A stretch of 64,000 nucleotides of DNA. Source: Eubacterium sp. GTDB lineage: Bacteria > Bacillota > Clostridia > Lachnospirales > Lachnospiraceae. A model generated the notes under the pieces. The model searched no databases, was not told where the DNA came from, and saw only the letters and a program-made list of their open reading frames with translations. The position numbers were made by a program, and so were the translations under genes. The stretch is taken from positions 1,529,120 through 1,593,119 of the forward strand of contig JBKTKJ010000001.1 of assembly GCA_047242425.1 (NCBI GenBank), given 5' to 3'. Below are positions 1 to 64,000 of the stretch, piece after piece. Numbering within the stretch: the stretch's first letter is position 1; every line of letters begins with the position of its first letter.

Positions 1-944
1 ATATGTTTTTTTATTCCGTCAAAATTTTTAAAATATTTTGCATGTCTGAGCTGATTAATTTTATCAAAACCGATTGTCTGAACTGTCATCTGCTCTTTGA
101 TGAAATCCAGATTTGCCTTTGATGACGCGATTGCTGCCACACCTGCGCCGGAAAAAGTAATCTTTGAAGTTGATGCAAATTCATATACCATATCCGGATT
201 TCCCGCTTTCTCACACTCTTCTATGATATCTAAAATCTTGTCCTGCTTTTCTTCCTCTTCATATAAGTGATGTACAGCATAAGCATTATCCCAGAAAATT
301 CTAAATCCCTTTGCGGCAGGCTTTAAATTTGCCATTCTTTTTACTACTTCATCCGAATAGGATATTCCTGTAGGATTAGAATACTTTGGAACACACCAGA
401 TACCCTTAATTGCCGCATCTTCACTTACCAGTTTTTCTACAAGATCCATATCCGGTCCATCTTCAAGAAGAGGAACATTAATCATTTCAATTCCAAAATA
501 TTCTGTAATTGAAAAATGTCTGTCATATCCCGGAACAGGACATAACCATTTTACTTTTTCTAATTTGTACCACGGAGTAGACCCCATAACACCATGAGTA
601 AAGGATCTTGCAATAGTATCATACATTACATTAAGACTGGCATTACCATATACAATAATATGTTCCGGATCTGTCCCCATAATATCCGCCATCATCTGTT
701 TTGCTTCCGGCAGACCATCCATTACGCCGTAATTTCTGCAGTCTAATCCATTGGATGCTTTAATCTCAGAACTGCTGTTAAATACATCAAACATCCCCAT
801 GGATAAATCTAACTGTTCTGGTCCGGGTTTTCCTCTGGACATGTCCAGACTGATATCAGATTCACAGATCTTCTGATATTCTTCCTTTAAAGATTCAAGT
901 TCCTTTTGTAACTCTTCCCTGCTCAACTGTTCATAAGCTAACAT
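1..944 (-). CDS. PLP-dependent aminotransferase (class I/II fold), C-terminal part cut by window edge
   Basis: Minus-strand frame open from ATG at 942-944 (GGAGG 7 nt upstream) to position 1. Hand translation MLAYEQLSREELQ...MSRGKPGPEQLDL...YSNPTG...STSKITFSGAG (PLP-lysine context). Not in the ORF track because it runs off the window. Confidence 0.75.
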   Translation of the reverse strand, partial: MLAYEQLSREELQKELESLKEEYQKICESDISLDMSRGKPGPEQLDLSMGMFDVFNSSSEIKASNGLDCRNYGVMDGLPEAKQMMADIMGTDPEHIIVYGNASLNVMYDTIARSFTHGVMGSTPWYKLEKVKWLCPVPGYDRHFSITEYFGIEMINVPLLEDGPDMDLVEKLVSEDAAIKGIWCVPKYSNPTGISYSDEVVKRMANLKPAAKGFRIFWDNAYAVHHLYEEEEKQDKILDIIEECEKAGNPDMVYEFASTSKITFSGAGVAAIASSKANLDFIKEQMTVQTIGFDKINQLRHAKYFKNFDGIKKH

Positions 945-979
945 AACTTTTCCTCCATTCACTTATTGTAAATTTTATG

Positions 980-1510
980 TTAATTTCTCAGCACATTTAT
1001 GTTTTTAACAACATAGTCAATCATAGATATAATTGTAAGCGCAAGAGAAATCCAGATTAAAGCCCATCCGATGATATCAAATGCTTTAAGGGGGATATCA
1101 ACGATAAGGACAATAATCATAAACATCTGAAATGCAGTTTTGAATTTTCCCCACCATCCTGCGGCAAGGACAATTCCCTGATCAGCAGCAAGAATCCTGA
1201 ATCCACTTATAAATAATTCCCTGCTGATAATGATTATGACAACCCACGCCGGAATTTTTTCAGGGCTTAAGCATATAAGTGCAGCACTGACTAATAACTT
1301 ATCTGCCAGCGGGTCCATAAACTTTCCAAAATTAGTCACCAGATTATATTTTCTCGCTATCTTTCCGTCCAGTAAATCGGTAAGACTTGCAACGATAAAA
1401 ATAGCAACAGCAATATAATTATTGTATGGTATTGAATGAATCAGCATAACTGCAACGAATACCGGAATACAACACACTCTGAATACGGTTAATTTATTAG
1501 GTAAATTCAT
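980..1510 (-). CDS. pgsA: CDP-diacylglycerol--glycerol-3-phosphate 3-phosphatidyltransferase
   Basis: 176 aa, multi-TM, CDP-alcohol phosphatidyltransferase motif DLLDGKIARKYNLVTNFGKFMDPLADKLL. Confidence 0.9.
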   Translation of the reverse strand: MNLPNKLTVFRVCCIPVFVAVMLIHSIPYNNYIAVAIFIVASLTDLLDGKIARKYNLVTNFGKFMDPLADKLLVSAALICLSPEKIPAWVVIIIISRELFISGFRILAADQGIVLAAGWWGKFKTAFQMFMIIVLIVDIPLKAFDIIGWALIWISLALTIISMIDYVVKNINVLRN

Positions 1511-1528
1511 AAAATTCCTCCTGTCTGG

Positions 1529-2872
1529 TCAATGATCTATCTCGCCAATAAAATCATAATCATTGGTTCCTGTAACTTTAACTTTGACAAAATCACCTGT
1601 AATTAGTTCTTCCTCCGTGACAATAAATATGTTACTGTCTACCCCCGGAGCATCCATATATGTTCTTCCCATATATGCATTTTCTCCTGATATACGTCCT
1701 TCAACCATCGCAATGAATATCTTTCCAATATATTTTTCAGAATTGTCAAACACAATATCCTGCTGAAGTTCCATAATCTGATTACGCCTGTCAATTTTAA
1801 TCTGCTCATCTATCTGATGCTCCATAACTGCCGCTGGTGTATTTTCCTCTGGAGAATATGTAAAGACACCCAGTCTGTCAAACTCCATCTCATTCACAAA
1901 ATTCATTGTAATATTATGATCTTCCTCAGTCTCTCCGGGAAAACCGGTAATCAGCGTAGTTCTGAGAACAATTCCGGGAATTCTGTCTCTCAATTTCCAT
2001 ATAATTTCCCGTAATTGTTTATTGGTGGTCTTTCTGCCCATTCGCGCCAGAATATTGTCACTGGCATGTTGAATCGGAATATCCACATATTTGCATATTT
2101 TATTTTCCTGTGCAATTACGTCAATCAATTCATCATATATTTCCTCCGGATAACAATAAAGAATTCTGATCCACTGTATTCCGGAAATTTCCGTTAATTT
2201 CTTCAATAATATATGGAGGGATTTTTTTCCATAGAGATCAACCCCATACATTGTAGTCTCCTGCGCAACAAGAATTAACTCTTTCACTCCTCTGTCTGCA
2301 AGCTCCCTTGCCTCTTTCAAAAGAGTTTCCATTTCAACACTTCTGTAATTTCCTCTTATCTTTGGAATAATACAGTAAGTGCAATGTTTATCGCACCCCT
2401 CTGCTATTTTAAGATAAGCATAATTTCCCGGTGTTGACAGATTTCTTGGTGCATTTATCCCTGCCGGCAAATCTATGTCTTTTAAAAGCTGAACAGCTTT
2501 CTTTTTTTGCAAAAATTCCTCTATTGCTTCTACAATGCCGTCAATTGCCGTTGTTCCAATACATATATCTATTTCTGGAATTTCACTTTTAATTTCTTCG
2601 TGATACCTTTGCGCCAGACATCCTGCCAGAACCAAAGCCTTGCAGTTGCCTTCCGCCTTGTATCTTGCCATCTCAAATATGGTATTGATGCTCTCTTCTT
2701 TTGCATCATTGATAAAACAGCAACTGTTTATTATGATAATGTCCGCCTGAGTCTCATCATCTGTAAATTCATAACCGGCAGCCCCTAAAATACCTGACAT
2801 ATGCTCTGAATCCACAAGATTTTTGTCACACCCAAGGGATATGAACAATACTTTCAACTGACTTCTCCTCAT
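1529..2872 (-). CDS. rimO: ribosomal protein S12 methylthiotransferase
   Basis: 447 aa. N-terminal LGCDKNLVDSE MTTase motif, radical-SAM CDKHCTYC, C-terminal TRAM-like region. Confidence 0.9.
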   Translation of the reverse strand: MRRSQLKVLFISLGCDKNLVDSEHMSGILGAAGYEFTDDETQADIIIINSCCFINDAKEESINTIFEMARYKAEGNCKALVLAGCLAQRYHEEIKSEIPEIDICIGTTAIDGIVEAIEEFLQKKKAVQLLKDIDLPAGINAPRNLSTPGNYAYLKIAEGCDKHCTYCIIPKIRGNYRSVEMETLLKEARELADRGVKELILVAQETTMYGVDLYGKKSLHILLKKLTEISGIQWIRILYCYPEEIYDELIDVIAQENKICKYVDIPIQHASDNILARMGRKTTNKQLREIIWKLRDRIPGIVLRTTLITGFPGETEEDHNITMNFVNEMEFDRLGVFTYSPEENTPAAVMEHQIDEQIKIDRRNQIMELQQDIVFDNSEKYIGKIFIAMVEGRISGENAYMGRTYMDAPGVDSNIFIVTEEELITGDFVKVKVTGTNDYDFIGEIDH

Positions 2873-2880
2873 TTCAACAT

Positions 2881-2907
2881 AAGAAAAAGTGTCGTTTTCG
2901 ACACTTT
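2881..2907 (-). terminator. rho-independent terminator after rpoZ
   Basis: aaagtgtcg-tttt-cgacacttt hairpin overlapping the rpoZ stop, followed on the minus strand by TTTTTCTT. Confidence 0.65.
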
Positions 2908-3145
2908 ATTCTTCATCATCTCCTAAAATTCTAATTTTAGAGTCATAAAGTTCATCAACAGCAACTGATAAAGGCTTCTTTCCCTCTGCATGTTCTACCA
3001 GTGGTTTATCTCCTGAGATAATCTGTCTTGCTCTTTTTGATGTTGCCATTACAATTGAATATCTGCTCTGAACTACCGGCTGTTCGCCATCTTCAACCTC
3101 ACTATTTGCAACTGCCATTAAATCTGAATATGATGGATGTAACAT
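2906..3145 (-). CDS. rpoZ: DNA-directed RNA polymerase subunit omega
   Basis: 79 aa with SRYSIVMATSKRARQI signature, directly downstream of gmk as is typical. Confidence 0.9.
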   Translation of the reverse strand: MLHPSYSDLMAVANSEVEDGEQPVVQSRYSIVMATSKRARQIISGDKPLVEHAEGKKPLSVAVDELYDSKIRILGDDEE

Positions 3146-3148
3146 AAT

Positions 3149-3775
3149 TTATTCTCCTTTCGAAAATTTCAAAATATCATCTTTTATTTCCCGAACACGT
3201 TCCTCACTTGGTAATTCCGGTTCAGTATCTGTTGCTATTTTATTAATATTACTAGCACATTTATCTATTTCATCGTTGATAACGAAATATTCATAGTATT
3301 CCATAAATGCAGTTTCCTCAGAAGCTTTCTTAAGTCTTTTCATTATAACTTCCGGTGATTCTGTCTGTCTTCCTTCAAGTCTCTTTTTGAGCGTTTCAGC
3401 ATCCGGCGGCAATATAAAAACCAAAACAGCTTCCGGCTTTTCTTTTTTTACTTTCAGCGCACCCTGTGTCTCAATTTCAAGAATTACATTATTACCGTTA
3501 TTAATATTTGTCTCCACAAATTCACGGGGAGTTCCATAATAATGATCTACATAGTTGGCATACTCAAGTAATTGATTTTTTTCAATCATGCTCTCAAACT
3601 GCCCGTTTGTCATAAAATGATAATGTATTCCGTCTATTTCATTTTCTCTTGGATTTCTCGTTGTGGCAGATACTGAAACCTTATAATTAGAATATTTATC
3701 CTGTATATATTTTACTACAGTTCCCTTTCCAACCCCGGAAAATCCTGAAATAATTAATAATTTTCCTTTATCCAT
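3149..3775 (-). CDS. gmk: guanylate kinase
   Basis: 208 aa. P-loop GFSGVGKGT, then TTRNPRENE and YHF motifs. Confidence 0.93.
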   Translation of the reverse strand: MDKGKLLIISGFSGVGKGTVVKYIQDKYSNYKVSVSATTRNPRENEIDGIHYHFMTNGQFESMIEKNQLLEYANYVDHYYGTPREFVETNINNGNNVILEIETQGALKVKKEKPEAVLVFILPPDAETLKKRLEGRQTESPEVIMKRLKKASEETAFMEYYEYFVINDEIDKCASNINKIATDTEPELPSEERVREIKDDILKFSKGE

Positions 3776-3779
3776 AATC

Positions 3780-4658
3780 CTACTCTATATTCTGAATTTG
3801 TTCTCTCACTTTTTCAATGTCTGTTTTTAACTCAATTGCCCTGTCAGAGATTTCAGAATCCGTTGTTTTTGATAATGTTGTGTTTGCTTCTCTGTTCATT
3901 TCCTGTGCAATGAAATCCAGCCTTCTTCCAATAGTTCCACCTTTTAGCAATGCTTCTTTCATCGCCTTAATATGACTGTCTAATCTGACCAGTTCCTCAT
4001 CCACAGAAACTTTGTCAGCAAAAATTGTAACTTCCTGTACAATTCGCGCCTCATCAACCTGGGTATCTTCGAGAAGTTCGCGTATTTTTGTAGTTATTTT
4101 TTCTTTGTACTCAGATACAATAATCGGAGACTTTTGGGTAATAAACTCTACATTGGTAATCATTCCATCCAGCTTGTTCAGCAAATCATCCTTCAGCCGC
4201 TCTCCCTCCGAATGCCGTGTTTTTACCAATCTTTGTGCTGCCCCATCAATTGCCTGAATTACAAGTGAAGTAATCACTTCTTCATCATCTTCTTCGCTCT
4301 CAATTGTGACAACATCCGGACTTCTCATAATATGGCTTGCCTTGACATCGTTATCGATTCCAAGCTGTTCACTGATTCGTGAATAGCAGTCAAAATATTC
4401 TCTGGCAAGTATGGGATTATAACGCACACACTCGTTGCCCGTGCCAAGGTTTTCATATGTAATGAAAACATCAACCTTTCCTCTTTCCACATACTTTTTC
4501 AGTTCGTTCCTGATATCACTTTCAAGGAAATTAAGTTTCTTTGGTAACTTAATACCCAGTTCCAAATATCTATGATTCACAGATTTTATTTCTACGGATA
4601 CCTTTCTATCACCTTGAGAAACCTCAAATCTGCCAAATCCAGTCATACTTTTTAACAT
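3780..4658 (-). CDS. yicC: YicC family stress-induced protein
   Basis: ORF track gives 3780..4712. I prefer the ATG at 4656-4658 (MLKSMTGFGRFEV) with AGGAG upstream. YicC N-terminal TGFG and C-terminal QEMNREANT motifs. Confidence 0.85.
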   Translation of the reverse strand: MLKSMTGFGRFEVSQGDRKVSVEIKSVNHRYLELGIKLPKKLNFLESDIRNELKKYVERGKVDVFITYENLGTGNECVRYNPILAREYFDCYSRISEQLGIDNDVKASHIMRSPDVVTIESEEDDEEVITSLVIQAIDGAAQRLVKTRHSEGERLKDDLLNKLDGMITNVEFITQKSPIIVSEYKEKITTKIRELLEDTQVDEARIVQEVTIFADKVSVDEELVRLDSHIKAMKEALLKGGTIGRRLDFIAQEMNREANTTLSKTTDSEISDRAIELKTDIEKVREQIQNIE

Positions 4659-4794
4659 TTTTATCTCCTGCATAAGGGGTATTACCCCATAATTCACTTT
4701 ATTATAATTCAAAGAAGGCTTACCGTCAAGGTTGACTTAATAATGAAATGATTATACACTATTTTAACAGAAATAAAAATAAAGGAGTACTATT

Positions 4795-6531
4795 ATGGCT
4801 TTCGATGGAATCACTGTTTCTGCACTGGTCGCAGAATTTAATGATAAATTATCCGAAGGACGAATCTATAAAATAGCGCAGACAGAATCGGATGAACTGA
4901 TGCTTACAATCAAGGCAAATAAATCACAGTTTCGTATGCAGATTAGTGCAAATGCAAGTCTTCCACTGATATATCTGACGGATACGAACAAGCCCAGCCC
5001 AATGACCGCCCCGAATTTTTGTATGCTTTTGAGAAAACATATTAATAACGGAAGAATCATTCATATTACCCAGCCTGGACTGGAACGTATTATTGATTTT
5101 GAAATCCAGCATTTGGACGAACTGGGAGATATCCGGACGAAACATCTCATTGTGGAACTTATGGGCAAGCACAGCAATATTATTTTTACCGATCACAATA
5201 ATATGATTATTGACAGTATTAAGCATGTCACTTCTGTTATGAGCTCTGTAAGACAGGTTCTTCCGGGCAAACCATATTTTATCCCTGATACAATGGGGAA
5301 GCATAATCCTCTCGAAACATCAAAACAGGATTTTATGTCTATTGTATTTTCAAAACCAATGCCTTTATCCAAGGCAATTTATACTTCATATACCGGTATC
5401 AGCCCGGCAATTGCGGAAAATCTCTGTTACGAAAACAAACTGGATTCCTCGATGCCTGCAAATGTATTAGTTCATGGAGACCAGAATCTAATCTGGATGA
5501 GTTTTTATCAAATGATTCATAAAATTGATTATAAAAATTTTACTCCTGTTATATATGAAAAGAACGGAAAACCAGAAGAATTCAGTGCTCTTCCTTTATC
5601 AACCTACTCCGACTGTTCTTCCACGGATTATGACAGTATGAGCAGACTTTTGGAAGATTATTATGCGCGAAAAAATCTCTATACCAGAATGCGCCAGAAA
5701 TCTGTTGATTTAAGGAAAATTGTATCCAATGCACTGGAACGTGACAGAAAAAAATATGATCTTCAATTAAAACAGATGAAAGATACAGATAAAAAAGATA
5801 AATATAAAGTCTATGGAGAATTGCTTACAACCTATGGCTATTCCATTGAACCGGGTACCAGAGTGTTTGAAACAGTGGATTTTTATACCGGAAAAGATGT
5901 AAAGATTACATTGGATGACACGCTTTCCCCGATTGATAATGCCAAAAAGTTTTTTGAGAAATACGCCAAACTAAAACGTACACAGGAAGCATTGTTCGAT
6001 ATCATAAAAAACACAAAAGCTTCCATTGATTATCTTGAATCCATTAACGTTTCAATCGATATGGCATCCAATGAGTCTGATTTAAAAGCAATCAGCGAAG
6101 AGCTTGTTCAGACAGGATATATAAAACATAGAAACGGTAAAAACAAAAAAGAAAAAAATACAAGCAAACCTTTGCATTTTCTTTCCTCTGATGGCTTTCA
6201 TATGTATGTGGGAAAAAACAATCTTCAAAATGAAGAGTTAACTTTTAAGGTTGCTACCGGAAATGACTGGTGGTTCCATAGTAAAACCTTTCCCGGATCC
6301 CATGTTATCGTAAAATGTGATAACAAAGAGCTGCCTGATGCAACTTTTGAAGAAGCCGCAAGACTTGCTGCCCATTATTCTAAAGGTGCTACCCAGGATA
6401 AGGTGGAGATCGATTATATCCAAAAGAAACATGTAAAAAAAGTGGCTGGAGCAATGCCGGGATTTGTTATATACCACACCAACTATTCTATGACAATATC
6501 ACCGGATATAAGTGGGATTGAAGAGATTTAA
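4795..6531 (+). CDS. rqcH: ribosome quality control protein RqcH / fibronectin-binding protein A family (NFACT)
   Basis: 578 aa. NFACT-N-like N-terminus (MAFDGITVSALVAEF), coiled-coil middle, C-terminal DWWFHSKTFPGSHVIV NFACT-R motif. Confidence 0.85.
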   Translation: MAFDGITVSALVAEFNDKLSEGRIYKIAQTESDELMLTIKANKSQFRMQISANASLPLIYLTDTNKPSPMTAPNFCMLLRKHINNGRIIHITQPGLERIIDFEIQHLDELGDIRTKHLIVELMGKHSNIIFTDHNNMIIDSIKHVTSVMSSVRQVLPGKPYFIPDTMGKHNPLETSKQDFMSIVFSKPMPLSKAIYTSYTGISPAIAENLCYENKLDSSMPANVLVHGDQNLIWMSFYQMIHKIDYKNFTPVIYEKNGKPEEFSALPLSTYSDCSSTDYDSMSRLLEDYYARKNLYTRMRQKSVDLRKIVSNALERDRKKYDLQLKQMKDTDKKDKYKVYGELLTTYGYSIEPGTRVFETVDFYTGKDVKITLDDTLSPIDNAKKFFEKYAKLKRTQEALFDIIKNTKASIDYLESINVSIDMASNESDLKAISEELVQTGYIKHRNGKNKKEKNTSKPLHFLSSDGFHMYVGKNNLQNEELTFKVATGNDWWFHSKTFPGSHVIVKCDNKELPDATFEEAARLAAHYSKGATQDKVEIDYIQKKHVKKVAGAMPGFVIYHTNYSMTISPDISGIEEI

Positions 6532-6571
6532 GTATTATTGTTTACCCTGTGGTTTAACAATAATAATATAT

Positions 6572-6601
6572 AAAGCGGGAAGGTAAATACCTTCCCGCTT
6601 T
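6572..6601. terminator. bidirectional terminator between convergent rqcH and glgA
   Basis: aaagcgggaaggt-aaat-accttcccgcttt, 11-13 bp GC-containing stem flanked by A/T runs. Confidence 0.7.
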
Positions 6602-6614
6602 CCTATGCCTGAAT

Positions 6615-8057
6615 TTATCCAAGCAAATCTTTATATAACTGTTCATATCTCTCTGCTGAAGCTTTCCATGAAAAGTCTGTTGTCATAGCTCTGTCAACCA
6701 TCTTATTCCAATCACGTTTCTTATCATAGTAAACATGCTCAGCATATCTTACAGTACCCATCATTTCATGTGCATTATAATTGCAGAATGAAAATCCTGT
6801 ACCAGTATTTTCATATTCATTATAAGGTTGAACTGTATCTTTCAAGCCACCCGTCTCGCGAACAATCGGTAATGTACCATATCTCAGACTCATCAACTGA
6901 CTGAGTCCGCAAGGTTCAAATAAAGACGGCATAAGAAATGCATCACAGGCAGCATAAATCTTATGGGAAAGTTCCTCGGAATAATAAATATTTGCAGAAA
7001 CATCTTTTCCGTACTTCCAATCAAAATGTCTAAACATATTTTCGTAGCGTTCTTCGCCTGTACCAAGAATTACAAACTGTACTGCATCCTGACACAATTC
7101 ATCCATAACACAGGCAATCAGATCAAGTCCTTTCTGATCCGTAAGTCTGCTTACCAAACCAATCATCATCTTTTTAGGATTTACTTCAAGTCCTAATTCT
7201 TTCTGAAGTTCTGTCTTATTCTTGACTTTTTCTTTTCTAAAGTTTTCTTTAGAATAATTATGAGGAATATACTGATCTGTAGCCGGGTTATATTCATCAT
7301 AATCTATTCCATTAACAATTCCTCTAAGGCAGTTAGACCTTGCTCTCATAAGTCCATCAAGACCTTCGCCATAAAATGGAGTTTTGATTTCTTCAGCATA
7401 TGTATCACTTACCGTTGTGACCATATCCGCATACACAATGCCGCCCTTTAAATAATTACCGTCATCATAGTCTTTTAACTTGTCCGAAGTAAAGTAATAA
7501 TCTGATAATCCGGCAATATCCTTAATCGTATCAACATCCCACACTCCCTGGAACTTTAAATTATGAATTGTCATAATTGACTTTATTCCGTTGTAAAAAT
7601 CTCCGTAAGAAAAACTATCTTTCAAATATACCGGAATAAGTCCTGTCTGCCAGTCATGACAATGAATGATGTCCGGTCTGAAATCAATAACAGGAAGGGC
7701 AGACAATACCGCTCTTGAGAAAAATGCAAACTTTTCAAGGTCATATCTTATGTCGCTGTAAGGCTTCGGTCCCGCAAAATAATATTCGTTGTCAATAAAA
7801 TAGAAAGTTACCCCTTCATATTCCATTTCCAAGATTCCAACATACTGTCTCCGCCAGCATAAATCCATATAAAAATGATTCACGTATTTCATCTGGTCTT
7901 TCCATTTTTGATCAATGCACATGTATTTTGGAATAATTACACGAACATCATACTCTTTTTTATCAAAGCATTTAGGAAGTGAGCCTACAACATCTGCCAG
8001 TCCTCCCGTTTTTATAAAAGGTACACATTCTGAAGCGGCAAATAACACTTTTTTCAT
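6615..8057 (-). CDS. glgA: glycogen synthase (ADP-glucose type)
   Basis: 480 aa with N-terminal ECVPFIKTGGLADVVGSLP signature and GT5 layout. Confidence 0.92.
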   Translation of the reverse strand: MKKVLFAASECVPFIKTGGLADVVGSLPKCFDKKEYDVRVIIPKYMCIDQKWKDQMKYVNHFYMDLCWRRQYVGILEMEYEGVTFYFIDNEYYFAGPKPYSDIRYDLEKFAFFSRAVLSALPVIDFRPDIIHCHDWQTGLIPVYLKDSFSYGDFYNGIKSIMTIHNLKFQGVWDVDTIKDIAGLSDYYFTSDKLKDYDDGNYLKGGIVYADMVTTVSDTYAEEIKTPFYGEGLDGLMRARSNCLRGIVNGIDYDEYNPATDQYIPHNYSKENFRKEKVKNKTELQKELGLEVNPKKMMIGLVSRLTDQKGLDLIACVMDELCQDAVQFVILGTGEERYENMFRHFDWKYGKDVSANIYYSEELSHKIYAACDAFLMPSLFEPCGLSQLMSLRYGTLPIVRETGGLKDTVQPYNEYENTGTGFSFCNYNAHEMMGTVRYAEHVYYDKKRDWNKMVDRAMTTDFSWKASAERYEQLYKDLLG

Positions 8058-8135
8058 ATCTTTTCCTCCATCGTAATTTATTTTTTATCTCTTATGTATA
8101 TAATACTAAAAATATCCAACAATTGAAAGAGTTAT

Positions 8136-8957
8136 TTATCTACATTTATATTCCAATCTTATTTTATCCGCAATTAATGCAATAAATTCTGAATTAGTGG
8201 GTTTTCCTTTTTCAGCATTAATGGTATACCCAAATAATTCATCAATCGTATCCATCTTTCCTCTGTTCCATGCCACTTCAATTGCATGTCTGATAGCTCT
8301 TTCAACCCTGCTGGAAGTAGTCTGAAACTTTTTGGCAATTGTAGGATATAAAATCTTTGTAATGGAATTAAGCATCTCCGTATCATTAACACACATAATA
8401 ATCGCTTCTCTCAAATATTGATACCCTTTAATATGCGCCGGAACACCCACATCATGAATAATACTTGTAACATCACTTTCAATGTTTCTATCCATAAACT
8501 GCTTTTTATCTTCATAAGCTGCAATAATTTTCTTGTTTTCCGGTATTTTTTTATTGTAATTTTTCGCACTTTTTATTCTGTCTACAATCATGTCCATCTC
8601 AAAGGGTTTCAGCATATAGTATCCTGCCCCATAACCAAAAGCATCTTGAATTACAGTCTCATTGCTTATGGCTGAAGTAATGATAAAGAAAGGATGTCTG
8701 ATAAGGGTACCATCCCTGTGAATTTTATCCATCAGAGATAAGCCATCCATTTTCGGCATAATCAAATCCAAAATTACAACATCCGGATTATTTTTTCTAA
8801 TTAATTCGTAAGCTTCCTCTCCATTTTTTGCTTTTCCGATAATATTGATATCTTCATCTTTCGTTAAAGTTTCACAAATAGTGTCTATGATTTTTTCGTT
8901 GTCATCAACTACTGCTACATTAATCTTTTCTATCCCCTTATTTATACTTTTATTCAT
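8136..8957 (-). CDS. spo0A: sporulation master regulator Spo0A
   Basis: 273 aa. Receiver domain (VAVVDDN...[13 protein letters not shown]) plus Spo0A C-terminal signature [12 protein letters not shown]...[19 protein letters not shown]. Confidence 0.95.
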
Positions 8958-9015
8958 ACTTTCCTCCTGTTTTTTGTCAAATTACAGTACTGTTTGAATT
9001 CATTTGACAAAGACG

Positions 9016-9044
9016 ATTATAGTTTTTATTTCATCCAGATTCAA
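9016..9044 (-). promoter_or_regulatory. candidate sigma-A promoter for spo0A
   Basis: On the minus strand TTGAAT-17 nt-TATAAT (plus-strand attcaa 9039-9044, attata 9016-9021), about 60 nt upstream of the spo0A ATG. Confidence 0.4.
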
Positions 9045-9072
9045 CTTAAAGAAATCGCATAAAAAACTATAA

Positions 9073-9079
9073 TTCGACA
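9073..9079 (-). promoter_or_regulatory. candidate 0A box (TGTCGAA)
   Basis: Minus-strand TGTCGAA matches the TGNCGAA Spo0A-box consensus. It lies just upstream of the candidate spo0A promoter, consistent with the autoregulation known in Bacillus. Confidence 0.35.
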
Positions 9080-9180
9080 AACAGGTTTACATATAAAATT
9101 TTATGTATCAGAATCAGATTAAATTTTCCATGAAACCCAAAATATAAAGTCGATAAAACCAGAAATTTGTCAACAAAAAA

Positions 9181-9942
9181 TTAATTGATATAAACAAGCA
9201 TTTTTTCTTTTTCTGACAATTCTATCTCGTATCCGTCACGAAGTTCATAATATACCTTCGGGCGCAGCTCTGTACCATTAACTTTGGTTCCATTTGTAGA
9301 ATCATAGTCAGCAATTCTGTATTTTCCGTCTTTATATGAGATAATTGCGTGGATTTTTGATATATATGACTCCGGAATCACTATATTGGCATTCTCCCTG
9401 CCGATTGTAAATGGTGTCTTGTTGATGGAATACTTTTTGTTATTATAGATAACCATAGCCGTTGTTTCCACGTCAGGCATCGGCTGGGATGGTCTTCCGT
9501 AATGCTTTGTTGCAGATTTCTGTCTTTCCGTATTTTTCTTTTTACGCAGTTCCAGATTATATTCCGTAAAAGGATTAATCACCATTCCATTCAGATCATC
9601 ACACTCATTCATATAAGAATATGCCGATGAAGCTGACATTCTTACCAGCGAAAAATTTTCCATATAGTCACGTGGAATCTGATCATATGTGGTAAATATC
9701 GGAAGAAGCCTTGCTCTTCCCCCGTCTTTTACGATATCCGGTTTTAAAGAAACCCCTTCTATATCTTCTCCAAATATTTCACTTTCTTCAAAAGTGGCTC
9801 TTGCCGCCACAATAATTTCTGCATCATGCAAAAGTTCCACGATATCTTTCTTTTTCACTTTTTTTTCCGGTTTTTTATTGTATTTTTTTATCAGGTCTTC
9901 TATCTGATAGACCAATTCTGAGTTATTAATTCTTTTAGCCAT
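9181..9942 (-). CDS. SseB-like N-terminal domain / FHA domain protein
   Basis: 253 aa. C-terminal FHA pattern (FTIGRENANIVIP...ISKIHAII...STNGTKVNG). The N-terminal LLPIFTTYDQIP region resembles the SseB family. Confidence 0.65.
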   Translation of the reverse strand: MAKRINNSELVYQIEDLIKKYNKKPEKKVKKKDIVELLHDAEIIVAARATFEESEIFGEDIEGVSLKPDIVKDGGRARLLPIFTTYDQIPRDYMENFSLVRMSASSAYSYMNECDDLNGMVINPFTEYNLELRKKKNTERQKSATKHYGRPSQPMPDVETTAMVIYNNKKYSINKTPFTIGRENANIVIPESYISKIHAIISYKDGKYRIADYDSTNGTKVNGTELRPKVYYELRDGYEIELSEKEKMLVYIN

Positions 9943-10064
9943 ATCTTTCCCCTTTATTTTTTTATTTTATAATGCCAAACGCCATGCTTTGGCGATTATG
10001 CAATGTGTTTGCAGTCAATTAGATTTATTATACTACATATTTCAACTATTTTCGCATTAAATTA

Positions 10065-11294
10065 TTAATTTTTTGTGATTTCTTCTAACATATTTTCGGC
10101 AAATATTCCATAACCCTTTGTTGGATTATTTACCATCACATGTGTCACAGCACCGATAATCTTTCCGTTTTGTATAATGGGGCACCCACTCATTCCCTGC
10201 ACAATTCCGTTGGTTTTCTCCAAAAGTTTTTTATCTGTTATTTCTATCACAAGATTCTTTTCCTTAATATTATAATGAATTTCTTCAATATTGATATCAT
10301 ATCTGTTTATTTTTCCGTCGATTATAAACTGTATCTGTGCTGCTCCTTTTTTTATTTCAGAATGCAGCCCCATTTCCATTTTCTGAAATTTATAATCATT
10401 AACCATAGTGTGATCCACCGTTCCAAAAAGTCCGCAATTGGTATTTGCTGAAATCTGACCCACAACATTCTGTTCGTTATATGCAATTGTCCCGCAAAGT
10501 CCTCCTGGTTTTCCTTTTTCTCCTTTTTTTATTCCCCATATACTGGCATTATATATGGTTCCGTTATTGGATGACAAAAGTTTTCCAGTGTCAATATCAC
10601 TGATTCCATGACCCAATGCAGAAAATTTATTATCTTCTGTAATAAATGTCATAGTTCCTATTCCCTGTGAGTCATCCCTGACCCATATCCCCAGCATATA
10701 TTCTCCTTCACTATTTTTTACCGGTTTAACTGTGATCTTTCTAATGGCATCCTCCCCCTTTATGGTAAGCGTCACGTTTTTATCTCCATTTTCATTAATT
10801 AAATAAGACAACTGGGCTTTATTGCTCACAGCGATTCCATTAAACCCGGTAATATATTCCCCGGCATTTACTTTTCCTTTTGCAGGAGAACTTTTTTCGC
10901 CTTTTTCATTTAGTAATTCTCCCGAATTTATAATCATTACTCCTTGAGTTTTCAAATACATTCCTATGGGAAGTCCAACCGGATAAACATATGTTTTATC
11001 TACCACTTTAACTTTAGTTTTCTTTAAAGAAATTATTCCAAATAATTTGTATTTACCTTCATAATTTCCTGTATCGCCTGAATAAATGTTATTTTTGCCT
11101 GAAAGATTAATTTTGTTATTATTTTCTACATCAAGAGATACCGGCATTGAAAATTCATATTTAGTTACCTGATTGGAATTCACAAAAATAGTGTTGGGAA
11201 GATTATCATTAACATACAAAATTCCCGAAACAATAATAATCAGCAGCGCAATTAGTATAGATGCCACCAAACATTTTCTATATTTTTTTCTCAT
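10065..11294 (-). CDS. spoIVB: stage IV sporulation protein B (S55 signalling peptidase)
   Basis: 409 aa. N-terminal TM, PDZ-like middle, catalytic region GMSGCPIIQNGKIIGAVTHVMVNNPTKGYGIFAENM. Conserved position after recN. Confidence 0.92.
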   Translation of the reverse strand: MRKKYRKCLVASILIALLIIIVSGILYVNDNLPNTIFVNSNQVTKYEFSMPVSLDVENNNKINLSGKNNIYSGDTGNYEGKYKLFGIISLKKTKVKVVDKTYVYPVGLPIGMYLKTQGVMIINSGELLNEKGEKSSPAKGKVNAGEYITGFNGIAVSNKAQLSYLINENGDKNVTLTIKGEDAIRKITVKPVKNSEGEYMLGIWVRDDSQGIGTMTFITEDNKFSALGHGISDIDTGKLLSSNNGTIYNASIWGIKKGEKGKPGGLCGTIAYNEQNVVGQISANTNCGLFGTVDHTMVNDYKFQKMEMGLHSEIKKGAAQIQFIIDGKINRYDINIEEIHYNIKEKNLVIEITDKKLLEKTNGIVQGMSGCPIIQNGKIIGAVTHVMVNNPTKGYGIFAENMLEEITKN

Positions 11295-11318
11295 AATAAA
11301 ACCTCCCTTATAGACGTT

Positions 11319-11346
11319 AAAAAGGAAGACTTTCGTCCTCCTTTTT
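11319..11346 (-). terminator. terminator after recN
   Basis: aaaaaggaagac-tttc-gtcctccttttt (12-bp stem, 1 mismatch). T-run follows on the minus strand. Confidence 0.6.
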
Positions 11347-11367
11347 AATATGTGTAATATATTTTGT

Positions 11368-13056
11368 TTAAACCAAGTTACATTTTGTTCTATCTGCCAT
11401 ATCTTTCATTTCTGTCGCATGAATGATTGCCGCATCTGTAACTTCACTTCCTCCGTTGATTCTAATTAATTCCTTAATACTTTCCTGCCTGTCCAGTTTG
11501 TAAACATTGGTAGTAGTAGAATTATCTTCCGCAGTCTTTTCTATCAAATAATGACTGTCTGCCATTGCTGCAATCTGCGCCAGATGGGAAATACATATAA
11601 CCTGATGGTTCCGGCTGATTTTTGCCAATTTTTCTGCCACCATCCGGGCTGTTTTTCCACTGATACCCGTGTCGATTTCATCAAAAATCAATGTATCAAT
11701 ATCATCTTCCTGCGCAAGAATTGATTTAATTGCCAGCATAATACGGGACAATTCTCCACCTGATGCAACCTTTGCCAATGATTTCAAAGGCTCTCCCGGA
11801 TTGGTCGAAATTAAAAATTCAATATTATCATATCCGTTCTCTGTAATTTTATCCTTTTTTGTAATCTGAATCTTGAAATCAACAGATAAAAAATTCAAAT
11901 CAATTAATGCATTTTTAACAAGTTCTTCTAATTTTTTAGCAGCCTTTATACGATTTTCAGATAACTCTCTGCTCAACTGTTCTAAAATTTCTTTCGATTT
12001 TTTTATTTCAAAATTAATTTTTTCAATTTCATTATTATAATTATTTAACTTATCCAGATAATTTTGTTTTTCTTGCTTATATTCAATAATTTTTTCAATG
12101 GATTGACCATATTTCAATTTCAGATGATTAATAGTATCCAAACGATTCTCAACTTCATAAACATATTCCGGATTAAACTCCAACTCTCTGTTATAATCAT
12201 AAATCTGTGTGGTCAGATCCCTGCACAAAGCATCAATATCATAAAGTACATTCTTAAATTCATCAACTTTTTTGTCAAGTCCCTGAAGCTGATTCATGTC
12301 CATAATAGCTCTATTAATGATTGCACCAACTCCCTCATCAGATTCATAATTGAAAGCATTATAAACAGAGGAAAGGGTTGTTGCGATTTCCCTGCCATTA
12401 GACAGTTTTTTAAATTCTTCCTCCAGTTCCCTGTCTTCGCCAATACGAAGATTGGCAGATTCTATTTCATTTATTTCATATTCAGCAAATTCAATCTCTC
12501 TTGCTCTTTTCCCCTCATCTATATCATACTCTTCTAACTTCTTTTTTAAACATAAATAATTGGAATATTCTGCTTTTAACTTCAATAAAATATCAGAAAT
12601 TCCATCCTTTGCAAATTTATCCAAAATAACCAGATGATTATTTGTATATAACAGTGATTGATGATCATGCTGCCCATGAATATCCACAAGTAATCCCATT
12701 ACCTGTTTTAATGTTTTTATATTTACCGTTTCTCCATTAATTTTTGATACACTTCGTCCTTCGGAAATTTTTCTGGTAACTGTTACGGTTCTGTCATCAT
12801 CCATATAAATATCCAGAAGTTTCAGTTGTTCTGCACATTGTCTGCCGGCAGAAAAAGTCAGCTCCACCAGCGAATAATCACTTCCGGTTCTTATTAATTC
12901 TTTTGATGTCTTATTTCCCAATGCAATATTTACTGACCCAAGAATCAATGATTTTCCTGCACCTGTCTCACCTGTAAGCACAATCAGACCATTCGTAAAA
13001 TCCACATCCACTTCTTTTATAAGTGCCAGATTTTTTACATGTAAATTAAGTAACAT
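11368..13056 (-). CDS. recN: DNA repair protein RecN
   Basis: 562 aa. Walker A GETGAGKS, long coiled coil, C-terminal SGGELSRIMLAIK and LIFDEIDTGISG. Confidence 0.95.
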   Translation of the reverse strand: MLLNLHVKNLALIKEVDVDFTNGLIVLTGETGAGKSLILGSVNIALGNKTSKELIRTGSDYSLVELTFSAGRQCAEQLKLLDIYMDDDRTVTVTRKISEGRSVSKINGETVNIKTLKQVMGLLVDIHGQHDHQSLLYTNNHLVILDKFAKDGISDILLKLKAEYSNYLCLKKKLEEYDIDEGKRAREIEFAEYEINEIESANLRIGEDRELEEEFKKLSNGREIATTLSSVYNAFNYESDEGVGAIINRAIMDMNQLQGLDKKVDEFKNVLYDIDALCRDLTTQIYDYNRELEFNPEYVYEVENRLDTINHLKLKYGQSIEKIIEYKQEKQNYLDKLNNYNNEIEKINFEIKKSKEILEQLSRELSENRIKAAKKLEELVKNALIDLNFLSVDFKIQITKKDKITENGYDNIEFLISTNPGEPLKSLAKVASGGELSRIMLAIKSILAQEDDIDTLIFDEIDTGISGKTARMVAEKLAKISRNHQVICISHLAQIAAMADSHYLIEKTAEDNSTTTNVYKLDRQESIKELIRINGGSEVTDAAIIHATEMKDMADRTKCNLV

Positions 13057-13085
13057 ACTTCCTCCTTTTTGTGCCTCTTCTTATA

Positions 13086-13535
13086 TTAATTCATATAATT
13101 CTCCAAGTACTCTTTTACTTTTTCGCAATCGTCTGCATTTTTTACCACACACATAATGGTGTCATCTCCTGCAATACACCCCACGATTTCTTTTATATTT
13201 ATGGCATCCAAAGCTGCACCTACTGCCATAGCCATTCCTGAAACTGTCTTAATGACAAGAATATTACCAGCGGTTTCAACGGATAAAATACCATCATTTA
13301 GCACCCTCATAAACTTACTGTTGGGAACAATCATTGTGCTGTTAGGAACAACATATTTCTGTTTCCCGCTTCTTGTCTGAACTTTCGTCAAATTTAATTC
13401 CCTTATATCTCTGGAAACTGTGGCCTGTGTCACGGCAAATCCTTTGTTAATTAATAAATTAGCCAGTTCCTCCTGCGTTTCTATGTCATAATTAGAAATT
13501 AACTCTATAATTTTTCTCTGTCTTCGCGTTTTCAA
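13086..13535 (-). CDS. argR: arginine repressor
   Basis: 149 aa with wHTH (QEELANLLINKGFAVTQATVSRDIREL) and C-terminal GDDTIM motif. Start is TTG with AGGAGAG upstream. Confidence 0.92.
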   Translation of the reverse strand: MKTRRQRKIIELISNYDIETQEELANLLINKGFAVTQATVSRDIRELNLTKVQTRSGKQKYVVPNSTMIVPNSKFMRVLNDGILSVETAGNILVIKTVSGMAMAVGAALDAINIKEIVGCIAGDDTIMCVVKNADDCEKVKEYLENYMN

Positions 13536-13554
13536 AAAAATCTCTCCTATCTAA

Positions 13555-14412
13555 CTAATTTCCCAATTTATCTTTAATCACCTGCAAAAAGCTTCCCTCA
13601 TCCAGCTTTGCGATTTCTGTAGTCTCTAAAGCTTCACTGATTCTTATTCTATCCCCCGAAACAATATTAAAAATGCCATCACCATCAAATGCCAGTTTTC
13701 TGTGTTCTTCTCCCGGTTTTTTGCACGCTCCCACTTCCACTTCTATTTCATCATTTCTCGAAAGCAGTATGCTTCTTGTACTAATTGTGTGAGGACAGAT
13801 TGGAGTTACAATAATCATATGAGAGTCCGGTCTTGCCACAGGTCCCCCCGCCGATAAATTATATGCTGTAGAGCCTGTGGGTGTAGACAAAATAATACCA
13901 TCTGCCGCATATGTACTGAGAAGCTGGCCATTTACATAAACATTATAAGCAGACATAGCAATATCACCACCTCTGTGTATCACAATATCATTTAACACGG
14001 TAGCCCGGTAAACAACATTTCCGTTTCTGATTACCTGACCCTTTAGCATCATCCGGGATTCCACATTAAATTCATCCTGAAGCAGTTTATCCAATGCCGT
14101 TTCTAATTCTTCCGGAGAAATTTCAGCAAGAAACCCCAGCGTCCCCTTATTAACGCCTACAAACACCACGTCCAGTTCCAAAAGATCCTTGGCTGCGTGA
14201 AGCAGTGTTCCATCTCCTCCTATTGTGATAATACATTCCAGATTATCAGATAATTTCTCTGCTTTTATCACTTTGTACTCACCGGTGTTGCCATCTACAT
14301 TATTCTTTATCGTACACACTCCGCCTGCCTGTCTAATATATTCAGCAATTTTTTTCGCCAGTTTTTCTTTTTCATCTTTATAACTGTTGGTTACAATACA
14401 AAAATTTTTCAT
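13555..14412 (-). CDS. nadK: NAD(+) kinase
   Basis: 285 aa with GGDGTLL motif and STPTGSTAYNLSAGGP. Confidence 0.93.
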   Translation of the reverse strand: MKNFCIVTNSYKDEKEKLAKKIAEYIRQAGGVCTIKNNVDGNTGEYKVIKAEKLSDNLECIITIGGDGTLLHAAKDLLELDVVFVGVNKGTLGFLAEISPEELETALDKLLQDEFNVESRMMLKGQVIRNGNVVYRATVLNDIVIHRGGDIAMSAYNVYVNGQLLSTYAADGIILSTPTGSTAYNLSAGGPVARPDSHMIIVTPICPHTISTRSILLSRNDEIEVEVGACKKPGEEHRKLAFDGDGIFNIVSGDRIRISEALETTEIAKLDEGSFLQVIKDKLGN

Positions 14413-14426
14413 AGAGTCAGCACCTC

Positions 14427-15233
14427 TTACTTATCCAAAGTTATATGGGAATCTTCCACTACCTGTTCTGCATCCACAGGATTATCCTGATATGTATCAT
14501 CTGAATGATTCTGAAGATACAAAAGATACTCTATATTTCCTTCCGGTCCCTTTACCGGAGAAAAATCCAGATTAAGAATTTCAAAACCGATACTTTTTGC
14601 ATAATCAATCACTTTTTCTATCACCTGAACATGTATCTTCTTATCTCTTACAACACCCTTTTTTCCCACATTTTCTCTTCCTGCTTCAAACTGGGGTTTT
14701 ATCAGACACACAAGCTGCCCATCAGGTGATAAAAGATTTTTGACCGGAAGTAAAACCTTTGTCAGGGAAATGAACGAAACATCAATAGAGGCAAAGTCTA
14801 TAACTTCATCAATATCTTCAGGAGTGACATACCGGATATTAGTTCTGTCCATGCATATTACCCGCTCATCCTGAACTAACTTCCACGCCAGTTGTCCATG
14901 TCCCACATCCACCGAATATACTTTTACTGCCCCATTTTGCAGCATACAATCCGTAAATCCTCCTGTGGATGCACCAACATCCATGCAGACTTTTTTGTCA
15001 ATTTCCACGCCAAATGCTTCCATTGCCTTTTCCAGTTTAAGGCCTCCCCGGCTTACATATCTTAAAGTTTTACCTCTGACCTCTATATTAACCTTTTCAT
15101 CAAAGAAAGTACCTGCCTTGTCCTCCCTCTCGTTATCCACAAAAACAATACCACTCATAATAATAGCTTTGGCTTTTTCTCTGGAAGGAGCAAGTCCTCT
15201 CTGTACAAGTAAAACATCTAATCTTTCTTTCAT
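14427..15233 (-). CDS. tlyA: TlyA family rRNA (cytidine-2'-O)-methyltransferase
   Basis: 268 aa. S4 domain (RLDVLLVQRGLAPSREKAKAII) plus FtsJ-like MTase (DVGASTGGFTD). Confidence 0.9.
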   Translation of the reverse strand: MKERLDVLLVQRGLAPSREKAKAIIMSGIVFVDNEREDKAGTFFDEKVNIEVRGKTLRYVSRGGLKLEKAMEAFGVEIDKKVCMDVGASTGGFTDCMLQNGAVKVYSVDVGHGQLAWKLVQDERVICMDRTNIRYVTPEDIDEVIDFASIDVSFISLTKVLLPVKNLLSPDGQLVCLIKPQFEAGRENVGKKGVVRDKKIHVQVIEKVIDYAKSIGFEILNLDFSPVKGPEGNIEYLLYLQNHSDDTYQDNPVDAEQVVEDSHITLDK

Positions 15234-17095
15234 TTCGCTAATTCTAATACCTTTTCATAAATATTTCTATAACTTATTCCAATACATTCTCTCAGGGCAT
15301 CTACGCTTCCCTGCTCTACAAAAACATCATCAATTGCCATAACGCAGACATCGGTTTTTAATTTTTTTTCAGCAATAAATGCTTCAATACTTTCACCGTA
15401 TCCACCCTTTTTTATGCCCTCCTCGATTACAATGATATGTTCATGTTTCTTTGCTGTTTTAAAAATTATATCATAATCTATGGGTTTCACGAACCTTGCA
15501 TTAATTAATGTAGGAAAAACGTTCTCCTTTGCAAGCATGTCTACTGCTTTTATGGTTTCCTCCACCATATTTCCCACAGAAATCAGGGCAACCTTTTCTC
15601 CCTCTCTGACAATCTCACTTTTTCCGTATGCAAAAACATGGTCTTTTTCCTCTAATCCTGCATATGCCACACCCCTTGCAAATCTGATTGCTACCGGTCC
15701 GTCATGATTTTCAGCAAATTTCATGGCTTCGATCAGTTCTCTGATATCTTTTGGGGCAATAATTGTCATATTAGGCATTGCCGCCATAAAAGACATGTCA
15801 AAGATCCCCTGATGCGTCTCTCCGTCTTTTCCTACCAGGCCGGCTCTGTCAAAAATAAAGGTAACCGGAAGGTTTTGAAGACATACATCATGTAAAATCT
15901 GATCATATGCCCTCTGATAAAAAGAGGAATAAATTGAAACAACAGGTTTTAATCCTGATGCGGCAAGCCCTGCAGCAAATGTAACAGCATGTTCTTCCGC
16001 AATTCCCACATCAAAAAAACGATCCGGAAATGCTTTTTGAAATCTTGACAGACCTGTGCCATCAGGCATTGCTGCTGTAATAGCAACAATTTTATCATTG
16101 TTTTCTGCCATTCTGACAAGGGTATTTGAAAACACATCCGTATATGTCATGGCACCGGTTCTTTCCATCTCTAAGCCTGTTTCTTTATCAAAAGGATTAA
16201 TACCATGAAATTTTGACGGATTCTCCTCAGCATACTTATATCCTTTTCCTTTTATGGTCTTTACATGGATTACAATCGGATGATCAATTTTTAATGCATT
16301 ATCAAATATAGTGATTAATTCATTCAGATTATGTCCGTCAACAGGTCCAATATAAGTAATTCCCAAATCATCAAAAAGTCCCCCGGGAATTATTAAATTT
16401 TTCAAATTATCTTTCGTTCTTTTTACTCTTCTTACCAATTTTTTCCCGATTTTAGGAATTTTGCTTAATGAATTTTCCACATCTATCTTGAAATCGTTAT
16501 AATGTTCTCCCACCCTCAGTTTATTCAGATAGTTGGACATACTTCCCACATTTTCAGAAATAGACATATTGTTATCATTTAAAACAATCACAAAATTCCT
16601 GTTAAGGGAAGCCACATTGTTCAAAGCCTCCAATGCCATTCCACCGGTTAAGGCTCCATCTCCGATAACTGCCACAACTTTTCCATCACTGCCATTTAAC
16701 TGATTGGCGGTTGCCATTCCCAATGCAGCTGAAATGGATGTGGAACTATGTCCTGTATCAAAGCTGTCGCAGTCGCTCTCATGCCTTTTTGGAAATCCAC
16801 TAAGTCCGCCCCTTTGGCGTAAATGTTCAAATTGATTTTTTCTGCCAGTAAGTATTTTGTGCGTATAGGACTGATGCCCTACATCCCACACAATTTTATC
16901 TTTCGGTAAATTCAATACTGTATGAAGGGCCATAGTGAGTTCCACCGCCCCCAGATTAGACGCAAGATGCCCGCCTGTTTTGCTTACGGAATCAATCAAA
17001 AATTCCCTTATTTCCTCTGCCAGACAGGGATAATATTTTACCGGAATCTTTTTTATATCATTTGGTTGTTTTATCTGCTCTAATAGTTTACTCAT
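15230..17095 (-). CDS. dxs: 1-deoxy-D-xylulose-5-phosphate synthase
   Basis: 621 aa. GHLASNLGAVELT, TPP motif GDGALTGGMALEALN, transketolase-like C-terminus. Confidence 0.96.
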   Translation of the reverse strand: MSKLLEQIKQPNDIKKIPVKYYPCLAEEIREFLIDSVSKTGGHLASNLGAVELTMALHTVLNLPKDKIVWDVGHQSYTHKILTGRKNQFEHLRQRGGLSGFPKRHESDCDSFDTGHSSTSISAALGMATANQLNGSDGKVVAVIGDGALTGGMALEALNNVASLNRNFVIVLNDNNMSISENVGSMSNYLNKLRVGEHYNDFKIDVENSLSKIPKIGKKLVRRVKRTKDNLKNLIIPGGLFDDLGITYIGPVDGHNLNELITIFDNALKIDHPIVIHVKTIKGKGYKYAEENPSKFHGINPFDKETGLEMERTGAMTYTDVFSNTLVRMAENNDKIVAITAAMPDGTGLSRFQKAFPDRFFDVGIAEEHAVTFAAGLAASGLKPVVSIYSSFYQRAYDQILHDVCLQNLPVTFIFDRAGLVGKDGETHQGIFDMSFMAAMPNMTIIAPKDIRELIEAMKFAENHDGPVAIRFARGVAYAGLEEKDHVFAYGKSEIVREGEKVALISVGNMVEETIKAVDMLAKENVFPTLINARFVKPIDYDIIFKTAKKHEHIIVIEEGIKKGGYGESIEAFIAEKKLKTDVCVMAIDDVFVEQGSVDALRECIGISYRNIYEKVLELAK

Positions 17096-17992
17096 TTATT
17101 TCTCTCTGCTCATTAATTTAACAATTAATCTTTTTAAAAATTCATTATTATAATCTAAACATTCCAGCAGGGTGACTGCTTGATGAGAATAACTTTCTAC
17201 CTGCTTTTTAGATTCTTCTATCCCCATTAATGTAACATAAGTTGACTTATTGTTTTTTTCGTCACTGTGCACAGGCTTTCCAAGCACTTCCATTGTGCTC
17301 GTCACATCAAGAATATCATCCTGAATCTGAAACGCAATTCCAACATTATATGCAATCTCTTCTATTATTTTAACTTGGTCTTCTGTTGCTCCTGCAAGCA
17401 CTGCACCTGCCATCATAGAACCTTCAATCAATGCAGCGGTCTTTAACTTGTGAATAAATTGAATTGTATCAATATCAATTTTTTTCCCTTCATTGAAAAC
17501 ATCTACCGTTTGTCCGCCAATCATACCATATATCCCTGCCTTTGCTGCAATAATTTTCATTGCCTTTGCAGCACTGACAGGATTTTTGCTATTTACAACC
17601 CCTTCACTCATAACTTCATAGGCTAAATTCAAAAGTCCGTCACCGGCAAGAATTCCCATGGCTTCTCCGTATACGGCATGGGTGGTCTTTCTTCCGCGCC
17701 TGTACATATCATTATCCATTGCGGGCAGATCATCATGAACCAATGAATATGTATGAATCATTTCCATTGCCGCCATAAAAGGATAAGCTTCCAATTCATC
17801 ACCTTCAAACAATCTCAAAGTTTCAAGAATCAGCATTGGACGAAGTCTTTTTCCTCCAGATCTGAGGCTATAATTCACGGCCTCTATAATAATTTTCTGC
17901 AGACCTTCTTCTTTTGGACAAAATTTATATATAATATTCTGAACATATTCCGTTCTTTCTTTCAACTGATTTTCAAAATTATTCATTTTCAT
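17096..17992 (-). CDS. ispA: (2E,6E)-farnesyl diphosphate synthase / polyprenyl synthetase
   Basis: 298 aa with first and second Asp-rich motifs (LVHDDLPAMDNDMYRRG; FQIQDDILD). Confidence 0.9.
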   Translation of the reverse strand: MKMNNFENQLKERTEYVQNIIYKFCPKEEGLQKIIIEAVNYSLRSGGKRLRPMLILETLRLFEGDELEAYPFMAAMEMIHTYSLVHDDLPAMDNDMYRRGRKTTHAVYGEAMGILAGDGLLNLAYEVMSEGVVNSKNPVSAAKAMKIIAAKAGIYGMIGGQTVDVFNEGKKIDIDTIQFIHKLKTAALIEGSMMAGAVLAGATEDQVKIIEEIAYNVGIAFQIQDDILDVTSTMEVLGKPVHSDEKNNKSTYVTLMGIEESKKQVESYSHQAVTLLECLDYNNEFLKRLIVKLMSREK

Positions 17993-18194
17993 TGTCCTCT
18001 TCTAATATTTTAATTTTTCTTTCAATTGTATCGATCTGATGATTACAATTCTGAATCAGCTTTAATCCTTTATTATACAATTCGAAAGACTTGTCAAGTG
18101 TAACCTGCTCCGACTGCATTTCTTTTAAAATATCTTCTATTTCTGCAAAATTCTCTTCTATTGTGTTATTTGAGTTGGAATTATTTTCCACCAT
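17979..18194 (-). CDS. xseB: exodeoxyribonuclease VII small subunit
   Basis: 71 aa helical protein (FAEIEDILKEMQSEQVTLDKSFELYNKGLKL) overlapping the xseA stop. Confidence 0.9.
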   Translation of the reverse strand: MVENNSNSNNTIEENFAEIEDILKEMQSEQVTLDKSFELYNKGLKLIQNCNHQIDTIERKIKILEEDNENE

Positions 18195-19395
18195 TCATAC
18201 CTCCTGTAATGTGGATTACCTTTGCATCAATTTTTCCGTCACTGACAATCAAGGTAATGTTTTCATCTTTTTTAACCTGTTTAACAGTATTGAGGGCTTT
18301 TCCACTTTCATCTGTCACATATGCGAACCCCTTTGAAATTCTGTTAAGAGGTGATAACCCATTTAGTTTTTCTGCATAAATTTCAAGGCTGTGCCGCCTG
18401 TTGTCTAAAATATGGTTAAAACTTTCTGTTAACCTTGTACTTAGATCTGCCGCATATTGTTTTTTACTCGTAAGCTGATTTACCGGACTATATAATTGTA
18501 TGCCTGACTCCAGTTGTTTTATAATACTGCGGTATTTTTCTGTAATACGGCTAATCTGTGACACAAGCATTTGTTTATAATATGCCTGTTTTGCCATAAA
18601 ATCATTATAATCAAACACCGCAAGCTCTGCGGCTGCCGAAGGTGTGGGTGCTCTCATATCTGCCACAAAATCTGCAATTGTGGTGTCTGTCTCGTGCCCT
18701 ACTGCCGAAATAATCGGGGTACTGCATTCAAAAATCGCTTTTGCCACAATTTCTTCATTAAACGCCCAAAGGTCTTCAATGGAGCCTCCGCCTCTGCCCA
18801 CAATAATCACATCCAAATTCATTCTGTCGAGACATCTGATTCCATTAACAATGTCCCTTGCAGCTTCCGCGCCCTGAACAAGAGAAGGATAAAGATAAAG
18901 CTGTACAAAAGGATTTCTTCTGGTGGAAATATTAATAATATCCTGTATCGCCGCCCCTGTCTGTGCTGTGCAGATCCCTATTTTTGTTGCAAAACCCGGA
19001 ATCTGCTTTTTATACATTGGATCGAACAGCCCCATTTCCTCCAATTCTGTCTTTAACTGCTCAAATCTTTGATACAAAAGTCCTGCACCCTCCAGAATAA
19101 TTTCACGGGCATACAACTGATATTTTCCATCTCTCTCATAGACACTGATATTTCCCAGAACTACAACCTTTTGACCTTCTTCCATTTTAAATTTAAGGCC
19201 GCTTCTATTGCCTGCAAACATAATCGCAGAAATAACACCGGTATTATCCTTTAATGTAAAATAGATATGCCCCGATGTATGATATTTGCAATTGCTGACC
19301 TCGCCTTTTACATATATATTGTTTAAGGCAAAGTCCTGACTGAACATGCTTTTTATATAATTGTTAACCTGACCAACTGTATATACAGATGCCAT
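18181..19395 (-). CDS. xseA: exodeoxyribonuclease VII large subunit
   Basis: 404 aa. OB-fold N-terminus (VGQVNNYIK...VKGEVSN), then GRGGGSIEDLWAFN. Confidence 0.95.
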   Translation of the reverse strand: MASVYTVGQVNNYIKSMFSQDFALNNIYVKGEVSNCKYHTSGHIYFTLKDNTGVISAIMFAGNRSGLKFKMEEGQKVVVLGNISVYERDGKYQLYAREIILEGAGLLYQRFEQLKTELEEMGLFDPMYKKQIPGFATKIGICTAQTGAAIQDIINISTRRNPFVQLYLYPSLVQGAEAARDIVNGIRCLDRMNLDVIIVGRGGGSIEDLWAFNEEIVAKAIFECSTPIISAVGHETDTTIADFVADMRAPTPSAAAELAVFDYNDFMAKQAYYKQMLVSQISRITEKYRSIIKQLESGIQLYSPVNQLTSKKQYAADLSTRLTESFNHILDNRRHSLEIYAEKLNGLSPLNRISKGFAYVTDESGKALNTVKQVKKDENITLIVSDGKIDAKVIHITGGMNGGK

Positions 19396-19403
19396 AATGT
19401 CTC

Positions 19404-19799
19404 CTAAAATAATTTTGCTAAAATCCCATTAATAAAAGCCGGCGAATCATCACTGCCATATTTCTTTGCCAGTTCCACTGCCTGATCCACTGCCACTTTT
19501 TCAGGTATCTCCTCATCCACTTTCATTTCATAATAGGCAAGCCTTAAAATTGTCAAATCAACTTTTGACATACGCTCCGTAGTCCAGCCGACCGCCACAT
19601 GATTGATTGCTTCATCAATTTCTTTTATTTTTTTGACAATCCTTTCAACTCTGTTTGAAATATAATCTCTGTCCTCTTGGCTTATATATTCAAGATTATC
19701 CCAAAACAACTCATATTGCCTGACCATGTCCTGTTGATTATGAAATTCATTGCAGTATAATAGTTTAAAGGTATTCTCTCTTAATTTTATTCTGTTCAT
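19404..19799 (-). CDS. nusB: transcription antitermination factor NusB
   Basis: ORF track 19404..19820. ATG at 19797-19799 (MNRIKLRENTFKLLY) has GGAGGAAAC upstream. C-terminal DSPAFINGILAKL. Confidence 0.9.
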   Translation of the reverse strand: MNRIKLRENTFKLLYCNEFHNQQDMVRQYELFWDNLEYISQEDRDYISNRVERIVKKIKEIDEAINHVAVGWTTERMSKVDLTILRLAYYEMKVDEEIPEKVAVDQAVELAKKYGSDDSPAFINGILAKLF

Positions 19800-19865
19800 G
19801 TTTCCTCCAAATATATACATGAAAACCCATATTTAAAAAATTATTTTATTTTTATCATATATGTC

Positions 19866-19890
19866 AAAAAGGGTGTCCTTACAGACACCC
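19866..19890 (-). terminator. terminator after asp23
   Basis: gggtgtc-cttaca-gacaccc stem-loop, followed on the minus strand by TTTTT. Confidence 0.7.
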
Positions 19891-19905
19891 CGGTTTTCAC
19901 CTTGA

Positions 19906-20289
19906 TTAGTTTGTTGCAACACTTGAAATATTAACATTTACATTAACAACTTCCATGCCTGTCATATTTTCAACAGTTGACTTAACCTTATCCTGAACTT
20001 TTTTAGAAATTTCAAGAATATTCTCATTCATTCTAAGGACAATTGACAAATCAATCATAACATTATGCTCTGCCACATCTACTCTGACGCCCTTTGACAA
20101 CTTTTTCATTCCAAGTTTTGAGACAAGTTCTGCCGTGATATTACCTGCCATTGCCACAACTCCTTCAACTTCCATGGCAGCCATGGCTGATATGACAGCA
20201 AGTACATCATCACTAATCTGAACTTCTCCTAAATTACTATTATCATGTATTTTATAAGTGTTTCTATTTTCATTTCTCTGAGTATCCAT
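19906..20289 (-). CDS. Asp23/Gls24 family envelope stress protein
   Basis: 127 aa with Asp23 pattern (ISDDVLAVISAMAAMEVEGVVAM...), at the usual position upstream of nusB. Confidence 0.88.
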   Translation of the reverse strand: MDTQRNENRNTYKIHDNSNLGEVQISDDVLAVISAMAAMEVEGVVAMAGNITAELVSKLGMKKLSKGVRVDVAEHNVMIDLSIVLRMNENILEISKKVQDKVKSTVENMTGMEVVNVNVNISSVATN

Positions 20290-20380
20290 TTAAATACCTC
20301 CTAACAGACATAATCTTTTGGTAATTATATCATTAAACCCCTTTTTTTACAACTCCAAACCTTTGGCGTTAAAAGATATA

Positions 20381-20409
20381 AAAACAGGATAGTTAAACTA
20401 TCCTGTTTT
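20381..20409 (-). terminator. terminator after ABC permease
   Basis: aaacaggatagtt-a-aactatcctgttt near-perfect palindrome followed on the minus strand by TTTTTAT. Confidence 0.7.
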
Positions 20410-20442
20410 ATACTGTCAGTATTATAAATAAAATTGGAAGAT

Positions 20443-22695
20443 CTATTCTATATTTTTCAATGCCTGATCCATTGGAATTTTCTTTATCTTTCTAAACTGC
20501 AGCAGTGCAACCACAATATATGCAGCCATTCCCATTGCAAACATTTCTCCATAAATTGTGGGTTTTATATAAAAAGTAAGCCACCCGCTATATTCTTTCA
20601 TCATCAGCACATAAATCCAATCTATTACTTCCGTTGCTATAACAAAGCTTAAAGCAATCGAGATAATCACAACCCACGTAGTTGCCAACAGATATAATCT
20701 GCTGATTTCTCCATTATTATATCCTAATATCTTAACCATTGAAATAGATGTTGTATTCTTTTCTATAATCAGTTTCGTTAAGAGATAAATAAGAAGGGCA
20801 AATAAAACTATGGCAAAAACATTTATCATATAAAACATTTTGCCCATAGATACCGTAAGCTGTCTTGATGTTTTTGTCAAATCGTCCTTTGTAATGCAGG
20901 TCTGTATATAATTTTCATCGATATCCAGCTTTTTATCTGTAAAATATCCATTATAAAAATTCTTATCCAGATCAAACGTGTCACAGAATGTCTTTTTTGA
21001 CATAAACACACATAATGCTGCCGGATAGTCTACAAATCCCTTAATTTTAAATTTGTATTTTTTATTTCCATAACATTCTTTCAGTGTGATAGTATCACCA
21101 ATATCAAATCTGTATTTTTCGGCAAAACCCTCCGAAACATAAAACCCGCCAGAAACATTCCTGTCTAAATATCTGCTGTTATCATCAATACCATAAACGC
21201 TTATTTCCTCACCATTAAACTCATTTTCTATTTCCAAATTAGTCACGCAGTATTTTTCGGCAGTTTTCTCTTCCACATCCAAGGGGGTTTTCAGAATATA
21301 TTGATATTTCGCCAGCATATTATCAATAATGTCATCCTGATATTTTGACAAAAGCGGAGCCATCATCATTCCAAACAAAAGCAATATATTGGCAAATACA
21401 ATTCCTAGGAACAGTGTAATATAACCTGCCTTATTTTGAAAAATAATCCTTAATCGAAAACGGCTTAGAAACTTGAAATCAGGCAGTCTAACTGCTTTTT
21501 TTCGTTTGTTCCTGCTTAAATCATGACGAATGAACTGTAACGGCGACAAAGACAGTTTATTGACTAAGGAAACCACATTGGTCACAAACATAATAATCAT
21601 AGGAACTACTGTTGTCAAAAGAAAAGCTTCTCCATTCCATATTGTCTCATATGTCGGCAGACTGTAACTTCCATAATACATTGATACCACCATATATTTA
21701 AAAACTGTATATCCTAAAATGTTTCCTGTTAATGCTGCCAGCAAAGACACAATCATAGGCATAGCAAGATAATGCTTTAACAGTTCTTTTTTTGTATAAC
21801 CTGATGCCCGGAGCGTCCCAATGGCAGCCGCTTCCTTAACAATTGTATGATTGATGGTTACTGCAAAAACAAACGCCAATATTACTACAAGAATGTATAA
21901 AAGAACTATCATCATGGTTCTGTCTCCCCCAATGTCATCTCCTGTAAACTGTATCGCCATGTTCGAATATCTTGGCACATATACATTTATCACTGCGTAT
22001 GATGCCACTGTTTCCATAAAATCATCGGACAGCTTTTTCTCTTTATTTTCATTTTCAGGACTATTATTATAAATCCAGGAATAGCTGTAATGAATCTTAT
22101 GTTCGAAAGTTTCAAAACCATCATCCGTCATCACACCAACACCAAATTTTACAGCATCAAACATCATGTCGCTGTTATCAGAAAACAGTGCGCTATAATC
22201 CGACAATGCTACCAATCCTGTCACTTTCAGTTTTTTGCCGCCCACTTCGATATAATCATTTACGTTTACCTTATTATTGTCCGCATACATTCTGTCAATG
22301 GCAATTTCATTTTCCTTTTTCGGGAATTCTCCCTCCATAAGACATACTTTATTTATGCTTTTGCGGTTTTTGAAAATACGCATCGTACTATTTGTTTTAC
22401 CATTCAGATTTGTATCCGTATCCATATCCATGTAGAAATCAGAATAAATTTTTACATTATCTTTCTCCAGTTTCTTTATCAGATCCGAATCTGCCTCTGT
22501 CTCAAGTACAAAATGTCCATCTTCTATATTGTATTTTTCAAAACTATTATCGTATGCAGTCTTCATGCTTCCACCTGCCACCAGAAAACCTGATACAAAT
22601 CCAATGGTTAGAGTCATGAATAAAAAAATCACCAGATATTTTCCAAAATCACTTTTTAATTCCCGGGGTAACCTCTTATTTAATGGATTTTTCAT
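20443..22695 (-). CDS. ABC transporter permease, double FtsX/MacB-type
   Basis: ORF track 20443..22773. ATG at 22693-22695 (MKNPLNKRLPRELK) has a GGGGGG SD and sits 13 nt after the ATPase stop. Two repeats of TM + large extracytoplasmic loop + 3 TM. Confidence 0.85.
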   Translation of the reverse strand: MKNPLNKRLPRELKSDFGKYLVIFLFMTLTIGFVSGFLVAGGSMKTAYDNSFEKYNIEDGHFVLETEADSDLIKKLEKDNVKIYSDFYMDMDTDTNLNGKTNSTMRIFKNRKSINKVCLMEGEFPKKENEIAIDRMYADNNKVNVNDYIEVGGKKLKVTGLVALSDYSALFSDNSDMMFDAVKFGVGVMTDDGFETFEHKIHYSYSWIYNNSPENENKEKKLSDDFMETVASYAVINVYVPRYSNMAIQFTGDDIGGDRTMMIVLLYILVVILAFVFAVTINHTIVKEAAAIGTLRASGYTKKELLKHYLAMPMIVSLLAALTGNILGYTVFKYMVVSMYYGSYSLPTYETIWNGEAFLLTTVVPMIIMFVTNVVSLVNKLSLSPLQFIRHDLSRNKRKKAVRLPDFKFLSRFRLRIIFQNKAGYITLFLGIVFANILLLFGMMMAPLLSKYQDDIIDNMLAKYQYILKTPLDVEEKTAEKYCVTNLEIENEFNGEEISVYGIDDNSRYLDRNVSGGFYVSEGFAEKYRFDIGDTITLKECYGNKKYKFKIKGFVDYPAALCVFMSKKTFCDTFDLDKNFYNGYFTDKKLDIDENYIQTCITKDDLTKTSRQLTVSMGKMFYMINVFAIVLFALLIYLLTKLIIEKNTTSISMVKILGYNNGEISRLYLLATTWVVIISIALSFVIATEVIDWIYVLMMKEYSGWLTFYIKPTIYGEMFAMGMAAYIVVALLQFRKIKKIPMDQALKNIE

Positions 22696-22708
22696 AAATA
22701 ATCCCCCC

Positions 22709-23407
22709 TTACCAGTCAAGCTCAGCGGCAGAAATTTTTGCTTCGTTTTTAAAATCTTTACGGATTTTTCCATCTTTTAATTTAATTACTTTGTCTGCCA
22801 TATTCTTTATAGCATCATTATGAGTAACCATAATGACTGTATTCCCATACTTTTTATTTACGTCCTCAATCAATTTTAAAATTTCTTTGGAAGTATTATA
22901 ATCAAGAGCACCTGTAGGCTCATCACATAAAAGTATATCCGGATTCTTAACAATGGCACGCCCTATGGCTGTTCTTTGCTGCTGTCCACCGGACAACTGA
23001 TTCGGAAGCTTGTGTCTGTGTTCGTACAAGCCGAGAGTTTTCAATAGCTCATTGATTTCCAACGGGTTATCACTTAAGTAAGCTCCTACCTCTATGTTTT
23101 CCTTTACATTAAGATTGGGAATAAGATTATACATTTGAAACACATATCCTAAATGCTTTCTTCTGTAATTTGTCAGTTCTTTTTCTTTCATATCCGCAGT
23201 TTTTTCTCCGTTAATGGAAATATAACCACTGTCCGCCGAATCAATTCCTCCTATTATATTTAGTAAAGTGGACTTTCCAGAGCCTGATGGACCTAAAAGT
23301 ACGCAAATTTCTCCTTGCTCCACCTGAAAACTTATTTCTTTTAAAACCTCTACTCTATTATCATCAGTCCCAAAAATCTTCTTTAATTTTTTAATTTCAA
23401 GAAACAT
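22709..23407 (-). CDS. ABC transporter ATP-binding protein (MacB/LolD type)
   Basis: 232 aa. Walker [10 protein letters not shown], signature LSGGQQQR, Walker B ILLCDEPTGALD. Confidence 0.93.
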   Translation of the reverse strand: MFLEIKKLKKIFGTDDNRVEVLKEISFQVEQGEICVLLGPSGSGKSTLLNIIGGIDSADSGYISINGEKTADMKEKELTNYRRKHLGYVFQMYNLIPNLNVKENIEVGAYLSDNPLEINELLKTLGLYEHRHKLPNQLSGGQQQRTAIGRAIVKNPDILLCDEPTGALDYNTSKEILKLIEDVNKKYGNTVIMVTHNDAIKNMADKVIKLKDGKIRKDFKNEAKISAAELDW

Positions 23408-23436
23408 ATTTCTCCCTTTCGTTATCTGATTGGAAA

Positions 23437-23799
23437 CTAATTTATACTTTTTACGGAAACAACCTTATATCCCATGCTTTCAACCGTAGATTTTAACAAT
23501 TCATCGGATTTTGCTTCCCCAAGTTTCACAATTGCCTTTTTCTCTTTTAACTTAACCTTTGCATTTACCTGATTAAGAGAATTTAATCTGTTTTCAATTC
23601 GCTTTCGACAGTTATCGCAAGTCATTCCTTCAATCAAAATTTCTTTTGTTTCCAGAACCTCTTTTATATGCTGTTTTTTTACTTTAATTTCAGAGCCGCC
23701 GCCACAACAGCCTCCCTCACCTTTAAAATGTTTTCTGGAATTTACAATGGCAAAAATCACACAAATTACCAGAATCCCAATAACAATATATGTACCCAT
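23437..23799 (-). CDS. membrane-anchored heavy-metal-associated (HMA) domain protein with GGCCGGG linker
   Basis: ORF track 23437..23808 starts at GTG. ATG at 23797-23799 (MGTYIVIG) has AGGAG 8 nt upstream. One N-terminal TM, basic stretch, GEGGCCGGG, then HMA fold with GMTCDNC. Confidence 0.8.
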   Translation of the reverse strand: MGTYIVIGILVICVIFAIVNSRKHFKGEGGCCGGGSEIKVKKQHIKEVLETKEILIEGMTCDNCRKRIENRLNSLNQVNAKVKLKEKKAIVKLGEAKSDELLKSTVESMGYKVVSVKSIN

Positions 23800-23931
23800 A
23801 AAAAGCACTCCTTTCCTTTACATATTGTCATTTTATTATTTTCTGCAATATCTGCTGTGAAAAAGCGGAGAAAAAACATTACAGACAAGCAAAAGTTTTT
23901 CCGGTGTTTTTCTATGGTAAACAGCAGATAC

Positions 23932-23963
23932 AAAAGAAAAGGACAAACCATAGAGGTTTGCCC
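23932..23963 (-). terminator. terminator ending the feo operon
   Basis: Minus-strand GGGCAAACC-ucuau-GGUUUGUCC (one G-U pair) followed by UUUUCUUUUG, 9 nt after the small Cys-rich ORF stop. Confidence 0.7.
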
Positions 23964-23971
23964 TTAGCGGA

Positions 23972-24121
23972 TTAATGACAATGTCCTCCGCAATGTTTAC
24001 AATCACCACCACACTGGAGGGATTTGCCTTTTTTCTTATCATTTATCATGCTTCTAACAACAAGACACACGACGAAAATCAATATTAACAATACTATAAA
24101 TGTACCTACATATTTTTCCAT
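23972..24121 (-). CDS. FeoB-associated Cys-rich membrane protein (49 aa, missed by ORF track)
   Basis: Hand translation of the minus strand: MEKYVGTFIVLLILIFVVCLVVRSMINDKKKGKSLQCGGDCKHCGGHCH-stop. GGAGG 6 nt upstream of the ATG. TM + basic + Cys/Gly/His tail, downstream of feoB. Confidence 0.75.
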   Translation of the reverse strand: MEKYVGTFIVLLILIFVVCLVVRSMINDKKKGKSLQCGGDCKHCGGHCH

Positions 24122-24281
24122 AAATACCTCCATATGTTCTGTAAAAGCGGAGACCTTTTGCCCATAAAGATCTCCCTTTTACGCTTTGTTTCTGCGAATC
24201 AGCATTGCCCTTTGCCTTATTCGCATATACATTCAGATGATTAATTATATAATATTAAATGGCTTACTTTATATAATGTGA

Positions 24282-26675
24282 TTAATTTTTTGCTTTTTTC
24301 AATCCAACACTTAATGTGTTGCTTTCTTTATATGGTCTGAATAACAAATATATTACTGCAAGCAGAAGAATAAATGCAACTACAGTCCATACGCTGAACA
24401 CACCTGTAAACAACAATCCAATGTTGTATACGCAAAGTGCAGCAATATAAGCAAATACACACTGATATGCTATTGCAAATGCTGTCCACTTACCATTGTT
24501 CATCTCTCTCTTTATTGCACCCATAGCTGCAAAACATGGTGCACAAAGAAGGTTGAAAATCAGGAATGAATAAGCGGCAAGTTTTGTCATGCCCTCAAAA
24601 TCTAAGACACCAAATACACCGACAACTTCTTCTTTTGCAACAAGTCCCATAATTGTTGCAATTGTTGCTTTAATATTATCAAATCCCAAAGGAATAAATA
24701 TCCATTTAATGCCTTTTCCAATATATCCGAGTACACTGTCTTCCAAATCAATATCAGGATTGAATCCGAAGGAGCCGTCTGTCACTCCGAATGTTGAGCC
24801 AAGCCAGATTATGATGGATGAAAGAAGGATAATTGTTCCCGCTTTCTTTATAAATGACCATCCACGTTCCCACATGCTTCTAAGTACAGCGCCTACAGTA
24901 GGAAGGTGATATGCAGGTAATTCCATAACAAACGGTGCCGGATCTCCTGCAAACATTTTTGTTTTCTTTAAAATTATACCGGAAATAACAATTGCTGCAA
25001 CTCCGACAAAATATGCACTTGGAGCAACCCACCATGCGCCATCAAATAACGCAGTGGCAATCATTGCAATAATCGGCAACTTAGCACCACAAGGAATAAA
25101 TGTCGTTGTCATAATTGTCATTTTACGATCTCTGTCATTTTCAATCGTTCTCGATGCCATTACACCAGGAACACCACATCCGCTGCCAATCAGCATTGGG
25201 ATAAAAGATTTTCCCGAAAGACCAAAACGACGGAAAATACGGTCCATGATAAAAGCAACACGTGCCATATATCCACAAGCTTCAAGGAATCCAAGGAATA
25301 TAAACAATACCAGCATCTGAGGAACGAATCCAAGTACAGCACCTACACCGCCTACAATACCGTCTAGTATCAATCCCTTTAACCAATCTGCACAATTTAT
25401 TGCATCTAATCCGCTTTCTACAATGACAGGAACGCCCGGAACCCAGACACCGTAATCTGCCGGATCAGGTACTTCTTCCAACGCTTCATCTACCAGCGGA
25501 GCAATATCATAACCTTCTTCTGCAAGAGATTCTCCATAAGATCCGTACGCTTCATCAAAAGCGCCAAAATCTTCATCTTCAATAGCTCCCAACACATCAT
25601 CTGCACCAATAACGCCTTTGTCAGCAGCTTTCTGTACGGTTACTTTTACATCATCAATGAAAATATTCTCTTTTGCGTATTCTTCAGTGGCATCATCAAA
25701 ATCGCTTCTGCCTACGCCTGCAAGATACCAGCCATCTCCAAAAAGTCCATCATTTGTCCAGTCTGTTACCAAAGTACCTACAGTAGTTACTGAGATATAA
25801 TACACAATGATCATAACTACCGCAAATATTGGCAGTGCCAAAAATCTGTTTGTAACAACACGATCGATTTTATCAGATGTTGTTAACTTTTCTTTTTTAT
25901 TTTTTGTATAGCATTCCTTGATAATGGATGAAATGTATACATATCTTTCGTTGGTAATAATACTTTCCGTATCATCATCAAAACTATCTTCCAGCGCCTT
26001 GATTTGTTTTGAAACATCAGGAACATTGGTCATTTGCTGTGAAATTTTGTCATCTTTTTCTAACAACTTAACAGCAAAAAATCTTTTCTGTTCTTCTGCA
26101 ACATCTGTTCCCAGAAGATTTTCAACTGCTTTAATCGCATCTTCAACCTCTTGTGTGAACTTATGAACAACCACATTTGTTTTCTTGCTTTCAGCAAGTT
26201 TAACTGCCTTATCAGCCAGTTGCTTGATTCCGTTCCCTTTAAGAGCAGAAATCTCCACAACTTCACATCCTAATTTTTCGCTCAATTTCTTAATATGTAT
26301 TTTATCGCCGTTTTTTTCAACCACATCCATCATGTTCACTGCCATGATCACAGGAATACCAAGCTCCATAACCTGTGTAGACAGATATAAGTTTCTTTCA
26401 ATATTTGTACCATCAACTATATTAATAATAGCATCCGGCTTTTCGTTAATTAAATAATTTCTTGCAACCACTTCTTCAAGAGTATATGGTGACAAAGAAT
26501 AAATACCTGGCAAATCCATTAAAGATACATCTTTATATCCTTTTAATTTACCCTCTTTTTTCTCCACTGTAACACCAGGCCAGTTTCCAACAAACTGATT
26601 GGAGCCGGTCAGGGCATTAAATAATGTTGTTTTACCGCAGTTTGGATTACCTGCTAACGCAATTTTTGTTGACAT
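24282..26675 (-). CDS. feoB: ferrous iron transport protein B
   Basis: 797 aa. N-terminal G-domain (IALAGNPNCGKTTLFN, DLPGIYS), polytopic C-terminal gate domains. Confidence 0.96.
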   Translation of the reverse strand: MSTKIALAGNPNCGKTTLFNALTGSNQFVGNWPGVTVEKKEGKLKGYKDVSLMDLPGIYSLSPYTLEEVVARNYLINEKPDAIINIVDGTNIERNLYLSTQVMELGIPVIMAVNMMDVVEKNGDKIHIKKLSEKLGCEVVEISALKGNGIKQLADKAVKLAESKKTNVVVHKFTQEVEDAIKAVENLLGTDVAEEQKRFFAVKLLEKDDKISQQMTNVPDVSKQIKALEDSFDDDTESIITNERYVYISSIIKECYTKNKKEKLTTSDKIDRVVTNRFLALPIFAVVMIIVYYISVTTVGTLVTDWTNDGLFGDGWYLAGVGRSDFDDATEEYAKENIFIDDVKVTVQKAADKGVIGADDVLGAIEDEDFGAFDEAYGSYGESLAEEGYDIAPLVDEALEEVPDPADYGVWVPGVPVIVESGLDAINCADWLKGLILDGIVGGVGAVLGFVPQMLVLFIFLGFLEACGYMARVAFIMDRIFRRFGLSGKSFIPMLIGSGCGVPGVMASRTIENDRDRKMTIMTTTFIPCGAKLPIIAMIATALFDGAWWVAPSAYFVGVAAIVISGIILKKTKMFAGDPAPFVMELPAYHLPTVGAVLRSMWERGWSFIKKAGTIILLSSIIIWLGSTFGVTDGSFGFNPDIDLEDSVLGYIGKGIKWIFIPLGFDNIKATIATIMGLVAKEEVVGVFGVLDFEGMTKLAAYSFLIFNLLCAPCFAAMGAIKREMNNGKWTAFAIAYQCVFAYIAALCVYNIGLLFTGVFSVWTVVAFILLLAVIYLLFRPYKESNTLSVGLKKAKN

Positions 26676-26717
26676 TTTCTTTTCCTTTCTTGTTTCGTTT
26701 GTTTTTGCTACCTTTAG

Positions 26718-26733
26718 TTAGTAATATCTAACC
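26718..26733 (-). promoter_or_regulatory. candidate DtxR-family operator copy 2 (feoA-feoB intergenic)
   Basis: Plus TTAGTAATATCTAACC, minus GGTTAGATATTACTAA. 12 of 16 identical to the site at 27328-27343 and carries the GGTTAG half-site of the DtxR/IdeR box. Confidence 0.35.
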
Positions 26734-26783
26734 TTTGGAGCAAAAAAATTATTGAGAAAAAGCTATTCGCTCCCCTTTACAGA

Positions 26784-27005
26784 TTATTCTACTACAATCA
26801 TCTCAGCATCCGCTTTTCTGAGGGATAATTCATAACCTCTAACAGTTACTTCCACCGGATCTCCCAACGGTGCAACTTTTCTCACATAGATTTCAACTCC
26901 TTTAGTAATCCCCATGTCCATTATTCTTCTCTTTACCGGGCCTTCACCTGTTAATTTCGTAACAACTACAGTCTGACCGCAGGCAATTTCCTTTAGCGTT
27001 TTCAT
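26784..27005 (-). CDS. feoA: FeoA family protein
   Basis: 73 aa SH3-like FeoA (VVVTKLTGEGPVKRRIMDMGITKGVEI). Confidence 0.9.
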   Translation of the reverse strand: MKTLKEIACGQTVVVTKLTGEGPVKRRIMDMGITKGVEIYVRKVAPLGDPVEVTVRGYELSLRKADAEMIVVE

Positions 27006-27068
27006 AAAACACTCCTCTCTTTTATTTTTATCGGAACTATGTTCACATATAACTAGTAAATGTTATTG

Positions 27069-27281
27069 CTAAACCATAATTCTGTTAGCCATATCTTTTC
27101 CTATAGCCACTCTGGAATCTTTGATGTTGACAATAAGATTTCCACCTGTCCGGGAAATGACTGTCACTTCTCCGCCAGAGACAAAACCAAGATTCTCAAG
27201 AAATCTTCTTGTTTCCTCTTTACCGCCTACTTTTTTAATAATATTAGACTCTCCTTCTCTTACCATCGTCAAAGGCATCAT
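27069..27281 (-). CDS. feoA: FeoA family protein
   Basis: 70 aa FeoA (IIKKVGGKEETRRFLENLGFVSGGEVTVI). First gene of the feo operon. Confidence 0.9.
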   Translation of the reverse strand: MMPLTMVREGESNIIKKVGGKEETRRFLENLGFVSGGEVTVISRTGGNLIVNIKDSRVAIGKDMANRIMV

Positions 27282-27327
27282 ATCATCCTCTTTTCTTTAT
27301 AGTATGCAAGGTTTCTTCCTTCGGCAA

Positions 27328-27343
27328 TTAGTATATCCTAACC
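27328..27343 (-). promoter_or_regulatory. candidate DtxR-family operator copy 1, overlapping the feo promoter -10
   Basis: Plus TTAGTATATCCTAACC, minus GGTTAGGATATACTAA. About 13 of 19 positions match TTAGGTTAGGCTAACCTAA when aligned by hand. Overlaps the TATACT -10. Confidence 0.45.
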
Positions 27344-27358
27344 ATCATTAGATGTCAA
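27330..27358 (-). promoter_or_regulatory. sigma-A promoter of the feoA-feoA-feoB operon
   Basis: Minus strand TTGACA-17 nt-TATACT (plus tgtcaa 27353-27358, agtata 27330-27335). Confidence 0.6.
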
Positions 27359-27405
27359 TAACATTTTTGAGTTTTTTCTAACTATTTTCTATAAAATTTA
27401 TTAAA

Positions 27406-27434
27406 TTGAATATTCGCCAAATACGTGATATACT
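27406..27434 (+). promoter_or_regulatory. sigma-A promoter of the DtxR-family regulator gene
   Basis: TTGAAT-17 nt-TATACT, 34 nt upstream of the ATG at 27468. Confidence 0.55.
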
Positions 27435-27467
27435 ATCATAAAATAACGAATTAGGACGGTAACATAT

Positions 27468-27833
27468 ATGACAACGAACGAATCTGCTGAAAACTATTTA
27501 GAAACAATACTGATATTAAGCAAAAAACTTCCTGTTGTCCGCTCGGTTGATATCGCCAATGAACTGGGATACAAAAAATCCAGTGTCAGCGTTGCCATGA
27601 AAAATCTAAGAGCAAAAAATCAGATTACTGTAACAGATGCTGGTTTTATTTACTTAACCGATGCCGGAAAGGAAATTGCCGAAATGATTTATGAACGCCA
27701 TGAATTTCTCTCCGCTTACCTTGAAAAACTTGGTGTTCCGAAAGAAATCGCGGCACAGGATGCCTGCCGTATTGAACATGTTATAAGTAAAGAAAGTTTT
27801 GAAGCAATTAAAAACCATATTAAATTAAAGTAA
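27468..27833 (+). CDS. DtxR/MntR family metal-dependent transcriptional regulator (short form)
   Basis: 121 aa. ENYLETILILS..., wHTH (VRSVDIANELGYKKSSVSVAMKNL), dimerisation helix with ERHEFL...IEH metal ligand context. Divergent from the feo operon. Confidence 0.88.
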   Translation: MTTNESAENYLETILILSKKLPVVRSVDIANELGYKKSSVSVAMKNLRAKNQITVTDAGFIYLTDAGKEIAEMIYERHEFLSAYLEKLGVPKEIAAQDACRIEHVISKESFEAIKNHIKLK

Positions 27834-27864
27834 AAACACCTGAGCATTGTTCTCAGGTGTTTTT
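27832..27864. terminator. bidirectional terminator (regulator / spoIIIAH convergent)
   Basis: aaaaacacctgag-cattgtt-ctcaggtgttttt, 9-bp stem flanked by A-run and T-run. Confidence 0.75.
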
Positions 27865-27878
27865 ATACATTGTATCCA

Positions 27879-28493
27879 TCAGTTATCACTGGTTGGAGTA
27901 ATTGTAATATTATCTGCTGTAAATCCCGTCTTTCTCTTAATTACATCTTCAATCTGTGCACGTTTACTGTCATCTACTTCTTTGCTGCTAATAATTACAT
28001 CTGCCTGGTCTTCGCTTAATGTTACCACTACATCACTAAATCCCTTTGCCTTCAGAAGCGTCTCAATATTATTTTCCGTTTCACATCTATCCGTAATCTG
28101 AGTCATCGATTTAACAGCTTTTTTCTTTTCACTGTCATTGACCGCCTCATTATTAATGACTTCCATTAATGTTTCTTTATTTTTAGAACGGGTCTGCTCT
28201 CTGTCAAGGCGTGCCTGCACCATAAACGAACTTAAGGAAGTCCCATTCGTAAGCACCGCAGCACCAGGTTCTTCTGTCGTATCCTGAACCGTCTCTTTTT
28301 CTTCTCCGTCAAGACTTTCAATATCCCCGGTTCCCGACACCAGGTCATCATTGGAATAAACTGCGTCATATGTATCATTATTTACTTCTTTTGCCTTTTC
28401 ATTTTTGTCTGCATAATTCAAATATCCTGCCACTGCAATTAATACCGCCAGCAACGTGACAATCACCTGATTCTTCTTAAATATTTTTCTCAT
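27879..28493 (-). CDS. spoIIIAH: stage III sporulation protein AH
   Basis: 204 aa. N-terminal TM, ARLDREQTRSKNKETL, C-terminal LLKAKGFSDVVVTL YscJ/FliF-like region. Last gene of the operon. Confidence 0.9.
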   Translation of the reverse strand: MRKIFKKNQVIVTLLAVLIAVAGYLNYADKNEKAKEVNNDTYDAVYSNDDLVSGTGDIESLDGEEKETVQDTTEEPGAAVLTNGTSLSSFMVQARLDREQTRSKNKETLMEVINNEAVNDSEKKKAVKSMTQITDRCETENNIETLLKAKGFSDVVVTLSEDQADVIISSKEVDDSKRAQIEDVIKRKTGFTADNITITPTSDN

Positions 28494-28504
28494 ATTCCCT
28501 CCGT

Positions 28505-29068
28505 TTAATTAATCTCTAATACTGATATTTTATGCACCGGAACATTAAACAATGCCGCAAGTGTGTTAATTATTTCTTCTTTATTTTTATTATTTCCCAC
28601 GCCCTTTGCTGCGACAGCAATCCCTTCTATTTCCGGATATTTTTCTTTTATTACATAAGGTTCTTCATCTCCATTTTGATTAAATATGACTGTTGTCTTT
28701 TTTACGGTATTGCTGCTTTCGGTATCACTACCGCTTTTTTTATCCGATGCAGAATTTTCACTGTCTTCCTGCACAACCTTTTCTGTTCCCGTCTTTAGCG
28801 TAATAATTACAGTAACATCTGATATTCCCCTGACACTTTCTACCAGCCGCTTTACCTTTCTCTCCATTTGCGACTGATAAGACTCTTCATTGCTTACGGT
28901 CCTGGTCGTAACTTCTTCCTTGTCCTCACTGTCACCTACACTTTCAAAATATGATGCCCCAATTAACAATATTCCCGCCAATGCCAAAAGCAGGATTTTT
29001 TCTTTTCCAATATTTTTATTCTTCATTGTGTCCAGTAGTTTCTTTATATCCATCGCTGATCCTTTCAT
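28505..29068 (-). CDS. spoIIIAG: stage III sporulation protein AG
   Basis: 187 aa. TM then C-terminal YPEIEGIAVAAKGVGN...VPVHKISVLEI. Alternative ATG starts at 29053 and 29026; the 29068 start overlaps spoIIIAF. Confidence 0.88.
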   Translation of the reverse strand: MKGSAMDIKKLLDTMKNKNIGKEKILLLALAGILLIGASYFESVGDSEDKEEVTTRTVSNEESYQSQMERKVKRLVESVRGISDVTVIITLKTGTEKVVQEDSENSASDKKSGSDTESSNTVKKTTVIFNQNGDEEPYVIKEKYPEIEGIAVAAKGVGNNKNKEEIINTLAALFNVPVHKISVLEIN

Positions 29069-29330
29069 ACATTTTTGTCTCCAGATCCATCATATTATTC
29101 TTCAGATCAATTTCATAAGAGCCGTGAGCGTATCCGGAAATTATTTTATTTATATCTACTTTTATTTTTTTCAATTTAACTATAGGATTAAAAATTAATG
29201 CCATAAGTAATAATCCTACAAACAATTTTATATACTTTTTATACTGCCTGTCCGGAAAAATATTGAGTATCAAAGTGGTCACTAACATAAAAACACATAT
29301 ATTTTTAATATAATTATATATAAATTCCAT
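29016..29330 (-). CDS. spoIIIAF: stage III sporulation protein AF
   Basis: 104 aa, two N-terminal TM helices (MEFIYNYIKNICVFMLVTTLILNIFP...). Operon position. Confidence 0.85.
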   Translation of the reverse strand: MEFIYNYIKNICVFMLVTTLILNIFPDRQYKKYIKLFVGLLLMALIFNPIVKLKKIKVDINKIISGYAHGSYEIDLKNNMMDLETKMYERISDGYKETTGHNEE

Positions 29331-29342
29331 ATATTCTCTCCA

Positions 29343-30455
29343 TTATTTTATATTGGTAGCTATACACATAATTGCAATGCTTAATATAAAAAGGATACCA
29401 TTGCTTATAATTACTCTTGTCAAAAGCTTTGTTCCATTACAGAGACATCCAAGGCTGTTAATCATTCTTTTATCCGCAACCGGCTGAATAACTGCCGTTA
29501 TTATTTGAAGGGATATGGAATAAAGCTGAATTTTAAAAAAGGGGACGAGACAAATCAATATGATAATTATAATTCCAAAAGTTCCTATTGTGTTTTTAAT
29601 AAGATTGACGGAACCCAGTACAATTCCGGTCATTGCGTCCGTGCCATCCCCTATTACCGGTAAAGTTCCAATCATTTTTCTTATTGTTGTATTTTTCGCT
29701 CCATCCACAGCCGGCAAAACCAGCCCCTGAATAATATTCAGCCCGGTTACAATTCCAATTAATGATCTGTTTATAAATTTAATTAAGTTACAGATCACCT
29801 GTGCTGTTTTCGATAAAAAGTCTTCCTGAGACACATTATTCACCAGACTAATTGCCATGTATACTTTTATTAAAGGAATAATGACTTTTAAAAACACAAA
29901 TTCTGATACACCAATGATAACTAATGTTAACTGATAAAAACCTGCCGCCGATACCTGTCCCATAATTGCCACCGACAAAAAATATGAAGGTATAATCCCT
30001 CCTATAAATTCCAGCAAAAGCTTCACAAAATCAGAAGTTAAAATGCAAAAGGACTCAAACAGAGTTACCATTATGGTTATTGCGACCAGATAACATATAT
30101 AAAATCCGGTATCGGATATGTTATCTTTGGAAAATACGTTGGCAAAATTTGTAAAAAACGCCGACAAAATAATTATTAACAACAGATTTCCAATTGTTTT
30201 TTCCACAAGAGAAATATTTCCAAATGTTTTACTGTACCAGACTTTTGCCGTTTCTTTTACAACCTCAGTTATCTTTCCCTCCATAATTTTTTTGATCATC
30301 TCATTAAAATTTATGTCATCATATCCGCCATTTCTCAAAACTTCACCACTGTCTGACAAATCAAAGTCATCCATGGTAAGCACATCCTCTGCCATAACTG
30401 TACCCGGCAGCAAAAATATCAATAAGATTGTAAAAAGACATATTTTTTTTATCAT
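29343..30455 (-). CDS. spoIIIAE: stage III sporulation protein AE
   Basis: 370 aa polytopic membrane protein with signal-like N-terminus. Operon position. Confidence 0.9.
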   Translation of the reverse strand: MIKKICLFTILLIFLLPGTVMAEDVLTMDDFDLSDSGEVLRNGGYDDINFNEMIKKIMEGKITEVVKETAKVWYSKTFGNISLVEKTIGNLLLIIILSAFFTNFANVFSKDNISDTGFYICYLVAITIMVTLFESFCILTSDFVKLLLEFIGGIIPSYFLSVAIMGQVSAAGFYQLTLVIIGVSEFVFLKVIIPLIKVYMAISLVNNVSQEDFLSKTAQVICNLIKFINRSLIGIVTGLNIIQGLVLPAVDGAKNTTIRKMIGTLPVIGDGTDAMTGIVLGSVNLIKNTIGTFGIIIIILICLVPFFKIQLYSISLQIITAVIQPVADKRMINSLGCLCNGTKLLTRVIISNGILFILSIAIMCIATNIK

Positions 30456-30832
30456 GACAACAAACTTCCTACTGACGAAATCAATTCAACAAACACAGGC
30501 AGACTGATTACCAGAACTGTTAATTTTCCAAAAATCTGTACCTGGTTTGCCACTGCCGTATATCCACAATCCTTGGCAATATCCGAAGAAATTTCAGATA
30601 TAAAAGTTATCCCGGTAATTTTCAACAGTATTTTTATGTATTCCCTGCTAATTGACGTCAATGTCGCCAGCCTGTCCACAATATCCACTATGTCTCCAAT
30701 TCTTGATAAGGAATAAACAAATATGAAAATACATCCTGCTACCGAAATCATTATTCCATATTCAGGTTTGACTGATTTAAATTGAATGGCGAGCAGCACC
30801 ACCGCCATTCCTACAATTCCTACTGCTAACAT
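30452..30832 (-). CDS. spoIIIAD: stage III sporulation protein AD
   Basis: 126 aa, 4 TM. Operon position between AC and AE. Confidence 0.88.
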   Translation of the reverse strand: MLAVGIVGMAVVLLAIQFKSVKPEYGIMISVAGCIFIFVYSLSRIGDIVDIVDRLATLTSISREYIKILLKITGITFISEISSDIAKDCGYTAVANQVQIFGKLTVLVISLPVFVELISSVGSLLS

Positions 30833-30838
30833 AACTTC

Positions 30839-31033
30839 CTATAACTCAAATAATTTCTGAATCGTTTTAAACAGATCATATATGTAGGGAACAATCCACA
30901 TAAGCACCAAAATCAGTCCGGCAAGACTGGTCAGAAAAGCCTGTTCCTCACGCCCGCTATGTTTCAATATTTGTCCTACAACTGATACAATTATTCCCAC
31001 CGCCGCTATTCTAAAAATCAATCCAACTTCCAT
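30839..31033 (-). CDS. spoIIIAC: stage III sporulation protein AC
   Basis: 64 aa, 2 TM (MEVGLIFRIAAVGIIVSVVGQILKHSGREEQAFL). Confidence 0.88.
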   Translation of the reverse strand: MEVGLIFRIAAVGIIVSVVGQILKHSGREEQAFLTSLAGLILVLMWIVPYIYDLFKTIQKLFEL

Positions 31034-31042
31034 ATAACTCCA

Positions 31043-31564
31043 CTAAATAAGCACAATTGCCATAAATACTCCTGCCATAATCCCTAACGTTCTGTACAGT
31101 TTACATTTTTCCCCTCTTGTTTCATTAAGTTCTTTTATTTTCACTCCGATTACATCCATTGTATTTAATATATTATTGATCTGTGTTTCCCTGTCTGTAA
31201 TTCCCAAATTTATTCCTAATTCTTTTATGACACCAATATCTTCCTGTTTTAATGCCGTTTTATTTACAAGAGTTTCTTCTACTCCTTTATCCCACGCTTC
31301 TTTTAAAGAGTTATCACCTTTATTCAATATATTCCAGACCTGTTCTAAAAATTTACCCAATACACTGTCCGTCTGTGAAGCTATCTTTATCATTGCTTCA
31401 TTAATCCCTGAATTATTATATTTAATTTCACCCTTAAGAAGCATAAGCATCTTGTTAAACTGTTCCAGATTTCTTAACCGCATTAAATAGTCATGACTCA
31501 GTGAATACCCGAACCAGATGGAAGCAGTGAGAATTATCCCGATTCCCAGACCTTTTAATAACAT
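31043..31564 (-). CDS. spoIIIAB: stage III sporulation protein AB
   Basis: 173 aa, N- and C-terminal TM with helical cytoplasmic domain. Operon position. Confidence 0.88.
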   Translation of the reverse strand: MLLKGLGIGIILTASIWFGYSLSHDYLMRLRNLEQFNKMLMLLKGEIKYNNSGINEAMIKIASQTDSVLGKFLEQVWNILNKGDNSLKEAWDKGVEETLVNKTALKQEDIGVIKELGINLGITDRETQINNILNTMDVIGVKIKELNETRGEKCKLYRTLGIMAGVFMAIVLI

Positions 31565-32400
31565 ATATATTCTCCTTTACTTTTTATTAAAACCCTTTTG
31601 CGAAAGATCTCATTATATGCATGTCCAAGTTTTTCTTCCGCATTTTTTAAGCTGTCTCCATGTATTGTCGCAATAATCTTCACTCCACTTTGAGATGCAA
31701 AAATCAGTGCTTCCATATCTTCTCTGCCGCCTATTTCATCTACCGCAATAATCTGGGGTGCCATTGACCTGATTGCCATCTTTATCCCACAGGTTTTAGG
31801 GCAGTTGCTTATTACATCTGTCCTCAAACCCAGGTCTATGGTAGGCGTTCCCAGATAACTTCCACTAATCTCATTTCTCTCGTCAATAACACATATGCTT
31901 GTACCACTGATTTTAGTACTGAAAATAGTTATAAGATCTCTTAACAATGTGGTTTTTCCCATTCCTGGAGGTGAAATAATCAGTGTGTTTAATAATTCTC
32001 CTTCTTCCATAAGTTTTTCTGCCACTCCCATACCACATCCTGCTACAGGATGGGAGATTCTGATATTAAGAAACTTAATATTCTTAATGGTAACAATTTG
32101 TCCATTTTCTGAAATTGTTTCTCCTCCGAACCCAATTCTGTGACCACCTGCTACAGTTATATATCCGCATTTAATATTTTGTTCAAATGCATATGCTGAA
32201 TATCCAGTAATTTTATTAAAGGTGTCACGAATCATTTCTTCGCTGACAATCAGCTCATGGCACACTATTTCTTTTTCAAACAAATTAATAATCAATGGCA
32301 TATTCACCCGCAGTCTTATTTGGGTTATTCTTTCAAATTCTGCTTTTTCCAATACTTTGCTATACACTTGTTGTGTAAGTAATTTTTCTAATTTCTTCAA
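31555..32400 (-). CDS. spoIIIAA: stage III sporulation protein AA (secretion-type ATPase)
   Basis: 281 aa. Walker A SPPGMGKTTLLRD, Walker B IIAVDEIG. TTG start with AGGAG 6 nt upstream. Confidence 0.9.
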   Translation of the reverse strand: MKKLEKLLTQQVYSKVLEKAEFERITQIRLRVNMPLIINLFEKEIVCHELIVSEEMIRDTFNKITGYSAYAFEQNIKCGYITVAGGHRIGFGGETISENGQIVTIKNIKFLNIRISHPVAGCGMGVAEKLMEEGELLNTLIISPPGMGKTTLLRDLITIFSTKISGTSICVIDERNEISGSYLGTPTIDLGLRTDVISNCPKTCGIKMAIRSMAPQIIAVDEIGGREDMEALIFASQSGVKIIATIHGDSLKNAEEKLGHAYNEIFRKRVLIKSKGEYICY

Positions 32401-32417
32401 TGCTTACTCCTTATCAA

Positions 32418-32445
32418 AATATATGTAGAATTTACCTGATTATTC
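32418..32445 (-). promoter_or_regulatory. candidate sigma-E-type promoter of the spoIIIA operon
   Basis: Minus strand GAATAAT-13 nt-CATATATT, compared with the Bacillus sigma-E consensus kmATATT / CATACAhT. spoIIIA is sigma-E dependent in Bacillus. Confidence 0.3.
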
Positions 32446-32511
32446 TATTTACTTTTATTTTTTTGTACTGTAAAATTATATTATAAACTAGAAAGAGAAA
32501 GGGGAATCTAT

Positions 32512-33813
32512 ATGAAAACACGAAAGAAAAGAATGATTGTCCTTGCAATTATGATATTATGTATTGGAGCATTCTCTTTTTGCGGCTACACTTTGACTCA
32601 CGCAGGCGAAGCTACGGGAACCGTCGGTTCATACAGTACCAACTCACAAACCGCCAACGATTCCGTCACTTCACAAACCTGCAATCCCGTAAAATCCATA
32701 ACCCTGAACCGTTCTGTACTCAACATAACCAAAGGGAAAAAAGGGGTTCTCAGTGCAGATATCCAATATGGCAGTTTCAAAGATTTACAGAATGAGACTG
32801 TTGTTTGGTCCAGTAAAAATACAGATATTGCAACCGTTTCAAAGAATGGAATTATCAAAGCTGTTAATATAGGAAAAACTTATATCATCTGCAGCAGTCA
32901 AAGTGGTCTGGTAAAAGCCAGATGTAAGGTTGTTGTAAGAGAACCTTATAATTCTGTAAAATCAATAAAATTAGACAAAACTCAAATTCGATTAAATAAA
33001 GGAGATAAAAGAACTTTAACGCCAACCATTACATACGGCAGCAAAAAAACATATACCGCCGAACCTGTTTCTTGGAAAAGTTCTAATAACAAAATTGCAA
33101 CCGTAAATAAAAAAGGAGTCGTAAAAGGTAAATCCAATGGAACTACCTATGTAACTATCAAATCTAACTTCACTAATAAATCCGTGAAGTGCAAGGTAAT
33201 TGTTCAAAAGACCAAATATGTTGCTTTTACCTTTGATGATGGTCCGGGGATATATACCAATAACCTTTTGGATTCTTTAGAAAAATATCATTGTCAGGCA
33301 ACGTTTTTTGTTTTAGGAAACAGAGTTAATTCCTACAAAAACGAATTGAAGCGCGCATACAAACTGGGGATGGAAATAGGAAGTCATACATATAGCCACA
33401 AAAATTTAAAGACGCTTTCCAAATCAGACATTAAAAGTGAAATAACCAAAACAAATAAAGCTGTATCTGATATTATCGGAGCAAAACCTACACTGCTTCG
33501 TCCACCATATGGTAATTATAATAAAACGGTAAGTAAAAATGCCGGCGTTCCAATGATCTACTGGACTGTGGATACCTTAGACTGGAAATACAAAAAGACA
33601 AAATATGTATGTGATACGATTCTGAAGCAGACCAAAGACTCTGAAATAATACTATTGCATGACATTCATGAAACCACAGTAAAAGGTTTTACTAAAGCCC
33701 TTCCAAAACTTCGAAAAAAAGGCTTTGAACTGGTAACTGTCAGCGAATTATACAGTATTAAGGGAAAGAAACTGAAAAAAGGAGTTATGTATTACGGACC
33801 AGAAAATGATTAA
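32512..33813 (+). CDS. polysaccharide deacetylase (NodB homology) with two Big_2-like domains
   Basis: 433 aa. Signal/TM, two repeats (VKSI.L....L.KG....L...I.YGS...WSS.N..IATV.K.G..K), then FTFDDGPG, SHTYSHKNL, LRPPYG. Confidence 0.88.
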   Translation: MKTRKKRMIVLAIMILCIGAFSFCGYTLTHAGEATGTVGSYSTNSQTANDSVTSQTCNPVKSITLNRSVLNITKGKKGVLSADIQYGSFKDLQNETVVWSSKNTDIATVSKNGIIKAVNIGKTYIICSSQSGLVKARCKVVVREPYNSVKSIKLDKTQIRLNKGDKRTLTPTITYGSKKTYTAEPVSWKSSNNKIATVNKKGVVKGKSNGTTYVTIKSNFTNKSVKCKVIVQKTKYVAFTFDDGPGIYTNNLLDSLEKYHCQATFFVLGNRVNSYKNELKRAYKLGMEIGSHTYSHKNLKTLSKSDIKSEITKTNKAVSDIIGAKPTLLRPPYGNYNKTVSKNAGVPMIYWTVDTLDWKYKKTKYVCDTILKQTKDSEIILLHDIHETTVKGFTKALPKLRKKGFELVTVSELYSIKGKKLKKGVMYYGPEND

Positions 33814-33824
33814 TCATAATCCAC

Positions 33825-33856
33825 AAAAAAGAAGACCTTTCAGGTCTTCTTTTTTG
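33825..33856. terminator. bidirectional terminator (deacetylase / ABC ATPase convergent)
   Basis: aaaaaagaagacct-ttc-aggtcttctttttt. Confidence 0.75.
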
Positions 33857-33913
33857 TACAAGTAAACCGGTACAACACCGGATAAATCATAATCTATTTC
33901 TCTTTGCTCTTTT

Positions 33914-34669
33914 TTATAAAATCTTGGACAGGAACAATCTGGTTCTGTCATTTTGGGGATGATCAAAAATTTCTGTCGGAGTTCCTTCTTCAATAATTTT
34001 TCCTTCGTCCATAAATATTACTCTGGATGCAACCTCTCTGGCAAATCCCATTTCATGTGTAACAACTACCATTGTCATTCCCTGCTTTGCAAGATCTTTC
34101 ATTACATTCAGAACTTCTCCTACCATTTCCGGGTCAAGGGCTGATGTGGGCTCATCAAAAAGCATAACATCCGGATCCATACAAAGCGATCTTGCAATAG
34201 CGACTCTCTGCTTCTGTCCACCTGATAATTGTGCCGGATAGGCTCCTGCCCTATCCTCCAGATTGACCACCTTAAGAAGTTCCATTGCTTTCTTTTCAGC
34301 CTCTTCTTTTGACTTTTTTAATAACTTCATCGGTGCTATTGTCATATTCTTCAGAATAGTCATATGAGGAAAAAGATTAAAATGCTGAAAAACCATTCCC
34401 ATCTTCTGTCTGTGTTTATTAATATTCACTTTTTTATCAGTAATATCGACTCCTTCAAAAGTAATTACCCCTTCTGTTGGAATTTCCAACAAATTAAGAG
34501 CTCTTAGCATTGTAGATTTACCACTTCCGGAAGGTCCGATAATAACTACCACTTCGCCGGATTCAATGTTAAGACTTACACCATCCAGCGCTTTTATGGC
34601 GCCACCTTTATAATATTTTTTTACGTTTTCAACAACAATAAGAGGTGAATTTATATTATCTTTCATCAT
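33914..34669 (-). CDS. amino acid ABC transporter ATP-binding protein
   Basis: 251 aa, GlnQ/PAAT type. [35 protein letters not shown]. Confidence 0.93.
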
Positions 34670-35384
34670 TTCTCAGCCTCCTTTCAAGTATACCTACAAG
34701 CCACGTAAAGAACATGACCATAATAAGATAAATCAATGCCACTGATATCAATGGGAAAAAGGCTTTATATGTTGCTGACCTTATTATATCTCCGCCTTTT
34801 GTCAACTCTGCAATTCCAACATAGCCTGCTACTGATGTCTCTTTTAACAAGACAATAAATTCATTTGCCAATGTGGGCAAAACATTTTTAAACGCCTGCG
34901 GAATAATAACATATAACATGGTCTGAACATAGTTAAATCCCAGACTTCTCCCAGCCTCAAATTGTCCGGCATCTATGGACATAATTCCACTTCTAAAAAT
35001 CTCCGCCACATAAGCACCGGAATTAATACCGAAAGCAATTGAAGCAACAATCAAATCATTATCCATCCATACCAGAACAATGTAATACATAATCATAATC
35101 TGTACTACAACAGGCGTCCCCCTGAAAATCGTCAGATAAATCTTAGCTATTAAGTTTAAAATCCAGACTATGACTTTTCCCACCCCTCTTGGCATTGCAC
35201 TATACTGCTTGTCATATGTAGATCTGATAATTGCCACTAAAGCACCGATTACAATACCAATGATTAAAGCAAAAAAAGTGATTTTTAAAGTCCATACAAC
35301 ACCATCGGAAAGATATTTCCATCGATTATCCGTTATGAATGTTTCATTTATATTATTCTGTAAATCATTAATCCAATTTTGCAT
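34656..35384 (-). CDS. amino acid ABC transporter permease (HisMQ type)
   Basis: 242 aa with EAA-like loop ([20 protein letters not shown]). Confidence 0.9.
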
Positions 35385-35444
35385 TTTATCCTCACATCAT
35401 ATAGAAAAAGGCTGTCGGAATCCAACAGCCTATAAACTAATCAA

Positions 35445-36227
35445 TTATTCAGCCTTTATGTATTTATCTAAAATAGACTGGATTGTTCCATCTTCTTTCA
35501 GTTCTTTTAAAGCTTTGTTAATAGAATCTTTTAACTCAGTATTGCCCTTCTTGATTGCAATAGCATAATCTTCCGTTACATATTCTGTATCAAGAATCTT
35601 AAGACCTTCATTCGCCTTTACAAATTCTTTTGCCGGCTGATTGTCAATTACTACACAATCGATCTTGCCTGAAGATAATGCTGCAACTGCATCTGCTCCC
35701 TTAGGATATCTCTTAACTGTGCCCAGTTTTTTCTTTTCAATATCAGAAGTACAGTAGATATCACCTGTAGTACCTGTCTGAACACCGACTGTGTTATTAG
35801 CACCTTTCTTTGTTAAATCATCTGCTGTCTTTATATCGGAATCATCCTTAACAATAACAACCTGAACACCTGTTGCATAGGAATCAGAGAAATCAACATT
35901 CTTCTCTCTATCAGGTGTAACGGTCATACCTGCAATACCAACGTCTGCCTTGCCTGTATCTACCGCTGTAATAATTGAATCAAAATTCATATCTTTGATT
36001 TCCAGTTCCATATCAAGCTTATCAGCTATAGCTGCCGCAATTTCAGCATCAATACCTACGATTTCATTTCCTTCGTGATACTCATAAGGTGGAAACTCAG
36101 CATTTGTTGCCATAACCAATTTTTCTTTACTTTCCTTGCTCTCTTCACTTGTTTCCTTGCTTCCACATGCACTAAGCATTGTTACTGACAAGGCTAAAAC
36201 CATTATTAATGAAATAATCTTTTTCAT
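35445..36227 (-). CDS. amino acid ABC transporter substrate-binding lipoprotein
   Basis: 260 aa. Lipobox LSAC-GS, SBP_bac_3 pattern (FPPYEY, GIDAEIA, IAGMTVTPDREKNVDFS). Confidence 0.9.
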   Translation of the reverse strand: MKKIISLIMVLALSVTMLSACGSKETSEESKESKEKLVMATNAEFPPYEYHEGNEIVGIDAEIAAAIADKLDMELEIKDMNFDSIITAVDTGKADVGIAGMTVTPDREKNVDFSDSYATGVQVVIVKDDSDIKTADDLTKKGANNTVGVQTGTTGDIYCTSDIEKKKLGTVKRYPKGADAVAALSSGKIDCVVIDNQPAKEFVKANEGLKILDTEYVTEDYAIAIKKGNTELKDSINKALKELKEDGTIQSILDKYIKAE

Positions 36228-36307
36228 AATATTGTTATCCTCCTATTTTTACATTTGTTTTGATGAAACACAACCTCTGTTGCAGTGCTCCTTTGCAAAC
36301 TATGAAT

Positions 36308-36336
36308 ATTATACAAACTTTTAAATTTAATTGCAA
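36308..36336 (-). promoter_or_regulatory. sigma-A promoter (extended -10) of the amino-acid ABC operon
   Basis: Minus strand TTGCAA-17 nt (ending TG)-TATAAT, about 80 nt upstream of the ATG at 36227. Confidence 0.5.
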
Positions 36337-36454
36337 TACTTTAATAACCTTACAAAATTTTGTAAAAACTTTATATTTTAACCTGTATCTTAAGGAAAAA
36401 CGTTAAGCTACATACTTGTAAATGATATTTCATAAAAACTCTTTAAACATAATA

Positions 36455-36480
36455 AATGCGACCAGAAAACTGGTCGCATT
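36455..36480 (-). terminator. terminator after surface protein gene
   Basis: aatgcgaccag-aaaa-ctggtcgcatt, perfect 11-bp stem, 20 nt downstream of the stop at 36501. Confidence 0.7.
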
Positions 36481-36500
36481 ACCATAATTTTTTTAATTAT

Positions 36501-37589
36501 TTATGTTTCGTCCTTGATCCATGTTGCATAATAAATCGCATCTCCTGTCGGTGTATAGTTTCCAGTGATTCCGCTTGTAGCTGTGCTGCTTTCTGACCAT
36601 CCCTGAAATGTATATCCACTCCTTGTCGGTGTTGGCAACGCAAAGTTATATCCACTTGCTGTTATCACATACTCCGGTTCTACATTTCCACCATTTGCAT
36701 TGAATGTTGTTTTATAAAATGTTTTACTTATGGCTGTTGATACATTTCCCGCTGCATCTTTTACCAGAAGATAATATGTACCGGCAGATAATACAGTTTC
36801 ATCTACATAAACAGATGTTGCAGGTGTCACAGGTATATAATCATCATCTGACGGATTACTGTTTGTCCCCCAATAGTATCCTGCCACATTCGCAGTATCG
36901 CTCAACACTAGCTGGACCAACTGACTTGTTGTCACATTATTATGAGGTCTTATTTCGCCTGTTGGTGCTGTAACGTCTTCCCATATTGCATACAATGTTT
37001 TGTCCCGATCTGCTTTAAACATTGTTGTAGTGCCATATGATGCCGTTTTATCTTCTGACCATCCTCTAAGAACATATCCAGTCCTCGTTGATTGTGGAAC
37101 TCCACATATCTTTCCTCTCTGTGCCATAAGGCAAGTAGGTGTAGAACTTCCATCGTTCAAATCAAACATTATTTGACTATAGGTCATACTATATATCGGA
37201 GATAGATTTCCACTTGTATCTATTACCTGCATATAATATGTTCCTCCTCCGATTACAGCAGCAGCAAGCGTAGTTACCGTTGGTTTACCTGCTTGATGGC
37301 CCGGTTCCAGTTCAACGAACCTTAAGTTTGTTGGACGTGTTCCCCAATAATATCCAGCTACACCCACATCATCATTCAATGTTAAACTAATAAGTGGGTA
37401 AATCATACCACTATATGTGGCTGTTGCCATAGAACCTGTTGGTGCTGTAGTATCAGGATTTGTGGAAGTTATTTGAGTATCTCCATTTACCACCGCTGCC
37501 TTTGCCTCTGCACTGCATACCGATAACATCACCATCATCATTGCCAGCGCAAGTGTTGTTGAAATGATTTTTTTTAATTGTTTTCTCAT
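36501..37589 (-). CDS. secreted protein with two InlB B-repeat (Listeria-Bacteroides repeat) modules
   Basis: ORF track 36501..37661. ATG at 37587-37589 (MRKQLKKIISTTLALAMMMVMLSVCSAEA signal peptide) has a GGGGGG SD. Two tandem modules each end in TR(T/S)GY.(L/F).GWSE. Confidence 0.75.
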   Translation of the reverse strand: MRKQLKKIISTTLALAMMMVMLSVCSAEAKAAVVNGDTQITSTNPDTTAPTGSMATATYSGMIYPLISLTLNDDVGVAGYYWGTRPTNLRFVELEPGHQAGKPTVTTLAAAVIGGGTYYMQVIDTSGNLSPIYSMTYSQIMFDLNDGSSTPTCLMAQRGKICGVPQSTRTGYVLRGWSEDKTASYGTTTMFKADRDKTLYAIWEDVTAPTGEIRPHNNVTTSQLVQLVLSDTANVAGYYWGTNSNPSDDDYIPVTPATSVYVDETVLSAGTYYLLVKDAAGNVSTAISKTFYKTTFNANGGNVEPEYVITASGYNFALPTPTRSGYTFQGWSESSTATSGITGNYTPTGDAIYYATWIKDET

Positions 37590-37798
37590 TCCTGTTCCCC
37601 CCTTTTCTTTTTTGTTATAACTTAGTATTTGCAAAGTAAAAATCAATTTGGTAATTACCAATATAACTGTTTAAAATTATTGCAAATAAATTATACCTTA
37701 TTTCTATATTTAAATACAGCACTGAAATATTGCTTTTGAAACAATTTAGACCATTTTTGTCCTTGTGTGTTTATTTTCGTTTTGTATATATAAATACA

Positions 37799-38347
37799 CT
37801 ATTTTGCCGGTATATATTTCTTTATCATTAATGTTACACCACAAGCTAGTGCAAACAAATAACCATTTCTCAACTCAGAGAAATATCCTTTCCAACCGTC
37901 ATCTCCCGCAGAAATAACCTCTGGCAGGAGTTTGAATGCGTCAATGAAATTTACATCTATATAATTTTTCAGTTCTCGATAACATACTATTGTACATGAT
38001 AAATGATGTGCAGCCAGCACCATCAATAACGATATGATACTACAAATAATAATGCCTTTCTTATCAAGCGTGTGACCAAGTATTTTATATCCCTTAATCG
38101 CAAAGAAAACAATTAACCATCCTGCTATCTCTGCCATGTTTCCCGAAAGATAAATAATAATCCACACACCTACACCCAAAAGTGAACCAATAAGTGCACC
38201 AATAATACCTGTTATCACATTAGATGATTCTTTCACTTCCAAATTTCCATATCCCTTTTCATCTGTCACATCAGCATTTGTTTCTGATGCATTATTGTTT
38301 TCTAAAACTTGTGTTTCTTTATCGACTGTCTTTTCTTCTAAATTCAT
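37799..38347 (-). CDS. hypothetical membrane protein (acidic N-terminus, about 4 TM)
   Basis: 182 aa with no family recognised; hydrophobic segments are clear. Confidence 0.5.
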   Translation of the reverse strand: MNLEEKTVDKETQVLENNNASETNADVTDEKGYGNLEVKESSNVITGIIGALIGSLLGVGVWIIIYLSGNMAEIAGWLIVFFAIKGYKILGHTLDKKGIIICSIISLLMVLAAHHLSCTIVCYRELKNYIDVNFIDAFKLLPEVISAGDDGWKGYFSELRNGYLFALACGVTLMIKKYIPAK

Positions 38348-38499
38348 ATTATTTCTCCCTTTGTATTTCCGCAGTCATCGTAAATGCTTTTTCCAACCTA
38401 CCACACACTTTTTAGGTCTTCCTGACTGTTTCTATAAGTATATCATATTTCCAATTATATAACAATTATTCATCAGTTTTTCCAGCTAAACACTGACCC

Positions 38500-38516
38500 T
38501 ATTTATGATATGGCTG
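38500..38516. repeat. direct repeat copy 1 (distal att-like site): TATTTATGATATGGCTG
   Basis: Exact 17-bp copy of 40755-40771, which is the rlmH stop plus its last five codons. Lies 12 nt beyond the GNAT stop. Confidence 0.85.
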
Positions 38517-38528
38517 TGCATATCATAC

Positions 38529-39050
38529 CTATATGAGGTTTGTGTATGCTCTGCTCTCCCATTCTTCCCTCAACATGGAATAACATAAAGTATCACTTTT
38601 ATCTCGGGCATGTTTTCTGAGTCTACCTTCAAAAGTAAATGAGCATTTTTCTAAAACGCGAATACTTCTTTTATTGTGTGACCTCACCCACGCAGCAATT
38701 ACCCCAAAATTTTGTTCTCTAAAACCGTAATCTATCATACGATTCAAGGCTTGAGTTGCATATCCTTTATTACGATATTGATACTTTATTGCATATTCTA
38801 ATTCCATATAACCATCATAACGGTTCATATCTCCAATATGAACAAATCCTGCCAGGCAATTATCCTCTTTACTAACAATCACTTTATAGTTATTATTATT
38901 CTTCCACTGTTTTATAACATTATGACTATCTTCAACAGATTCAAAACCATGTATTCCACTTTTTCTCAAGTCATCATCCAGACACATTTCGTATAAAGTA
39001 AAGGCATCACCCTCTTGCCAGTTTCTTAATATCAAATCTTCTGTTTCCAT
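38529..39050 (-). CDS. GNAT family N-acetyltransferase (RimJ/RimL-like)
   Basis: 173 aa. LILRNWQEGD..., acetyl-CoA motif YRNKGYATQALNRMIDYGF. Confidence 0.85.
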   Translation of the reverse strand: METEDLILRNWQEGDAFTLYEMCLDDDLRKSGIHGFESVEDSHNVIKQWKNNNNYKVIVSKEDNCLAGFVHIGDMNRYDGYMELEYAIKYQYRNKGYATQALNRMIDYGFREQNFGVIAAWVRSHNKRSIRVLEKCSFTFEGRLRKHARDKSDTLCYSMLREEWESRAYTNLI

Positions 39051-39077
39051 AGTTGGTCTCCTTACATCATATCTTTT

Positions 39078-39995
39078 TTATAAAACTTGTTCAAACGCTC
39101 CACTATTAATTATACTCTCCACAGCAGTAATCGCAGTATCATAACTAACAAACTTATCCAATAATTTTGATGTGAGCTGTTCATAATCCGTTCGGTAAAC
39201 CTGCTCATCCACAATATGTCTTAATATCATTGGAACATCTATCTCCGGTTGAGCCGATAGACAAGTTTTAGATTTCGTTCTAACCAAACGCACTTCTTTT
39301 GCTAATTTGCTGAAATTATCATCTTGTGGTACCAGTGGCAATAGTTTGTATATGTCATAAATATGCCTTGAATGCTTTCGCACTCTATTTCTTAAATAAT
39401 AATCACATATCGCAAAAACTTTATCTATCAATGTCCGATTAATCTCCTGTACTTTCATAGTAAATGGAGACAATTGATATTCTTCTATAAGTTCAGGAGC
39501 TTCATATTCCAACATTTCACCGATTAAACTACTAACCGGCAGTTCAATTGTTGGAAAAGATACAGCGATAAATGACGTTTCGACTATTACTACCGGTACA
39601 ACAGCTTCATCTATTAAAGACAACACTGTATCATAAGCGATTTCATAACGATTATAATCTCTTCTGCTTCTAGTGTTTTCTATATTTTGAATATGCATTC
39701 CAAGTTGTTCAGCGATTTCCACGATTGCATATTTCAACTTTTTCTTCTGCCCTTGAGATAATGAAATATCAATTGTTATATCGATATCCTCCGAAAATCT
39801 ATTAATTACCCTATAGCACTTTGATAAGGAAGTTCCACCTTTAAACACAATATAAGGTATTCGTTTTGATAGTTCCCTAAGAATCACAGTTACATAATAA
39901 TCTTTCTCAACAATATCTGAAGCTATACCTTTATGATATGCCACGAGCTCAATAGCTTCACTAAATTGTTCTTTTTGTTTATGCAGATATTCCAT
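39078..39995 (-). CDS. abiEii: nucleotidyltransferase AbiEii/AbiGii toxin (type IV TA / abortive infection)
   Basis: 305 aa. IVEKDYYVTVILRELS...VFKGGTSLSKCY..INRFSEDIDI, typical of DUF1814/AbiEii. Confidence 0.85.
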   Translation of the reverse strand: MEYLHKQKEQFSEAIELVAYHKGIASDIVEKDYYVTVILRELSKRIPYIVFKGGTSLSKCYRVINRFSEDIDITIDISLSQGQKKKLKYAIVEIAEQLGMHIQNIENTRSRRDYNRYEIAYDTVLSLIDEAVVPVVIVETSFIAVSFPTIELPVSSLIGEMLEYEAPELIEEYQLSPFTMKVQEINRTLIDKVFAICDYYLRNRVRKHSRHIYDIYKLLPLVPQDDNFSKLAKEVRLVRTKSKTCLSAQPEIDVPMILRHIVDEQVYRTDYEQLTSKLLDKFVSYDTAITAVESIINSGAFEQVL

Positions 39996-40605
39996 TCAAT
40001 AACCCTACTTCATACATATTTTTATATATCTTATCCGGATAATAATCCAAATATGGCTGTAAATCATAAAAAGTAATTGCTATTTTTTTCATATATAGGA
40101 GTACTCGTTCAGATAATTCCTTCTTTGACACTTCAGCAACTATGTCTATATCTTTAATTAAATCAAGAAATCTTAATATTTGATAATTCTCTTCCGTAAT
40201 CTCTGCTCGCGGTTTCCTTATAATCACTCTTTCAGAACCAAGTGTAGTCTCCCGATAATCTTTAGAAGCCTTGTTTGTTATAACTTCACAAACATTTGAT
40301 ACCTGTGTAGTCAACATCAATTGATTCGCAAAAGCTACACCTCCAATATAACCACAACGAACATCTTGTTCCATCAAATATTTCTTCTCAACTACTTTTG
40401 AAAATTCCGGTACAGAACCCGACTTAAATGCGCTCTTCTTTGGAATATAATATATTCCTGTATCGTATCGTTTCAACCTACCTATATCTACAAGCCTTTT
40501 TATTTGCTGTCTTATATAATTTATTGACATATTCTCATACTGAATCTCCGAAACAAATATCGGCTCATTTTCTCCATATATTTCTAATAAAAAATCATAT
40601 AACAT
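39979..40605 (-). CDS. abiEi: AbiEi-family antitoxin / transcriptional autoregulator
   Basis: 208 aa with N-terminal wHTH-like region (IRQQIKRLVDIGRLKRYDTGIYYIP). 17-nt overlap with abiEii, upstream position. Confidence 0.75.
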   Translation of the reverse strand: MLYDFLLEIYGENEPIFVSEIQYENMSINYIRQQIKRLVDIGRLKRYDTGIYYIPKKSAFKSGSVPEFSKVVEKKYLMEQDVRCGYIGGVAFANQLMLTTQVSNVCEVITNKASKDYRETTLGSERVIIRKPRAEITEENYQILRFLDLIKDIDIVAEVSKKELSERVLLYMKKIAITFYDLQPYLDYYPDKIYKNMYEVGLLNGISA

Positions 40606-40647
40606 ATAATCACCTCAAATTTTTCAGAAGTTTTTTTCTTCACTTTT

Positions 40648-40675
40648 ATTATACATTTAATAAAAAAATAATCAA
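40648..40675 (-). promoter_or_regulatory. candidate promoter of abiEi-abiEii
   Basis: Minus strand TTGATT-16 nt (ending TG)-TATAAT. The -35 lies inside the 42-bp palindrome. Confidence 0.4.
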
Positions 40676-40712
40676 CAAAAAAATAAATATTAATATTTAT
40701 TTTTTTGTTGAT
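40671..40712. repeat. 42-bp perfect palindrome (21+21, no spacer)
   Basis: atcaacaaaaaaataaatatt / aatatttatttttttgttgat, checked base by base. Lies between the rlmH stop and the abiEi start. Confidence 0.9.
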
Positions 40713-40753
40713 AAAATTTTATTTCAGTTATGCCTTTTTAATTAAAACCTCCG

Positions 40754-41233
40754 TTATTTATGATATGGCTGATTATGAATAATCCGGTAACTCCGATATA
40801 TCTGCTCTAACAAAATCACGCGCATCAACTGATGTGGAAATGTCATTTTTGAAAAACTCAGTTTAAAATCAGCTTTCTTTGAAATTGACGAATGAAGTCC
40901 TAGTGAACCGCCAATCACAAAGACCATATGACTGGTACCGCTAATCCCCAATTTATTTATTTTATCTGCCAGTTCCAGTGAATCCGGATTTTCCCCATTT
41001 ATTTCCAGCGTTATCACATATGCATCTTCCGGTATATACTTTACTAGTCTTTCAGCTTCCTTTTGCTTAACGATTTCCTTTTCATTTTCTGTGCAGTTTT
41101 CTGTTGTTTTTTCATCTGATACCTGAATTATTTCTAATTTACAATATCTCGACAATCTTTTTGAATATTCCTTTATGGCATCTGTATAAAACTGTTCTTT
41201 AATTTTTCCTACTGCTAACACTGTAATTTTCAT
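40754..41233 (-). CDS. rlmH: 23S rRNA (pseudouridine1915-N3)-methyltransferase
   Basis: 159 aa SPOUT MTase (MKITVLAVGKIK...FVIGGSLG...LLEQIYRSYRIIHNQPYHK). Confidence 0.93.
   Translation of the reverse strand: MKITVLAVGKIKEQFYTDAIKEYSKRLSRYCKLEIIQVSDEKTTENCTENEKEIVKQKEAERLVKYIPEDAYVITLEINGENPDSLELADKINKLGISGTSHMVFVIGGSLGLHSSISKKADFKLSFSKMTFPHQLMRVILLEQIYRSYRIIHNQPYHK
40755..40771. repeat. direct repeat copy 2 (inside the rlmH 3' end)
   Basis: TATTTATGATATGGCTG. In coding orientation CAGCCATATCATAAATA, encoding Q-P-Y-H-K-stop. Confidence 0.85.
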
Positions 41234-41397
41234 AATTTTTTCCTTATAATATTTAGTTATATTGCATTTATTTTAAAATTATATCACCAATTTTCTATGT
41301 TTGAAACATACATTTACTTGTGAGAATAAAAGTTATGTTATATAATTAGATTAAGCGAAATAATCGCAGAAATTTTTACAGAAGGGAATTTAAAAAT

Positions 41398-41994
41398 ATG
41401 ACAGATAACCTTAATAACGAAAATACTAATATGAAACAGGATCTGAATATGAATTCTGATGAATCTGCCGAGAATAATATCCCTGTTAAATTACATGACT
41501 TTACCGAGAATAATGTCCCATCATACGTGAAATTATCAGATAAATATAACGATATTATGTCCTCTGCCGCTACTATGCTATTGGTCGGGATTATTGGTGT
41601 GATTTTTATAATTCTGGTTTTAACAAAGGTCATACCGATTCCTTTAAATTCTGAAACATCCTGGTTGTTTTACTCTGTGATGGGCGGAATATTTATTATC
41701 TTCATCATCTCCGGAATTGTTTCCTTTATGCATGCCAAGCAGGTAAAAATAGATGCTGATGTTGAAGATAAATTAATTGATGAAATTCTCCTCTGGTCCG
41801 ATGAGAATTTGTCTGTCAATGATTTAGATCGGGATTTAGATCTGCAGCAACCTGATGAGTTGCTTTACTTCGGTCGCGCAGACAAAATTAAATATGCCCT
41901 TATGCATCAGTTTGAGGATGCTGATGAAGCATTAATATATGAATTAACAGAACAAATTTATCAGAAACTTTATGAGAACGAAAGCAATACTTAA
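41398..41994 (+). CDS. hypothetical membrane protein (2 TM, acidic C-terminal domain)
   Basis: 198 aa with GAAGGGAA SD-like sequence upstream. No family recognised. Confidence 0.55.
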   Translation: MTDNLNNENTNMKQDLNMNSDESAENNIPVKLHDFTENNVPSYVKLSDKYNDIMSSAATMLLVGIIGVIFIILVLTKVIPIPLNSETSWLFYSVMGGIFIIFIISGIVSFMHAKQVKIDADVEDKLIDEILLWSDENLSVNDLDRDLDLQQPDELLYFGRADKIKYALMHQFEDADEALIYELTEQIYQKLYENESNT

Positions 41995-42034
41995 GTATGA
42001 ATCAAATAAAAATGTATCTACAATATCTTTTATA

Positions 42035-42071
42035 AAAAATCACGTAATGAAATATCATTACGTGATTTTTT
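42035..42071. terminator. bidirectional terminator
   Basis: aaaaaatcacgtaatga-aata-tcattacgtgatttttt, 11-bp stem with flanking A/T runs, between convergent genes. Confidence 0.75.
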
Positions 42072-42115
42072 ACTTAAATATATTTCTAAATTAAATATTA
42101 CAAAATATTTCTATA

Positions 42116-42853
42116 TTAATTTAAATTCGGAAGATTGGAAACGTACTCTTTAAACACATTCCAATTACCCTTTTTCAGATCAAATGTATCCTCCTTAAAC
42201 TCATTGATTACATATCCTTCTATCAAAAATACATCGATTCCTAATTCCCGGGCACACATATCTTCGTGTACATCATTGCCCACCATTAAACAATCCTCCG
42301 GGTCTTTATCCAGAGTCTTCAGCAAAAACTTGTAATAATTTAGGTTTGGTTTGGAATAACATGAGTTTTCATATGTAGTAATCAGTGAAAAATCATCTGA
42401 ATGAATTCCTGCCCATGCCATTCTCTCAAGAGTCGCGACCTCTGGAAAAATAGGGTTGGTAGCAACCACAACCTGATATCCTTTATTTTTTAAAAGATCA
42501 ATGCATTCTGCCACCACATCACTCGGATGTGTTATGTATCTTGCCACCCCAAAATCTTCTCTGTAGAATTTTGTGATTTCCTTTTCCAATTTTCTTTTAT
42601 ATTTTGTGTCCAGTTTTTCTTCTCCCTTAGTTAAAAAGGTTTCAAAAGCTTTCCAGAAACATTCTTCATTAGTAATCATACCATCATTGGCAATCATTGC
42701 TTTTTGTCCTGCCCATATGCCGGCAATCACTTGATCAGCATCATATCCGGCAGAAATAAGCCGGTTGCTTAACAAGAGTATATATGTATCTGTAAATTCT
42801 TTCATATCCATCGGAAGCATTGTTCCGTCTAAGTCAAAAAGTACTGTATTCAT
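42116..42853 (-). CDS. HAD family hydrolase
   Basis: 245 aa. Motif I FDLDGTM, motif III/IV region (KPNLNYY...MVGNDVHEDM). Confidence 0.85.
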   Translation of the reverse strand: MNTVLFDLDGTMLPMDMKEFTDTYILLLSNRLISAGYDADQVIAGIWAGQKAMIANDGMITNEECFWKAFETFLTKGEEKLDTKYKRKLEKEITKFYREDFGVARYITHPSDVVAECIDLLKNKGYQVVVATNPIFPEVATLERMAWAGIHSDDFSLITTYENSCYSKPNLNYYKFLLKTLDKDPEDCLMVGNDVHEDMCARELGIDVFLIEGYVINEFKEDTFDLKKGNWNVFKEYVSNLPNLN

Positions 42854-42867
42854 TAATTTAAACCTGA

Positions 42868-43596
42868 TTATTCATCCCAATTGTGATAAACCTGCTGAAC
42901 ATCTTCATCCTCATCAAGTCTATCAATTATAATGTTCATTTTCTTAATTGCTTCTTCGTCCGTTAATGATACATAATTCTGTGGAATCATAGTAACTTCA
43001 GCTTCTGCCATCTTAATCCCTGCCTGTTCTAATACTTCACGAACATTGCTGAATTCAGCCGGATCTGTAATAATTTCATAACTGTCTTCTTCCTCGGCAA
43101 AATCTTCTGCTCCCGCATCTATTGTCATCATCATTAATTCATCAGAATCCATGTCACACTGTTCCTTATCAATGATAATCTGCCCCTTTTCATCAAACAT
43201 ATAAGATACACATCCCTGTGTTCCTACATTCCCGCCACCTTTTGTAAAGCAGTTTCTAACATTGGCAGCCGTTCTGTTTTTATTATCTGTAAGAGCGTCA
43301 ACAATAATCGCAATACCGTTTGGACCATAGCCCTCGTATCTTGCTGATTCATAATTAACGGCACTGGCATTTCCTGCAGCCTTTTTAATTCCTCTTTCAA
43401 TGGTATCATTTGGCATATTGTTTGCCTTAGCCTTTGCAATTACATCGCGAAGTTTGCTGTTATTAGCAGGATCCGCTCCACCTTCCTTTACTGCCACGGC
43501 AATTTCCTTACCAATAATTGTAAACATCTTTCCTTTTGCCGCATCATTCTTCTCTTTCTTATGTTTAATATTCGCAAATTTTGAATGTCCTGACAT
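42868..43596 (-). CDS. yebC: YebC/PmpR family DNA-binding transcriptional regulator
   Basis: ORF track 42868..43689. ATG at 43594-43596 ([23 protein letters not shown]) has a GGAGAGAGG SD. Confidence 0.92.
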
Positions 43597-43723
43597 TTGT
43601 ATCCTCTCTCCTGTATTTCTTATATTATTTATCTGTTCGCAGAACCGGAACAAAACAATCCTTTCTGCGCCCACTAGAAAGTGTATCATTTTATATTTTA
43701 ATAGTCAACTTTACTCCTATTCC

Positions 43724-44071
43724 CTATGTATCTAATTCCAGACTTACTAGCAAAGCTGCATCAACTGTTTTTAAGATTTCATTATCCAGATGACAAACCT
43801 TGTCTTTTAATCTTCTCTTATCAATGGTCCTCAGTTGTTCAAGTAAAATAACCGAATCTTTCACGATATCACATCTGTCCGAATTAATTTCAACATGAGT
43901 AGGCAATTTTGCCTTATTCATCTTTGATGTAATTGCTGCAATAATAACTGTAGGACTATGTCTGTTCCCTGTATCATTCTGAATCACAAGTACTGGTCTT
44001 ATGCCTCCCTGCTCAGAGCCAATGACCGGTCTTAAATCTGCATAATAAATATCCCCTCTTCTAATAATCAT
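43724..44071 (-). CDS. mazF: PemK/MazF family endoribonuclease toxin
   Basis: ORF track starts at GTG 44077. ATG at 44069-44071 ([33 protein letters not shown]) has GGAG 7 nt upstream. Confidence 0.88.
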
Positions 44072-44173
44072 TTCCACACTCCAAAATTCATCTTACTATA
44101 TTATAAGTATTCCATTTTTTGTAATGTGTATTCAAAGATATTAGATTATTTACAAATTTATGCAGTTTTACTA

Positions 44174-45358
44174 CTACAGCATAATCTCATAGTCATCATC
44201 ATAATAATCTTTCATTCCTACAATCTTATTGTTTTTCACAAAAACTCTCGGTACCCTTTTTCCCAAGTCACATACAAATTCATAGTTAAAGGTTCCTGCA
44301 AGAGCCGCGAGATCATCAATAAATATTTCCTCACCACCGTCTTTTCCTGCAATAGTAACCACATCTCCGGTCTTTACATCCATTCCGGTAACATCAACCA
44401 TAAACTGGTCCATACACACACGGCCTACAATATCTGCTTTCCTGCCATGTATCAGCACATATCCCTTATTACTCAGATTGCGTGGATAACCATCCCCATA
44501 ACCAATTGGTATTGTGGCAATCTTCATAGGATGTTCAGCTACGAAAGTCTGTCCATAACTGATTCCTCTGCCTGCTTCTATTTCTTTCACAAATACTACA
44601 TGACTGTAGATTGACATAGCCGGATATAGTTTCATATTCTTCCGGCTCATCTCCTCTGACGGATAAAGTCCATACATAGAAATTCCTGCCCGTGAAAGAT
44701 TCAGGGATGTTTCCGGCATTTCCATTATTGCTGCGCTGTTTGCACACTGATGAATAGGGATTTTTATACCTCTTTCTTCAATAGCTGTCACAAACTCCAT
44801 AAATTCCTTAAGCTGCTTTCTTGCAAAACCTTTGTCCGCATAATCTGCTTTCGCAAAATGAGTGAAAACAGACTCAATCTTAAGATTCGGCAAATCATTA
44901 ATCCTGACAATTTCCTCTATTGCACTATCCGACGGAATATATCCGATTCTGCTCATTCCTGTATCTACAGCAATATTAATCTTTACCGTCTTATTTAATT
45001 TCTGTGCGTGCTCCGAAAGCTTTACAGCCATTTCTAGGGAAAATACAGGAGGAATCATTTCCTCTGCAATAACCATGTCATAAGTACATTCCGGTGTATA
45101 CCCTAATATAAACAGGGGCTTTGTAATATCATGTCTTCTCAGGTTATGTCCTTCATACGCAGTGGCAACCGCATATCCATAGCATAAATCATCCAGCACC
45201 TTTGCAATCGGTACGGCTCCATGTCCATAACCGTCTGTCTTAATTACTGCAATAATTCCTGTTTTCGGTTCCAGTTTTTCTTTCATGGATTCAACATTTT
45301 TATGAATTGCATCCAAATTGATTTCTGCATAGCATCTGAAATATTTATCAATCTCCAT
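44174..45358 (-). CDS. alr: alanine racemase
   Basis: 394 aa with PLP-lysine context AVIKTDGYGHG and C-terminal LGKRVPRVF. Confidence 0.94.
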   Translation of the reverse strand: MEIDKYFRCYAEINLDAIHKNVESMKEKLEPKTGIIAVIKTDGYGHGAVPIAKVLDDLCYGYAVATAYEGHNLRRHDITKPLFILGYTPECTYDMVIAEEMIPPVFSLEMAVKLSEHAQKLNKTVKINIAVDTGMSRIGYIPSDSAIEEIVRINDLPNLKIESVFTHFAKADYADKGFARKQLKEFMEFVTAIEERGIKIPIHQCANSAAIMEMPETSLNLSRAGISMYGLYPSEEMSRKNMKLYPAMSIYSHVVFVKEIEAGRGISYGQTFVAEHPMKIATIPIGYGDGYPRNLSNKGYVLIHGRKADIVGRVCMDQFMVDVTGMDVKTGDVVTIAGKDGGEEIFIDDLAALAGTFNYEFVCDLGKRVPRVFVKNNKIVGMKDYYDDDYEIML

Positions 45359-45401
45359 TTTCCCTCCAAACTGTCTGTAACCAATGGGTATGGCTCTTTC
45401 A

Positions 45402-46874
45402 TCACTTAAATATTCTTTTTAATTCCTCTATCATATCAGTTGCCATAAGACTTGTCTTTGAAATTTTTTCTGCCGCCATATCCCCTGCAATACCATGAAT
45501 ATAAGGTGCAAGGACTGCAGCATTATCAAAGTCCACACCAACACCAATTAATCCTACCGTAATTCCTGTAAGTACATCGCCCGAACCCGCTGTTGCCATT
45601 CCACTGTTGCCGGTAAGGTTAATGAAGGTCTGTTTTTCGGTTGTAATAACTGTTCGTGCATCTTTTAAAATACAATTAACATTATACTTATAGTTAGCCA
45701 TTCTGGCATATCGAATCAAATCATCGGCAATTTTTTTCACCGGTTCTTTCACCAATCGGCTCATTTCCCCCAGATGTGGAGTGAGAATCACCTTTTTGTG
45801 AAGTTTTTTCTTTAATCTCTCATCTTCTGATATATTATTGATTCCATCTGCATCAATCACAGCCGGCAGTTTAGCATCCAAAACCCGCTCCACAATTTTT
45901 TTCTGAATCACACCTGTGGAAAGTCCCGGTCCTACCGCCACCACATCACACCAATTCAGACAGGAATCCAGAGCCTTTTCATCAAACTTTTCTGTATCAT
46001 AGGTATTCACCATAGCTTCCGGCAGCAATTTTTGAATCACCTGACGATTATCTTTGTGAGTAAATACTCTCACAAGACCTGCTCCTACCCGAAACGCTGC
46101 CGCCGCACAAAGACATGCTGCCCCCGAAATATCTCTGCTTCCTGCAATGATAAGTACCTTTCCATAGGTACCTTTATTAGAATAATTAGGCCTTGCAGGC
46201 ACAAATTTTAAATCCTCAAAAACCGCATATTTAATTGGCTGTGCCTGTCTTTCGTAAGCCTCTTCCGGAAATCCTATATCTGCAACAGTGACTTCTCCAC
46301 AGTAATCCGCACCCGGATATAACACAGTTCCTATTTTGTGGTTTCCAAAAGTTACTGTATAATCAGCCTTTACAGATACTCCCCACACCTTGCCCGTATC
46401 GGCATTGATTCCTGAAGGAATATCCACTGCATAAACAGTATTTTTCCCTTTATTGATGTTCTCAATTACCTCTGCAAATTTACCTTCCGGATTTCTGGAA
46501 AGTCCAACTCCAAAAATTGCATCTACCACAATATCCGAATCCGTAAAATGGGTGATTCGGGGAATGTTTAACTTATCTGCAATACTAAGCTGTTTCTGAA
46601 ACTCATTACTTCCTTTATTTACATCCCCTAAAATATAAATACAGGTGCTATACCCTTTCAGATATAACATCCTGCACACTGCAATGCCATCGGCACCGTT
46701 ATTGCCTGTACCTGCAACTACAAGTACTGTTTTATCCTTAGATTCATTGTTGCAGATTAACTCTGCAACGCAAAAAGCAGCTCTCTCCATTAACACCATA
46801 GATGGAATTCCAATTTGGCTGATTGTGTAATTGTCTACCTTTTTCATATCAGTACCTGAAACAATATTCTTCAT
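45402..46874 (-). CDS. nnr: bifunctional NAD(P)H-hydrate epimerase / ADP-dependent dehydratase
   Basis: 490 aa. YjeF_N (GTGNNGADG) plus carbohydrate-kinase-like C-terminus (GSGDVLTG). Confidence 0.9.
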   Translation of the reverse strand: MKNIVSGTDMKKVDNYTISQIGIPSMVLMERAAFCVAELICNNESKDKTVLVVAGTGNNGADGIAVCRMLYLKGYSTCIYILGDVNKGSNEFQKQLSIADKLNIPRITHFTDSDIVVDAIFGVGLSRNPEGKFAEVIENINKGKNTVYAVDIPSGINADTGKVWGVSVKADYTVTFGNHKIGTVLYPGADYCGEVTVADIGFPEEAYERQAQPIKYAVFEDLKFVPARPNYSNKGTYGKVLIIAGSRDISGAACLCAAAAFRVGAGLVRVFTHKDNRQVIQKLLPEAMVNTYDTEKFDEKALDSCLNWCDVVAVGPGLSTGVIQKKIVERVLDAKLPAVIDADGINNISEDERLKKKLHKKVILTPHLGEMSRLVKEPVKKIADDLIRYARMANYKYNVNCILKDARTVITTEKQTFINLTGNSGMATAGSGDVLTGITVGLIGVGVDFDNAAVLAPYIHGIAGDMAAEKISKTSLMATDMIEELKRIFK

Positions 46875-46877
46875 GTA

Positions 46878-47513
46878 CTACTCCTGTTTCTCATTATTTT
46901 CTGAAATTCTGTATGTTAGTTTCATTAAGCTTTCTGATAAATGTACATTTTCAACGATAATATCATCTGAAAAGCTTAAATCTGTGTGTGCAAAGTTCCA
47001 GAATGCCGTCACACCGCATTCAACAAGCTTTTCGGCTATTTTCCGCGCCGGCTCCTTAGGAAGCGTCAACGCAACAATTTCCACCTTATTTTCCTTTACA
47101 TAATCATAAAGATCTTCAATGTTCATTATTTCACCATTAGCGGTTTTTTTGCCAATTAATTCCGGATTTCTGTCAAACAACGCTGTGATTTCAAATCCCC
47201 TGTTCTTAAAGTTTCCGTAATTGGCAATTGCCTGTCCCAGATTACCTGCCCCTACAATAACCATTTTATGTGGTATTCCAAGTCCCAGCAATTTTCCTAT
47301 CTCATCATAAAGATATTGAACATTATATCCGTATCCCTGCTGTCCAAATCCCCCGAAATTATTCAAATCCTGTCTGATTTGGGAAGCCGTAACATTCATT
47401 AGCTTGCTTAATTCTTTAGAAGAAATACGCTCCACCTTCTGCTGACGTAGTTCATCAAGATATCGGTAATATCTTGGCAGTCTGGCAATTACAGCTTTTG
47501 ATATTTTATTCAT
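46878..47513 (-). CDS. rex: redox-sensing transcriptional repressor Rex
   Basis: ORF track 46878..47528 (TTG). ATG at 47511-47513 (MNKISKAVIARLPRYYRYL) has GAGGAG 7 nt upstream. Rossmann motif GAGNLG. Confidence 0.92.
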   Translation of the reverse strand: MNKISKAVIARLPRYYRYLDELRQQKVERISSKELSKLMNVTASQIRQDLNNFGGFGQQGYGYNVQYLYDEIGKLLGLGIPHKMVIVGAGNLGQAIANYGNFKNRGFEITALFDRNPELIGKKTANGEIMNIEDLYDYVKENKVEIVALTLPKEPARKIAEKLVECGVTAFWNFAHTDLSFSDDIIVENVHLSESLMKLTYRISENNEKQE

Positions 47514-47758
47514 TTCTATACTCCTCAAGTCTTTTGTATATCAATAATTATAATTATTCTTATATACATTGTCAAATATTTGTCATACTTCTTTATATAA
47601 AAAATACAGACTGCTTCTCCCTAATTTTACTTCATCATATCTTTGAAAATTTGCTATTTTATGATAAACTGTTTTGATGTAAGTCAATCTTTCAACCTTG
47701 AGTTTATGCTTCAACTAAAAGTTCAGGCATTTCTACTTAAGGCATTAGGAGGCAAATC

Positions 47759-49675
47759 ATGATACTTTCATGCAACCATATATCAAAGGCATATGGTATA
47801 GAAGAAATATTAAATGACTGTTCTTTTTTTATTAATGACTATGAAAAGGCAGCCATTGTTGGAAATAATGGTGCCGGAAAATCTACCATCATGAAGATTA
47901 TTATGGGAGAACTGAGTGCTGACCAGGGTACTGTTACTGTCGGCAAAGACAAAACTATTGGATATCTTGCCCAATATCAGGATCTTAGCTCCCATAATAC
48001 TATTTATGAAGAAGTTAAGCTGGTAAAAAAAGACATTATCGATATGGAACAAAAACTTCTTGAATACGAAAAAATGATGTCTGCTGTTTCAGGAGATGAA
48101 CTAAAAAAGTTAATGGATAATTACACCAATCTTGAGCATCGTTTTCAATTATTAAACGGATATTCCTATAAAAGTGAAATCGAGGGCGTCATTAAAGGTC
48201 TGGGATTCACAGAAGAAGATTTTAATAAGCAGGTTGGCACCCTCTCTGGTGGTCAGAAAACCCGTGTTGCCCTCTGCAAATTACTGTTGGAACAGCCTGA
48301 TATTATAATGTTGGACGAGCCCACAAACCATTTAGATTTAAATTCCATCAAATGGCTTGAAACATACCTTTTAAATTATAAGGGGGCTGTTCTGATTATT
48401 GCCCATGACAGATATTTTCTCGATAAAATTGTAACAAAAGTAATCGAAATAGAAAACACAAAATGTCATGTCTTCGATGGAAATTATTCTGAATTTTCAG
48501 TAAAAAAACAGCAGTTACGGCAGGCACAGATTAATCTGTATCTGAAACAGCAAAGCGAAATTAAGCATCAGGAGGAAGTTATTGCAAAACTTCGTTCCTA
48601 CAAACAGGAAAAATTTTATAAGCGTGCCCAAAGCCGGGAAAAGGCATTGGAACAAATGGAACTTATAGAAAAACCGACCCAACTTCAGGATTCCATGACT
48701 TTGAAACTGGAGCCGGACTGTGTCAGCGGCAATGATGTGTTGTCCGTAGAGAATCTTTCCAAATCTTTTGGTACTCTTCATCTGTTTGGGGATATCAATT
48801 TTGAAATCAAACGTGGAGAGCATGTTGCCTTAATCGGAGATAACGGCACAGGAAAGACAACAATACTAAAAATTATAAATGATGTTATTGACGCAGACTA
48901 CGGTACCGTTAAACTTGGCACGAATGTGCATATCGGCTACTACGATCAGGAACATCACAATCTGAATGATGAAAATACTCTCTTTGAAGAAATTTCAGAT
49001 GCTTACCCCGATATGACCAACACTAAAATCCGTAATACCCTTGCTGCGTTCATGTTTACCGGTGACGATGTATTTAAAAGAGTCTCCGATTTAAGCGGTG
49101 GGGAAAAGGGACGTCTCTCCCTTGCAAAATTAATGTTATCGGATGCCAATCTGATTATTTTGGATGAGCCAACCAATCATCTGGACATGACTTCCAAAGA
49201 AATTCTTGAAAATGCCATTAACAATTATACCGGAACTGTTTTTTATGTATCACATGACAGATATTTTATTAACCAGACCGCTTCAAGAATATTGGAATTA
49301 ACAAACAATCGAATGATAAATTATCTTGGAAACTATGATTATTATGAAGAAAAGAAAGAGGAGCTTACAAAAATCTATGCTCCAAAAGAAGAAAAAATTT
49401 CTACCTCTTCTTCTACTTCAAGTAACAAGCAGGATTATCTGGAAAGGAAAGCTGAGGCTGCAAGGATTAGAAAATTGAAAAATAATATTTCAAAAGTTGA
49501 AGAATTGATCAAACAGAATGAGGACAGATTAAATGAACTGGATGAAATGCTTGAGGATCCTGCCATTTCTACCAATTCGGCAAAACTTAACGAAATCAGT
49601 AAAGAACAAAACGAAATAAGCCGGAAGCTGGATCAGTTAATGGATGAATGGGAACAATTATCCGATCAGCTATAA
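47759..49675 (+). CDS. ABC-F family ATPase (two NBDs, C-terminal coiled coil)
   Basis: 638 aa. Two Walker A (GNNGAGKST, GDNGTGKTT), two LSGG signatures, no TMD. Confidence 0.92.
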   Translation: MILSCNHISKAYGIEEILNDCSFFINDYEKAAIVGNNGAGKSTIMKIIMGELSADQGTVTVGKDKTIGYLAQYQDLSSHNTIYEEVKLVKKDIIDMEQKLLEYEKMMSAVSGDELKKLMDNYTNLEHRFQLLNGYSYKSEIEGVIKGLGFTEEDFNKQVGTLSGGQKTRVALCKLLLEQPDIIMLDEPTNHLDLNSIKWLETYLLNYKGAVLIIAHDRYFLDKIVTKVIEIENTKCHVFDGNYSEFSVKKQQLRQAQINLYLKQQSEIKHQEEVIAKLRSYKQEKFYKRAQSREKALEQMELIEKPTQLQDSMTLKLEPDCVSGNDVLSVENLSKSFGTLHLFGDINFEIKRGEHVALIGDNGTGKTTILKIINDVIDADYGTVKLGTNVHIGYYDQEHHNLNDENTLFEEISDAYPDMTNTKIRNTLAAFMFTGDDVFKRVSDLSGGEKGRLSLAKLMLSDANLIILDEPTNHLDMTSKEILENAINNYTGTVFYVSHDRYFINQTASRILELTNNRMINYLGNYDYYEEKKEELTKIYAPKEEKISTSSSTSSNKQDYLERKAEAARIRKLKNNISKVEELIKQNEDRLNELDEMLEDPAISTNSAKLNEISKEQNEISRKLDQLMDEWEQLSDQL

Positions 49676-49746
49676 TATTTGTTGTCTTTTTGGTCAATTT
49701 ATTTTATACTTATTTTATGAATTTTAACGTTTAAGGAGACATTATT

Positions 49747-50679
49747 ATGGAGAATAGAAAAGTTGTTGTTGCTTTAGGAAGAAATGCATTCAGCGAATCT
49801 TTTCCTAAACAGCATGAGCGTGTAAAACTTGCTGCAAAAGCCATTGCAGATCTGGTGGAAGAAAAATGTGAAGTTATCATTACACATAGTAATGGTCCAC
49901 AGGTCGGAATGATTCAGACAGCTATGACTGAGTATTCCAGACTTGACCCGGACAGAACTGTTGCACCAATGTCGGTCTGTGGAGCAATGAGTCAGGGATA
50001 TATCGGTTTTGACCTTCAGAATGCAATTAGAACCGAATTATTACATAGAGGAATTTATAAACCTGTCAGCACAATTCTTACACAGGTACGAGTTGACCCT
50101 TTTGACAAAGCATTTAACGCACCTTCAAAAGTTATTGGACGCCTTATGACAAAGGAAGAAGCTGAAAATGAAAAGAAAAAAGGAAATTATGTAGAATACG
50201 AAGAGGATCAGGACGGTTACAGAAGAATTATTGCCAGTCCCAAACCAATAGATATTTATGAAATTGATGCCATAAAAGCATTGGTTGATGCTCACCAATT
50301 GGTAATTGCTGCAGGCGGTGGTGGAATCCCTGTTCTGGAACAGCATACAGGTCTTAAAGGTGCCAGTGCCGTTATCGAAAAAGACTACACGGCAGCCAAA
50401 TTAGCCGATATGCTTGATGCTTCCACTCTTATGATTCTTACATCAAGCGACTATCTGACAGTAGAAAAAGATGGTTCCACAGAAGAATTAAAGGAACTTT
50501 CCAAGGAAGAAGCCCAAAAATTAATTGAGGATGGATATTTCGATCCTACCACTTCACTTCCTAAAATTGACGCTTCTCTTTCCTTTGTACTTGCCGGAGA
50601 AGGAAGACGGGCCATCATCACCAATCTGGCGAAAGCAAAAGCCGGAATCAGAGAAAAGGTAGGAACAATTATTAAGTAA
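49747..50679 (+). CDS. arcC: carbamate kinase
   Basis: 310 aa. VVALGRNAF..., HSNGPQVG, AAGGGGIPV. Confidence 0.9.
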   Translation: MENRKVVVALGRNAFSESFPKQHERVKLAAKAIADLVEEKCEVIITHSNGPQVGMIQTAMTEYSRLDPDRTVAPMSVCGAMSQGYIGFDLQNAIRTELLHRGIYKPVSTILTQVRVDPFDKAFNAPSKVIGRLMTKEEAENEKKKGNYVEYEEDQDGYRRIIASPKPIDIYEIDAIKALVDAHQLVIAAGGGGIPVLEQHTGLKGASAVIEKDYTAAKLADMLDASTLMILTSSDYLTVEKDGSTEELKELSKEEAQKLIEDGYFDPTTSLPKIDASLSFVLAGEGRRAIITNLAKAKAGIREKVGTIIK

Positions 50680-50699
50680 TTCAATAGAAATTTATTATT

Positions 50700-50731
50700 A
50701 AAAGGAGCTGAAATTAAAATCAGCTCCTTTT
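50700..50731. terminator. bidirectional terminator (arcC / ppk convergent)
   Basis: aaaaggagctga-aattaaaa-tcagctcctttt, 12-bp stem. Confidence 0.75.
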
Positions 50732-50743
50732 AATAACTTTTTC

Positions 50744-52864
50744 CTATTCTTCAATTTCATTGTAGCTTTCTGCGAAGAAATACTCTTGCGAATTTAATGG
50801 GTCTGTAATCATCTCTTTTTTATGATATTCTCCATTTCTGTCCATCACCCTTGCCTTTACATTATCATTTAACATAATATAAAACATATGACGTATTCGC
50901 GTCTTTATATCCTCGTCATATATTGGCGTTGCCACCTCTACTCTTCTTATTGTATTTCTTGTCATGAAATCTGCGGATGAAATATAAATTTTGTCTCTGT
51001 CCGGCGTTCCGAAAATATAAATTCTGGAATGTTCCAAATATCTTCCCACGATACTCTGAACCCTGATGTTTTCCGTATAACCCGGGACATCTGCAATCAG
51101 GCAGCATATTCCTCTGATAATCATATCAATTTTTACTCCCGACTGTGACGCTTCAATCAGCTTATCCATAATCTTCTTATCCGTAAGAGAATTAAACTTT
51201 AATCCTATGTAGCCCTCTTCTCCGTTTTTAACATGCTGTATTTCTGATTCAATCAGATCCAGCACTTTATCCTGAAGACATTTGGGTGCAACAAGAAGAT
51301 GCTCCGTCTTTTCCATTACCTGGGCCATACATATTTTATTAAATGTTTCTCCCACTTCTGATGCAATATCTTCGTTGGCAGTCATTAAAGAAAGGTCTGT
51401 ATATAGCTTAGATGTTTTTTCATTGTAGTTGCCGGTACCAATCTGGCTGATATGTTTAATTTTATTATCTTCACTATACGAAATAAGACATATCTTAGAA
51501 TGCACTTTTGTATAATCAATGCCATATATGATTCTACATCCGGCATCCTCCATTCTTCTGGACCATTCAATATTATTCTGTTCATCAAATCTGGCACGAA
51601 GTTCTACCATTACCACAACTTCCTTGCCGTGTTCTGCAGCATCGATCAAAGCTTCAACGACCTGTGAATTCTTTGCCACTCTGTAAAGTGTCATTTTTAT
51701 GGAAAATACTCTTGTATCGTGAACTGCCTCATGCAAAAGCCTCAAATATGAACTCATACTTTCAAAAGGATAGCTTAACAGCAAATCCTTTTCTTCTATC
51801 TGCTCAATCATGGAACGGCTTTCATCCACATAAGATGATATCTGTGGAACACGCCTGTTATAGAACAATTCTTTTTTATTTCTGAGAATATCCTGAATCT
51901 TATAAACAAAGGACATCTCTAAAGGAGATTCCGAATAAAAGGTCTGGTCTTTTTTTAAATCCAGTTCTTTACAAAGACTTTTTATGACCTTTTCATCAAG
52001 CACTCTTGAATATTCCATTTTTACCGGACATAATCTTCTTCTGATTTTAATAAGTTTCTCCATAGATTCTCTATAATTAATATCCTCATCAGAAAAAGCA
52101 TCATCAACATCAATATCCGCATTTCTGATAATTCGAATAAGTGACTTACTCTTTACAGTATATTTATCAAAAATATCCGGCATAAAATGAAGAATAAGTT
52201 CTTCCACCAGCATATACTTATGACTGTCTGACGGAATCGGAATCAGTCTTTCAAATAAGCCATTACTGCACGGTACAATACAGAGTTTTTCACTATTTTT
52301 TGTTCCAAGAAGCGCCACCGCATAAATATCCTTATTATTTAAAAATGGAAACGGCTGTTTTTTACCAATAACCTGCGGTGACAGCAATGGCATTATGGAA
52401 TTACGGAAATATTTTTTCAGAAAAATAGAATCTTCGTTTTTAATGTCTTTAAAACTGATTAACTCTATTCCCTGTTCCTTGATTTCGTCCATAAGTTCAA
52501 AATAGACATCATCCTTCTCTTTCAACAGTTCTCTCGTAGATTTGAAAATCTGATTCAATTGTTCGCCGGCTGTCATTCCTGTCTTATTTTCCTTTTTTGA
52601 CTTGGAAACAAGCATCTGATCATAGATAGATCCAACACGAACCATAAAGAACTCATCCAGATTGCTGGTAAAAATATCCGCAAAGGTTATTCTTTCACAT
52701 AAAGGAACCTGTCTGTCAGCAGCTTCCTCCAGCACACGCCGGTTAAATTTCAGCCAGGAAAGTTCTCTGTTATCATAACAGGTTCTTCCATACCCTTTTT
52801 TTGTTTTTCTTTTTTTTATTACATCTTTTTGATTTTTTAATTTCTGTTCACCCTTCTCTTCCAT
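50744..52864 (-). CDS. ppk1: polyphosphate kinase 1
   Basis: YDNRELSWLKFNRRVLEEA N-terminal signature and two PLD-like HxK regions. The longest ORF starts at 52957 inside pfkA without an SD, so I prefer the ATG at 52862-52864 (AAGGA upstream). Start is uncertain. Confidence 0.88.
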   Translation of the reverse strand: MEEKGEQKLKNQKDVIKKRKTKKGYGRTCYDNRELSWLKFNRRVLEEAADRQVPLCERITFADIFTSNLDEFFMVRVGSIYDQMLVSKSKKENKTGMTAGEQLNQIFKSTRELLKEKDDVYFELMDEIKEQGIELISFKDIKNEDSIFLKKYFRNSIMPLLSPQVIGKKQPFPFLNNKDIYAVALLGTKNSEKLCIVPCSNGLFERLIPIPSDSHKYMLVEELILHFMPDIFDKYTVKSKSLIRIIRNADIDVDDAFSDEDINYRESMEKLIKIRRRLCPVKMEYSRVLDEKVIKSLCKELDLKKDQTFYSESPLEMSFVYKIQDILRNKKELFYNRRVPQISSYVDESRSMIEQIEEKDLLLSYPFESMSSYLRLLHEAVHDTRVFSIKMTLYRVAKNSQVVEALIDAAEHGKEVVVMVELRARFDEQNNIEWSRRMEDAGCRIIYGIDYTKVHSKICLISYSEDNKIKHISQIGTGNYNEKTSKLYTDLSLMTANEDIASEVGETFNKICMAQVMEKTEHLLVAPKCLQDKVLDLIESEIQHVKNGEEGYIGLKFNSLTDKKIMDKLIEASQSGVKIDMIIRGICCLIADVPGYTENIRVQSIVGRYLEHSRIYIFGTPDRDKIYISSADFMTRNTIRRVEVATPIYDEDIKTRIRHMFYIMLNDNVKARVMDRNGEYHKKEMITDPLNSQEYFFAESYNEIEE

Positions 52865-52941
52865 AACAAACTCATCCTTCGCTATTCTATTCTGCTCTTT
52901 TATTTTACGCTTTATACACAACCTGCTCTTAATAAAATTTA

Positions 52942-54018
52942 TCAATTTCCCAAACATATTCCCAACATTTTAGCCTGTTTTATAATTTCATCATCTGTTT
53001 CAACCATCTTTGTTTTTTCTACTGCCTGACTTAACGGAATACTTGTAATCTGGTTATTCACCACACTGACCATTCGACCATATTCTTTATTAAGTATAAG
53101 TTCTGCCGCTTTTGCACCCAGTCTGGATGTTAATACTCTGTCATATGCACATGGATTCCCTCCACGTTGAACATGCCCCGGAACAGTAACTCTGACTTCC
53201 CTATTAATTACATTATTTAACTCCGCTTCTAATCGATATCCTGCAGAAATATATCCTTCTGATTTTCTCTTAGCCTTTAATTCCTTTTTGGAAAGTTTGC
53301 TTTCCTCTTTTGAAATAATTCCTTCTGCGGCGGCAATGATAATGTATTTTTTCCCTTCCTCAGTCTTTTTGTTGATTACTTTTTTAATCTTATTAATATC
53401 ATATGGAATCTCAGGAATAAGTATGATATCTGCATTTCCTGCCAATCCTGCATGTAATGTCAGCCATCCTGTCTTATGTCCCATTAATTCTACAATAAAT
53501 GTCCGTCCATGAGATGCTGCTGTAGAATGTATCTCATCAAGATTCCTTGTCGCAATATCAATAGCTGACTGAAATCCGAAGCTGATTTCTGTACCATTAA
53601 TATCATTATCGATTGTCTTCGGCAGAGTGACAACATTTAACCCACTTTCAGACAACAGATTCGCTGTCTTATGAGATCCGTTGCCTCCAAGAACTACCAG
53701 ACAATCCAACTGCATATTCCTGTAATTTTCAATCATGCATTTCACTTTATTTCTTCCCTTTTCATCAGGAATATTAATTTTTTTAAAGGGTTGTCTTGAT
53801 GTTCCAAGTATGGTTCCTCCCAAATTTAAAATGTTTTCAAAATCTTTTAATCCCATCTTTTTATAATCACCGTTTATAAGTCCCGTGTAGCCATTCTGTA
53901 TACCATATATCTGAATTTTATCATCACAATTCTCATAAAGAGCCTTGACCGTTCCTCTCATCGCACCGTTCAATGCCTGGCAATCACCACCACTAGTTAA
54001 AAATCCAATTTTAAGCAT
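52942..54018 (-). CDS. pfkA: 6-phosphofructokinase
   Basis: 358 aa. MLKIGFLTSGGDCQALN, GGNGS, PKTIDNDI, MGHKTG. Confidence 0.92.
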   Translation of the reverse strand: MLKIGFLTSGGDCQALNGAMRGTVKALYENCDDKIQIYGIQNGYTGLINGDYKKMGLKDFENILNLGGTILGTSRQPFKKINIPDEKGRNKVKCMIENYRNMQLDCLVVLGGNGSHKTANLLSESGLNVVTLPKTIDNDINGTEISFGFQSAIDIATRNLDEIHSTAASHGRTFIVELMGHKTGWLTLHAGLAGNADIILIPEIPYDINKIKKVINKKTEEGKKYIIIAAAEGIISKEESKLSKKELKAKRKSEGYISAGYRLEAELNNVINREVRVTVPGHVQRGGNPCAYDRVLTSRLGAKAAELILNKEYGRMVSVVNNQITSIPLSQAVEKTKMVETDDEIIKQAKMLGICLGN

Positions 54019-54155
54019 AATTTATTCCTCCTTTTCAATGAATTATTTTTAGTATTTCCAGACATTCATTTCTTCATTACAATCATATTAAATAAATGTT
54101 AAATCCATACAATACTAAATGTTAAATTAATGTATATTACTATAATATTACATAC

Positions 54156-54186
54156 AAAAACCTTCATCAAGTAGGCTGATGAAGGT
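54156..54186 (-). terminator. terminator after ABC exporter
   Basis: accttcatca-agtaggc-tgatgaaggt stem followed on the minus strand by TTTTTG. Confidence 0.7.
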
Positions 54187-54233
54187 TAAATCGTTTTTAT
54201 TTTATAATTAACTAAATAAATCATTTTTTTGCT

Positions 54234-55970
54234 CTATTGTTTTTCAATTATGTTATATAAATCGTAATAAATCCCCTGCCGGTCCATTAATTCCCTGTGC
54301 GTTCCCTGTTCCTCAATTCCATTATCCGTAAGTACTAAAATCTTTTCAGCATTTCTTATAGTTGACAGCCTGTGGGCGATAACCATTGTGGTTCTGTTTT
54401 TCGCCAGTTTTTCCATGGATTCCTGCACTATTTTCTCACTTTCATTATCAAGAGCTGATGTTGCCTCGTCAAAAATAAGAATCGGAGGATTTTTAAGAAA
54501 GACTCTCGCTATGGACAATCTCTGCTTTTGTCCTCCGGACAGTTTGATACCTCTCTGTCCTATATCTGTATCAAATCCATTGGGAAGTGACATAATAAAA
54601 TCATAAGCGTTGGCCTCTTTTGCAGCGGCAATAACTTCTTCTTTCGTAGCATCCGGTCTTCCATAGCGAATATTGTCATATACAGTTCCCACAAACAAAT
54701 AAACATCCTGTTGAACGATACCAATATTATCTCTTAAATTCTTTAATTTAAAATCTCTGACATCAATCCCGTCAATTGTAATACTGCCATTTGAAACTTC
54801 ATAAAAACGGGGAATCAAATTACACAAGGTCGTTTTACCTGCTCCTGACGATCCAACAAGAGCAATATAGGACCCTGCCTCTATCTCCAAATCAATGTGT
54901 TTTAACACCCTATGCGCATTGTCATTGTAGCGGAAAGAAACATCACGAAACCTAATGTCTCCTCTTACATGATCAGCAGTTATGGCGTTTTCTTTATCTT
55001 GTATTTCAGGCTCTATGGAAAGAATCTGTAGAAATCTTTCATATCCTGAATATCCATTCTGGAACTGCTCTGTAAAATCAATCAGGGTTTTAATCGGGTC
55101 TGTAAAAATATTAATATACAAAAGAAATGTAATCATATCCGTAACTGATACCATGTCCCTTGTTATCATAATGCCCCCGGCAATAATCACAATCAGATTT
55201 ATCATGGTAGTAAAGGCTGTAAGACCTGAATTATAACCACCCATATACTTATAATTATTCTTCTTCGCCTTAAGAAAATCATCATTTCCAATTTTAAACT
55301 TTTCATTTTCCAGTTCTTCATTAGCAAAAGATTTAACAACTCTTATTCCTGAAAGATTGTCCTCAATCTGTTCATTAATCGCCGCAATCTTTATTCTGTT
55401 CATTCGGAATGCGCGCTTCATCTTTTTGTTAAAGAAATATGCATATACTAACATGAAAGGAACAAGCAGAAAAGCTGCCAGTGCCAATTTTACGTTAATA
55501 CTTAAAAGAATCACAAGAGCTCCAATGATTTTTATAATGGATATGGTTACATTTTCAGGTCCATGATGTAACAGCTCTGTTATATCAAACAAATCTGAAG
55601 TAATTCGGGACATTAACTGACCCACCTTTTGATCATCGTAAAAGGAATAAGACAATTTCTGAAAATGCGCAAAAATCTCCGCTCTCATATCATATTCAAT
55701 CTTTGCTCCCATTACATGCCCGTAATTAGAAATATAATAATTGCAATAGCATTGAAAAAGTATCAATATTGTTATAACAACTGCAATAATAATCAATTGT
55801 TTTTTGACCTCTTCTGTCGAAAAATATATTAACGTTGATGTTACATATCTTACTACCAATGGTATTACAAGAGCTATAGCGGAGGCAAATATGGCAAATA
55901 CCATATCTGCAAAAAATACACCTCTATATGGCTTATAATAAGATACCAGTTTTTTTAGATTTTCTTTCAT
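54234..55970 (-). CDS. ABC transporter ATP-binding protein/permease (type I exporter half-transporter)
   Basis: 578 aa. 6-TM N-terminal domain, [34 protein letters not shown]. Confidence 0.9.
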   Translation of the reverse strand: MKENLKKLVSYYKPYRGVFFADMVFAIFASAIALVIPLVVRYVTSTLIYFSTEEVKKQLIIIAVVITILILFQCYCNYYISNYGHVMGAKIEYDMRAEIFAHFQKLSYSFYDDQKVGQLMSRITSDLFDITELLHHGPENVTISIIKIIGALVILLSINVKLALAAFLLVPFMLVYAYFFNKKMKRAFRMNRIKIAAINEQIEDNLSGIRVVKSFANEELENEKFKIGNDDFLKAKKNNYKYMGGYNSGLTAFTTMINLIVIIAGGIMITRDMVSVTDMITFLLYINIFTDPIKTLIDFTEQFQNGYSGYERFLQILSIEPEIQDKENAITADHVRGDIRFRDVSFRYNDNAHRVLKHIDLEIEAGSYIALVGSSGAGKTTLCNLIPRFYEVSNGSITIDGIDVRDFKLKNLRDNIGIVQQDVYLFVGTVYDNIRYGRPDATKEEVIAAAKEANAYDFIMSLPNGFDTDIGQRGIKLSGGQKQRLSIARVFLKNPPILIFDEATSALDNESEKIVQESMEKLAKNRTTMVIAHRLSTIRNAEKILVLTDNGIEEQGTHRELMDRQGIYYDLYNIIEKQ

Positions 55971-55980
55971 TTTTTACTCC

Positions 55981-56011
55981 AAAATAGAGACCGCCAAAAT
56001 GGCGATCTCTA
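55981..56011 (-). terminator. possible terminator after PPC-domain protein gene
   Basis: tagagaccgcc-aaaat-ggcgatctcta (10 of 11 paired) followed on the minus strand by TTTT, then the next gene's SD. Confidence 0.45.
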
Positions 56012-56032
56012 CTCACTATTGTTTTCTATTTA

Positions 56033-57166
56033 TTATTTCCACTTCAATGAATATGCTCCACTACTTAAAGAATTATTTCTGGAAATTTTAATATAATATG
56101 TTCCCTTATTAACTTTTCCATATGTAGTGCTGTATGTAAGGCTCAATGTGTGTGTACCACCATTGTTTGTATAAGATCCTACTTTCTTTCCACCTTTCGT
56201 ATATACAGTGATCTTAAGACCTCCTGTAATATCTCCTCCGAAAGTGAGTGTTACCTTTTTCTTTTTCTTTACAGAGAACTTATACCAGTCAGCTGCCTTG
56301 CTGCCAGGTAAAATTGTTCCTTTTGCTGTCTTCTTTGCTTTAACTGCAACTGCTTTTTTCTTTTTAGCACCACTCTTTTCTTTTATCGCTGTATTCTTTA
56401 CAGAAATACTCTGAAGATTTCCAGCGCTTGTACCACTTGTTGTAACAAGGAAATAATAAGTTGTTCCTTTCTTTACGGCAAAAGTAAATTTGTTGCCGTT
56501 TGAAGTAGAAACAAACTCCTCTCCAGATAATGCTTTTTTCTTTGCATTCATCAAAGTTAAATAATTGCTGTACTGATACGGAAGAGTCACTGTAACTTTT
56601 CCTGTCTTTTCAGCTACATACTTAAAATAGAACTTGTCTGAACCACTATTTCTGTAATAAGTAATCGTCTGACCTGATTTGATTGTCTTATCTGTATTGG
56701 TATACTGACTTACTGTTAATGTAAACGCATTTGTAAATACGGATTCATCATATTTGGAATAATAGCTGTAGAATTTCAAATAATATGTTCCTGCGTTGCT
56801 TACTGATATGTACCCTTCTCTGCTTGTGGATCCTGTATCAGAACTTCCATAAATGGTAAGTCTGTTGGTGCAGGCTGCATCTGTATAAACATATGCATTA
56901 ATATCCTTTTCCAACTTTGTGTAATTAACATTAATCTTAATTGTTCCCGCTGCACTTACCTTTAATGGAATAATTACCCCACACTCATTGTCCGGAAGTG
57001 TTGAAGTATTTGTGTAGGAATAACTCTTTGTTATGCCATTTTCATTTCCAAAATACTTTGTTGGAACGGTTACTGTAGCTTCTGCCGCAGATACGATAAC
57101 TGTCATTGCAAGCATCATAACAGTTACTGCCACTGCTGAAACAAGTGTTTTGATTGTTCTTTTCAT
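56033..57166 (-). CDS. secreted protein with three pre-peptidase C-terminal (PPC)-like beta-sandwich modules
   Basis: 377 aa with signal peptide (…VIVSAAEA). Recurring GTYY(L/F/I)K motifs and ADWYKFSV...GAYSLKW, typical of PPC domains. No catalytic domain seen. Confidence 0.6.
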   Translation of the reverse strand: MKRTIKTLVSAVAVTVMMLAMTVIVSAAEATVTVPTKYFGNENGITKSYSYTNTSTLPDNECGVIIPLKVSAAGTIKINVNYTKLEKDINAYVYTDAACTNRLTIYGSSDTGSTSREGYISVSNAGTYYLKFYSYYSKYDESVFTNAFTLTVSQYTNTDKTIKSGQTITYYRNSGSDKFYFKYVAEKTGKVTVTLPYQYSNYLTLMNAKKKALSGEEFVSTSNGNKFTFAVKKGTTYYFLVTTSGTSAGNLQSISVKNTAIKEKSGAKKKKAVAVKAKKTAKGTILPGSKAADWYKFSVKKKKKVTLTFGGDITGGLKITVYTKGGKKVGSYTNNGGTHTLSLTYSTTYGKVNKGTYYIKISRNNSLSSGAYSLKWK

Positions 57167-57226
57167 CTTAATCTCCTTCTCCTCTATTTTTTAATATGTG
57201 AGCATAGATGCCCTGTTGTTATATTA

Positions 57227-58435
57227 CTACATAAGACCCTCAAGAGTATTTCTAATAGCCTTGATAAAATCTTCTGTATTCAGTTTTTTCTTATTTTCAA
57301 GTGTTGAAATAAGATATAAATCACCTGTCATCTCGCCGTTTTCAATTGTATCAATACAAGCCTTTTCAAGCTTGTCAGCAAATGACATGAGTTCAGGAAG
57401 ATTGTCAAGTTCACCACGTTTTCTCAGTGCTCCTGTCCATGCAAAAATTGTAGCAATCGGGTTTGTTGATGTTTCCTCTCCCTTTAAATATTTGTAATAA
57501 TGTCTCTGTACTGTACCGTGTGCTGCTTCATATTCATAATAGCCATTCGGTGAAGCAAGTACAGATGTCATCATTGATAATGAACCAAAAGCTGTTGCAA
57601 CCATGTCTGACATAACGTCACCGTCATAGTTCTTACAAGCCCAGATATATCCGCCTTCTGAACGCATTACTCTGGCTACTGCATCATCGATTAATGTATA
57701 GAAATATTCTATACCTGCAGCATCAAATTTATCTTTATATTCTGCTTCAAAGATTTCTGCAAAAATGTCTTTAAATGTATGGTCATATTTTTTAGAAATT
57801 GTATCCTTTGTAGCAAACCATAAATCCTGTTTTGTATCCAACGCATAATTGAAACAGCTTCTTGCAAAACTTTCAATGGAACCATTCAGATTATGCATCC
57901 CCTGAATAATTCCCGGTCCGTCAAATTCATGAATCAGTTCTCTTGTCTCTTCTCCCGCTTCATTGGTATAAACAAGTTCTGCTTTACCGGCTGCCGGAAT
58001 CTTCATTTCTGTTCCTTTATATACATCACCATATGCATGTCTTGCAATTGTAATAGGTTTTGTCCAATTCTGAACATAAGGCTCGATTCCTTTTACAATA
58101 ATTGGTGCTCTAAATACGGTACCATCAAGAATGGCTCTGATTGTTCCGTTAGGGCTCTTCCACATTTCCTTTAAATTATATTCAGGCATTCTTGCTGCAT
58201 TCGGCGTAATTGTTGCGCATTTAACTGCAACACCATATTTTTTTGTAGCCTCTGCCGAATCAAATGTTACCTGATCGTCTGTCTGGTTTCTGTAATCTAA
58301 CCCCAAATCATAATATTCTGTCTTTAAATCAACGAATGGTAATAACAATTCATCTTTAATCAATTTCCAAAGAATTCTTGTCATTTCATCTCCATCCATC
58401 TCAACAAGTGGAGTAGTCATCTTAATCTTTTCCAT
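57227..58435 (-). CDS. icd: NADP-dependent isocitrate dehydrogenase (eukaryote-like subfamily II)
   Basis: 402 aa. [31 protein letters not shown]. Confidence 0.94.
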
Positions 58436-58466
58436 TTTTGTTTCCTCCTTAAAAGCACTCTAATAG

Positions 58467-58495
58467 ATTATAACCAAATGTTGACCTAAAGTAAA
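58467..58495 (-). promoter_or_regulatory. candidate sigma-A promoter of icd
   Basis: Minus strand TTTACT-17 nt-TATAAT, about 30 nt upstream of the icd ATG. Confidence 0.45.
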
Positions 58496-58514
58496 TAAAA
58501 TCGTTTCTTTTTTT

Positions 58515-59423
58515 TTAATTCCTTTTAAAATAAAGCATTTTTTCCGGGTTTATTCTGCCCCATCCCTGTCTGTTTTTATCCATTTTCATATCAATTGCAG
58601 TATTCTTTATTATTTTTTTACATTCCACATTGGAAAGTTCAGGATATTGCGACAGTAAAAGGCACAACGTGCCCGAAACTATGGGAGTTGCCATAGATGT
58701 TCCGCTTTTTGTAACGTATGCATAATTTTTTTTCCATAAACTGCAGCAACTATAGATCATATTGGCAGGTGCCACAACATCCGGCTTTTGTATGCATTCA
58801 GAGGTAGGACCTCTCCCCGAGTAATTCATTGTAATCTTACCATTGACAATCATCTTTATGTTATCATTCAATGCACCTACGGTAATTACTTTTTTGCTGT
58901 CTCCCGGTGTGGAGATAGTATTAATTCCCGGTCCGTTATTTCCTGCCGCAGCAACAACCACATATCCCATATCCCATAAAAGTTCAACAGCTTCCACCAG
59001 CCTTTTATTCTGTTCTCCTTCATGTCCAAAAGTACCAAAAGAAATATTTACAACTTTAATGTCCATATATCTGCCATTATCTATAATCCACCATATTCCA
59101 TCTATTACATGATCCTCTTTTCCTATTCCCTTATGATCCAGAACTTTTATAGATACTATATTGGAACGGGGCGCTACCCCTCTAAACATTCCTCCGGATA
59201 AAACTCCGTTCCCTGCAATAATCCCTGCCACATGGGTTCCATGACCTTCATCATCATAATTTTTATTTTTATTATTTACAAAATCCTTAAAACCAATAAT
59301 CCTATCATCAAAATCCGGATGTTCTGAAATTCCAGAATCCAAAACTGCCACAGTTACTCCCTGACCCATGATTCCTCTTTGGTGCAAATTATTAATTCCA
59401 AGCATCTGTCTTACTTTTCTCAT
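58515..59423 (-). CDS. S8 family (subtilisin-like) serine peptidase without signal peptide
   Basis: ORF track 58515..59456 (TTG). ATG at 59421-59423 (MRKVRQMLGI) has AAGGAA 7 nt upstream. Catalytic triad contexts VAVLDSG, HGTHVAG, GTSMATP. Size and lack of a leader resemble Bacillus intracellular serine protease. Confidence 0.85.
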   Translation of the reverse strand: MRKVRQMLGINNLHQRGIMGQGVTVAVLDSGISEHPDFDDRIIGFKDFVNNKNKNYDDEGHGTHVAGIIAGNGVLSGGMFRGVAPRSNIVSIKVLDHKGIGKEDHVIDGIWWIIDNGRYMDIKVVNISFGTFGHEGEQNKRLVEAVELLWDMGYVVVAAAGNNGPGINTISTPGDSKKVITVGALNDNIKMIVNGKITMNYSGRGPTSECIQKPDVVAPANMIYSCCSLWKKNYAYVTKSGTSMATPIVSGTLCLLLSQYPELSNVECKKIIKNTAIDMKMDKNRQGWGRINPEKMLYFKRN

Positions 59424-59555
59424 TATGCAATTCCTTGTATTCATACGTTTATACAATAATATATGACAATTTTTATTTCAGTTTAAAACAATTTGTAAAC
59501 AAGACAGGCTTTGCCACATATTATTTAGTGTAATCAAAATTTAGGGAGAATTATC

Positions 59556-59795
59556 ATGAGTGATTTAGCAGCAACAAACTGTGGATGCGGTTGTGAAGGA
59601 GGAAACAATAACTGTTTATTCCTTATCCTTATTCTCTTATTCTGTGGCGGCTGTGGCTGTGGTAACAATAACGGATGCGGCTTCGGTGGCGGAAATGACT
59701 GCTGTAGCATAATCTGGATTATTTTACTTCTCAGCTGCTGTGGAAACGGCAATAATGGCATCTTTGGTAATAACAGTTGCGGTTGCGGCTGCTAA
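59556..59795 (+). CDS. 79-aa Cys/Gly/Asn-rich protein with two hydrophobic helices (unassigned; YjcZ-like architecture)
   Basis: GGGAG SD 7 nt upstream of the ATG. MSDLAATNCGCGCEGGNNNC LFLILILLF CGGCGCGNNNGCGFGGGNDCC SIIWIILLLS CCGNGNNGIFGNNSCGCGC. Confidence 0.6.
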   Translation: MSDLAATNCGCGCEGGNNNCLFLILILLFCGGCGCGNNNGCGFGGGNDCCSIIWIILLLSCCGNGNNGIFGNNSCGCGC

Positions 59796-59982
59796 TTGAT
59801 GACGACAATCTATACGAATACGATTTTCAGTGTTTGTTAACCGGTATTCTTAAAGAGTATGAAGTAAGTAATGTGAACTTATTCATTTTACTTGTCATCA
59901 TAAGCATTTAAGTTTATGAATTTGCATAAGTTTAATAAGCAGCCAAAAGTATGATTTCTAGTTGATGGGGGATTACAGCCTT

Positions 59983-60351
59983 ATGGAAAATGAACAGTTA
60001 AAGCAAACAAAATTCGATTCCATGGTTACAAACAAGAATATGCAGTTAGCCAAGGCTGTAATTCCTTACATCGACAACAGAATCGGAAATTATCTTGGTA
60101 TGTATATAAAATTTAAAGAATTGCAGAATGCTGCCCGGATCAATTCAAATGTTGCTGTTGCTGCCATGAATGCTGACAAGCATAAGGAAAATATTGGGAT
60201 GGAAAGCATGTTTGAGGATATTAAAGATTTCCTCAGCGATGACGAAAGAGAGACCATTGATACCATTATGACAATGATGGAAATGATGAATATGGATGAT
60301 GATGCCAAACAGGATTTTATGGGAAGTTACATGAATATGTTTGGTATGTAA
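59983..60351 (+). CDS. hypothetical small helical protein with Met-rich C-terminal tail
   Basis: ORF track 59962..60351 (TTG). ATG at 59983 (MENEQLKQTK) follows GGGGGA by 10 nt. No family recognised. Confidence 0.55.
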   Translation: MENEQLKQTKFDSMVTNKNMQLAKAVIPYIDNRIGNYLGMYIKFKELQNAARINSNVAVAAMNADKHKENIGMESMFEDIKDFLSDDERETIDTIMTMMEMMNMDDDAKQDFMGSYMNMFGM

Positions 60352-60380
60352 TGAATCAAATTGTAATAAAAGGAGGTAAA

Positions 60381-60674
60381 ATGATTAATAACAAATGGAT
60401 GGATGACCCTGTTCTCTCAGGTGTTTCAAGTGAAAAAATGGAGATTCTGACCAAAATACTGGACAGTTCAAATGGTATGGAGCCCAAACAAATGCTTACA
60501 TACTTTATTCAGGAGTCCAACAAAGCTTCAAAAAATGGTATTAATTTCACCGATGCCGAAACTGATGCTATTTTAAATGTTTTAAAGACCGATATGACTC
60601 CTGAAGAAATCAGGAAAATTGATACGATTAAACGAATGGTCAATATGTTGTCAAAGAAAAAAGGGCGTATATAA
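60381..60674 (+). CDS. hypothetical small helical protein (shares IDTI motif with preceding gene)
   Basis: ORF track 60351..60674. ATG at 60381 (MINNKWMDDP) follows AAGGAGGT closely. Confidence 0.55.
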   Translation: MINNKWMDDPVLSGVSSEKMEILTKILDSSNGMEPKQMLTYFIQESNKASKNGINFTDAETDAILNVLKTDMTPEEIRKIDTIKRMVNMLSKKKGRI

Positions 60675-60690
60675 CGCCCTTTCCTTTTAC
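60661..60690. terminator. bidirectional terminator
   Basis: aagggcgt-atata-acgccctt stem overlapping the stop at 60672-60674, followed by TCCTTTT. Convergent with the next gene. Confidence 0.65.
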
Positions 60691-61797
60691 TTATCTCTGT
60701 CCTCCAATCGCTTTCACAGTCTCCTTTAATTCTTCTTCCGATTTACAATAAGTCCACTTATACATATCCCGTTCTGAATTTTTGATAAAAAGTTTTCCGT
60801 TTTTGTATATTAAATTTTTGGATGTATATCCATAATATTTTTTTAATTTTTTAACCAGATCCTTTCCTCCCTTAAAACTATACGCATCCTTCTTTTTGGA
60901 ATTCTTCTTATATTGCATCACAACAGTATATTCTGCAGCCATTCCTCCCGGGCTGCAATTTGTTACCAACGCACATCCCTTATACAATCTGCCTAATTTT
61001 ATTTTCTGAACCACATATCTTTCAAGAAAACATTCATAATGAAATGTCTGTCCGGTTTTTTCGTTCACTAAATCTATGTAAATAATATGATTATTTTTAG
61101 ACTTTAAAGAAAAAGTTCTTTTCTTTGTTATGTTTTTATTTATATATGAATTTTTTGTGTCATGATATACTGTTATTTTTTTTGCTTTCCATCCCTTTGC
61201 AAGAAACAACTCTAATTTGACCTTTTTTCTTACATTGGTATAAATGGAACCACAAACAGAATGTTTCTGGGATTTATTTAACTTTTTTCCTCCAATCTCT
61301 AATTTTTTAATAGGAGTACCCTTTAATACTGTTAACTGTTTGGATACTGTAACTGAATTTCCCTGATCATCGGAAATAGTACAGCTAATAACTGTCCTGC
61401 CGCCTTTTTTTACTTGAAAAATATTTCGGCGTTCCAAAACAGGATAGGACGGTACCGAACAATCACCTGTAGATTCATAATAATTAACATCCTTATATTT
61501 TGCTATATTTTTATCACTTGACTTCCATTCGTAATGAAGTTTTTCGTATTCTTTATCCTCTTGTACTTTTCCGCCTGCATTTTCCTTGTTGGGATATCCT
61601 TCCTTTGACAGATAAAACTCTGCCTCTTGCTCAAATTCATAGATATATTCGGGCCCTTCTATTGTTATTCCATTTAACAATGGGTTATTGTTTGTTTCTC
61701 CAGCGGACACACTCAATGAATGCACCAGTATTCCCAAAACAGACATCACCAAAAAGCAAATTAAAAATTTTGATAATACCCCAAATAGTTTCTTCAT
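60691..61797 (-). CDS. hypothetical secreted/anchored Lys-rich protein
   Basis: ORF track 60691..61857. ATG at 61795-61797 (MKKLFGVLSKFLICFLVMSVLGILVHSLSVSAGE) has AGGAG upstream. No family recognised. Confidence 0.5.
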   Translation of the reverse strand: MKKLFGVLSKFLICFLVMSVLGILVHSLSVSAGETNNNPLLNGITIEGPEYIYEFEQEAEFYLSKEGYPNKENAGGKVQEDKEYEKLHYEWKSSDKNIAKYKDVNYYESTGDCSVPSYPVLERRNIFQVKKGGRTVISCTISDDQGNSVTVSKQLTVLKGTPIKKLEIGGKKLNKSQKHSVCGSIYTNVRKKVKLELFLAKGWKAKKITVYHDTKNSYINKNITKKRTFSLKSKNNHIIYIDLVNEKTGQTFHYECFLERYVVQKIKLGRLYKGCALVTNCSPGGMAAEYTVVMQYKKNSKKKDAYSFKGGKDLVKKLKKYYGYTSKNLIYKNGKLFIKNSERDMYKWTYCKSEEELKETVKAIGGQR

Positions 61798-61944
61798 AAC
61801 TGCAGTCTCCTTATTTCTTCTTTCCTGTATCATATCCATAATAAAATACATTTTCATAATTCTATATATAATAATCTCTAATACGTGGAAAATGTTAACC
61901 CCCAGTATAGTTCATTAAATTGAAACCATACTCATCATCACAAA

Positions 61945-62247
61945 TCATAATCCGTGTACCATTTGAATGATTACGTTTAATACATGCGTTTCATTTTTTC
62001 CTAAACATTTACCTCCTTCGTTTTTATTTCCCCAAATATCAATATGATTAATTGGATTACCCGCACAATAAGAATACAGATTCCATGTGCTATAATTATC
62101 CTGTTCTCCCTTATAACTGTCCTGTGTCAGAAAAGTTATGTCATTCGTACTGCAATACATAGCATCCAAATAATAATGTCCTGTCAGTTCATCAGAACCA
62201 CGCCTAAAAGACCTGGCTCTGATTTTCTGATATTTGCTATTTCTCAC
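61945..62247 (-). pseudogene. orphan, degenerate RHS/YD core-end plus truncated toxin tip
   Basis: ...DELTGHYYLDAMYCSTNDITFLTQDSYKGEQDNYSTWNLYSYCAGNPINHIDIWGN parallels the end of the full RHS gene. The DPxGH cleavage motif is degraded to DIWGN and only 26 aa follow. Confidence 0.65.
62054..62194. repeat. RHS core-end repeat, copy in orphan fragment
   Basis: 141 bp aligning without gaps to 63774-63914. I counted 17 mismatches by hand (about 88% identity). Confidence 0.8.
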
Positions 62248-62287
62248 GCTTTATATGGTTCACCCAATTGTCAAAAACAATTCATCT

Positions 62288-63022
62288 TCATTCTTTTTCA
62301 TTTATAACATACTTTCCCATCCTTTTCATCTGGAACTTACATAAAAATCCTGCTACGATAAAAATAACTAGAAAAAACCATGCTGCATAACAACCATATT
62401 CCATATTCATCATCGGAATAAAAAAGTCTTCCCATTCTCCCCCCATGATAAAAGGTGCATATGAAGAAGATCCCAAAATACCAACAAGTTGTATTGCACC
62501 TATAAATGAGCATAAGAAAAAATAAATTTCATCATAATATTTTACCCTTGTCATAATAATTCCACAAAAAATCCCAACTATCACTGAAACAATAACTGCA
62601 AAATCCTTCGCTAGATAATCTATCAACAAGTCCGGTCTATAATTTCCCATTAGTTCGTAAAAGTCAACACCTATCCAGCTAATCAATGCATTTATTAAAA
62701 TATAGCTTACTTGCATGAAAAAGGTAAATGAAATAATAAATATATTTCCTTTTTTTAATTTTCCAAGGAACAAAAAAACTAGGATTCCTATCACTGAACC
62801 AATACATATGGAAATCCAGTGTTCCCATATTATATAACCAACCATTCCTCCAAATAAAGTTCCAAAATATGCCCCGATTATATTTGCAACAAACTTTCGT
62901 GAAAATTTGTATGCAAAAAATCCAATCATAATTCCAATAATTATATTTATTATATTAAATATTTCTGGAATGTGTATTGTGTAATATAAATACAATAGTA
63001 TTTCTTTCCCATCAATCATCAT
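62288..63022 (-). CDS. polytopic membrane protein, candidate immunity protein for the RHS toxin
   Basis: 244 aa, about 7-8 hydrophobic helices. Starts 27 nt after the RHS stop with a GGGGAA SD. The call is positional only. Confidence 0.5.
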   Translation of the reverse strand: MMIDGKEILLYLYYTIHIPEIFNIINIIIGIMIGFFAYKFSRKFVANIIGAYFGTLFGGMVGYIIWEHWISICIGSVIGILVFLFLGKLKKGNIFIISFTFFMQVSYILINALISWIGVDFYELMGNYRPDLLIDYLAKDFAVIVSVIVGIFCGIIMTRVKYYDEIYFFLCSFIGAIQLVGILGSSSYAPFIMGGEWEDFFIPMMNMEYGCYAAWFFLVIFIVAGFLCKFQMKRMGKYVINEKE

Positions 63023-63049
63023 TGAACTGTTCCCCTTTATATTTTTCTA

Positions 63050-64000
63050 TCAAGAAACCGGTAATGTATAATATGGTCCGCTCGGGTTATACACTACAAG
63101 ATTTTCACCAGTAGGATAGTTTATTGCCGGTATTGGCATTCCAACATTATGCGTCTTATAATAAATTTTACTTTCTATCCAAGTTCCTCTTTGACGGATA
63201 TTTGCATAATTGGTCTTACCTGCAAAAGCGTATGTATAACCATCAAGTCTTTTATTCCACTTCTTTGCAAAATTTTTATTTTTTTTATTTGGAGTTGCTG
63301 TATTACACGAAAAAAATGTGGTTTTAGGCATACAAAATGAACTCTTATTAATCTTTTTAATATCTTTTGCTTTCAAAGTTAATTTTTTTTCATTGCTTGT
63401 TCCATCATACCCAAACGCTATTTTTCCTGGAAATCCATGCGCATAAACTGTAAAACTTGTTATTAAATCATCGCTTTCCCTCTCCTTATTAAGATATTTT
63501 ATAAGACTTTTTTTTGAATTAAAATATTTTATTTTGATTTTTTTACTAATCTTTTTCGCTTGTTTTTTAAAACTTTTCTTATCATCTTTTGTCCATCCCT
63601 GATTGGCTATTAACCAAGTGACCTTTTCCGTTGTATCGGATATATCTTTTAAATTTTTTAGTGCAGTTTCTATAAACTCATAATAAAAACCACCACTATC
63701 TTTTTTCGTTTTACTGTATACTCCGCCTGACACTACTATTTTTTCGTGCCCACTTGGATCAATATAAGCTATCGGATTACCTTCACAATACGCATACAGA
63801 TTCCATGTACTATAATTATCCTGTTTTCCTCTATAACTGTCCTGTGTCAGGAAAGTTATGTCATTCGTACTGTAATACCTTGCATTCAAATAATAACGTT
63901 CTGTCAATTCATCATAAACACCTGATGTATAACAAATCTCATTATAAAATTCTTGATTGCCTAACTTCTGTGTTTCTCCATAATCATCATATTTATATGC
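63050..64000 (-). CDS. RHS/YD-repeat polymorphic toxin, C-terminal part (N-terminus beyond window)
   Basis: The frame stays open from 64000 (AYKYDDYGETQKLGNQEFYNEICYTSGVYDELTERYYLNARYY...). The ORF-track M at 63907 is an internal TTG. Core end NPIAYIDPSGHE is followed by a 231-aa variable C-terminal domain. Confidence 0.85.
   Translation of the reverse strand, partial: AYKYDDYGETQKLGNQEFYNEICYTSGVYDELTERYYLNARYYSTNDITFLTQDSYRGKQDNYSTWNLYAYCEGNPIAYIDPSGHEKIVVSGGVYSKTKKDSGGFYYEFIETALKNLKDISDTTEKVTWLIANQGWTKDDKKSFKKQAKKISKKIKIKYFNSKKSLIKYLNKERESDDLITSFTVYAHGFPGKIAFGYDGTSNEKKLTLKAKDIKKINKSSFCMPKTTFFSCNTATPNKKNKNFAKKWNKRLDGYTYAFAGKTNYANIRQRGTWIESKIYYKTHNVGMPIPAINYPTGENLVVYNPSGPYYTLPVS
63774..63914. 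repeat. RHS core-end repeat, copy in the full-length gene
   Basis: See 62054-62194. Confidence 0.8.

What the first reader, a model, noticed from the sequence alone, without database searches (positions are those of the whole stretch)
38500..40771. SCC-like insertion at the rlmH (orfX) 3' end: exact 17-bp direct repeats flank a 2.2-kb AbiE + GNAT cargo with no recombinase
TATTTATGATATGGCTG occurs at 38500-38516 and 40755-40771. The second copy covers the last five codons and two of the three stop-codon bases of rlmH (coding orientation CAGCCATATCATAAATA, Q-P-Y-H-K-stop). In staphylococci the SCC integration site is the equivalent stretch of orfX/rlmH (GAAGCATATCATAAATGA type), duplicated as direct repeats by Ccr large serine recombinases. 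The shared core CATATCATAAAT is present here. The bracketed DNA carries only a GNAT acetyltransferase and an AbiEi/AbiEii module, like a ccr-less pseudo-SCC. An rlmH-targeted element in a spore-forming clostridial genome carrying a defence module is worth documenting.
Basis: partly seen in the sequence, partly recalled or inferred. Interest (0 to 1): 0.7.

Follow-up and report, generated by a model that had tools for sequence, protein, structure and literature searches.

The report
Recombinase-less SCC-like defence cassette at rlmH
A 2.2-kb cassette carrying an AbiE phage-defence/toxin-antitoxin pair and an acetyltransferase sits at the very end of the rRNA methyltransferase gene rlmH in a gut Eubacterium-like clostridial genome, built like the cassettes that carry methicillin resistance in staphylococci but lacking its own recombinase.

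Summary
TATTTATGATATGGCTG occurs exactly twice in the window, at 38500-38516 and 40755-40771. One copy covers the last five codons and two stop-codon bases of a genuine rlmH.

- The closest relative found (RlmH 86%) has an empty site: rlmH with a TAG stop, directly followed by the homolog of the gene that follows the distal repeat here.
- A relative at 82% carries, at the same site, an island with DUF1643 and a 555-aa large serine recombinase. Its best family matches are staphylococcal CcrB/CcrC.
- That island's termini match both ends of the window cassette. The element-side arm (GAGGTTTT) resembles the published SCCmec inverted repeat.
- The AbiE genes also occur after rlmH in a more distant species, with about half the synonymous divergence of the flanking genes. 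That points to horizontal spread.

No recombinase is encoded anywhere in the 64-kb window. The cassette is therefore a pseudo-SCC-type element, presumably integrated, and perhaps still movable, by a Ccr-like enzyme acting in trans.

Cassette-chromosome elements at rlmH are already known in Staphylococcus, Macrococcus, Enterococcus and other Bacilli. This is a new member in Clostridia, not a new kind. Excision and the trans-acting enzyme are untested.

The parts
40754..41233 (-). rlmH (23S rRNA pseudouridine-1915 N3-methyltransferase). This is the integration target. The ORF stays intact, with its TAA stop completed by the first base of the cassette.
   Evidence: PF02590 6.8e-59. NCBIfam NF000985 232.7 bits, above the cut-off of 172.
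40755..40771 (-). rlmH-proximal copy of the 17-bp direct repeat (CAGCCATATCATAAATA on the coding strand). It is equivalent in position to the 18-bp SCC integration-site sequence GAAGCATATCATAAATGA.
   Evidence: Exact match, two copies only. The SCC site sequence is quoted from PMC8407400.
40744..40753 (-). Element-side arm next to rlmH: CGGAGGTTTT. Related islands have ATGAGGTTTTT at the same place, and SCCmec has TGCGGTTTTTT. The two rlmH loci without a cassette-type junction lack it (L101, empty; L050, DUF2935 after rlmH).
   Evidence: Alignment of junctions. SCCmec inverted repeat CATATCATAAATGATGCGGTTTTTT from PMC13590631.
40745..40767 (.). Proximal terminal inverted repeat (CATATCATAAATAACGGAGGTTT). 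It pairs with 38519-38541.
   Evidence: 18 of 23 positions complementary (pair I6). Only 2 of 2,000,000 random window pairs reach this.
40663..40720 (.). AT-only palindrome (19-bp perfect stem) between rlmH and abiEi, overlapped by a promoter-like site at 40675-40648 (-). Probably the abiE promoter/operator; this function is inferred, not shown.
   Evidence: (I1).: -17.3 kcal/mol, z = -5.56.
39979..40605 (-). abiEi (antitoxin/transcriptional regulator partner). It overlaps abiEii by 17 nt.
   Evidence: PADLOC AbiEi PDLC02236 1.5e-76, full length. Weak DUF6088 match.
39078..39995 (-). abiEii (nucleotidyltransferase toxin of the type IV AbiE system). The GG[TS] and SEDIDI motifs can be read directly in the translation.
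   Evidence: PF08843 2.2e-29. PADLOC AbiEii 3.8e-82. Translation.
38529..39050 (-). GNAT acetyltransferase (Acetyltransf_3, RimJ/RimL-like), substrate unknown. Cargo linked to abiEii in a third lineage too (L049); L048 keeps only a ~30-nt remnant.
   Evidence: PF13302 3.8e-22. Only sub-threshold NCBIfam hits. L049 and L048.
38519..38541 (.). Distal terminal inverted repeat (AAACCTCATATAGGTATGATATG on the rlmH strand). It is homologous to the arm that precedes the second rlmH-end copy in L104.
   Evidence: I6. The 25-mer upstream of the core matches L104 at 19/25. That is the only hit at or above 19/25 in 2.88 million positions, and it lies at the homologous place.
38500..38516 (-). Distal copy of the 17-bp direct repeat. 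With 38519-38527 it forms the dyad TATGATATG-N6-CATATCATA. The DNA beyond it is the native rlmH downstream flank.
   Evidence: Comparison with the L101 flank.
37799..38347 (-). 182-aa membrane protein with no known family. It is the native chromosomal neighbour of rlmH, outside the cassette, with its own promoter-like site at 38465-38437.
   Evidence: Homologs lie directly after rlmH in L101 (47%) and one gene away in L050 (48%). Promoter-like site.

Best explanation
The segment 38500-40771 is a small cassette-chromosome element of the SCC type that has no recombinase gene of its own (a pseudo-SCC). I propose the following history.

- A Ccr-family large serine recombinase, encoded elsewhere (on a co-resident or visiting island like the one in L104), recombined a circular cassette into the last codons of rlmH.
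- The cassette's attachment site mimics the end of rlmH and is flanked by inverted arms (...AAACCTCAT... / ...GAGGTTT...).
- Integration left rlmH intact. The stop changed from TAG to TAA, and the 17-bp core was duplicated.
- The cargo is an AbiEi/AbiEii type IV toxin-antitoxin / abortive-infection pair with its own promoter and palindromic operator, plus a GNAT acetyltransferase.
- The toxin-antitoxin pair probably both protects against phage and stabilises the cassette.
- Both attachment sites are intact, so the cassette should still be excisable if a matching recombinase is supplied in trans.

**Shown:** the repeats, inverted termini, cargo identity, empty site in a relative, homologous termini on a recombinase-bearing island at the same site, and lower divergence of the cargo than of its flanks.

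**Inferred:** the enzyme, the direction and time of transfer, present-day mobility, and the defence phenotype.
For: - **Repeat.** The 17-bp repeat is exact, with sharp borders and only two copies. It lies on the last five codons of rlmH, the same stretch as the SCC integration site.
- **Inverted termini.** They match at 18/23, which 2 of 2,000,000 random pairs reach.
- **Empty site.** L101: rlmH with a TAG stop, then the homolog of the window's post-repeat gene.
- **Recombinase-bearing island.** L104/L105 show the same upstream synteny (RlmH 82%). After rlmH comes ATGAGGTTTTT, then a 33-nt mini-element made only of the two termini, then a second rlmH-end copy. The island beyond carries DUF1643 and a 555-aa Resolvase+Recombinase+Zn_ribbon protein. 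That protein's best NCBIfam hits are CcrB (397 bits, 1.2e-118) and CcrC (361 bits), against 136 bits for the next-best serine-recombinase model, XisF.
- **Distal arm.** The window's distal arm matches the L104 arm at 19/25, the only such hit in 2.88 million positions.
- **Proximal arm.** It matches ATGAGGTTTTT of L104 and L100, and TGCGGTTTTTT of the published SCCmec inverted repeat. The two loci without a cassette-type junction (L101, empty; L050, DUF2935 after rlmH) lack it.
- **Phyletic pattern.** The cassette is present in the window species and in the more distant L048 species (HAD 75%, Alr 73%, RlmH 79%). It is absent from the nearer L100, L101 and L102 (HAD 80-89%).
- **Divergence.** AbiEi/AbiEii dS is 0.65-0.69, against 1.2 or more (or saturated) for rlmH, yebC, HAD, alr and pemK.
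- **Cargo habit.** AbiE modules of this subfamily ride on integrase-bearing elements elsewhere.
- **Precedent.** In staphylococci, ccr-less defence cassettes next to rlmH are mobilised by Ccr in trans (PMC11470126).
Against: - No recombinase is encoded in the 64-kb window. The rest of the genome could not be searched.
- No excised circle or empty site was seen within this species. All three assemblies of it are occupied, with SNP density in the cassette like that of the flanks, so the insertion predates strain divergence.
- The distal end of the L104 island was not reached, so its recombinase is linked to rlmH by position only.
- The L104 recombinase scores well below the NCBIfam equivalog cut-offs for CcrB/CcrC (900 bits).
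- None of 44 GTDB species representatives (67% RlmH identity or less) shows a repeat of the rlmH end of 15 nt or more within 10 kb. Recombinase domains are not among the common families downstream of their rlmH. Use of this site is therefore patchy in Clostridia.
- In an abundant sister species, the 10 loci examined all have the same DNA downstream of rlmH.
Confidence: 0.78

Rival explanations
1. It is the same kind of element, but it reached this genome by homologous recombination. DNA from another Eubacterium species, spanning rlmH, the cassette and its distal repeat, replaced the resident locus. No site-specific integration ever took place in this lineage.
For: The cassette is shared with a more distant species at lower dS than the flanks. 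The rlmH-abiEi spacer is homologous between them. The cassette is fixed in all three assemblies of the species.
Against: rlmH itself shows the high dS of the flanks (1.46) right up to the repeat, so the exchange boundary coincides with the attachment site. The distal flank beyond the repeat is native, being homologous in gene content to L101. The L048 copy has lost its distal end, so it is not the donor form.
Confidence: 0.12
2. The repeat was made by another kind of integrase, for example a tyrosine recombinase of an integrative mobilisable element that targets the 3' end of rlmH. The recombinase module was later deleted.
For: Tyrosine-integrase elements typically target 3' ends of conserved genes and leave 15-60-bp repeats. 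Close homologs of this AbiE pair (62%) ride on a small element with a Tn916-type tyrosine integrase.
Against: That tyrosine-integrase element is not at rlmH. The only recombinase found at this site in the clade is a Ccr-like serine recombinase. Both termini match that island and the SCCmec inverted repeat. A phmmer search seeded with one Tn916-type integrase found no tyrosine integrase in the rlmH loci; a single seed has limited sensitivity.
Confidence: 0.05
3. It is not a mobile element. The gene order is ancestral, and the second 17-mer is a chance match or a local structural motif, such as a hairpin after the GNAT gene.
For: rlmH-abiEi-abiEii is also found in a second species. The distal repeat is part of a small hairpin just after the GNAT stop codon.
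Against: Chance expectation is 0.04 even with 2 mismatches allowed. The hairpin is weak (-6.1 kcal/mol) and has no T-run, and no terminator-like site was called. An empty site exists in the closest relative. The content after rlmH varies in every species examined. The cargo is less diverged than the flanks.
Confidence: 0.03

Closest known systems
Staphylococcal cassette chromosome elements, in particular ccr-less pseudo-SCC and tandem SCC-like defence cassettes (PMC11470126; PMC8407400; PMC13590631)
   Same: - Insertion in the last codons of rlmH, with the ORF preserved.
- 17-18-bp direct repeats covering the same five codons plus the stop.
- Imperfect terminal inverted repeats made of the rlmH core plus a G-G-T-run arm.
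- Defence-gene cargo and no recombinase in the cassette itself.
- A Ccr-like large serine recombinase plus DUF1643 on a neighbouring-type island in a sister species.
   Different: - The host is a spore-forming Eubacterium-like member of Clostridia, not a staphylococcus.
- The cassette is only 2.2 kb.
- The recombinase found in the clade is a single CcrB/CcrC-like protein scoring far below the equivalog cut-offs (397 against 900 bits).
- The arm is offset from the core by one base relative to SCCmec.
- No co-resident ccr-bearing cassette is seen in the 64-kb window.
Enterococcus cassette chromosome (ECC) of E. faecium (PMC6222049)
   Same: An SCC-like island downstream of rlmH outside staphylococci, flanked by attL/attR repeats and highly variable in cargo. 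ECC remnants bounded by att sites occur in strains that lack the full element.
   Different: ECCs are tens of kb (32 kb for the one transferred experimentally) and carry ccrAB_Ent. Their repeats are about 50 nt. The host is a member of Bacilli.
Pol-SSB-carrying genomic islands downstream of rlmH across Bacillota (PMC10061031)
   Same: Islands located by a second match to the last ~12 bp of rlmH, often tandem composites. They carry large serine recombinases and conflict-related cargo.
   Different: The rlmH-inserted examples listed there are Bacilli. The two clostridial examples (C. difficile, C. perfringens) sit in ssrA. The window cassette has no replication or recombination genes.
CIMEs (cis-mobilisable elements flanked by att sites but lacking integrase; from my own knowledge of the ICESt1/CIME work in Streptococcus thermophilus)
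   Same: A short element bounded by functional-looking attachment sites, dependent on a related element's recombinase. It arises by, or promotes, tandem accretion.
   Different: CIMEs derive from tyrosine-integrase ICEs at other targets. Here the att architecture and the related enzyme are of the Ccr serine-recombinase type.

Membership tests
SCC-type cassette chromosome element | Integrated in the 3' terminal codons of rlmH (orfX), leaving the ORF intact | tested here: met
   RlmH equivalog at 232.7 bits against a cut-off of 172. The repeat covers the last five codons plus two stop bases, and the ORF is complete at 159 aa.
SCC-type cassette chromosome element | Direct repeats containing the integration-site sequence at both boundaries | tested here: met
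   Exact 17-mer at 38500-38516 and 40755-40771, with no other copy. Same position as the 18-bp ISS quoted in PMC8407400.
SCC-type cassette chromosome element | Imperfect terminal inverted repeats that include the rlmH core and an element-side arm | tested here: met
   18/23 complementary, reached by 2 of 2,000,000 random pairs. The GAGGTTTT arm resembles the SCCmec IR CATATCATAAATGATGCGGTTTTTT.
SCC-type cassette chromosome element | Carries ccr large serine recombinase gene(s) | tested here: not met
   The cassette encodes only AbiEi, AbiEii and GNAT. No Resolvase, Recombinase or Phage_integrase domain occurs anywhere in the window. It can therefore be filed only as a pseudo-SCC-like cassette.
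SCC-type cassette chromosome element | Related genomes show the unoccupied attB | tested here: met
   In L101 (RlmH 86%), rlmH with a TAG stop is followed after 72 nt by the homolog of the post-repeat gene. There is no second same-strand core copy, only a 1-mismatch reverse-strand match inside that gene.
SCC-type cassette chromosome element | Ccr-dependent excision, circularisation and re-integration | not testable with these tools
   This needs PCR or read mining for the circle junction and restored attB, or a recombination assay.
Pseudo-SCC / tandem ccr-less cassette mobilised in trans | att sites at both ends, no ccr, and a Ccr enzyme available in the same cell | tested here: inconclusive
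   The first two points are met. Whether a Ccr-like enzyme exists elsewhere in this genome could not be checked, since only 64 kb were available. One exists at the same locus in a sister species.
Ccr recombinase family (for the L104 enzyme, not for the window) | Resolvase + Recombinase + Zn-ribbon architecture, and a score above the NCBIfam CcrA/B/C equivalog cut-offs | tested here: not met
   The architecture is present. The best hits are CcrB at 397 bits and CcrC at 361 bits, but the cut-off is 900. This makes it a Ccr-like homolog, not an equivalog. The nearest solved structure is SPbeta SprA/YokA.
AbiE type IV toxin-antitoxin / abortive infection system | AbiEii nucleotidyltransferase (PF08843) preceded by an overlapping AbiEi gene | tested here: met
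   PF08843 2.2e-29. PADLOC AbiEii 3.8e-82 and AbiEi 1.5e-76, both full length. The genes overlap by 17 nt.
AbiE type IV toxin-antitoxin / abortive infection system | Negative autoregulation through inverted repeats in the promoter; growth arrest and phage abortion | tested here: inconclusive
   A 19-bp perfect palindrome overlaps a promoter-like site upstream of abiEi. Binding and phenotype are not testable here.

The most novel reading that the evidence does not exclude
The Ccr/rlmH cassette-chromosome system is native to gut Clostridia (the Eubacterium ventriosum-like clade) as well as to Bacilli. Its attachment-site architecture (rlmH core plus GAGGTTTT arm) would then be conserved from Staphylococcus to Eubacterium. 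In these commensals it would shuttle very small recombinase-less cassettes between species, carrying defence genes (AbiE here) or possibly a BlaI/BlaR1/beta-lactamase-family set (L100). That would make the rlmH 3' end a pan-Bacillota exchange point for defence and resistance genes.
Probability: 0.55. Interest if true: 0.65.

Novelty: new member of a known kind. Interest (0 to 1): 0.55.

Why it matters
Cassette-chromosome elements are best known as the vehicle of methicillin resistance, and recently as carriers of phage-defence systems in staphylococci.

Finding the same architecture in anaerobic, spore-forming gut commensals extends the system across classes of Bacillota. The shared features are the same five rlmH codons, similar inverted arms, a CcrB/C-like recombinase and DUF1643 in a sister species.

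This yields three practical things:
- a concrete, testable pair of attachment sites and a candidate recombinase for genetic tools in hard-to-engineer Lachnospiraceae-type bacteria;
- a fixed place to look for defence and resistance cargo in gut metagenomes;
- a natural example of a minimal (2.2-kb) cassette stabilised by a toxin-antitoxin pair.

It does not reveal a new mechanism.

Tried and rejected
- **GTDB species representatives (44 rlmH loci, 67% identity or less).** No repeat of the rlmH end of 15 nt or more within 10 kb. No synteny with the window downstream of rlmH. Recombinase domains are not among the 25 commonest Pfam families in 86 downstream ORFs. A catalytic-motif regex and a phmmer search with a tyrosine integrase seed found nothing. 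These genomes were too distant to serve as empty-site controls.
- **Logan contig break between rlmH and abiEi (L002/L003).** I considered this a possible sign of a mixed empty/occupied population. I rejected it because the break falls in the AT palindrome and the two contigs overlap perfectly.
- **More distant AbiE homologs.** Homologs at 63% identity or less, from metagenomes and from the abundant P0013 cluster, are never next to rlmH. The rlmH linkage is therefore specific to this clade, not a property of AbiE.
- **Viral-contig scans.** Scans for the junctions, the dyad and the L104 recombinase gave no hits, or only 31-32% relatives.
- **Replication module in L104.** The 549-aa and 380-aa proteins have no Pfam, NCBIfam or PDB sequence match beyond a weak VapE-like hit.
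- **Population view of an abundant sister species (P0175; 24 contigs read, 10 loci shown).** The DNA downstream of rlmH is invariant, with no islands.
- **Crossover position.** In the window, the dyad centre falls on the CA at the left edge of the repeat. The second L104 site has GA there, so the crossover dinucleotide cannot be assigned from sequence alone.


Full report
**1. The observation**

- TATTTATGATATGGCTG occurs at 38500-38516 and 40755-40771 and nowhere else in the window, even with two mismatches allowed (expected 0.04).
- The ORF 40754-41233 on the minus strand is RlmH (PF02590 6.8e-59; NCBIfam equivalog 232.7 bits against a cut-off of 172).
- On its coding strand the repeat reads CAG CCA TAT CAT AAA TA, the last five codons and two stop bases.
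- Identity ends abruptly on both sides of the 17 nt. That is what a recombination core looks like. A decaying duplication would fade gradually.
- Between the repeats, all on the rlmH strand, lie abiEi (39979-40605), abiEii (39078-39995, overlapping abiEi by 17 nt) and a GNAT acetyltransferase (38529-39050).
- GC content gives no contrast with the flanks.
- The core CATATCATAAAT shared with SCC is dictated by the conserved RlmH C-terminus ...YHK*, present in nearly all 44 related species examined. It is not evidence by itself.

**2. Anatomy of the ends**

- Just inside the two repeats lie imperfect inverted repeats. On the rlmH strand these are CATATCATAAATAACGGAGGTTT at the rlmH side and AAACCTCATATAGGTATGATATG at the far side. 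They match at 18/23, which only 2 of 2,000,000 random pairs from the window reach.
- Joining the two ends gives a dyad-symmetric site...TATGATATG-CACAGC-CATATCATA.... This is the shape expected for a serine-recombinase attachment site.
- A 19-bp perfect AT palindrome (40663-40720) overlaps a promoter-like site upstream of abiEi. It is probably the abiE operator.
- A separate promoter-like site (38465-38437) lies beyond the distal repeat, in front of the next gene, a 182-aa membrane protein.

**3. Same species**

- Two other assemblies carry the same arrangement with both repeats: GCA_030844625.1 (99.65% identical over 16.5 kb) and Logan SRR31672017.
- Differences between the window and GCA_030844625.1 are spread evenly over cassette and flanks. 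The cassette is therefore older than these strains.
- A contig break in the Logan assembly falls in the palindrome and is an assembly effect.

**4. Relatives**

GTDB species representatives were too distant to help. They share 67% RlmH identity or less, have no downstream synteny, show no repeat of the rlmH end within 10 kb, and show no enrichment of recombinases. The protein database gave closer relatives, all sharing the upstream order rex-yjeF-alr-pemK-yebC-HAD-(about 200-aa ORF)-rlmH.

| Locus | RlmH identity | What follows rlmH |
|---|---|---|
| L101 | 86% | Stop TAG, then after 72 nt the homolog (47%) of the 182-aa membrane protein: an empty site |
| L100 | 85% | ATGAGGTTTTTT, then BlaI-BlaR1, a 607-aa protein, a PF00144 protein and ABC2 permeases |
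| L104/L105 | 82% | ATGAGGTTTTT, a 33-nt mini-element, a second rlmH-end copy, then an island with a large serine recombinase |
| L050 | 80% | A DUF2935 gene, then the membrane-protein homolog |
| L048 | 79% | abiEi (94% aa) and abiEii (82%) with a homologous spacer; a ~30-nt GNAT remnant; no distal repeat; unrelated downstream genes |
| L049 | not on the contig | A 1.5-kb contig with abiEii (85%) and GNAT (83%), ending inside the distal arm |
| L106-L115 (abundant sister species) | 79% | Invariant DNA after rlmH |

Details on L101: the DNA after its stop (GTGTTTAC...) resembles the DNA after the window's distal repeat (GGGTCAGTGTTTAGC...). Joining the window's rlmH to its post-repeat DNA predicts a TAG stop, just as in L101.

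Details on L104/L105: the mini-element is ATGAGGTTTTT + CCTCATATGGATATGTTATGGA. The second rlmH-end copy is GAACCATATCATAAGTAA, followed again by ATGAGGTTTTT. The island beyond it holds HTH_26, several unknown proteins, DUF1643, a 555-aa large serine recombinase and an AIPR defence gene.

**5. Link to the Ccr system**

- The L104 recombinase has the Resolvase, Recombinase and Zn_ribbon_recom domains.
- Its best NCBIfam matches are CcrB (1.2e-118, 397 bits) and CcrC (1e-107, 361 bits). The next-best serine-recombinase model, XisF, scores 136 bits. It is below the equivalog cut-off of 900, so it is a Ccr-like homolog, not a CcrB.
- The 25 nt preceding the core at the window's distal end match those preceding the second core in L104 at 19/25. 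This is the only hit at or above 19/25 among 2.88 million positions in all fetched loci, and it lies at the homologous place.
- The element-side arm next to rlmH (CGGAGGTTTT here, ATGAGGTTTTT in L104 and L100) parallels TGCGGTTTTTT of the SCCmec inverted repeat CATATCATAAATGATGCGGTTTTTT given in PMC13590631. L101 (empty) and L050 (DUF2935 after rlmH) lack it.
- The 18-bp SCC site GAAGCATATCATAAATGA, with perfect copies at both extremities (PMC8407400), occupies the same five codons plus stop.

**6. Horizontal spread**

- Between the window and L048, third-codon-position identity is 0.71-0.74 and dS is 0.65-0.69 for abiEi/abiEii.
- For rlmH, yebC, HAD, alr, pemK and the 198-aa ORF the figures are 0.40-0.63 and dS of 1.2 or more, or saturated.
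- L048 is among the more distant of the relatives (HAD 75%, Alr 73%). The nearer L100, L101 and L102 (HAD 80-89%) lack the cassette.
- The cassette is therefore younger than the species split and has landed, or been exchanged, at the same site in different species.
- AbiE pairs of this subfamily (about 62% identity) are common cargo of other integrative elements but are never at rlmH.

**7. What is missing**

- No recombinase is encoded in the window. Pfam scans covered 1-28.5 kb and 50-64 kb, and gene tables with Pfam hits covered the region between them.
- No circle or restored attB was observed.
- The far end of the L104 island was not reached.
- The crossover dinucleotide cannot be fixed from sequence.

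**8. Comparison with what is known**

- Cassette-chromosome elements at rlmH are described in Staphylococcus and Macrococcus, in Enterococcus faecium (ECC; PMC6222049) and in many Bacilli (PMC10061031). In that last paper the two clostridial examples sit in ssrA instead.
- Ccr-less defence cassettes mobilised in tandem by Ccr are described in staphylococci (PMC11470126).
- Full-text searches found no report of Ccr-type elements in Lachnospiraceae or Eubacterium. That covers only the held library.
- The window organism is named 'Eubacterium sp.' by NCBI. Its RlmH is 79% identical to that of E. ventriosum, class Clostridia. It carries spo0A, spoIVB and the spoIIIA operon.

**9. Verdict**

This is a pseudo-SCC-type cassette, without a recombinase, carrying AbiE and a GNAT at the rlmH attachment site. 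It belongs to a family that includes Ccr-like recombinase-bearing islands in sister species. It is a new member of a known kind in an unreported host class, and of moderate interest. The mechanism is inferred from anatomy and comparison and has not been demonstrated.

Noticed in passing
L100:3671-11506 (Logan ERR13998763): In a sister species (RlmH 85%), the DNA after rlmH begins with the same cassette arm, ATGAGGTTTTTT. It carries BlaI (PF03965), BlaR1 (PF05569), a 607-aa fn3-containing protein, a PF00144 beta-lactamase-family protein and ABC2 permeases. This puts a bla/mec-type sensor-repressor pair in an rlmH cassette of a gut anaerobe, a parallel to mecI-mecR1 in SCCmec. The distal end is not on the contig.
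   Followed up: partly
L104:10481-10534 (ENA ERZ28616193), same in L105: A 33-nt mini-element sits between two copies of the rlmH end. It consists only of the two cassette termini (ATGAGGTTTTT + CCTCATATGGATATGTTATGGA). It looks like an emptied cassette or a tandem attachment-site scar in front of the recombinase-bearing island.
   Followed up: partly
L104:11190-16722: The island upstream of the Ccr-like recombinase holds ORFs of 142, 549, 122, 118 and 380 aa, plus DUF1643. None has a sequence match in Pfam, NCBIfam or PDB beyond a weak VapE-like hit. By position they could be the counterpart of the SCC primase/helicase module.
   Followed up: partly
window 40663-40720: A 19-bp perfect, AT-only palindrome (z = -5.56) lies between rlmH and abiEi and overlaps a promoter-like site. 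It is probably the AbiEi operator. It also split the Logan assembly of the same species into two contigs.
   Followed up: partly
window 33914-40771 compared with L048, L050, L100, L101, L104, L106: The whole stretch between rlmH and the Big_2/polysaccharide-deacetylase gene plus spoIIIA operon differs in gene content in every related species examined. The upstream side is conserved. This resembles the variable accessory region downstream of rlmH in staphylococci.
   Followed up: partly
window 61945-62247 and 63050-63907 (- strand): Two ORFs begin with nearly the same ~45-residue segment (...YYLxAxYxSTNDITFLTQDSYxGxQDNYSTWNLYxYCxGNPI...) followed by unrelated tails. This looks like the RHS/YD-type core tips with variable toxin domains seen in polymorphic toxin cassettes. 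There was no Pfam hit.
   Followed up: no
window 59556-59795 (+ strand): A 79-aa ORF made almost entirely of Cys, Gly and Asn with two hydrophobic stretches. It lies next to a subtilase gene (58515-59456, PF00082) and two small ORFs. The function is unknown.
   Followed up: no
L053-L060 (human gut metagenome contigs): The most abundant AbiEii relative (62% identity; 2325 member sequences) lies on a small element with a Tn916-type tyrosine integrase, two DUF6462 genes and a HIRAN-domain gene. The element is inserted next to an araC/lacZ locus, sometimes in tandem with a second integrase element.
   Followed up: no

Follow-up and report, generated by a model that had tools for sequence, protein, structure and literature searches.

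Among commensals of the mammalian gut, members of the order Lachnospirales are the dominant spore formers, and host-to-host transmission of Lachnospiraceae is driven by spore formation. To our knowledge, almost nothing has been established about the Lachnospiraceae spore coat, since these bacteria have no conserved counterparts of the Bacillus and C. difficile coat proteins. The described proteins most like the small Cys-rich protein considered here are CotY, CotZ and ExsY of bacilli and CdeC and CdeM of C. difficile, late mother-cell Cys-rich proteins that are thought to cross-link the outer spore layers. The likeness consists in the richness in Cys and in synthesis late in the mother cell, as proposed below for the present protein. 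In contrast with these proteins, to which it has no sequence similarity, the present protein is much smaller (about 70-95 aa across its family) and has two aliphatic cores in a tandem duplication, and its family includes Cys-poor members outside the Lachnospiraceae. YjcZ of bacilli (TIGR01732) is likewise tiny, Gly-rich, endowed with an aliphatic stretch and annotated as a sporulation protein, but the model misses the Cys-rich proteins, with no match to the present one at E <= 1. A subtilase adjoining a short Cys-rich ORF is also seen in cyanobactin (PatA/PatG) and lanthipeptide (LanP) clusters, from which the present locus differs by the absence of modification enzymes, of a leader/core layout and of a cluster-tied exporter.

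Like the protease encoded at this locus (S8), AprX of B. subtilis and Tk-SP of T. kodakarensis (PDB 3AFG), the latter being the best solved relative, have a catalytic domain with a D/H/S triad; Tk-SP has in addition a propeptide and a C-terminal beta-jelly-roll domain, both of which are absent from S8. B. subtilis AprX is intracellular, is controlled by LexA/SigA as part of a stationary-phase regulon and is not required for sporulation (PMC8767453), whereas about half of the Lachnospirales S8 genes carry a mother-cell-type -10 box. The role proposed below for S8 resembles that of YabG and CspB/CspBA, mother-cell proteases (sigmaE/sigmaK) that trim coat, exosporium or cortex proteins. Processing of spore-envelope proteins by mother-cell sporulation proteases is described in PMC10681294, PMC11195116 and PMC3789822, and PMC13553755 identifies YabG as a cysteine protease of another family than S8. 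The Csp proteins are subtilases of about 560 aa with a prodomain, as opposed to 302 aa and no prodomain for S8.

The locus is part of a 64,000-nucleotide stretch of Eubacterium sp. DNA (the window), and its features were as follows.

57227-58435, icd (681 bits)
58515-59423, minus strand, S8 subtilase gene, 302 aa (PF00082, E = 6.5e-56)
59424-59555, divergent spacer of 132 bp
59457-59465, minus strand, CATATATTA, putative mother-cell-type -10 box, 34 nt upstream of the S8 start codon
59495-59524, plus strand, putative sigmaK-type promoter of the Cys-rich gene (layout conserved in 26/26 loci)
59556-59795, plus strand, Cys-rich gene, 79 aa
59777-59911, plus strand, Y, 44 aa (conserved motif; pN/pS 0.12-0.36)
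59925-59933, plus strand, CATAAGTTT, weak -10-like box upstream of H1
59983-60351, plus strand, H1, 122 aa (start as in the public collection, P0241)
60381-60674, plus strand, H2, 97 aa (ribosome-binding site AAAGGAGG)
60660-60682, intrinsic-terminator hairpin overlapping the H2 stop codon (9-bp stem with 5 GC pairs, loop of 5, T-run)

The S8, Cys-rich, H1 and H2 genes were present where a first-pass annotation of this DNA had placed them, the start codons of H1 and H2 being refined, and its divergent spacer of 132 bp proved exact. Its terminator hairpin after H2 and its account of the flanks, with icd on one side and RHS-type C-terminal tips (beyond 61945) on the other, were also confirmed. 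The description of two small helical genes downstream of the Cys-rich gene was correct for H1 and H2 but overlooked a fifth ORF, Y. An opposite-strand ORF at 59534-59761 was not accepted as a gene, since the ribosome-binding site, start and promoter that are conserved belong to the plus-strand gene. The hairpin is situated between H2 and a convergent gene (60691-61857) and could serve both alike.

The claim that the minus-strand gene encodes an S8 protease with an intact D/H/S triad was borne out by the match to PF00082 (190 bits against a cut-off of 21.8) and by residues D29, H61 and S243, which were invariant in 25 orthologues; the oxyanion-hole residue N162 was invariant or nearly so in the same set. 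An AAGGAA ribosome-binding site backed the start of the gene, as did the MxxVR start conserved among orthologues. Absence of a signal peptide, also claimed earlier, was evident from the lack of a hydrophobic core in the N-terminus, MRKVRQMLGINNLHQRG, and S8 would therefore act in the cytoplasm, its place of synthesis. The protein consists of the catalytic domain alone, with neither an N-terminal propeptide nor a C-terminal domain. Alignment with Tk-SP (3afg, E = 2e-57) began at chain residue 129, after the Tk-SP propeptide, the corresponding start was conserved in Lachnospiraceae orthologues, and the 132-bp spacer held no separate prodomain gene. Distant Lachnospirales orthologues retain an N-terminal extension of 70-85 aa, which is called propeptide-positioned only, because sequence methods detected no Inhibitor_I9 or Tk-SP propeptide in it. 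Judged from sequence, S8 is best read as an AprX-like subtilase without a propeptide; two of its orthologues were named 'serine protease AprX' by JGI. Folding of a subtilase family without a propeptide, as may occur in S8 and its orthologues, would be an enzymological question of interest in its own right.

Several other assignments of S8 were tried and rejected. Intracellular subtilisins (ISP/IspA) are recognized by a short N-terminal extension with a LIPY/F motif, which is not present in S8, and the E value for the ISP-like chain 6f9m was 1e-25 as opposed to that given above for Tk-SP. Scores were far below cut-off for type VII secretion mycosins (TIGR03921, 173.8 bits versus 278.75) and for the germination proteases CspBA (68 bits versus 1250) and CspC (58 versus 675), which the length of S8 also did not fit; of mycosin traits, neither a C-terminal hydrophobic segment in S8 nor ESX genes in its neighbourhood were found. 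Full-length IetS of the IetAS anti-phage system has about 750-830 aa and an adjacent ATPase, IetA, whereas similarity to S8 was limited to the generic S8 core (profile positions 259-511 of 749) and no IetA-like gene was nearby.

The Cys-rich protein contains 15 Cys, 19 Gly and 13 Asn among its 79 aa (19% Cys). It begins with MSDLAATNCGCGC, which is followed by two rounds of a G/N/C-rich spacer and an aliphatic core of 9-11 residues with Cys on its flanks, an internal duplication that was visible in the alignment. Hydropathy maxima were at about residues 19-33 and 49-63, and CGCGC and CC runs border both of these hydrophobic segments. The protein offers almost no sites for trypsin. The N-terminus, MSDLAATN, was highly conserved, and conservation extended over the whole length of the protein, including both aliphatic cores and flanking Cys, with only these eight residues preceding the repeat. 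Members of the family, which comprises 196 clusters at 90% identity, bear the NCBI name 'chorion class high-cysteine HCB protein 13', which is a misleading annotation. Distant members (L023, L009 and L048) have few or no Cys, and disulfide cross-linking therefore cannot be the ancestral function of the family.

The Cys-rich protein, Y, H1 and H2 gave no match in Pfam, NCBIfam or PDB, in agreement with the earlier statement that the small genes have no assigned function, and scans of these proteins, of H3 (described below) and of 15 H2 members against Pfam, NCBIfam and PADLOC gave nothing above cut-off. Only noise, for example ERp29 at 18 bits, was seen in these scans. Y, which overlaps the final 19 nt of the Cys gene, consists of LLIDDDNLYEYDFQCLL and a hydrophobic tail, on which the YjcZ model had its only hit, one below threshold (E = 0.16, 11.8 bits versus 21.35). 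The start codon of Y is uncertain, being a TTG without a clear ribosome-binding site; most loci encode the family motif, LIIDGNAVYEIDEEC, between Cys and H1, and the pN/pS values listed above, obtained against four relatives, indicated purifying selection. H1 is all-helical; a motif (..KAhIPY.. and ..E..ID...M..) occurs twice in it, and its tail is rich in Met. Its family sits downstream of the Cys gene and includes 84 close relatives, none of which is named. A query in which H1 and H2 were joined retrieved mostly H1 relatives and just four of H2, while an exhaustive HMMER search placed H2, also a helical protein, among 346 clusters at 50% identity (E <= 1e-3).

Comparison of H1 with H2 by hhalign indicated a remote relationship (probability 69%, E = 4.6e-5), and natural H1-H2 fusions were noted (P0361 and P0422). 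The AF2 model of H1 contained helices only, and its mean pLDDT of 60.6 was too poor for a structure search. The H2 model (mean pLDDT 73.4) matched nothing in PDB at E <= 0.001 with Foldseek, and a profile search of PDB with H2 gave nothing with E < 0.5. In H3, an H1-like repeat, the DGVYEIDExC motif of Y and a membrane anchor are combined in one product, the relationship between H1 and H3 being weak by hhalign (probability 44%). Literature searches on Lachnospiraceae sporulation proteases and on the name that NCBI gives to the Cys family returned no relevant paper.

In the C. difficile consensus, an AC in the -35 element is characteristic of sigmaK and ATA of sigmaE, while a -10 element such as CATATTAT is common to both (Saujet 2013, PMC3789822). 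By this standard, the regions upstream of the Cys, Y, H1 and S8 genes appear to be mother-cell promoters of the sigmaK/sigmaE type. The Cys promoter would comprise a -35 element, GTAAAC, at 59495-59500 (AC at 59499-59500), a 16-nt spacer that contains a SpoIIID-box-like GACAGG (59503-59508) and a -10 element, CATATTAT, at 59517-59524. In each of 26 non-redundant loci, the arrangement G-AAC ... CAAGC ... CATAnnAT ... TGTAA was found 37-59 nt from the ATG of the Cys gene, with 16-17 nt between AC and CATAnnAT. It was kept with or without an adjacent S8 gene and in flanks that were otherwise diverged; the background for a relaxed form of the motif in the same position window was 9.6% of upstream regions. 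Of 33 distinct Y genes at other loci, 26 had strict CATANNNTA upstream, and H1 genes at other loci were preceded by CATATATAT or CATAnnnTA at 30-40 nt, the H1 box in the clade of the window, CATAAGTTT, departing from the consensus in its last base. For S8, CATANNNTA was noted within 100 nt upstream in 25 of 55 start-aligned orthologous loci (45%) as opposed to 66 of 752 background regions (8.8%), and about half of S8 genes were without a canonical -10 box. Since the short -10 motif was at chance level in the single AT-rich window (62 matches versus 59.5 expected), the promoter case rests on conservation across loci, for which Fisher tests overstate independence because the loci are related.

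Gene neighbourhoods were compared at 80 S8-anchored and 80 Cys-anchored loci, about 115 of which were distinct. Cultivable species that have the cluster include Coprococcus comes MSK.16.63 (L044), Faecalicatena orotica DSM 1287 (L006), Sellimonas caecigallum JCM 35759 (L021), Coprococcus catus (L030) and Mobilitalea sibirica DSM 26468 (L008). The Cys-rich gene, Y, H1 and H2 formed a tight unit: in 18 of 22 dereplicated Cys-anchored groups, the Cys gene was directly followed by H1 or H2. Of 25 groups, 11 had S8 no more than 8 kb from the Cys gene and 7 had it directly divergent; overall, the two were close (6-8 kb) in only about 25-45% of loci, and in roughly two thirds to three quarters of species no small gene lay within 6 kb of S8. 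The first-pass annotation had proposed a non-random linkage of these genes, which was upheld, and four genes in one fixed set, which was not, the Cys gene being within 6 kb of S8 in just 19/72 (strict thresholds) to 27/80 S8-anchored loci. From these counts, the observation that it had named as refuting its proposal, a protease found alone in most genomes, was made at the local level. Its 'discrete accessory module' was likewise not supported: relatives of S8 were found in at least 583 species-representative genomes, and S8 is a core Lachnospirales gene whose neighbours were always housekeeping genes (icd, ffh/rpsP/trmD, pnp, lysA and pyk).

Linkage of S8 to the small genes might accordingly reflect descent alone, with Cys-Y-H1-H2 as a sporulation operon and S8 as an AprX-type protease with general housekeeping or stress functions inside the cell, an ancestral neighbour since separated in many lineages. 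The universality and housekeeping surroundings of S8 and its frequent distance from the small genes agree with this explanation, as do the absence of S8 from several Cys-anchored loci with full 8-kb flanks (L103, L106, L124, L149, L151 and L158), the restriction of the canonical -10 box to 45% of S8 genes and the lack of a sporulation role for B. subtilis AprX. It accounts less well for the divergent Cys-S8 pair, which was retained in at least three downstream contexts (icd, ylxM-ffh and aroC) and recurred in other families of the order (Vallitalea, Epulonipiscium and Defluviitaleaceae), H2, H1, H3, a Cys-like gene and S8 all falling within 4 kb in Vallitalea (L023). In distant Lachnospirales, moreover, the H3 ORF overlapped the 3' end or stop of S8 by 10-14 nt (L048, L049 and L009) or followed S8 (L033), and CATANNNTA upstream of S8 was enriched five-fold over background. 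Linkage by descent alone is possible but rather unlikely, and the H3 overlap together with persistence of the Cys-S8 pair in these contexts makes a functional tie between S8 and the small proteins plausible. To this extent the processing tie suggested in the first-pass annotation was retained.

The RiPP-like form in which that tie had been cast was not. According to this idea, the Cys-rich ORF encodes a ribosomal precursor, which S8 matures to a RiPP-like or secreted Cys-rich peptide of a new kind, with accessory, immunity or chaperone roles for H1 and H2. An S8 protease does adjoin a small Cys-rich ORF, the conserved MSDLAATN might be a recognition site, and cyanobactins and lanthipeptides are generally known to be matured by S8 proteases. 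However, no class-defining modification enzyme (radical-SAM, LanB/LanM/LanC, YcaO or cyclodehydratase) and no dedicated transporter was encoded in the cluster in the window or among conserved neighbours at the approximately 115 distinct loci, and S8 was rejected as a PatA/PatG protease (55 bits versus a cut-off of 421). The earlier statement that RiPP enzymes are absent was therefore correct, while that on transporters overlooked an ABC exporter 2.5 kb away (54234-55970), which across loci accompanies icd and rex, not the Cys cluster. Instead of a conserved leader and a variable core, the Cys-rich protein has a peptide conserved throughout, and its gene is a core, single-copy gene, often without S8 nearby, whose conserved promoter points to sporulation. 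A RiPP-like product is for these reasons quite improbable. A metallothionein-like role outside sporulation, in which a small metal-binding or redox-buffering membrane protein would have the helical proteins as partners, would suit the Cys content of the protein and the Cys runs around its two hydrophobic segments but not the scarcity of Cys in distant family members, the conserved mother-cell-type promoter or the lack of a conserved metal transporter or regulator nearby (CutC adjoins in one context only); we regard it as highly improbable.

On balance, we lean towards reading the locus as a lineage-specific mother-cell sporulation module of the order Lachnospirales, probably of the spore envelope. 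A role in spore building, as opposed to a peptide-antibiotic cluster, is probable because the set is conserved across Lachnospirales and its promoters are typical of the mother cell. In such a module, Cys, Y, H1 and H2 would be a core operon transcribed late in spore formation from sigmaK/sigmaE-type promoters. The Cys-rich protein would most likely belong to the spore envelope, as a structural or membrane-associated constituent that self-associates via its hydrophobic segments and, in Lachnospiraceae, becomes disulfide cross-linked after mother-cell lysis. H1, H2 and Y might jointly provide a helical scaffold for it or assist its assembly. S8 would be synthesized together with the small proteins in the cytoplasm of the mother cell and may trim or process one or more of these or other envelope proteins, much as YabG or CspB act on coat and cortex proteins of other spore formers. 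More tentatively, and with some doubt, the locus may represent an undescribed, widespread and Lachnospirales-specific system of spore-envelope assembly. Four families without known relatives (a duplicated aliphatic-core Cys/Gly/Asn-rich family, a DGNAVYEIDEEC-motif family and two related helical repeat families) would then be matured by a propeptide-free AprX-type subtilase.

A five-gene module with mother-cell-type promoters would yield candidates for coat proteins, for assembly proteins and for a processing protease, and may improve the prediction of sporulation capacity from metagenome-assembled genomes. Annotation gains from correction of the 'chorion class' name and from identification of gene Y, which is easily overlooked. 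Elsewhere, the window was found to encode SpoIVB (362 bits versus a cut-off of 305) and a SpoIIIAE-like protein, which speak for a spore-forming background, as well as a housekeeping radical-SAM gene, that of RimO (1529-2872), 56 kb from the locus.

The locus is best read, from its sequence, as a conserved and undescribed mother-cell sporulation module. This reading largely replaces that of the first-pass annotation, in which a subtilase (S8) might process the product of a divergent Cys-rich gene (Cys gene) within a discrete accessory, RiPP-like module; the gene content and layout that it observed were borne out by the sequence. The Cys gene and two helical genes (H1 and H2) of its small-gene list stood, a further small gene (Y) having been overlooked, and the hairpin said to close the unit was present with a T-run.

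57227-58435: icd
58515-59423, minus strand: S8 protease, a 302-aa subtilase (PF00082, E = 6.5e-56)
59495-59500: Cys gene -35 element, GTAAAC
59517-59524: Cys gene -10 element, CATATTAT
59556-59795, plus strand: Cys gene, 79 aa, of which 15 are Cys, 19 Gly and 13 Asn
59777-59911, plus strand: Y, a 44-aa ORF in another frame, overlapping the Cys gene 3' end
59983-60351, plus strand: H1, 122 aa, helical; best start that of the public-collection call
60381-60674, plus strand: H2, 97 aa, helical; best start from ribosome-binding site AAAGGAGG
60660-60682: hairpin and T-run, closing the unit against the convergent gene

The divergent spacer between S8 and the Cys gene was 132 bp. As first reported, S8 lacked a signal peptide (N-terminus MRKVRQMLG, without a hydrophobic signal sequence) and had an intact triad (D29, H61 and S243, invariant in 25 orthologues). 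Its start codon was preceded by AAGGAA, and the same start was kept in Lachnospiraceae orthologues. The closest solved structure was that of the AprX-type protease Tk-SP (3afg, E = 2e-57), to which S8 aligned from Tk-SP residue 129 on, indicating that the window protein is the mature catalytic domain alone. Orthologues of 368-426 aa in Mobilitalea, Vallitalea, Epulonipiscium and Defluviitaleaceae carried an N-terminal extension (..KYRLPMIDAYVxEV...ITAQ|MNRV) at the propeptide position, which neither Pfam nor the Tk-SP alignment recognised as a propeptide. Scores for S8 as a mycosin, Csp or IetS were far below the family cut-offs. A one-genome-per-species scan with the S8 alignment found relatives in at least 583 species, and S8 neighbours in the best 80 of these loci were all housekeeping genes, namely icd, a citrate-synthase-like gene and a GntR regulator, ylxM-ffh-rpsP-rimM-trmD-rplS, and pnp, lysA, pyk and leuS. 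S8 is thus a core gene and not part of an accessory island.

Linkage was also scored from the Cys gene on metagenome contigs dereplicated to 35 groups. H1 or H2 lay immediately 3' of the Cys gene in 18 of the 22 groups with sufficient flank, while S8 was found within 8 kb in 11/25 and directly divergent in 7/25. Among S8-anchored loci, a Cys gene within 6 kb was noted in 19/72 (strict thresholds) to 27/80. The tight unit is that of the small genes. No modification enzyme or dedicated exporter accompanied the genes in any locus, which speaks against a RiPP cluster. The PatA model scored far below cut-off, and the ABC exporter at 54234-55970 accompanied icd and rex across loci rather than the Cys cluster. 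A literature search on the cluster genes found no paper.

The Cys family, named 'chorion class high-cysteine HCB protein 13' by NCBI, comprised 196 clusters at 90% identity. Alignment revealed an internal duplication, with MSDLAATNCGCGC ahead of a unit present twice (G/N/C spacer, N-D-S-C, LWIILLL and CCCGG); distant members (loci L023, L009 and L048) retained both aliphatic cores and had few Cys. An upstream in-frame start accounted for the calling of a 131-aa protein in L084-L086. The chorismate synthase gene aroC adjoined the Cys gene in L008, L016, L017, L018, L041 and L084-L086, with or without a nearby S8.

Y, conserved as a family with the motif LIIDGNAVYEIDEEC, was kept open in four relatives with nearly saturated synonymous sites (pN/pS 0.12-0.36). 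In most loci its place was between the Cys gene and H1, and as a rule it was encoded on the opposite strand and had a Lys/Glu-rich tail; in the window and its close relatives it was on the same strand as both genes and its tail was hydrophobic. Remote kinship of H1 and H2 (hhalign probability 69%, E = 4.6e-5) was noted, as were H1-H2 fusions (public proteins P0361 and P0422). A further protein, H3, with an H1-like repeat (H1-H3 link weak, probability 44%), a DGVYEIDExC motif and a C-terminal membrane anchor, was found in Epulonipiscium (L009), Vallitalea (L023), Defluviitaleaceae (L049) and two other MAGs (L033 and L048). Searches of the small proteins against Pfam, NCBIfam, PADLOC and PDB gave no family match, and a structural-neighbour search with the predicted H2 model found none. 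Many H1 homologues (L006, L021, L035, L044, L070; P0295, P0302, P0306, P0312, P0315), though not window H1, had conserved acidic C-terminal tails (...ERMDEQSGNEEYRxGETGADPDGS, or ...EQQQMDG in close relatives of the window) that could act as a signal for processing or targeting, and some H2 relatives (P0343, P0350, P0382, P0454) had long Asn/Gln-rich low-complexity N-terminal extensions.

Promoter conservation pointed to expression in the mother cell during sporulation. All 26 non-redundant Cys genes were preceded, 37-59 nt from ATG, by G-AAC, 16-17 nt, CATAnnAT(a) and TGTAA, in otherwise diverged sequence and with or without an adjacent S8 (e.g., L084, beside a GH3 gene); a relaxed -10 in the same position window was seen in 9.6% of the 752 upstream regions that served as background. 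The spacer usually included (G)ACAAGC, in which we presume a resemblance to the SpoIIID box of the B. subtilis literature. The strict box CATANNNTA was present at 26/33 Y genes, and H1 genes had similar boxes. S8 genes had a box in 25/55 cases versus 66/752 background regions; the near-variant GAATAnnCTAATA was noted in many S8 genes without the canonical box. Because the loci are phylogenetically related, all Fisher p-values are upper bounds on significance. Within the single window, the -10 9-mer was at chance frequency. In C. difficile, sigmaE and sigmaK have a common -10 (e.g., CATATTAT, CATATAAT) and are distinguished by the -35, ATA for sigmaE and AC for sigmaK (Saujet et al. 2013, PMC3789822). 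The window also encodes a SpoIVB peptidase (10065-11294, minus strand; 362 bits, above cut-off) and a SpoIIIAE-like protein (29343-30455, minus strand; 133 bits, below cut-off), indicating that the organism has a sporulation programme.

That the small genes form a sporulation operon is considered likely, while the chances that S8 is functionally tied to them appear even. S8 could instead be a general AprX-like protease linked to the operon by ancestry only, which we consider rather improbable. This alternative fits the LexA/SigA control of B. subtilis aprX, a gene dispensable for sporulation (PMC8767453), and the many loci in which S8 stands alone. Divergent Cys-S8 pairs occurred beside icd (window, L001, L002, L004), beside ylxM-ffh (L035, L044, L063, L067, L070, L081) and in an aroC context (L008, L016, L017, L041), and this persistence through rearrangement suggests parts that work together. 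Moreover, the H3 ORF overlapped the S8 end by 10-14 nt in L048, L049 and L009 and came after S8 in L033, while in L023 H2, H1, H3, a Cys-like gene and S8 all lay within about 4 kb. Taxa with H3, H3-S8 coupling and Cys-S8 pairs were all within Lachnospirales.

In the proposed sporulation module, the mother cell would transcribe Cys, Y, H1 and H2 late in sporulation, together with S8 in many species. The Cys protein would use its aliphatic cores to assemble at a membrane, or another hydrophobic layer, of the forming spore, disulfide cross-linked in Lachnospiraceae, with H1, H2 and Y jointly as a helical scaffold; cytoplasmic, propeptide-less S8 might trim one of the small proteins or other envelope proteins, by analogy with YabG or CspB elsewhere. 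Such a module would be of the same kind as known coat and assembly genes under sigmaK control that come with a processing protease, yet made of new families, and is both testable and relevant to transmission of gut commensals.

Flanking the locus were minus-strand genes for secreted or anchored proteins without assigned function, one of 377 aa with a C-terminal PPC domain (56033-57166; PF04151, E = 1.2e-7) and one of 388 aa without a family match (60691-61857), neither kept beside S8 in other loci. Within 61945-62247, 62288-63022 and 63050-63907 (all minus strand) were two RHS/YD-type C-terminal tips (..STWNLYxYCxGNPIxxIDxxG..) with differing tails and, between them, a 244-aa candidate immunity protein with several membrane-spanning segments; the arrangement resembles an orphan toxin-tip array. 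In Acetatifactor-like loci (L054, L059, L062, L064, L075, L076, L078, L080), a GC-rich hairpin (CTCCCGG...CCGGGAG, then TTTTTT and ATG; locus coordinates ~5950-6000) had a CATAnnnTA box within its loop, some 45 nt before S8, and the S8 ribosome-binding site within its 3' arm. This hairpin may be the terminator of an upstream surface-protein gene and, where transcripts read through it, may also hide the S8 ribosome-binding site.

What the first reader, a model, noticed from the sequence alone, without database searches (positions are those of the whole stretch)
59556..59795. 79-aa protein that is about 60% Cys/Gly/Asn, arranged as CG-rich / helix / CG-rich / helix / CG-rich
Translation: MSDLAATNCGCGCEGGNNNC-LFLILILLF-CGGCGCGNNNGCGFGGGNDCC-SIIWIILLLS-CCGNGNNGIFGNNSCGCGC. 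By my count it has 15 Cys, 19 Gly and 13 Asn (47 of 79 residues). Nearly all other residues form two purely hydrophobic blocks of 9-10 aa. A properly spaced SD (GGGAG, 7 nt) argues for a real gene rather than low-complexity noise. A Gly-rich segment followed by an F/L/I helix recalls the YjcZ 'tiny TM' sporulation family of spore formers. Here that pattern is duplicated and saturated with CGC/CC motifs. Such motifs would suit metal-thiolate clusters or disulfide cross-linking in a spore layer. I know of no characterised function for such a protein.
Basis: partly seen in the sequence, partly recalled or inferred. Interest (0 to 1): 0.8.

Follow-up and report, generated by a model that had tools for sequence, protein, structure and literature searches.

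The report
Cysteine-rich late-sporulation protein of Lachnospiraceae
This is a real, conserved 79-residue gene that founds an uncharacterised protein family (mislabelled "silkmoth chorion protein" in databases) in Lachnospiraceae gut bacteria; its promoter matches the late spore-formation type, so it is most likely a cross-linkable, water-repellent part of the spore's outer layers.

Summary
ORF 59556-59795 (+) encodes 79 aa with 19 Gly, 15 Cys and 13 Asn, two short hydrophobic cores, and a GGGAG Shine-Dalgarno 7 nt upstream.

It is a real gene. A genome scan confirmed 219 relatives, and all 80 loci kept carry an intact ORF of 66-104 aa. All start with MSDL[A/T]ATNC, and 82 of 83 distinct versions have exactly two 7-11-residue hydrophobic cores followed by CC(C)G. 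They have almost no Lys or Arg. Nearly all are Lachnospiraceae.

73 of 84 upstream regions carry AC-N16/17-CATAnnnT ending 29-38 nt (one at 51) before the ATG. Shuffles give 2, and 15 of 501 neighbouring genes have it. This is the sigma-K (late mother-cell) promoter type.

In most loci it is followed by two paralogous unknown genes with sigma-E-type promoters, and often by a small "LIIDGNxVYEIDEEC" gene with sigma-K-type promoters. Together they form an uncharacterised sporulation islet.

No member matches YjcZ, chorion or any other Pfam/NCBIfam model. NCBI's name "chorion class high-cysteine HCB protein 13" is most likely a compositional misnomer.

Best reading: a late mother-cell protein deposited in outer spore layers, self-associating through its hydrophobic cores and cross-linking (or binding metal) through CxC/CC arms. 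Function is inferred, not shown.

The parts
59499..59524 (+). Sigma-K-type promoter: -35 AC (59499-59500), 16-nt spacer, -10 CATATTAT (59517-59524)
   Evidence: Read directly. AC-N16/17-CATAnnnT occurs in 73 of 84 homologous upstream regions, ending 29-38 nt (one at 51) before the ATG. Shuffles give a mean of 2.0 and a maximum of 5. In the position matrix, C, A, T, A and the T at +7 are invariant in 83 of 83. AC-type -35 occurs in 72 regions and ATA-type in 6. The background in other genes of the same loci is 15 of 501. PMC3789822 states that sigma-E and sigma-K share the -10, that the -35 is ATA for E and AC for K, and that the canonical -10 is CATATTAT.
59529..59533 (+). Conserved TGTAA element just after the -10, around the expected transcription start; role unknown
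   Evidence: Position matrix: T 67, G 61, T 70, A 70, A 81 of 83. It is absent from the sigma-K-like promoters of the neighbouring small gene. It does not fit the SpoIIID consensus WWRRACAR-Y, which I recalled from memory and checked by eye.
59544..59548 (+). Shine-Dalgarno GGGAG, 7 nt before the ATG
   Evidence: An SD-like motif is present in 81 of 82 family members.
59556..59795 (+). CDS of the 79-aa Cys/Gly/Asn-rich protein
   Evidence: 333 relatives at E <= 1. 432 representative clusters at E <= 1e-3. 80 genome loci all carry an intact ORF.
59556..59585 (+). Invariant N-terminal motif MSDLAATNCG
   Evidence: M1 S2 D3 L4 A6 T7 N8 C9 are invariant in 82 sequences. Synonymous codon variation shows selection at the protein level.
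59616..59642 (+). Hydrophobic core 1 (LFLILILLF, residues 21-29), followed by CGGCGCG
   Evidence: AlphaFold2 predicts a helix at residues 20-30, at low confidence. 82 of 83 members have exactly two cores of 7-11 residues, most often 8.
59709..59732 (+). Hydrophobic core 2 (IIWIILLL, residues 52-59), followed by SCCG
   Evidence: AlphaFold2 predicts a helix at residues 48-62. The cores are followed by CCCG, CCGG or SCCG in most members.
59777..59911 (+). Small ORF overlapping the CDS stop (TTG start; MRLRLLIDDDNLYEYDFQCLL..., hydrophobic tail). It is a relative of the 'LIIDGNxVYEIDEEC' small gene that lies on the opposite strand at this position in other loci.
   Evidence: The ORF is conserved at protein level in L019, L023 and L050. 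Its first 19 residues match L011's minus-strand protein at 10 of 19 positions without gaps (aligned by eye).
59983..60351 (+). orf129 (122 aa from ATG 59983): conserved downstream partner of unknown function
   Evidence: Identical to NCBI hypothetical protein ACLRZ9_07165. A homologue lies directly downstream on the same strand in 65 of 84 loci. A sigma-E-type promoter (ATA-N14-16-CATAnnnT) is present in 34 of 65 loci, against a shuffle mean of 2.2. In the window only a near-match exists: ATT 59906-59908, 16 nt, CATAAGTT 59925-59932.
60381..60674 (+). orf107 (97 aa from ATG 60381): paralogue of orf129
   Evidence: Identical to NCBI hypothetical protein ACLRZ9_07170. Present in 58 of 84 loci. 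The orf129 HMM also hits it at E 1e-12 to 1e-4. AlphaFold2 gives a helical bundle at pLDDT 74. No PDB fold match at E <= 0.001.
60660..60682 (+). Intrinsic-terminator-like hairpin ending the cluster
   Evidence: It is the only terminator-like site in 59300-60900. None lies between the Cys-rich gene and orf129.
58515..59423 (-). Divergent S8 (subtilisin-family) peptidase, about 302 aa, with no signal-peptide-like N-terminus; a frequent but not obligatory neighbour
   Evidence: Pfam Peptidase_S8 at E 7e-56. NCBIfam hits are all below their cut-offs. It is directly upstream and divergent in 15 loci (14 fetched loci plus the window), and within 3 kb in about 22 of 84.

Best explanation

The protein has no signal peptide and almost no charged residues. 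It consists of an invariant N-terminal decapeptide (MSDLAATNCG), two 8-9-residue Leu/Ile/Trp cores, and three flexible arms of Cys-Gly-Asn with CxC and CC motifs.

I propose that it is deposited from the mother-cell cytoplasm onto the developing spore. There it would be a matrix or surface component of the outermost layers (outer coat or an exosporium-like layer).
- The hydrophobic cores would drive self-association and give a water-repellent surface.
- The many thiols would form intermolecular disulfides once the spore leaves the reducing mother cell or gut. They might alternatively bind metal.
- The invariant N-terminus would be the docking or processing motif recognised by a conserved partner.

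What is shown: the gene is real and conserved, the promoter is of the sigma-K type, the neighbours are conserved and carry mother-cell-type promoters, and the family has no homology to known families.

What is inferred: actual sigma-K dependence, localisation in the spore, cross-linking, and the role of the N-terminus.
For: **Promoter**
- AC-N16/17-CATAnnnT occurs at a fixed distance from the ATG in 73 of 84 loci. Shuffles give about 2, and other genes in the same loci give 15 of 501.
- This matches the sigma-K consensus described for C. difficile and B. subtilis: -35 AC, as against ATA for sigma-E, with a shared -10 CATATTAT (PMC3789822; PMC517825).

**Neighbourhood**
- orf129 and orf107 lie downstream in 65 and 58 of 84 loci, with sigma-E-type promoters in 34 of 65.
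- The small IDGN gene has sigma-K-type promoters in 20 of 44 loci.
- In some clades a serine recombinase with a sigma-K-like promoter, or dapA/dapB, lies next to the gene.

**Protein properties**
- Family composition is 18% Cys, 21.5% Gly and 13% Asn, with 0.54 Lys+Arg per protein. CxC and CC spacings dominate.
- AlphaFold2 gives only two short helices and disordered arms, at pLDDT 46. That fits a matrix protein better than a folded enzyme.

**Precedent (established knowledge)**
- Cys-rich, sigma-K-dependent proteins build the outermost spore layers elsewhere: CotY/CotZ/ExsY in Bacillus, CdeC/CdeM in C. difficile, CsxA in C. sporogenes.

**Distribution**
- The family occurs in genera known to form spores, such as Lacrimispora, Anaerosporobacter and Hungatella.
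Against: - There is no expression, localisation or biochemical data for any member.
- Sigma-K promoters have not been mapped in Lachnospiraceae. Sigma-K and sigma-E are told apart only by the -35 element.
- Kyte-Doolittle 19-residue peaks of about 1.7 are borderline for membrane insertion. A membrane location is therefore not excluded.
- The number of Cys is even in 45 members and odd in 37, so there is no fixed intramolecular disulfide pattern.
- The conserved neighbours have no known function that would tie them to the coat.
- Co-occurrence with sporulation genes across genomes was not tested.
Confidence: 0.5

Rival explanations
1. It is a tiny two-pass membrane protein, a helical hairpin. 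It would be inserted into the mother-cell membrane or the outer forespore membrane late in sporulation and would work like the Bacillus YjcZ 'tiny TM' proteins. It would be a membrane-embedded sporulation factor rather than a coat matrix protein.
For: - Two hydrophobic cores lie inside uncharged segments with a median length of 15 residues, range 11-25.
- Kyte-Doolittle 19-residue peaks have medians of 1.68 and 1.76. Both exceed 1.6 in 38 of 82 members.
- AlphaFold2 places helices on both cores.
- The weak family hits are all to transmembrane segments such as Pmp3 and TatA.
- B. subtilis yjcZ is also in the sigma-K regulon (PMC517825).
Against: - The cores are only 7-11 residues long, most often 8.
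- There are practically no Lys or Arg residues to set topology, and the flanks are acidic or neutral.
- None of 82 members matches TIGR01732 or PF09680.
- 14 Cys per protein (median) is unusual for a simple membrane anchor.
Confidence: 0.28
2. It is a metallothionein-like thiol buffer. The CxC/CC arms would bind Zn, Cu or Fe, or scavenge oxidants, to protect the spores of strict anaerobes. The hydrophobic cores would only tether it.
For: CxC (292 cases) and CC (191 cases) are the dominant Cys spacings. Cys makes up 18% of residues, with a median of 14 per protein. A sporulation-type promoter fits a protective spore factor.
Against: No metallothionein model in Pfam or NCBIfam is hit. Two strongly hydrophobic, Trp- and Phe-containing cores are unlike metallothioneins. 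Cys positions are not conserved outside the core flanks. No metal-handling genes are conserved nearby.
Confidence: 0.12
3. It is the precursor of a ribosomally made, modified or secreted peptide (RiPP or bacteriocin-like). The neighbouring S8 protease would process it, with MSDLAATN as the leader.
For: A divergent S8 peptidase is directly adjacent in 15 loci and within 3 kb in about 22 of 84. The N-terminus is invariant. A radical-SAM/SPASM gene lies nearby in one clade.
Against: The S8 gene is absent from most loci. The radical-SAM gene occurs only in the L007/L025 clade. No transporter, immunity gene or modifying enzyme is conserved. An 8-residue leader is too short for known RiPP recognition. 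A sigma-K-type promoter points to the mother-cell interior rather than to export.
Confidence: 0.05
4. It is not a functional protein. The ORF would be a by-product of a GC-rich simple repeat, or the real product would come from the antisense strand.
For: The sequence is of low complexity. The antisense frame -2 is open in 74 of 83 members. The gene is not annotated in its own genome or in several isolate genomes.
Against: All 80 kept loci, nearly all Lachnospiraceae, keep the ATG, the SD (81 of 82), the N-terminal decapeptide with synonymous changes, the two-core architecture and an oriented promoter. Frames +2 and +3 always contain stops.
Confidence: 0.02

Closest known systems
YjcZ family 'tiny TM' sporulation proteins of Bacillus (TIGR01732 / PF09680)
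   Same: Both are very small, with a Gly-rich segment followed by a short Leu/Ile/Phe core. B. subtilis yjcZ belongs to the sigma-K regulon (PMC517825). Neither family has a known function.
   Different: There is no detectable homology: 0 of 82 members hit either model at E <= 10. This family has two cores rather than one, is 66-104 aa long, is 18% Cys and 13% Asn, has an invariant MSDLAATNCG start, and is confined to Lachnospiraceae rather than Bacillaceae.
Cys-rich outer-layer spore proteins (B. subtilis CotY/CotZ, B. cereus ExsY, C. difficile CdeC/CdeM, C. sporogenes CsxA)
   Same: These are late mother-cell proteins rich in Cys that cross-link by disulfides to build the crust or exosporium. 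This rests on established knowledge. PMC3789822 documents the sigma-K control of coat and exosporium genes in C. difficile.
   Different: Those proteins are larger and fold or assemble into lattices. Cys-Gly-Asn arms around two short hydrophobic cores are not, to my knowledge, a feature of them. None of their Pfam or NCBIfam models is hit.
Silkmoth chorion class high-cysteine HcB proteins (the name NCBI gives these bacterial proteins)
   Same: Both have Cys-Gly repeat arms (CGCGC). In the moth eggshell these arms are cross-linked by disulfides, so the physical analogy is good.
   Different: The moth proteins are secreted and have a conserved central chorion domain. No chorion Pfam model is hit. 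The bacterial proteins have no signal peptide and have hydrophobic cores instead. The name appears on entries such as WP_461817463.1 and MBS7208951.1 and is most likely a composition-driven misannotation. I did not compare them directly with the moth sequence.
Metallothioneins
   Same: Both have a high Cys content dominated by CxC and CC motifs in Gly-rich, unstructured segments.
   Different: Metallothioneins lack hydrophobic cores and aromatic residues. No model is hit, and Cys positions are not conserved here.
Fungal hydrophobins and Streptomyces chaplins
   Same: These are small, hydrophobic, Cys-containing proteins that coat spores and make them water-repellent. The analogy is functional only.
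   Different: They are secreted and have a defined 8-Cys fold (hydrophobins) or an amyloid domain (chaplins). There is no sequence relationship and no evidence here for surface exposure.

Membership tests
YjcZ / tiny_TM_bacill (TIGR01732, PF09680) | Match to the family HMM | tested here: not met
   hmmscan of the window protein and of 82 family members against NCBIfam and Pfam at E <= 10 gave 0 hits to these models. HMMER's composition filters could hide very weak matches.
YjcZ / tiny_TM_bacill (TIGR01732, PF09680) | Single short hydrophobic helix in a protein of about 50 aa or less | tested here: not met
   82 of 83 members have two cores, and lengths are 66-104 aa. The YjcZ feature itself is from my recollection of the family description.
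YjcZ / tiny_TM_bacill (TIGR01732, PF09680) | Late mother-cell (sigma-K) expression | tested here: inconclusive
   A sigma-K-type promoter motif is present in 73 of 84 loci. yjcZ is in the B. subtilis sigma-K regulon (PMC517825). The evidence here is a promoter motif only, with no transcript data.
Sigma-K regulon (late mother-cell genes) | -35 AC, spacer of about 16-17 nt, -10 CATAnnnT(A), correctly placed before the gene | tested here: met
   In the window: AC 59499-59500, 16 nt, CATATTAT 59517-59524. In the family: 73 of 84 loci, against a shuffle mean of 2.0 and 15 of 501 other genes. The consensus is from PMC3789822.
Sigma-K regulon (late mother-cell genes) | Transcription depends on sigK during sporulation | not testable with these tools
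   This needs RNA-seq or 5'-RACE in wild type versus a sigK mutant.
Silkmoth chorion Hc-B proteins | Conserved central chorion domain, secretory signal peptide, lepidopteran origin | tested here: not met
   No chorion Pfam model is hit by any of 82 members. The N-terminus MSDLAATNCG has no signal-peptide features (read from the sequence). The hosts are Lachnospiraceae.
Cys-rich crust/exosporium proteins (CotY/CotZ/ExsY, CdeC, CdeM, CsxA) | Sequence homology to the family models | tested here: not met
   No such Pfam or NCBIfam hit. No PDB relative.
Cys-rich crust/exosporium proteins (CotY/CotZ/ExsY, CdeC, CdeM, CsxA) | Located in the outermost spore layer and disulfide cross-linked | not testable with these tools
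   This needs spore fractionation, immuno-EM, and non-tryptic mass spectrometry.
Metallothionein | CxC/CC-rich, no aromatic or hydrophobic core, conserved Cys positions, metal binding | tested here: not met
   CxC and CC motifs are present. However, there are two hydrophobic cores with Trp and Phe, Cys positions are variable, and no model is hit. Metal binding was not testable.
RiPP precursor | Conserved adjacent modifying enzyme, transporter and protease; leader peptide | tested here: not met
   The S8 gene is directly adjacent in only 15 of 84 loci and within 3 kb in about 22. The radical-SAM gene occurs in one clade only. No transporter is conserved.

The most novel reading that the evidence does not exclude
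This would be a Lachnospiraceae-specific 'bacterial chorion/hydrophobin'. It would be a protein with almost no Lys or Arg and about 18% Cys, laid down late on the spore. It would stay reduced in the anaerobic gut and cross-link into a hydrophobic shell only when the spore meets oxygen outside the host. That would give an oxygen-triggered hardening step that helps strict anaerobes travel between hosts. The three other uncharacterised genes of the islet (the small IDGN protein, orf129 and orf107) would be its assembly partners.
Probability: 0.15. Interest if true: 0.8.

Novelty: new variant of a known kind. Interest (0 to 1): 0.55.

Why it matters
Lachnospiraceae are among the most abundant human gut bacteria, and many pass between hosts as spores. 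Almost nothing is known about what their spores are made of.

This family is widespread. The genome scan confirmed 219 relatives, and the protein search found 432 clusters at the 50% identity level.

It is single-copy in every locus examined. It is often missed by gene callers, and where it is called it carries a misleading insect name.

It has almost no Lys or Arg (0.54 per protein on average, none in the window protein), so standard trypsin-based spore proteomics would not see it. That could explain why it has gone unnoticed.

The gene and its three conserved, equally unknown neighbours give a concrete, testable entry point into lineage-specific spore-surface biology: resistance, hydrophobicity, oxygen tolerance and transmission.

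The near-invariant promoter is also a ready-made late-sporulation reporter for these organisms.

Tried and rejected
- **Family searches on the Cys-rich protein.** Pfam and NCBIfam scans of the window protein and of 82 relatives gave no real hit, only weak matches to unrelated transmembrane segments.
- **PDB.** A profile search of the family found nothing relevant.
- **Structure of the Cys-rich protein.** AlphaFold2 gave pLDDT 46, so I ran no fold search on it.
- **Structure of orf107.** AlphaFold2 gave a helical bundle at pLDDT 74, but no PDB match reached E <= 0.001.
- **Neighbouring genes.** Pfam and NCBIfam found nothing for orf129, orf107 or the small IDGN protein. Homologue searches for orf107 and orf129 returned only 'hypothetical protein'.
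- **Literature.** The database name appears only in a silkworm paper. Papers mentioning YjcZ concern Bacillus or E. coli. No paper describes the bacterial family.
- **Exact-sequence look-up.** The window protein is not on record, so it is unannotated in its own genome.
- **S8 protease as obligate partner.** Rejected, because it is adjacent only in a minority of loci. I found no consistent sporulation-type promoter for it.
- **RiPP cluster.** Rejected, because the radical-SAM gene is limited to one clade.
- **TGTAA as a SpoIIID site.** It does not fit the consensus I recall.
- **Other mother-cell-type promoters in the window.** A scan found none convincing.
- **Antisense ORF 59534..59761.** The open frame is a by-product of codon composition.
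Full report
**1. The observation**

The ORF at 59556-59795 (+) exists as described. The counts are G 19, C 15 and N 13, which is 47 of 79 residues. GGGAG lies at 59544-59548, 7 nt before the ATG. No other stretch in any frame of the 64-kb window has comparable Cys/Gly/Asn content. The window is 35% G+C and the ORF is 44%.

**2. It is a real, conserved gene**

- A protein search returned 333 relatives at E <= 1.
- A profile search of 1.84 billion cluster representatives found 432 clusters at E <= 1e-3 and 122 at E <= 1e-10.
- Hits longer than about 110 aa either carry junk C-terminal read-through or start upstream of the true start.
219 stretches were confirmed as relatives, and 80 loci were kept.
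- All 80 loci carry an intact ORF of 66-104 aa.
- M1 S2 D3 L4 A6 T7 N8 C9 are invariant in an 82-sequence alignment.
- Codons 2-10 vary freely at synonymous positions, for example Ala6 GCA 41 / GCT 41 and Cys9 TGT 52 / TGC 31. The constraint is therefore on the protein.
- 82 of 83 distinct versions have exactly two hydrophobic cores of 7-11 residues, most often 8. The cores are followed by CCCG, CCGG or SCCG.
- Family composition is G 21.5%, C 18.2%, N 12.9%, L 11.3% and I 8%. Lys is essentially absent. Lys+Arg average 0.54 per protein and Asp+Glu average 3.9.
- CxC (292) and CC (191) are the commonest Cys spacings. Cys per protein ranges from 8 to 21, with a median of 14.
- An SD-like motif is present in 81 of 82 loci.
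- The antisense -2 frame is open in 74 of 83 members, but only because of the codon make-up.
- Hosts are almost all Lachnospiraceae: Blautia, Roseburia, Agathobacter, Mediterraneibacter/[Ruminococcus] torques ATCC 27756, Faecalimonas umbilicata, Acetatifactor, Hungatella, Lacrimispora, Anaerosporobacter, Fusicatenibacter and Velocimicrobium porci.
- The few exceptions by label are Acetivibrio ethanolgignens and one MAG labelled Oscillospiraceae, whose gene closely resembles an Acetatifactor one.

**3. The promoter**

I aligned 110 nt upstream of the ATG from 84 distinct loci. This shows a near-invariant g.aAC-N16/17-CATAt.aT(a) element.

| Test | Result |
|---|---|
| AC-N16/17-CATAnnnT in upstream regions | 73 of 84; all but one end 29-38 nt before the ATG (one at 51) |
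| Same pattern in 200 shuffles | mean 2.0, maximum 5 |
| C, A, T, A and T at +7 in the matrix anchored on CATA | invariant in 83 of 83 |
| AC-type -35 versus ATA-type -35 | 72 versus 6 |
| Same pattern before 501 other ORFs (>= 150 aa) in the same loci | 15 anywhere, 5 at the right distance |

- In the window the element is AC 59499-59500, 16 nt, then CATATTAT 59517-59524.
- Saujet et al. 2013 (PMC3789822) state that sigma-E and sigma-K promoters in C. difficile and B. subtilis share the -10. [quoted passage not shown] They call CATATTAT the canonical mother-cell -10.
- The gene therefore carries a textbook sigma-K-type promoter, which drives late mother-cell genes.
- This is a sequence inference. 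No transcript data exist for any member.
- A further conserved TGTAA follows the -10, around the expected start site (window 59529-59533). It is absent from the other sigma-K-like promoters in the locus. I cannot explain it.

**4. The neighbourhood**

- Context look-ups and tblastn show a recurrent layout: S8 peptidase (divergent), the Cys-rich gene, then orf129 and orf107.
- Iterated HMMs on the ORFs of the loci find an orf129 homologue directly downstream on the same strand in 65 of 84 loci. An orf107 homologue is found in 58 of 84. Several other loci are truncated.
- The orf129 model also hits orf107 at E 1e-12 to 1e-4, so the two are paralogues.
- orf129 has its own sigma-E-type promoter (ATA-N14-16-CATAnnnT) in 34 of 65 loci. 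Shuffles give a mean of 2.2 and a maximum of 8.
- In the window only a near-match exists: ATT 59906-59908, 16 nt, CATAAGTT 59925-59932.
- The only terminator-like hairpin in the region follows orf107, at 60660-60682.
- Between the Cys-rich gene and orf129, at least 36 loci carry a small gene on the opposite strand. It encodes M..RLIIDGNxVYEIDEEC plus a charged tail.
- That small gene has sigma-K-type promoters in 20 of 44 cases, against a shuffle mean of 0.4.
- In the window and its closest relatives (L019, L023, L050) a related ORF lies on the + strand. It overlaps the stop of the Cys-rich gene (TTG 59777 to 59911), reads MRLRLLIDDDNLYEYDFQCLL..., and has a hydrophobic tail.
- None of these proteins has a Pfam or NCBIfam family.
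- AlphaFold2 models orf107 as a small helical bundle at pLDDT 74, with no PDB fold match.
- The window's orf129 and orf107 are annotated at NCBI as hypothetical proteins ACLRZ9_07165 and ACLRZ9_07170 of a Eubacterium sp. MAG.
- The Cys-rich protein itself is not on record, so it was not called in that genome.
- The S8 peptidase is directly adjacent in 15 loci (14 fetched loci plus the window) and within 3 kb in about 22 of 84. It is a frequent but not obligatory neighbour.
- In another clade the upstream neighbour is a serine recombinase preceded by a sigma-K-like motif, with dapA and dapB downstream.
- Overall the locus looks like a small islet of mother-cell sporulation genes, all uncharacterised.

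**5. Comparison with known families**

- No member matches the YjcZ models TIGR01732 or PF09680, any chorion model, any CotY/CotZ/ExsY-type model or any metallothionein model at E <= 10.
- No solved structure is related.
- AlphaFold2 gives two helices on the hydrophobic cores (residues 20-30 and 48-62) and disordered arms, at pLDDT 46.
- NCBI names many members 'chorion class high-cysteine HCB protein 13', for example WP_461817463.1 and MBS7208951.1.
- The library's only paper using that name is about Bombyx mori. The name most likely reflects shared CGCGC repeats rather than homology. I did not make the direct comparison.
- B. subtilis yjcZ is in the sigma-K regulon (PMC517825).

**6. Mechanism**

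- The best-supported reading (confidence 0.5) is a late mother-cell protein deposited in the outermost spore layers.
- In this reading the hydrophobic cores drive self-association and surface hydrophobicity.
- The CxC/CC arms would form intermolecular disulfides, or bind metal.
- The invariant N-terminus would dock to, or be processed by, a conserved partner.
- This follows the precedent of Cys-rich, sigma-K-dependent crust and exosporium proteins (CotY/CotZ/ExsY, CdeC/CdeM, CsxA), which I cite from established knowledge.
- The main rival (0.28) is a YjcZ-like two-pass membrane hairpin. Kyte-Doolittle 19-residue peaks of about 1.7 are borderline.
- Against that rival, the cores are only about 8 residues long and there are no positive flanking charges.
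- A metallothionein-like thiol buffer (0.12) and a RiPP precursor (0.05) are less likely. The radical-SAM gene is confined to one clade and no transporter is conserved.
- An artefact reading is effectively excluded.

**7. Verdict**

The gene is real and has a sigma-K-type sporulation promoter, but it is not a YjcZ member, and the proposed chemistry is untested.
- This is a new protein family within a known functional kind, with unusually extreme composition.
- It has a practical twist: with almost no Lys or Arg, it escapes tryptic proteomics.
- It is moderately to fairly interesting for spore biology and for transmission of gut commensals.

Noticed in passing
window 59777-59911 (+); minus-strand counterparts in other loci, e.g. 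L011, L013, L066, L077: There is a second unknown small-protein family, M..RLIIDGNxVYEIDEEC plus a Lys/Arg/Glu tail, about 45-60 aa. It lies between the Cys-rich gene and orf129 on the opposite strand in at least 36 loci. It has sigma-K-type promoters in 20 of 44. In the window's clade a related ORF lies on the same strand. It overlaps the Cys-rich gene's stop by 19 nt, starts at TTG, and has a hydrophobic rather than a charged tail.
   Followed up: partly
window 59983-60351 and 60381-60674 (+): orf129 and orf107 are paralogues of unknown function, conserved downstream in 65 and 58 of 84 loci. orf129 has a sigma-E-type promoter in 34 of 65. They have no Pfam or NCBIfam family. orf107 models as a helical bundle (pLDDT 74) with no PDB match.
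   Followed up: partly
window 59529-59533: A TGTAA motif immediately after the -10 box is conserved in about 70-81 of 83 promoters of this gene. It is absent from the other sigma-K-like promoters in the locus. It could be a regulator site or a constraint on the start of the transcript.
   Followed up: partly
window 59556-59795: The exact protein is absent from the 15-billion-protein collection. The copies in [Ruminococcus] torques ATCC 27756 (L011) and Faecalimonas umbilicata DSM 103426 (L026) are absent too. Gene callers therefore often miss this gene. Where it is called, NCBI names it after a silkmoth chorion protein.
   Followed up: yes
window 59534-59761 (-): A 75-aa Pro/Gln-rich antisense ORF overlaps the gene. 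The same antisense frame is stop-free in 74 of 83 family members. This is a by-product of the TGY/GGN/AAY codon composition, not a second gene.
   Followed up: yes
window 61945-62247 (-) and 63050-63907 (-), with 62288-63022 (-) between them: Two ORFs begin with an RHS repeat-associated core motif (TIGR03696, E 9e-8 and 5e-11) followed by different C-terminal parts. A multi-pass membrane-like ORF lies between them. This looks like orphan polymorphic-toxin tips with a possible immunity gene.
   Followed up: partly
L007/L025 (4003-4959) and L028/L029, directly upstream of the Cys-rich gene: In these clades the upstream neighbour is a serine recombinase of about 318 aa (Resolvase/Recombinase domains). 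In L028 and L029 it is preceded by a sigma-K-like promoter motif, which recalls mother-cell-specific recombinases such as SpoIVCA. In L007 and L025, dapB and dapA lie just downstream.
   Followed up: no
window 58515-59423 (-): The divergent S8 peptidase has no signal-peptide-like N-terminus. Its best NCBIfam hit (mycosin) is far below cut-off. The window copy has an AC-N15-CATATATTA motif upstream, but no sporulation-type promoter is conserved across loci.
   Followed up: partly
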